Shown here piece by piece: positions 1 to 8,079 of a DNA stretch of 8,079 nucleotides. Each line of letters opens with the position of its first letter. The first letter of the stretch is position 1. Below the pieces are notes generated by a model. The model saw nothing but the letters and a program-made list of their open reading frames with translations, ran no database searches and was not told the DNA's origin. The position numbers were made by a program, and so were the translations under genes. This DNA comes from Paraphysomonas bandaiensis. Taxonomy: Eukaryota > Protista > Chrysophyceae. The stretch is taken from positions 1 to 8,079 of the forward strand of contig CBFFRP010000666.1 of the NCBI GenBank assembly GCA_965644295.1, written 5' to 3'.

Positions 1-307
1 TAAGTCGACCTGGGCATGAAACCTGGGAAGTGAATTTGACCAGGTTTGCATATGAAAAATGCATATCGTTCAGATGTCATATGAATTCTTCTGGACCCAT
101 ATGCATAAATTGCAGTGTTTATAGTAACTACTTTGACATGTTGTTCAAAGTTTTGCTTGTCAGTAACATGCTCTGAGAAAAGAAAAAACATTTCGAGAGT
201 ACTACTGACTGATACTCATGTTGTACACAATTATTGGTTATTATAATATTATAATCATCATCACGAACAAATATTATTTACCTAGTACATATTATAATAG
301 TGTAATA

Positions 308-1947
308 CTACTTCATAAAAAAGTTTTGAAGTAATTGTAGTTTCAAGGTATCTTGATGCGCACGTTCAAGTCGAGTTGCCTGGTCTTGGGCCACTTGCAT
401 ACGGAAATATTCCTTATAACTGCTATCATCATGCCTGCTGTTGTTTAACTGTGACGCAGTAGCAGACGACGTATATGCATTGCTTTCAGAGGACGACGTT
501 GTTCCGTGAGATACAGGCATCATGCCAATATGAGGTGCATTAGACATTGCAGGCATGCTACGAGGTATGGTGGGTTCTACATGGGACATAGTAGAGACAT
601 TTTGAGGTGCAGGTGATATATGAGGCATATCAGTAGATATTTTCCTATCAACAACGTCCTTTGCAGCAACATCACGACTAGCACAGGCCACAGCAAGCTG
701 CTGTTGCATGGCAGCCATCTCCTCTCTGTGGTCTTGCTCCTGCTTTCGCAGCCGCAACTCCAATGCCTCCAACGTAGAATTTGCCTTATCGGCTGTGAGG
801 TCAATGGCATGATTCTGATATGACAAAAGTGATTAGTATTTCCAAGCTATATCAAGCGTATTCATACCGCTGTGTTCTTGGACTTTCCAGCTGCTCCTTT
901 TGTTTTGTTGATTCCCTTAACTCCCCCGTTTTTTCCCTTGGCATTCCCATTAGTGGTACCTCGTTTCCCTCTAGGGTTTATGCGTTTCTTTGGTGGGGGA
1001 GAGACATCACCGTCGCCATAGCATACAGGCTTCACAGACTTGCGTTTACTCCTCTGGGGGTATTCGATGTTATCCATACCTTCTGTGGAGGGCCTCCCCA
1101 TCTCGTCTTTCAGGGGTGATATCCCATCCCAGACGTAGCCCTGGTCGTGGAGGAAGCGCACCATATCATCGACCACTGCATCGTGGTTTTCAAAGGGCTC
1201 GTCCAGATAGGTATAGCTTTGACGAAACTTCGTCAAACCTTGAACCCTGAACCACACACCAGGTGAAGTCACCTTTTGTAAGAGAACATCGTATCGGGGA
1301 TCCGGACACTTAGTCCTCAGAACTGCTCCTACCACATACTTGGCACCAATTTTGTCTTCCACAATAGCGCGGGAATACACAACGAGTCTGTCCCTGGAGT
1401 TGAAATGAGCAGAGAGTAAATAATACTCAGACAGTTTTTTTCCAACTTTGTCGATGACCTCGAGGTCAGAGTACATGACCAAGGGGGAAGACTTGCCCAT
1501 ATCCATTGTGAACTTACGCTTGACAAAGGTCTGGGAACATCCTGCCAAGACCACAGTAAGGGAGGCGTCTTTTAGCATCATAAGTCGAACTAGCTTCTCT
1601 GAGGAGGTCTCATTCTTCTCCTCAGATACCTCCGCTATCCCATCAGCACCCTCACTGCCCCCTTGATGCTCAGTGGTAGTTGTAGTGCTACCAATTGAGC
1701 AGTGGTCCACCTCATTGGTGAGAGGGGGATCGCTTCTATTCGGGGGCACATCATCAGTGAGAAGGGTCATTGCTTTTGCCTTGTGGCTTCGGAAGCACTT
1801 CTGGCAGAGCTTCATCCTCACGGAGGCGCCTTTCTGCACAGAGGAGAATGTGACTTTGCAATCACAGCATTCAATAAAAGTGGCGTCATCTCCCTCATCC
1901 TCTGATGCACTGGAAAAATCGGAAACGGAGTCGTCTCGCATGATCAT
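308..1947 (-). CDS. Two-exon gene (exon 1 1947-868, exon 2 814-308) encoding an uncharacterised ~528-aa protein: N-terminal CxxC-x17-CxxC zinc finger, central globular region, basic NLS-like patch, coiled coil, low-complexity C-terminus
   Basis: ORFs 862..1947 and 308..826 join in phase 0 (...KNTA|NHAIDL...) if a 53-bp GT..AG intron at 815-867 is removed. ATG at 1945-1947, TAG at 308-310. Motifs: CCDC-x17-CQKC, PPPKKRINPRGKR, coiled-coil-like LEALELRLRKQEQDHREEMAAMQQQL. AT-rich sequence follows the stop. Confidence 0.75.
815..867 (-). other. Spliceosomal intron (53 bp)
   Basis: Minus strand reads GCG|GTATGA...AATACTAATC...TTTTGTCATATCAG|AAT: canonical donor, TACTAAT branch-point-like motif (832-838), CAG acceptor; removal restores the frame between two adjacent ORFs. 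Confidence 0.85.
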
Positions 1948-1959
1948 AATGTAGCACTC

Positions 1960-1985
1960 ATATATATATATATATATGTGTGTGT
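1960..1985. repeat. (AT)9 microsatellite followed by a short (GT)n run
   Basis: atatatatatatatatat then gtgtgtgt, about 12 bp upstream of the ATG at 1947. Confidence 0.9.
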
Positions 1986-2430
1986 ATCACATTCAGATTT
2001 GGACACTTTCATCTTGATGTTGTTTGTGTGTGTATACACGTATACGTATACCGCTATATGGTATATTACCTGCATAAATTCAAAAATCCCCCCACACCTC
2101 ACCCCCCCTACAGACAACATGCGGGGAAACACATACATTACCATCATTTGAATATCACGCAGCGATAGTCTGCACATCACACACATCACTATCTCGTTGA
2201 AGGCATATTGTGTGCTTGTGCTGGCTGGTTGTTGAGTTGGTGTCAGCGTTGTTCCATTTGGTATGAGTGTGATTGATGCGGAACCATACCAACTGATCAC
2301 ATTTTATCATGGCAGGTATTGGATAAGAGGGTTCCTTGTAACGCTCCTTGCTGAATAGGTGCACTATACATTAATTATTATGAATACTTGTGTTGACATA
2401 CTATCATATACGTACTTTACTATCTACATG

Positions 2431-2594
2431 CCCATGTAACTCTCCAGCTCGGCATCTGTCCTTGTTCTATCAGTGCGAGGGGCCACTCCACTGTTAGTTC
2501 ATAGATATGTTTGCCTTGAGCGGGTGTACATGGTACACGGTGCACACCCAGCTCGGTTCTATTTCTTTGTTGCAGTACAGTAAGGGCCCACTTG
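2431..2594. repeat. 164-bp direct repeat, copy 1
   Basis: cccatgtaactctcc...taagggcccacttg is identical to 2691-2854 (offset 260 bp, 96-bp spacer). Confidence 0.97.
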
Positions 2595-2854
2595 CTGTCT
2601 GCATCAGTGAATATAGTGACCTACGGAGCGGGTGCACCGTGGTATTTATATGTATGAATGATATATGCATGCTGTCTTTTCAATACGTACCCCATGTAAC
2701 TCTCCAGCTCGGCATCTGTCCTTGTTCTATCAGTGCGAGGGGCCACTCCACTGTTAGTTCATAGATATGTTTGCCTTGAGCGGGTGTACATGGTACACGG
2801 TGCACACCCAGCTCGGTTCTATTTCTTTGTTGCAGTACAGTAAGGGCCCACTTG
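2432..2854 (+). ncRNA. Candidate structured RNA/ssDNA array: long hairpins A (2432-2533), B (~2536-2641), A' (2692-2793) and partial B' (~2796-2854)
   Basis: A: ccatgta/tacatgg, gctc/gagc, ggca/tgcc, tctat/ataga, cagtg-gag/ctc-cactg, loop gggcca. B: cacggtgca/tgcaccgtg, gctc/gagc, ggt/acc, tgcag/ctgca, cagtaag/cttgctg, loop ggccca. The pairing is clear, but family and transcription are unknown. Confidence 0.35.
2691..2854. repeat. 164-bp direct repeat, copy 2; abuts the truncated RT
   Basis: Identical to 2431-2594; its right end coincides with the loss of RT similarity after ...CTFWDF. Confidence 0.97.
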
Positions 2855-5130
2855 GAAGTCCCAAAAGGTGCATATTTTCGCGTGTCCAGTGAGTTTGGCC
2901 AGTTCGGTGGCCGCTAGGACTCGGAGGATTGCAGTGTCTGTGCCATGTCTCCACCTGTAGCCATGTTGCGCCGGGTGTAGAACATCGTCGTCTTCCCAGA
3001 TTTGGAGGAGTCGGTGTGTGATGATGCGTGTCATCAATTTGCGGAGAACCTCTAGCAAACCGATCGGTCTCAGGTTTTTGAGGGACGTGTTTCCCGGTTT
3101 TTTGAGTAGAGGGGTCATGACTCTATCTCTCCACCAGTGTGGGATATGGCGGTGAGTCCAGAGCGTTTGTAGGAGGCCGAGTACTTCTATTTTTACCTGT
3201 GGTGTCCAGCTTTTAATCATGTTCGTGGTGACCATGGATGGTCCGGGTGCTTTGTCTTTGGCCATATTATCGAGGGTGGAGTGGAATTCGTTTATCGAGA
3301 TCTGTTGCCGGAGGGCTTCCCTTATTTTGACTGAGGTGGATGGGCCGACCTTCGTTTTGCATAGTTTTCGTAGCCCAAGGTGATGTTGGATCGGGATAGC
3401 GGAATTCGGGTGGAGAGGGTTGTTTAGGTTATCGCCGGCGGTTAGCTCTCGCCACCAGTTGTCGTCATGGTGTAATCTTTGGGCGGTGGAATCCATGCCT
3501 TTAGGGAAGGCGTGGTGTGCCGCGAAGTGCTTGTTCAAGGCTTCCTGTATCTCCGATGGAATGGTGATCGTGGCCCCGTCCTCCAGGGTGAGACGGGTGA
3601 GTGCTGGTGTCTGCTTCCGCTTTAGTCCGATGGATTGGAGGACCTGGCGTAGTTGTTGTGTTTCGAGTTGGGCTTGGAGGGCGTGTGTTCTGGTGGTCAT
3701 CCGTTTCCTCATTTCAGCGCGGGCTCTCCCTTGGAGCATTCGCATGAGGCTGTCGCGGAGGTTGTCGAAGGCATTGCCCGTGACATTCGTTGTGGTCCAT
3801 GTCAGCATTTGCCGTGGATATATCGCGGCTCGGATGATGGCAGTGGGTGGTCGGTCGTGGTCCTCTGGTGAGAGGTCGAGAGCAGCAGTGGTGCGCTCCC
3901 ATCTGCAGATTCCTCTCCGGATGATGCTGTAAAAGTATGAGTCGGTGACACGGGGGTGTAGGTGCCCGGATCTGGTAAAGAGTTTTCGTTTGAGGTATAT
4001 GGTCAGATGGAGTGTTGTTTGTAGGACTCTCATCTCGGCAGAGAAGCCATCCTTGAACCGGGAGCGTTTGCGTTGGCATTTCGCATGGATTCTGTTTTTC
4101 TTGGTTCTGTTCGCGTGACGGGTATCATGGGCCGCGTCTAATGTGATACGATGAAGGAGCGCCAGTTTTATGGCTGCATCTTCGGCGGGGTGAGGGTGTG
4201 TGGGGAGCGTGGACAGGGTGTCGTGGTGTTTGTGTAGGTGGGTCTGAAATTCTTCCACCATGTCGTGGTCAGCCGGGTTGATGTTGAGCCGTGGAGGAAT
4301 CTGACGGTGTCGTTCCTTGGGGAGGGTGGGACCTGTCCCGCTAATGTCGATCTGGAGCCATACCGGTCTGTGATCAAATGGCGCTGCAGTGATGGCGTCA
4401 GATGTGTGGCATCCGTTGCGTGTGTTATGAAAGTGTGTAGGAAGAGGTCTATGTAGGATGTGGTCTATTCTGGATACGCCACGGTCTTTCCAGTAAAAGG
4501 TGTGGTATGGTGCCTCCGGGTCAAGGGTTTGTATGAGTGGGGCTGTTAGCTGCAGGGATCTTGCGAATCCTCGGAGGTCCCGTTTTCCTGTTTGTCCCTC
4601 TAGAGTGGCATTGAAATCTCCTCCGACGAGTACGGTGTGATTGTTTGCTCTGGCTTTGGCGATCCATTTGGATATGATGTTTGTGAGGATGTCGTATGGT
4701 CCAGTGGCGCCGTTCCTGTGAGCGTTCTTGCCGAAGGCTTTTAGTGATGCCCATAGTGTGCAGGGTCCATCGGTCGCGGGCTTGGGGGGGAGGTACGCGC
4801 CTATGGTGGTGAATCTTTCTTCTCGGTAAGGTCGTCCGGTGTGAAATTCGATTCGGGAGATGAGCCCTAGTCCTGTGCAGTCGGTGCCTGTGCGGCGGAC
4901 TCTGCCTTTCCACGTTTCGCTGATCACTGCGATAGTTCCTCCCATGTGCGGATCGTTGGGGCCCTGTTTCCGCTTCGTGTTGAGGAATTTACAGACAAGA
5001 ACCCCTGGAAGCTGGTCCTGGATGTAGTCGGCGAGATACGTTGCCTGGTGTTGTGACAAGCGGACGTCGAGCAGGTATAAGCAGTCTATGTGGTGGGTGC
5101 GTATGTAGTGTAGGATAGCTTCGATTTTTT
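2819..5130 (-). pseudogene. APE endonuclease + linker + truncated RT segment of the retrotransposon polyprotein (the part of ORF 2819..5533 that is in the correct frame)
   Basis: From KIEAILHYIRTHHIDCLYLLDVRL onward the ORF carries EEP/APE and RT motifs. The last ~11 codons (QVGPYCTATKK) are read from the 164-bp repeat. Confidence 0.85.
2855..3310 (-). other. Non-LTR reverse transcriptase, N-terminal part only (motifs 0, 1, 2, 2a and start of 3)
   Basis: KDKAPGPS, IPHWWRDRVMTPLLKK, LRPIGLLEVLRKLMTRII, LHPAQHGYR, GTDTAI, CTFWDF. The expected following xAFD, the QG motif and the YxDD motif are absent. Confidence 0.95.
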
Positions 5131-5180
5131 CCAGGGTTGTTGGAGGGGTTACCGTTGACGTTCCATGTGGAGAATGTGAA
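4345..5180 (-). other. Apurinic-like endonuclease (APE/EEP) domain
   Basis: FTFSTWNVNG (5151-5180, alternative frame), IDCLYLLDVR, GGTIAVI, IGAYLPP, VLVGGDFNA, HTFYW...SRIDHIL, FDHRPV, all in canonical order. Confidence 0.92.
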
Positions 5181-5540
5181 GGTCGTGGTAGATGACAGGG
5201 GGCTGGAGTCCGGCTCTGGGGATTCGGGTGACGCATGTGCGTGTGGTTGCTTGGTGGCAATGAGATCGCGCCACTCTTGCGTGCAAAATTCAACGTCGTC
5301 AGCATATGCCTCTCTTGCTTGTAATAGGATCTCAAGCGGCCACTTGGGGTCTTGCCAATATCTGTACCCATAGTGTACAAGTAGTTCTTCGTGAGTTGCA
5401 ATGTTCCGTGTGGTTCTGATGTAGATTCTATCGTTTTTCGTGTGAAATTCGACATTAGCAGCCCTGGCCTGTAGTGGATCGTTGATGTAGCCCGCTGCGC
5501 ATAGTATGCGTTTGTTTCGTTTGTCCCTTGCATCTATCGC
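5131..5540 (-). pseudogene. Frameshifted coding segment not shown in the ORF track: SET C-terminal half + linker + APE motif I
   Basis: Stop-free manual translation from GCG at 5540: AIDARDKRNKRILCAAGYINDPLQARAANVEFHTKNDRIYIRTTRNIATHEELLVHYGYRYWQDPKWPLEILLQAREAYADDVEFCTQEWRDLIATKQPHAHASPESPEPDSSPLSSTTTFTFSTWNVNGNPSNNPG. Confidence 0.9.
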
Positions 5541-5720
5541 AAAAATGTACCTTTCGCGTCTTGAACAACGTAGTCGGAAATGTAATCAGCGGACCTGGCT
5601 TCTGCGATGGGTATTCGGTGTCCGGTGCACTCGGAAATAATGGCATGGGCAGGAATCGGCTCTCCAGCGTACAGGGCGTTCCCCTTGATATCGGTGTCCG
5701 CCCTGCCCATTAGGACCTTG
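5355..5720 (-). other. SET domain (protein-lysine methyltransferase fold), split by a frameshift at 5541-5545
   Basis: KGNALYAGEPIPAHAIISECTG (cf. GxGLFAxxxIxxGxxIxEYxG), SDYVV, AIDAR, AAGYINDP..ANVEF (cf. ARFINHSCxPN), IYIRTTRNIATHEELLVHYGYRYW (cf. xxxAxRDIxxGEELxxDYG..YW). Confidence 0.88.
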
Positions 5721-6286
5721 TGTCGAAGCGTTGGGTCCCAAGTGAGCGGGAGGGGTGGGTGAGCTGTTTGAAGTAATGTGTCGAAAGTAGCCTGTGGGCA
5801 GTATATGGCGTGGGTTTGGACTTCGTCGGAGATTTCTGCGTAGGAGTGCGTGGAACGGGCCGTTCGGGCAGGCTGCTTTCGCTTAGTGACGGGCATTAGG
5901 TTCCGTGCTTCCTGTCCTTTGGTTCGCTTTGCTCCAGGGGCGTTTCGGGATTGATGAATGTGTGGTGGCGTATCAGGTGAGGGGGTGCCCGCTGTCGCGC
6001 GCGTGCGGTGTTGAGAGTGGTTGGCGGGTGGCGTCGGTGGTGTGGAGACGTGGGAGCTCCTCCGGGGGGGAGTGGTCGTCTTGCATTTTGTTGGTGTCGA
6101 GGGCCAGGGTGTGGTGCTGTGGGTGGTGCTTTGCTGGGGTTGGATGGGAGGCAGGGGCGCCGGGGGGACAGTGTCCCTAATGCTGAGTTCTGTTGGTCGG
6201 GTGGGTCTGTGGAGTGGTGATTTTGGAAGTGCTGCTTCGAGGTCGAGGAGTGCATTGTCTAGCTCGGCTGCTAGCCCTCTAGGGTT

Positions 6287-6769
6287 AAGGTGATAGTAGT
6301 GGGCATCGTGTAGCACAATATGTGGTCGATCGTCGGTGATGGCATCTCTCAGTTCGTCAGATGTCCAGGCGGGGCTGTGGTGGCTGGGTGCGTTGGGGAT
6401 TCCGACGATTGTGATATTGTCACCGTCCGCAGTCCATGTGGTGACTGGGCCAATGTAGGAGGCTAGAATGTGTAGCTCGCGGACTGAGAGCCATTGTTGG
6501 ATGTCTTGTGGAGTGGTGTATGTGGGGGAATGTTTGACTGTTAGGGAGTGGATAGCATGCTCTGTTTTATTAAGTATGGTTGGAGTGCAGTGTGGGCTGT
6601 CTAGTGCTATGGTCCTAAGGTTGCCAAGCCAGTGGCCTAGATGTATTCGATGCTCTGGTTTCCGGAGGTCGAGGTTCCAGAGGTTAGCCGTGTGACGCAT
6701 TCCCATACAAAGCGTGTGCAGTCGGTATAGGGTTCCGTATGCACAGTACCCATTTGCGGGTATGTGGTA
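6287..6769 (-). other. OTU-like cysteine protease domain
   Basis: YHIPANGYCAYGTL (cf. xPxDGxCxY/F; Cys codon 6743-6745), WLSVRELHILA (cf. WGxxxELxxLA), HIVLHDAHYYHL (cf. HYxxL; His codon 6299-6301). Confidence 0.7.
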
Positions 6770-8078
6770 AGCTGCTTGAACGGACGCGGTAGTTACGTGT
6801 ACACGTAACACGCGCCCAGCTGTCTGTATAGCTGTACGTGAAGAGTTCTGGCTGCCCGGGTCGGCTAGGCGTGCAGTAATGGCTCGGGCACCGCGCTGTG
6901 TGGTGCTGAGGGTGAGGTGGCTTGCGGGTATCGTGATTGGGCGTTGGTGGGACTGATGGGGAGTGGTACTTCTCCCAAGGGTGTGGCTGGGGGGTCTTCT
7001 TCGCGTGGTGGAGAAAGTGAGAGAGGGCCGATTTGGCACTATGACGCGCAGCTACGAGTTTGGATCCGATGTCCGGTATTCGGAGAAGAAAGTAATGTTT
7101 GTTGATTGTAGCAACGTTGTGTGTGGTCTCAGTCATGGGATCGTGGGTTTGACGGCTGTGTAACATTACCCAGCCACTAGATAGGGAGCCTGGGGTTCCG
7201 TTCCATAGTCGGTAGTTGATACGAAGGAGCTGGAGCAATGTCTGGAAGTCGGTGATCTCCATGTGATGATCTGCAGAAAGTGCGCATCGCTTCGGCGGCA
7301 TGGTGGTTAGAACCTTGTGCGCGCCTTGGAGGATACTGAGCAGTCGGCTTGTGTGTGCCTGTCCGGATGCGAGGCAAAGTCGTTGTAAGTGGGTAATGAA
7401 TTTATGCAGTTCTTTTGCATCATTAGCATTTTGTAGGGGGGCTGTGGAGTAGTGCCCAGGCGAAGGAGCGGTATGGATTTGGTATGTGGTTGCAAGGGGG
7501 GCTAGGCCGCGTTCTATTGTGGCTCTGAAGTCAGCCTCCCAGTCGAAGTTGGCGACTTGAATGTAGTTTGCATCTTCATTTATGATTTGAAAAAGCTGTC
7601 TCCAGTCTGTTGTGCCTGCCATGACGGTGTTGTGTATGTATCGTAGCAGGTCTTCGCGTAGGGAGACTGCAACTCGATGTGTGTTGTCGTATGCGGTCCA
7701 GGCGTTAGTAAGGGGACTGGTGAACGGTAGGGCTCCCCGCCGGGCGGGCGGGGGTTGCGGTGTCGAGGGGGATGTTGACACACATGAGGTAGGCTGGTGT
7801 TGTGAAAGGGGAATGTCGGGCGTGTATTCGATCAGGGATTGAGCTGTAGACGGGAGAGTTGGTTGGTCCGTGGACGCGTCCCGAGCGGCATGCTTAGGTT
7901 GCGGGATGGGCGGAAAGTAGTCAGCAAGTGTCAGGCTGTGCCGGTGCCGCCTGGGGGGTTGCCTCGTGGTGCTTGGAGCGGGTGTAGCGGTGAGGGCATC
8001 GGGTTTGTGAGTGTGTCCTGGGATTGTGGGGGGTTTGCGTGGTCGGCGCTTGGGCGGGCCATCGCCGCTGTCGTCGCT
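6684..8078 (-). pseudogene. Upstream polyprotein segment, open at the window edge: Pro/basic disordered region, helical region, possible degenerate OTU-like domain
   Basis: The frame of ORF 6684..7781 (listed start is GTG) continues without a stop to 8078 (SDDSGDGPPKRRPRKPPTIPG...), so the true start is probably outside the window. Confidence 0.7.
6792..6809. repeat. Perfect 18-bp palindrome
   Basis: gttacgtgtacacgtaac equals its own reverse complement. Confidence 0.95.
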
Positions 8079-8079
8079 G

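Follow-up and report, generated by a model that had tools for sequence, protein, structure and literature searches.

The minus strand of the window (the whole stretch of DNA analysed, 8,079 nt) carried about 1,741 codons between positions 8078 and 2852, which were stop-free in the frames used after three frameshifts were bridged. The order along this polyprotein was an N-terminal low-complexity region, two Cys/His domains (D1 and D2), a SET domain, an apurinic/apyrimidinic-type endonuclease (APE) domain and the first ~84 residues of a reverse transcriptase (RT). The features of the window are as follows:

7731-8078, minus strand: N-terminal low-complexity region, aligning from residue 48 of the intact relative P0004
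7060-7730, minus strand: D1, the first Cys/His domain (predicted OTU-like), supported by alignments of copies and by hhalign to D2
6931-6943, minus strand: frameshift 1, frame 1 to frame 2, in the D1-D2 linker; a 5-nt gap against L001 in the nucleotide alignment
6236-6838, minus strand: D2, the second predicted OTU-like domain, from Cys/His conservation, dN/dS and an AF2 model of the P0004 orthologue
5744-6235, minus strand: D2-SET linker, Pro/Thr-rich with basic runs; 49% amino-acid identity to P0004 (SET: 75%)
5355-5743, minus strand: SET domain, divided by frameshift 2; Pfam SET and PRDM2_PR on the C-half, 75% identity to P0004
5541-5545, minus strand: frameshift 2, frame 2 to frame 1, within SET, where a T5 run has an additional T compared with L003
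5125-5130, minus strand: frameshift 3, frame 1 to frame 2, just past APE motif I; an extra A in an A6 run compared with L003
4358-5174, minus strand: APE domain, FSTWNVNG to FDHRPVW; Exo_endo_phos, 75% identity to P0004
3104-4357, minus strand: conserved APE-RT linker, 68% identical to P0004
2852-3103, minus strand: N-terminal 84 residues of RT with LRPIGLLE, GYRWRHGTD and CTFWDFQ, cut at 2852-2855
2431-2594 and 2691-2854 (span 2431-2854), no strand: two copies of an exact 164-nt direct repeat, whose starts are 260 nt apart; they adjoin the RT break

The open minus-strand frames were 8078-6687 (frame 1), 7051-5537 (frame 2), 5585-4992 (frame 1) and 5533-2822 (frame 2). Local alignment to P0004 showed that these four pieces were collinear with one protein, with frame switches at about 6936, 5541-5545 and 5125-5130. 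In L001, an 85%-identical copy, a single frame ran through the site of frameshift 1. Frameshifts 2 and 3 were single extra homopolymer bases and sequencing errors could possibly explain both, while the 5-nt frameshift and the 3' deletion are real damage. Overall, 2852-8078 on the minus strand is a defective copy without its 3' part and with most of the RT missing. The N-terminal region showed the motif SDDSGDGP (8078-8055) followed by a basic run KRRPRK (8051-8034), and SDDSGDGP was also found ahead of each D1 unit in P0028 and P0004. The window does not reach the first ~50 codons of the element or its 5' UTR. At its other end, the element's strand bias stopped at the 164-nt repeats, which had no match in any related locus and likely lie outside the element, as far as it is visible. 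The hallmarks of target-primed insertion (3' tail, target-site duplication) were not visible in this copy because its 3' end is missing.

For the APE domain, the Pfam Exo_endo_phos profile exceeded its cut-off on the window's own pieces (E 8e-9, 36 bits), and APE motif I was read as FSTWNVNGNPS at 5174-5142 on the minus strand. The RVT_1 profile remained under its cut-off (E 1.5e-5, 25.3 bits, profile positions 2-76 only) because the RT domain is truncated. The RT residues of the window were 90% identical to RT residues 1-84 of L003, and a PDB search showed resemblance to the RTs of L1 ORF2p and R2 (E 3.5e-5 to 2e-4). The nearest named RT sequence was from Ectocarpus fasciculatus with only 30% identity. 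The SET C-terminus (EELLVHYGYRYW, 5390-5355) and APE motif I shared a stop-free frame 60-70 codons apart. The original prediction of such a shared frame with a spacing of about 60 codons was thus upheld, as was its length of about 1,740 aa after bridging three frameshifts. Its lower boundary of 2855 was also correct, since the RT ends abruptly at 2852-2855 after 84 residues.

Relatives were found in at least six ENA metagenome assemblies, one NCBI MAG contig and one MMETSP transcript, the sources being marine metagenomes, a mis-binned marine MAG contig and the transcript. A human origin of the window is not assumed. SET and APE were present in one ORF on separate metagenome contigs, on the MAG contig and in the transcript. 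Intact natural ORFs with the domain order of the window were identified in P0004 (1,774 aa), P0023, P0033 (2,240 aa) and P0028 (3,175 aa), and the Pfam SET, Exo_endo_phos and RVT_1 profiles all exceeded their cut-offs in intact relative ORFs (RVT_1 up to 72 bits). These three profiles were found in single ORFs of P0004, P0003, L005, P0028, P0033 and P0023, and also in a 1,072-codon open frame of L002. The intact ORF of P0028 encoded three Cys/His domains, SET, APE, RT and a conserved C-terminal region. Generally, the single polyprotein of intact members is up to 3,175 aa long and comprises a low-complexity N-terminus, two to three tandem Cys/His domains (OTU fold predicted by model), SET, APE, RT and a conserved C-terminal region of ~600 aa, and a C-terminal C-x2-C..H..C motif was found in relatives. 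The architecture does not depend on repair of the window copy, since the intact ORFs carry the same order in one frame. Protein identity between lineages with this order was as low as 42-57% with collinear linkers, and the frameshifts varied between copies. Hence the architecture is real and recurs in at least three diverged lineages, one of which is transcribed (the MMETSP transcript was 98% identical to L011 across 1,398 aa). No Rep or helicase domain was found in any family member, no restriction-like second endonuclease was detected and no ORF1 was common to the lineages.

The SET domain of the window was read in frame 2 for its N-half (KGNALYAG, 5686-5663) and in frame 1 for its C-half (GYINDPL, 5492-5472, to the C-terminus), both on the minus strand. 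The C-half scored 24.7 bits with Pfam SET (cut-off 22.4) and 27.4 bits with PRDM2_PR (cut-off 27), and the orthologous domain of five relatives scored 33-40 bits across the full SET profile; PR-domain scores were almost equal to those of SET in the window and in relatives. The family profile matched the SET domain of KMT2D best (E 2e-8) and also KMT2C, SET1, EZH2 and SETD7 across the whole domain, with PBCV-1 vSET among the matches. The EELLxNY Tyr, the NH-motif Asn and a GxG-like N-terminal motif were invariant, while the His of the NH motif was Asp in all members (GYINDP). In this the family's SET resembles PR domains, a group with some inactive members. Neither a pre-SET nor a post-SET module was present. 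Amino-acid identities of SET and APE were 0.75 and 0.75 for the window with L003, 0.49 and 0.51 for L002 with L003, and 0.68 and 0.74 for L004 with L002, compared with 0.26-0.49 for the linkers (39-49% where SET and APE reach 75%), showing that SET is under purifying selection of a strength matching that on APE. From sequence alone, it is inferred to be a minimal (PR/SET-like) lysine methyltransferase domain lying 45-70 residues upstream of APE in the family; there are no activity data and the substrate is unknown.

In D2, the Cys codon was located at 6745-6743 (in PANGYCAYG, 6760-6734), a central motif WLSVRELH at 6493-6470 and the His codon at 6301-6299 (in HDAHYYHL, within 6325-6287), all on the minus strand, and the Cys and His were invariant in every copy covering them. 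D1 retained its His motif KHYFLL (within 7124-7083), but its Cys position reads RGLAPLATT (7511-7473) with no Cys; D1 of L001, the closest relative of the window, likewise lacked it. D1 and D2 are homologous, as hhalign aligned them with both motifs in register (probability 81%, E 1.2e-5). For the window compared with L001 (dS 0.46), dN/dS was 0.10-0.13 for D2 and 0.33 for D1, and purifying selection acts on D2. OTU was not recovered in Pfam, NCBIfam or PHROGs profile searches, and the PDB profile search gave no OTU match at E < 0.01. The two best PDB matches of D2 (E 0.04) were 170- and 176-aa chains named RNA-directed RNA polymerase (L), which are here taken to be nairovirus vOTU constructs, with an alignment spanning the central W..E..I..P..W motif. 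For the P0004 orthologue of D2, an AF2 model (pLDDT 76.9, pTM 0.75) that required a merged D1+D2 alignment showed a helix beginning with the Cys, a strand beginning with the His and large helical insertions; the model from a shallower alignment reached pLDDT 42 and had no structural matches. With Foldseek against the PDB, 49 of the top 50 matches of the model were OTU proteases, with weak scores (best E 0.02, TM 0.34-0.43), and the best were nairovirus vOTUs at 9-16% sequence identity. Against BFVD (best E 2e-4), the matches included several OTU-named or known OTU-bearing viral proteins, among them OTU proteins of giant viruses, nairovirus, tenuivirus and arterivirus. The OTU identity of D1 and D2 is therefore a model prediction of moderate confidence, supported only by fold prediction on relatives with weak match scores.

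Overall, the central claim of the original prediction, a LINE polyprotein with OTU-like and SET domains upstream of APE-RT, held on the strength of the relatives' intact ORFs, and other copies with SET and Cys/His domains upstream of APE were found. The motif order of OTU-like, SET, APE and RT on the minus strand also held, with OTU resting on fold prediction only. As profile searches recovered SET and not OTU, the claim stood in that respect for SET alone. The original statement that no described LINE family with SET fused to APE-RT was known, which left room for one, met no contradiction: no prior description or catalogue entry of SET and OTU-fold domains fused to a LINE APE-RT was found in the literature searched. 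What appears to be new is the joining of a predicted SET lysine methyltransferase and two to three predicted OTU-fold protease-like domains to the nicking and copying enzymes of a LINE. The suggested roles (acting on chromatin or ubiquitin marks, countering silencing, processing its own polyprotein) are still inferred only.

The favoured reading, by a modest margin, is that the window holds a defective copy of an APE-type non-LTR retrotransposon from a marine microbial eukaryote, which is very large, apparently has a single ORF, and in which SET methylates and D2 is active. The element is inferred to copy itself by target-primed reverse transcription through APE-RT. SET, held beside the DNA-nicking domain, would methylate a lysine of a chromatin protein, with a histone tail as the likeliest substrate. 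The methylation would take place either at or close to the site of integration or on the chromatin of the element itself, and would keep new copies clear of host silencing. This specific role of SET is inferred and tentative, and the balance tips slightly against it. By analogy with viral OTU proteases, D2 would be an active OTU-type cysteine isopeptidase or peptidase that either cleaves the polyprotein in its linkers or takes off ubiquitin-like modifiers, or does both; without enzymatic data, retained catalysis is an inference that could fall either way. In the lineage of the window, the Cys of D1 is lost and catalysis by this domain is improbable.

A one-off chimera or misassembly, in which a LINE fragment sits beside two host genes, one for SET and one for a protease, and no real polyprotein exists, could be suggested by the three frameshifts and the odd junction with the 164-nt repeat, which might indicate a rearranged region. 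However, the same order was found in uninterrupted ORFs, both on independent contigs that came from different samples and in a transcript. This recurrence, the retention of the order in lineages only 42-57% identical, the collinear linkers and the copy-specific frameshifts all but exclude a chimera or misassembly. A fragment of a Helentron-type rolling-circle transposon is excluded at least as firmly. Such elements encode APE fused to Rep/helicase together with OTU-like proteases, and a Phytophthora proto-Helentron has a SET ORF (PMC4067079), but here RT follows APE in the same ORF, no Rep/helicase was found in any member, and SET and the OTU-like domains belong to one polyprotein instead of separate ORFs.

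It remains possible that the accessory domains are real but catalytically dead, with SET as a histone-tail or protein-binding tether that targets APE-RT integration and the OTU-like domains as ubiquitin-binding or structural spacers. This would agree with the ND of the NH motif in all members, the PR-domain scores close to those of SET, the continued constraint on the Cys-less D1 of the window and L001 (dN/dS 0.33), and with the fact that transposons capture reader or tethering domains more often than any other chromatin domains (10.1101/2021.11.30.470311). Against it stand the invariant catalytic Tyr, SAM-pocket Asn and GxG-like motif of SET, and the invariant Cys and His of D2 with a dN/dS of about 0.1; moreover, enzymatic activity is known for some PR/SET proteins, such as PRDM9, in which the canonical NH motif is missing. 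An unlikely alternative is that SET methylates a non-histone target (either the polyprotein or RNP of the element itself or a host factor for restriction or repair) and D2 serves only in self-processing, with no chromatin mark. Many non-histone proteins are substrates of minimal SET enzymes, including SETD7-like ones, and SETD7 was among the profile matches. A polyprotein of >3,000 aa whose linkers are long and of low complexity would also plausibly require cleavage. On the other side, the best SET matches were histone H3K4 and H3K27 enzymes and SET is fused directly to a DNA-contacting endonuclease, neither of which is decisive.

Compared with known systems, the favoured retrotransposon resembles APE-type LINEs such as L1 ORF2p in having an N-terminal APE, a long linker and RT in one ORF, in the RT resemblance to L1 ORF2p and R2, in the C-terminal C-x2-C..H..C motif of relatives, and in its frameshifted and truncated copies. 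It differs from such LINEs in ~1,250-1,400 extra residues upstream of APE with two to three predicted OTU-fold domains and SET, and in a single ORF of up to 3,175 aa. NeSL (Ulp1-like protease) and Dualen/RandI (cysteine protease, two endonucleases) are non-LTR elements whose polyproteins, like the present one by prediction, include a cysteine protease domain; here the predicted fold is OTU-like, not Ulp1/C48 or Josephin, and SET is not known from those clades. Helentrons and proto-Helentrons, whose hosts include stramenopiles, carry APE and an OTU-like protease, with a SET gene in Phytophthora (Thomas et al. 2014, PMC4067079), and were the only transposons found in the literature searched to combine the three. 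They are, however, rolling-circle DNA transposons with Rep/helicase, separate SET and OTU ORFs and no RT. Capture of epigenetic domains is known for DNMT in dinoflagellate and charophyte retrotransposons (PMC5890265), MBD in arthropod Copia (PMC6673714) and chromodomain or Tudor in Gypsy elements (PMC12477816), and one survey lists SET-transposon fusion gene models as a class only, without this architecture (10.1101/2021.11.30.470311). As in those elements, a host-type chromatin or epigenetic domain is conserved in the polyprotein, with a proposed role in escaping or steering silencing. Here, by contrast, a LINE carries the domain, which adjoins the endonuclease and is a writer, a predicted protein-lysine methyltransferase. 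The family's SET is minimal and without flanking Zn modules, as in PBCV-1 vSET. Finally, the predicted OTU fold is N-terminal or nearly so in a giant polyprotein of the replicase type, as in the viral OTU proteases of nairovirus L (N-terminus), arterivirus PLP2 and tymovirus PRO, and differs from these in its 9-16% identity, the large helical insertions of D2, its tandem copies and its carrier, a cellular retrotransposon.

The element on the minus strand of the window is an APE-type LINE, since the APE endonuclease is followed by the RT in one ORF. Positions 1-2850 showed a G+C content of 36-50% and no strand bias, and from ~2850 to the window end the G+C content was 51-59% with a minus strand strongly richer in C than G and in A than T. 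The window overall was eukaryote-like and was not taken for human. The open pieces and frameshifts of the element were as follows.

Open pieces and frameshifts of the element in the window
8078-6687, minus strand, frame 1: open piece 1, stop-free reading
7051-5537, minus strand, frame 2: open piece 2, stop-free reading
5585-4992, minus strand, frame 1: open piece 3, stop-free reading
5533-2822, minus strand, frame 2: open piece 4, stop-free reading
near 6936, minus strand: frameshift 1, a 5-nt gap compared with the 85%-identical copy L001, which stays in frame there
5541-5545, minus strand: frameshift 2, a T5 run with one T more than the related locus L003
5125-5130, minus strand: frameshift 3, an A6 run with one A more than L003

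Local alignment of each piece to P0004, an intact protein encoded on L003, showed that the four pieces were collinear parts of a single protein. The frames in use had no stop codons and gave ~1,741 polyprotein codons inside the window, while the stop at 5534-5536 was immaterial as it lies in the out-of-frame stretch past frameshift 2. The Pfam search was run on the broken pieces separately and no mended, read-through or consensus sequence was made. Exo_endo_phos (APE, E 8e-9) and RVT_1 (E 1.5e-5, first third of the RT profile) were found in the same 904-codon frame, and the frame-1 piece 5585-4992 matched SET with 24.7 bits (cut-off 22.4) and a PR-type SET model with 27.4 bits (cut-off 27). 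APE motif I was located ~60-70 codons 3' of SET on this same piece, therefore the SET-APE linkage is independent of frameshift correction. Both the length of about 1,740 aa across three frameshifts and the correction-free SET-APE link of the original prediction thus held. The two homopolymer frameshifts could reflect errors in sequencing. Genuine damage is present in the 5-nt gap and the 3' truncation, and the window copy is a dead fragment. Scanning the window for Rfam families and tRNAs gave nothing, and none of its ORFs was found by exact look-up in the protein collection.

A search of 1.84 billion representative proteins with a 505-aa D2-SET-N piece (D2 being the second of the Cys/His, OTU-like domains that precede SET) using HMMER produced only two short matches, the contigs and clusters of which led to a small family of relatives. 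Scanning JGI metagenome contigs twice and viral contigs once yielded no relative, and a scan of genome contigs returned only a metagenome-assembled genome (MAG) contig that was already known. P0004 was a continuous ORF of 1,774 aa with a window-like N-terminus, both Cys/His domains (D1 and D2), SET at residues 908-1012, APE and the first part of RT; past it, L003 encoded the remaining RT and 640 further codons in other frames. Locus L002 had a protein 42-51% identical to P0004 and a single open frame of 1,072 codons in which Pfam found SET (33 bits), APE and RT. A third lineage was represented by P0033 (2,240 aa) with SET, APE and RT. Finally, P0028, encoded on locus L011, was a fully intact ORF of 3,175 aa with three Cys/His domains, the C-terminal region and the following domains.

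Domains of P0028 (residue positions)
1254-1358: SET
1419-1656: APE
2113-2405: RT

The SET and OTU-like domains followed by APE and RT, as initially proposed, were therefore confirmed as an architecture supported by the intact ORFs of relatives, and the expectation that other copies would carry SET and Cys/His domains upstream of APE was met, for example in P0004 and P0028. Both the architecture and its recurrence are shown. An MMETSP transcript (P0026) was 98% identical to L011 across 1,398 aa, which shows that at least the L011 lineage is transcribed in a cultured marine protist. The 7.3-kb contig PBSN01000010.1 (loci L005 and L006) was 99% identical to the L003 element, with frameshifts at other places. 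Frameshift positions varied from copy to copy, a pattern of decaying insertions from intact masters, and a one-off chimera was therefore ruled out. PBSN01000010.1 is filed in a Nitrospiraceae MAG (isolate NP85) from the North Pacific, and NCBI nr lists its proteins as hypothetical proteins of bacteria; the contig is a eukaryotic retrotransposon contaminating a bacterial bin.

Several other features of the family were observed. An unusual base composition of the coding strand was common to window 2855-8079, L001-L005 and L009-L011 (A 0.28-0.30, C 0.28-0.36, G 0.19-0.22, T 0.16-0.21), and it makes their proteins rich in Thr, Pro and His. Neither L008, a more distant relative (C 0.21, G 0.33), nor the Ectocarpus locus L007 had this composition. 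The motif Y(S/T)SD(S/D/N)SGDGP with a basic run was found ahead of each D1 unit, at 8078-8034 in the window, at residues 77 and 543 of P0028 and at residue 51 of P0004, and in P0028 the motif and D1 module were duplicated as a whole. This motif might mark where modules meet, be a site of cleavage or act as a nuclear-localisation signal. In L011, an ORF of 349 aa (568-1617) was located directly upstream of the 3,175-aa polyprotein in the same frame, with a gap of one stop and seven codons. It had no counterpart upstream in L003 or L005 and differed in composition. It was not counted as an ORF1, given the lack of a counterpart in other lineages, and could represent an ORF1 specific to this lineage, a host gene or an extension reached by readthrough.

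Comparison of the window with L003 showed saturated synonymous sites (pS about 0.7) and very uneven non-synonymous differences.

Conservation by region, window compared with L003
SET: pN 0.155, 75% aa identity
APE: pN 0.144, 75% aa identity
RT start: 83% identity
D2: 55% identity
D1: 41% identity
Linkers: 39-49% identity

The identities of SET and APE were equally matched in other pairs, with 49% and 51% for L002 against L003 and 68% and 74% for L004 against L002. In the unsaturated comparison of the window with L001 (dS 0.46), dN/dS was 0.10-0.13 for D2 and 0.33 for D1. Selection on the domains is thus shown, and the conservation of SET and D2 indicates that they are functional parts of the element rather than passengers. 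Overall, SET and the tandem, probably OTU-fold domains were regarded as being kept under selection as strong as on the endonuclease, SET matching APE in identity.

The SET domains of relatives scored 33-40 bits over profile positions 1-105 in Pfam. The family profile produced whole-domain matches in the PDB with KMT2D (E 2e-8), KMT2C, yeast SET1, EZH2, SETD7, PBCV-1 vSET, PRDM12 and PRDM9, while the C-terminal half of the window SET by itself had no PDB match. The N-terminal KGxxLYA and the EELLxNYG with a Tyr at the catalytic position were invariant. GYINDP was found where the canonical NHSCxPN is expected, so that the NH motif is ND in every member as in PR domains. The domain was called PR/SET-like because of this His-to-Asp change and the good PR-domain model score, and minimal because it has no pre-SET or post-SET Zn modules. 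Methyltransferase activity is plausible as an inference only, without activity data.

For the Cys/His domains, no OTU match was found with Pfam, NCBIfam or PHROGs at E ≤1-10 in the window pieces or relatives, and PDB profile searches with D1 alone or D2 alone had no match. Comparison of D1 and D2 with hhalign was insignificant at first and became significant only once P0028 and P0033 were added, with a probability of 81%, an E value of 1.2e-5 and the Cys and His motifs aligned. The merged D1 and D2 alignment of 12 rows (A8) had as its top two PDB profile matches chains of 170 and 176 aa named RNA-directed RNA polymerase (L), with an E value of only 0.04 and coverage of the central W..E..I..P..W motif; we take these chains to be N-terminal OTU (vOTU) constructs of nairovirus L proteins. 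AlphaFold (AF2) with a five-row alignment produced an unusable model (pLDDT 41.6) with meaningless Foldseek matches. With A8, the model of P0004 557-770 reached pLDDT 76.9 and pTM 0.75, and placed the Cys at a helix start and the His at a strand start in a C-terminal hairpin, positions that suit the catalytic Cys and His of an OTU protease. OTU proteases made up 49 of its 50 best Foldseek matches in the PDB (nairovirus vOTUs, OTUD2, OTUD3, OTUD5, otubains, yeast Otu1, and Wolbachia and Legionella OTUs), each weak singly (best E 0.022, probability 0.93, TM 0.34-0.43). Matches in BFVD (best E 2e-4) included OTU proteins of pandoravirus, clandestinovirus and iridovirus, and also L or replicase proteins of tenuivirus, nairovirus and arterivirus. 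Because the individual structural scores were weak, the OTU fold of D1 and D2 is regarded as probable and not proven, being predicted by the model without sequence-profile support. The Cys (xNGYCAY) and His (AH[YF][YF]) of D2 were present in all copies covering them, including the window. The D1 Cys was absent in the window and L001 and present in P0004 and P0028. Accordingly, of the two accessory domains called from sequence alone, SET was recovered by Pfam above cut-off in the window C-terminal half and in relatives, and OTU held only in part, favoured by fold prediction and not recovered by sequence profiles.

The RT of the window comprised 84 residues, 90% identical to the RT of a relative, and ended at 2852-2855 within the motif CTFWDFQ, after which KAFDS comes next in relatives. 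A complete RT with catalytic motifs was missing from the window copy and present in relatives, in which both the APE and the RT profile exceeded the Pfam cut-off and RVT_1 scored 72 bits in L003 and 55-64 bits in P0028 and P0033. The sequence past the RT break contained an exact direct repeat.

Direct repeats past the RT break
2431-2594: first exact 164-nt copy
2691-2854: second exact 164-nt copy, 260 nt from the first (start to start)

The RT ends exactly at the edge of the second copy, with CAA(G) common to both sides of the junction. The repeat had no match in any related locus and is therefore unsupported as the 3' end of the element; it could have arisen in assembly, belong to another repeat family or be a partial tandem unit. 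The copy kept its 5' part and lost its 3' part, unlike a target-primed insertion product, and the break was therefore read as most likely a later deletion or rearrangement, with an assembly join as a possible alternative. The window copy has no 3' end and the related contigs stop within or shortly after the ORF, so that the hallmarks of target-primed insertion (3' tail, target-site duplication and 5'-truncated copies) are not visible. Further along, two adjoining minus-strand ORFs in differing frames were observed at 311-826 (172 aa, coiled-coil-like) and 865-1947 (361 aa, Cys-rich in the stretch CCDCK...CQKCF and ending in a basic tail), and a (TA)n/(TG)n microsatellite at 1943-1998 formed an imperfect palindrome immediately upstream of the latter. 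Neither ORF had a Pfam family or a homologue in 5.8 billion proteins, and an orphan host gene or a further unknown element are possible identities.

Also missing from the window is the C-terminal region of ~600 aa. A conserved region of this size was observed after RT in relatives (L003 6903-8828, P0028 ~2575-3000, P0033 ~1566-2000 and L008 3222-4958). Its motifs FTDGS, E, DCKA, SHPERR and D ran in the same order as the catalytic residues of RNase H and were followed by C-x2-C...H...C (CCHC). No Pfam or PDB profile matched the region, and an RNase H reading is only a tentative lead, fitting in motif order without profile support.

From established knowledge of LINEs, the APE would nick the target and the RT would copy the RNA at the nick. 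SET is located 45-70 residues from the APE and, near this DNA-contacting endonuclease, may methylate a chromatin-protein lysine, either at the site of insertion or on the chromatin of the element itself, and such methylation would counter host silencing. This role is inferred without activity data and the balance tips slightly against it. D2, as an OTU-type peptidase or isopeptidase, may cleave the giant polyprotein into parts, take off ubiquitin-like modifiers or do both, by analogy with the OTU domains of arteriviruses, tymoviruses and nairoviruses; whether it has retained catalysis could go either way, again as an inference without activity data. Two rival explanations remain possible, namely that the accessory domains lack catalysis and serve for tethering, or that something other than a histone is methylated. 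The roles suggested initially in chromatin or ubiquitin marking, anti-silencing and self-processing thus remain inference. A bolder reading, which we consider unlikely, is that of a self-contained chromatin-editing retrotransposon, in which SET would mark a histone lysine of the target nucleosome during APE-RT integration, the OTU domain(s) would strip ubiquitin-like marks (e.g. histone or repair-factor ubiquitin) and the insertion would start in chromatin that the host cannot silence. The same inferred and unlikely reading would have this LINE lineage as the source of the APE/OTU/SET modules of stramenopile Helentrons, or as sharing a source with them.

LINEs are commonly regarded as minimal machines consisting of a chaperone, a nickase and an RT. 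Here, a family conserved in marine protists, with one lineage transcribed, has a lysine methyltransferase-type SET and tandem domains of probable OTU fold built into the LINE polyprotein. The capture of host epigenetic writers by retroelements, based so far mainly on DNMT-bearing retrotransposons, would thereby extend to LINEs and protein-lysine methylation. The family offers a directly testable system for whether a transposon can determine the chromatin state where it inserts and for how a giant LINE polyprotein is processed, and it may be linked to the SET and OTU genes of Helentrons, which are so far unexplained. In practical terms, the analysis flagged that a bacterial MAG contains a mis-binned contig of a eukaryotic transposon.

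PDB similarity of the RT did not discriminate the clade (L1 3.5e-5 against R2 1.8e-4). The nearest named RT was a fragment from Ectocarpus fasciculatus with 30% identity (L007, CAXNAF020000690.1 10001-12842), upstream of which no SET or APE was detected; this is likely a 5'-truncated copy of a distant LINE. Its RT was followed by a weak match to the C-terminal region of the family. No LINE with SET fused to APE-RT, and no transposon combining APE, OTU and SET besides Helentrons, was found in the literature searched, which did not cover Repbase or Dfam, and the possibility that the architecture is already catalogued was met with no description within this scope. A survey of chromatin genes gives SET-transposon fusions as a class and does not give this architecture (10.1101/2021.11.30.470311). 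Dualen/RandI elements have a second, restriction-like endonuclease (RLE) C-terminal to the RT. The C-terminal ~600 aa of relatives showed nothing pointing to an RLE, though this region is unmatched by profiles, remains unassigned and is absent from the window. In Helentrons, APE occurs together with OTU and, in Phytophthora, also with SET (PMC4067079), but they carry these with a Rep/helicase protein that has a C-terminal APE and no RT. A Helentron identity was rejected, since in this family the RT follows the APE and no member has a Rep/helicase. The closest conceptual parallel to the element is provided by the DNMT-bearing retrotransposons (PMC5890265).

Follow-up and report, generated by a model that had tools for sequence, protein, structure and literature searches.

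A SET domain split over two reading frames in a decayed LINE retrotransposon whose intact relatives keep the domain under selection

Does a stretch of DNA from the chrysophyte Paraphysomonas bandaiensis encode a SET domain that its open reading frames conceal, and what would such a domain do beside an endonuclease and a reverse transcriptase (RT)? The whole stretch analysed, 8,079 nt, is referred to here as the window. An earlier note, made from the letters alone, had claimed a cryptic SET domain lying across two frames. The domain is located on the minus strand at 5719-5355 and is split at an A5 run (5541-5545). Its N-terminal half belongs to the frame 7051-5534 (-), which terminates with QDAKGTFLR and a stop codon, and its C-terminal half sits in the frame 5585-4989 (-), which continues into the start of an APE endonuclease with a second break of 1 nt at 5125-5130. 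The C-half alone exceeded the curated cut-off of Pfam SET (PF00856; 26.6 vs 22.4 bits), and also that of PRDM2_PR (29.9 bits, cut-off 27); the N-half alone had no Pfam match at E≤1. Against a SET profile built from 148 of 150 listed homologues, with the query and two spurious matches excluded, the N-half scored 38.1 bits, the C-half 102.1 bits, and the two joined with X at the break 151.8 bits, the halves covering complementary profile positions (14-74 and 77-149). The best of 200 shuffles reached 4.3 bits and the best other among the 156 ORFs of the window 2.4 bits, so that the split domain is borne out by the joined score. The break does lie in the A5 run where the note had put it; the 1-nt slip and the extra Phe that it had read there do not stand, as the surplus is 2 nt and relatives read G-T-F-[A/V]-I-D at the break without an additional Phe.

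The right two-thirds of the window is occupied by one minus-strand element (Table 1), a single-ORF LINE (non-LTR) retrotransposon in a damaged state. The domain order of the element ORF is OTU-like, OTU-like, SET, APE and RT, and APE followed by RT in one ORF is the arrangement of APE-type non-LTR elements. The 5′ end of the element lies outside the window and its 3′ part is missing; an RNase H and a CCHC finger, known from relatives, were not found within the window, nor did the ORFs upstream of the SET N-half match Pfam. A search with the C-half returned a single match among 232 candidates, P0001 (1774 aa, 63% identical), which carries SET at 908-1012 (37.8 bits, model positions 1-105 of 105) and APE at 1079-1327 in one ORF. 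A compact SET domain that retains its catalytic Tyr and forms part of an element, as had been proposed, is thus supported.

Table 1. Parts of the minus-strand element and its breaks, in window coordinates
Feature	Position	Strand	Remarks
Polyprotein N-terminal low-complexity part and first OTU-like repeat	7002..8078; repeat ~7625-7050	(-)	ORF continues past the window edge
Third break: frame change and linker ~45 codons shorter than that of P0001	6952..7010	(-)	
Second OTU-like cysteine-protease domain (likely)	6236..6880	(-)	Cys 6745-6743, His 6301-6299; no Pfam match
SET N-half	5546..5719	(-)	Motif I Ala 5677-5675 replaces Gly; E-C-T-G Cys 5629-5627 replaces Tyr
Break 1: T5 run, 2 nt surplus vs higher-depth copies, then TAG 5536-5534	5534..5545	(-)	
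SET C-half	5355..5540	(-)	N-D motif 5483-5478, catalytic Tyr 5372-5370, Y-G-x-x-Y-W end
Two predicted post-SET helices	5240..5354	(-)	Segment matched in 33 of the 150 SET matches listed
Break 2: A6 run, 1 nt surplus vs relatives, within APE start	5125..5130	(-)	
Apurinic-like (APE) endonuclease	4330..5180	(-)	Pfam Exo_endo_phos E 8e-9
RT N-terminal part	2852..3300	(-)	Cut at 2852, upstream of the catalytic DD motif

SET, APE and RT occur together in an intact ORF in P0191 and P0195 (3114 and 3111 aa); in P0191 Pfam recognized these three, and local profiles together with visual inspection added OTU-like, RNase H-like and CCHC parts. L001, a DNA of the P0001 subfamily, is 72% identical to the window. 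Searching 1.84 billion representatives yielded 172 SET relatives, of which 150 were listed and most are short fragments. In thirteen of these 150, Pfam or local profiles recognized APE, OTU-like, Ulp1 or RT-downstream sequence; several of the local profiles had been seeded with those same proteins. Among the matches listed, ranks 1, 4, 6 and 18 are SETs from other non-LTR retrotransposons. Scanning metagenomes with P0004 yielded no locus. The window sequence had small shares in marine metagenomes, which we did not take as a sign of habitat, and no RNA data set was listed as containing it, a result without bearing on expression.

An RT search gave 10 matches, and in a 16-row RT tree 12 rows, including the window, L001, P0028, P0177 and P0178, formed one clade at 99/98. 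SET is placed in the order OTU-like/SET/APE in the window, P0001 and P0191, in the order SET/OTU-like/APE in P0177 and P0100, behind the CCHC finger with OTU and Ulp1 in P0028, and doubled ahead of Ulp1 in P0206, which falls into the same cluster as P0178. At least four arrangements of the SET, OTU and Ulp1 modules thus occur in the clade. P0206 and its companion P0208 (4935 and 4805 aa) are giant single-ORF LINEs reading APE-RT-RNase H-CCHC and then SET-SET-Ulp1; P0028 (3923 aa) reads APE-RT-RNase H-CCHC and then SET-OTU-Ulp1, with an extra N-terminal RNase H. A PD-(D/E)xK-like motif of a restriction-like endonuclease (RLE) was found in none of the 13 post-CCHC segments of relatives, a region missing from the window, and the combination typical of Dualen/RandI, APE plus an RLE after the CCHC finger, was likewise not seen in the relatives. 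The weakly supported sister of the clade, at 92/94 and on a long branch in the RT tree, is the APE-RT-RLE protein P0008, and similarity of the relatives to it ends before its catalytic RLE part. P0008 (3007 aa) consists of APE-like, RT, RNase H-like, CCHC and RLE-like parts behind a primase-polymerase-like N-terminus recognized by eye; no SET was found in it.

Whether the LINE-linked SETs go back to one acquisition was approached with two trees. A quick SET tree of 140 rows, with 11 short or spurious rows dropped, placed all 14 LINE-linked SETs on one half with a support of only 84. In a 46-row tree, whose 30 comparison rows were picked by hand, largely out of the first tree's far half, and make it lean to clustering, 15 of 16 LINE-linked SETs grouped at 88/65; three changes were needed, and a single change sufficed in 0% of bootstrap trees. 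On these sequences, a single origin is neither shown nor excluded. An LTR-type pol protein, P0151 (1195 aa; RT, RNase H and integrase), also has a SET/PR domain, after its integrase, and this domain falls outside the LINE-linked group in both trees.

As to hosts, the SET relatives P0026, P0046, P0049 and P0050 belong to Mallomonas annulata (EukProt). The source records of 21 proteins were consulted, and this species was the sole named eukaryote in them; P0046 has, in addition, a match to the clade's region downstream of the RT. Mallomonas annulata is an alga of the chrysophyte group and gives a weak hint of the host range. A second SET-LINE subfamily, L001-like and with 72% DNA identity, is present on long, deep contigs in the public runs X3, X5 and X9, and the two subfamilies likely share hosts. 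L001 itself (positions 3183-3698) has its own frameshift just downstream of SET. We rejected 'Nitrospiraceae bacterium' as its host: L001 is a LINE, 30-nt loose ends from X3, X5 and X9 match it by eye, and its occurrence in a bacterial MAG is likely contamination.

The intact SET of P0001 was modeled with a pLDDT of 89.5. Foldseek matched the model to SETD8 (E 8e-8), and VIA aligned 127 residues with a Z of 12.6 and an rmsd of 2.7; SET7/9 and PRDM domains tied with SETD8 (Z 12.3-12.6). The SET fold is thus present in the prediction, and the absence of Cys-rich pre-SET and post-SET clusters was noted correctly, two helices following SET in the model instead. No special likeness to viral or bacterial SETs emerged, as viral fold matches were no closer and only 9-26% identical. 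The PRDM2_PR score of P0001 was 26.2, near the cut-off, and the C2H2 family that accompanies the PR domain as an array in PRDM proteins was absent from P0001, P0004 and P0191.

Motif residues were compared across 16 LINE-linked SETs: all retain the catalytic Tyr and final Trp, and 15 retain the motif-III Asn. Where canonical SETs have G-x-G, E-Y-x-G and N-H, the window has Ala, Cys and Asp. N-H was found in none of the 16 (13 N-D, two N-E and one H-D), and N-D, present in 116 of the 150 SET matches listed, is the norm of the subfamily. PRDM9 is active without the N-H His. The second Gly of motif I is Ala in the lineage of the window, Ser in P0191 and Gly in the remaining 14, and the Tyr of E-Y-x-G is Cys in the window lineage and Tyr in the other 15. 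The earlier note had left it between family traits and decay; since GNA, ECTG and ND are common to the 72%-identical relative under purifying selection, they are lineage traits rather than decay. Profile position 135 aligns with EZH2 726, the catalytic Tyr, and the window Cys aligns by offset with EZH2 641. According to the passages of PMC3868588 cited here, Y641 of EZH2 restrains the substrate lysine, its loss favours trimethylation, and a Cys variant at this position alters specificity. By analogy with EZH2 Y641C, we infer that the lineage-specific Tyr-to-Cys change, together with a Val at the second position ahead of the catalytic Tyr, would bias the enzyme toward trimethylation. The Ala and Cys changes are compatible with an active trimethylase and equally with a weakened enzyme.

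Selection was estimated between the window and L001. Pairwise dN/dS was 0.12 for SET (127 codons, 74% identity), 0.10 for APE and 0.04 for RT, and the two OTU-like repeats gave 0.20 and 0.28; these ratios are rough because dS is near saturation (1.4-2.6). Among the majority variants at 5290-5760, 24 of 40 listed, out of a total of 53, were synonymous, where 24% was expected (p 2e-6). The SET is thus not evolving neutrally, and intact relatives keep it under selection comparable to that on the endonuclease.

The domain at 6880-6236, upstream of SET, is likely but not proven to be OTU-like. In an alignment of seven rows the His is conserved in all and the Cys in six; the Cys of the first OTU-like repeat is present in P0001 and lost in the window copy. 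The model of the domain is of moderate quality (pLDDT 61), and all four VIA matches with Z≥5 were OTU deubiquitinases, with Z of 5.1-6.0 against a tool threshold of 8, rmsd of 4.0-5.8 and 132-149 aligned residues. Atlas related it at 0.90 to clusters in which 19-35% of the members have OTU. The alignment had no match in PDB sequences or Pfam, and Foldseek found none under E 0.001.

We propose, with a probability of roughly 60%, that in intact copies the SET ahead of APE is an active lysine methyltransferase that marks host chromatin, the likeliest site being where the element itself has just inserted. That the domain binds SAM and is active appears probable; that its substrate is a histone or another chromatin component is somewhat favored; and action in cis at the insertion site is a tentative suggestion at just under even odds, made because SET would travel with APE-RT in the ribonucleoprotein. 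The intact polyprotein would carry the active SET to the nicked target together with APE and RT, where SET would methylate chromatin, and the new copy would avoid or exploit silencing. The OTU-like and Ulp1 modules may strip ubiquitin or SUMO, or process the polyprotein. A position next to APE is not obligatory, as SET follows the CCHC finger in P0028 and P0206.

Alternatively, SET could be active but freed by the element's proteases, and could then act in trans; the proposed targets are defence genes of the host or proteins other than histones, namely silencing factors or the polyprotein itself. Its co-occurrence with OTU and Ulp1 proteases in P0028, P0098, P0206 and Dualen-1_GCr and its varying position within the ORF fit such a role, but the first OTU-like repeat of the window copy is without its Cys, and we regard this possibility as unlikely. 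Marginally less probable still is that SET is weak or dead in this lineage and serves as a chromatin reader steering the endonuclease to marked nucleosomes, much as chromodomains steer some LTR elements to marked chromatin. The two lineage departures, which put Ala in place of a SAM-loop Gly and Cys in place of the Tyr that orients the lysine, would also fit a weak or dead enzyme and are fixed in the lineages of both the window and L001, SET abuts APE, and selection remains strong. However, the catalytic Tyr, the motif-III Asn and Y-G-x-x-Y-W are retained, and in P0191, the closest relative, the Tyr is unchanged and the Gly position holds Ser. Moreover, the EZH2-equivalent Tyr-to-Cys change shifts the methylation state (PMC3868588, in part) and is expected to be compatible with the lysine channel.

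Beyond the chromatin-marking enzyme that we favor, a broader picture is conceivable though doubtful as a whole: an undescribed LINE clade of chrysophyte-like protists, probably derived from Dualen by loss of the RLE, that carries a shuffled chromatin toolkit, with SET as writer and OTU and Ulp1 as erasers, and that would put a histone mark of its own on every new insertion, SET being turned into a dedicated trimethylase in this lineage by a natural counterpart of EZH2 Y641C.

Why the SET of the window is split was addressed by aligning contigs from four public runs (X1, X3, X5 and X9). An X3 contig (5398-5752) is identical to the window across the break at a depth of 104, and an X5 contig, from a different study and under a different species label, crosses the break without gaps. 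Deeper contigs (498 in X3 and 712 in X9, where contig depth does not equal copy number), about 90% identical to the window, lack 2 nt at 5541; this absence was found in contigs of two of the four runs and is not listed in X1 or X5. It is the surplus 2 nt that brings the TAG at 5536-5534 in frame. The 1 nt at 5125 is missing from contigs in all four runs, the third break (6952..7010) is spanned by an identical X3 contig, and at 2852 contigs of relatives continue where the RT of the window ends. This pattern fits one mutated copy amid several in-frame ones. The split is thus real DNA and the decay of this copy, neither regulation nor assembly error, since gap-free short-read contigs from two studies contain it, higher-depth copies are without the surplus nucleotides, and further breaks and the RT truncation accompany it. 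Consequently, the window copy cannot produce SET, APE or RT within one frame.

A programmed frameshift rationing SET, APE and RT, to which the break in a T run right ahead of a stop and the sum of 3 nt over two breaks might point, is highly improbable: the higher-depth copies and the intact P0001, P0003-P0006 and P0191 remain in a single frame, translation would have to shift again at 5125, the RT is truncated regardless, and the run does not read as a canonical X-XXY-YYZ slippery heptamer. Both breaks fall in homopolymer runs, but an assembly error there is hardly credible given that the break is present without gaps in contigs of two studies (X3 could be the source sample; X5 is separate), and the other way of emptying the SET of meaning, as a captured fragment hitch-hiking neutrally, fails equally on its dN/dS of 0.12.

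Other features of the window lie to the left of the element's coding parts. An exact 164-nt direct repeat (2431-2594 and 2691-2854, 260 nt apart) adjoins the end point of the RT; it has high contig depth and contains TG...CA (2435-2590), and may represent either a miniature LTR element or, after an internal deletion, the 3′ tail of the LINE itself. Two minus-strand open frames, 862-1986 (374 codons) and 308-832 (174 codons), had no Pfam match, and the former encodes a Cys-x2-Cys...Cys-x2-Cys stretch and a basic C-terminus.

A SET fused to an endonuclease and an RT offers a direct handle on the question of how new retrotransposon copies evade silencing. The domain comprises about 190 residues and folds confidently in prediction, and intact forms exist with (P0001) and without (P0191) the Tyr-to-Cys change. 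Although the frameshift is ordinary decay, it warns that ORF-based annotation overlooks such domains.

Compared with SETD8, SET7/9, PRDM PR domains and EZH2, the LINE-linked SET has the same fold (tied Z values of 12.0-12.6) with the catalytic Tyr in register, but it is 13-29% identical to them, has N-D rather than N-H, and is followed by a helical post-SET. The partner domains of these enzymes are not present here, and therefore the substrate cannot be read from them. Among transposable elements, a SET inside a LINE ORF is already in print: Dualen-1_GCr of the cryptophyte Geminigera cryophila has one 5287-aa ORF with SET, C48 peptidase, APE, RT, RNase H, CCHC and RLE (Lescot et al., PMC5029228). 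As far as that description goes, both are giant LINE ORFs joining SET, a cysteine peptidase, APE, RT, RNase H and CCHC. In contrast, Dualen has an RLE whereas the present clade has no RLE motif (13 of 13 relatives), the proteases beside SET are OTU-like here, and SET abuts APE in the window element. The precedent we found is thus a short passage on a cryptophyte Dualen, and the wider clade with at least four module orders is shown here. We found no description of an RLE-less LINE clade with SET and OTU-like modules in the literature searched outside Repbase. The precedent surfaced via Dualen rather than the wording 'SET domain'; therefore, further SET-LINE precedents may be worded differently or stand in Repbase Reports.

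Other known systems share parts of this design. NeSL and Utopia-1_TSP fuse an Ulp1 cysteine protease in a non-LTR single ORF (PMC4640811), but they are RLE-type, and SET is unmentioned in the part of that paper drawn on here. Helentrons and proto-Helentron-Pi are SET-bearing transposons, and Helentrons also carry OTU proteases and APE (PMC4067079, in part); HarbingerS and MuDR of Phytophthora carry SET (as cited in PMC12730594). Unlike the element described here, these are, in the accounts cited, DNA transposons in which SET and OTU each have an ORF of their own, not fused to RT. SymbioLINE-Dnmt is a LINE with a methyltransferase, whose DNMT domains are reported to be under purifying selection (de Mendoza et al., PMC5890265). 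According to that source in the part cited, its enzyme is a DNA cytosine methyltransferase in ORF1, whereas here a lysine-methyltransferase-type SET is carried in the APE-RT ORF.
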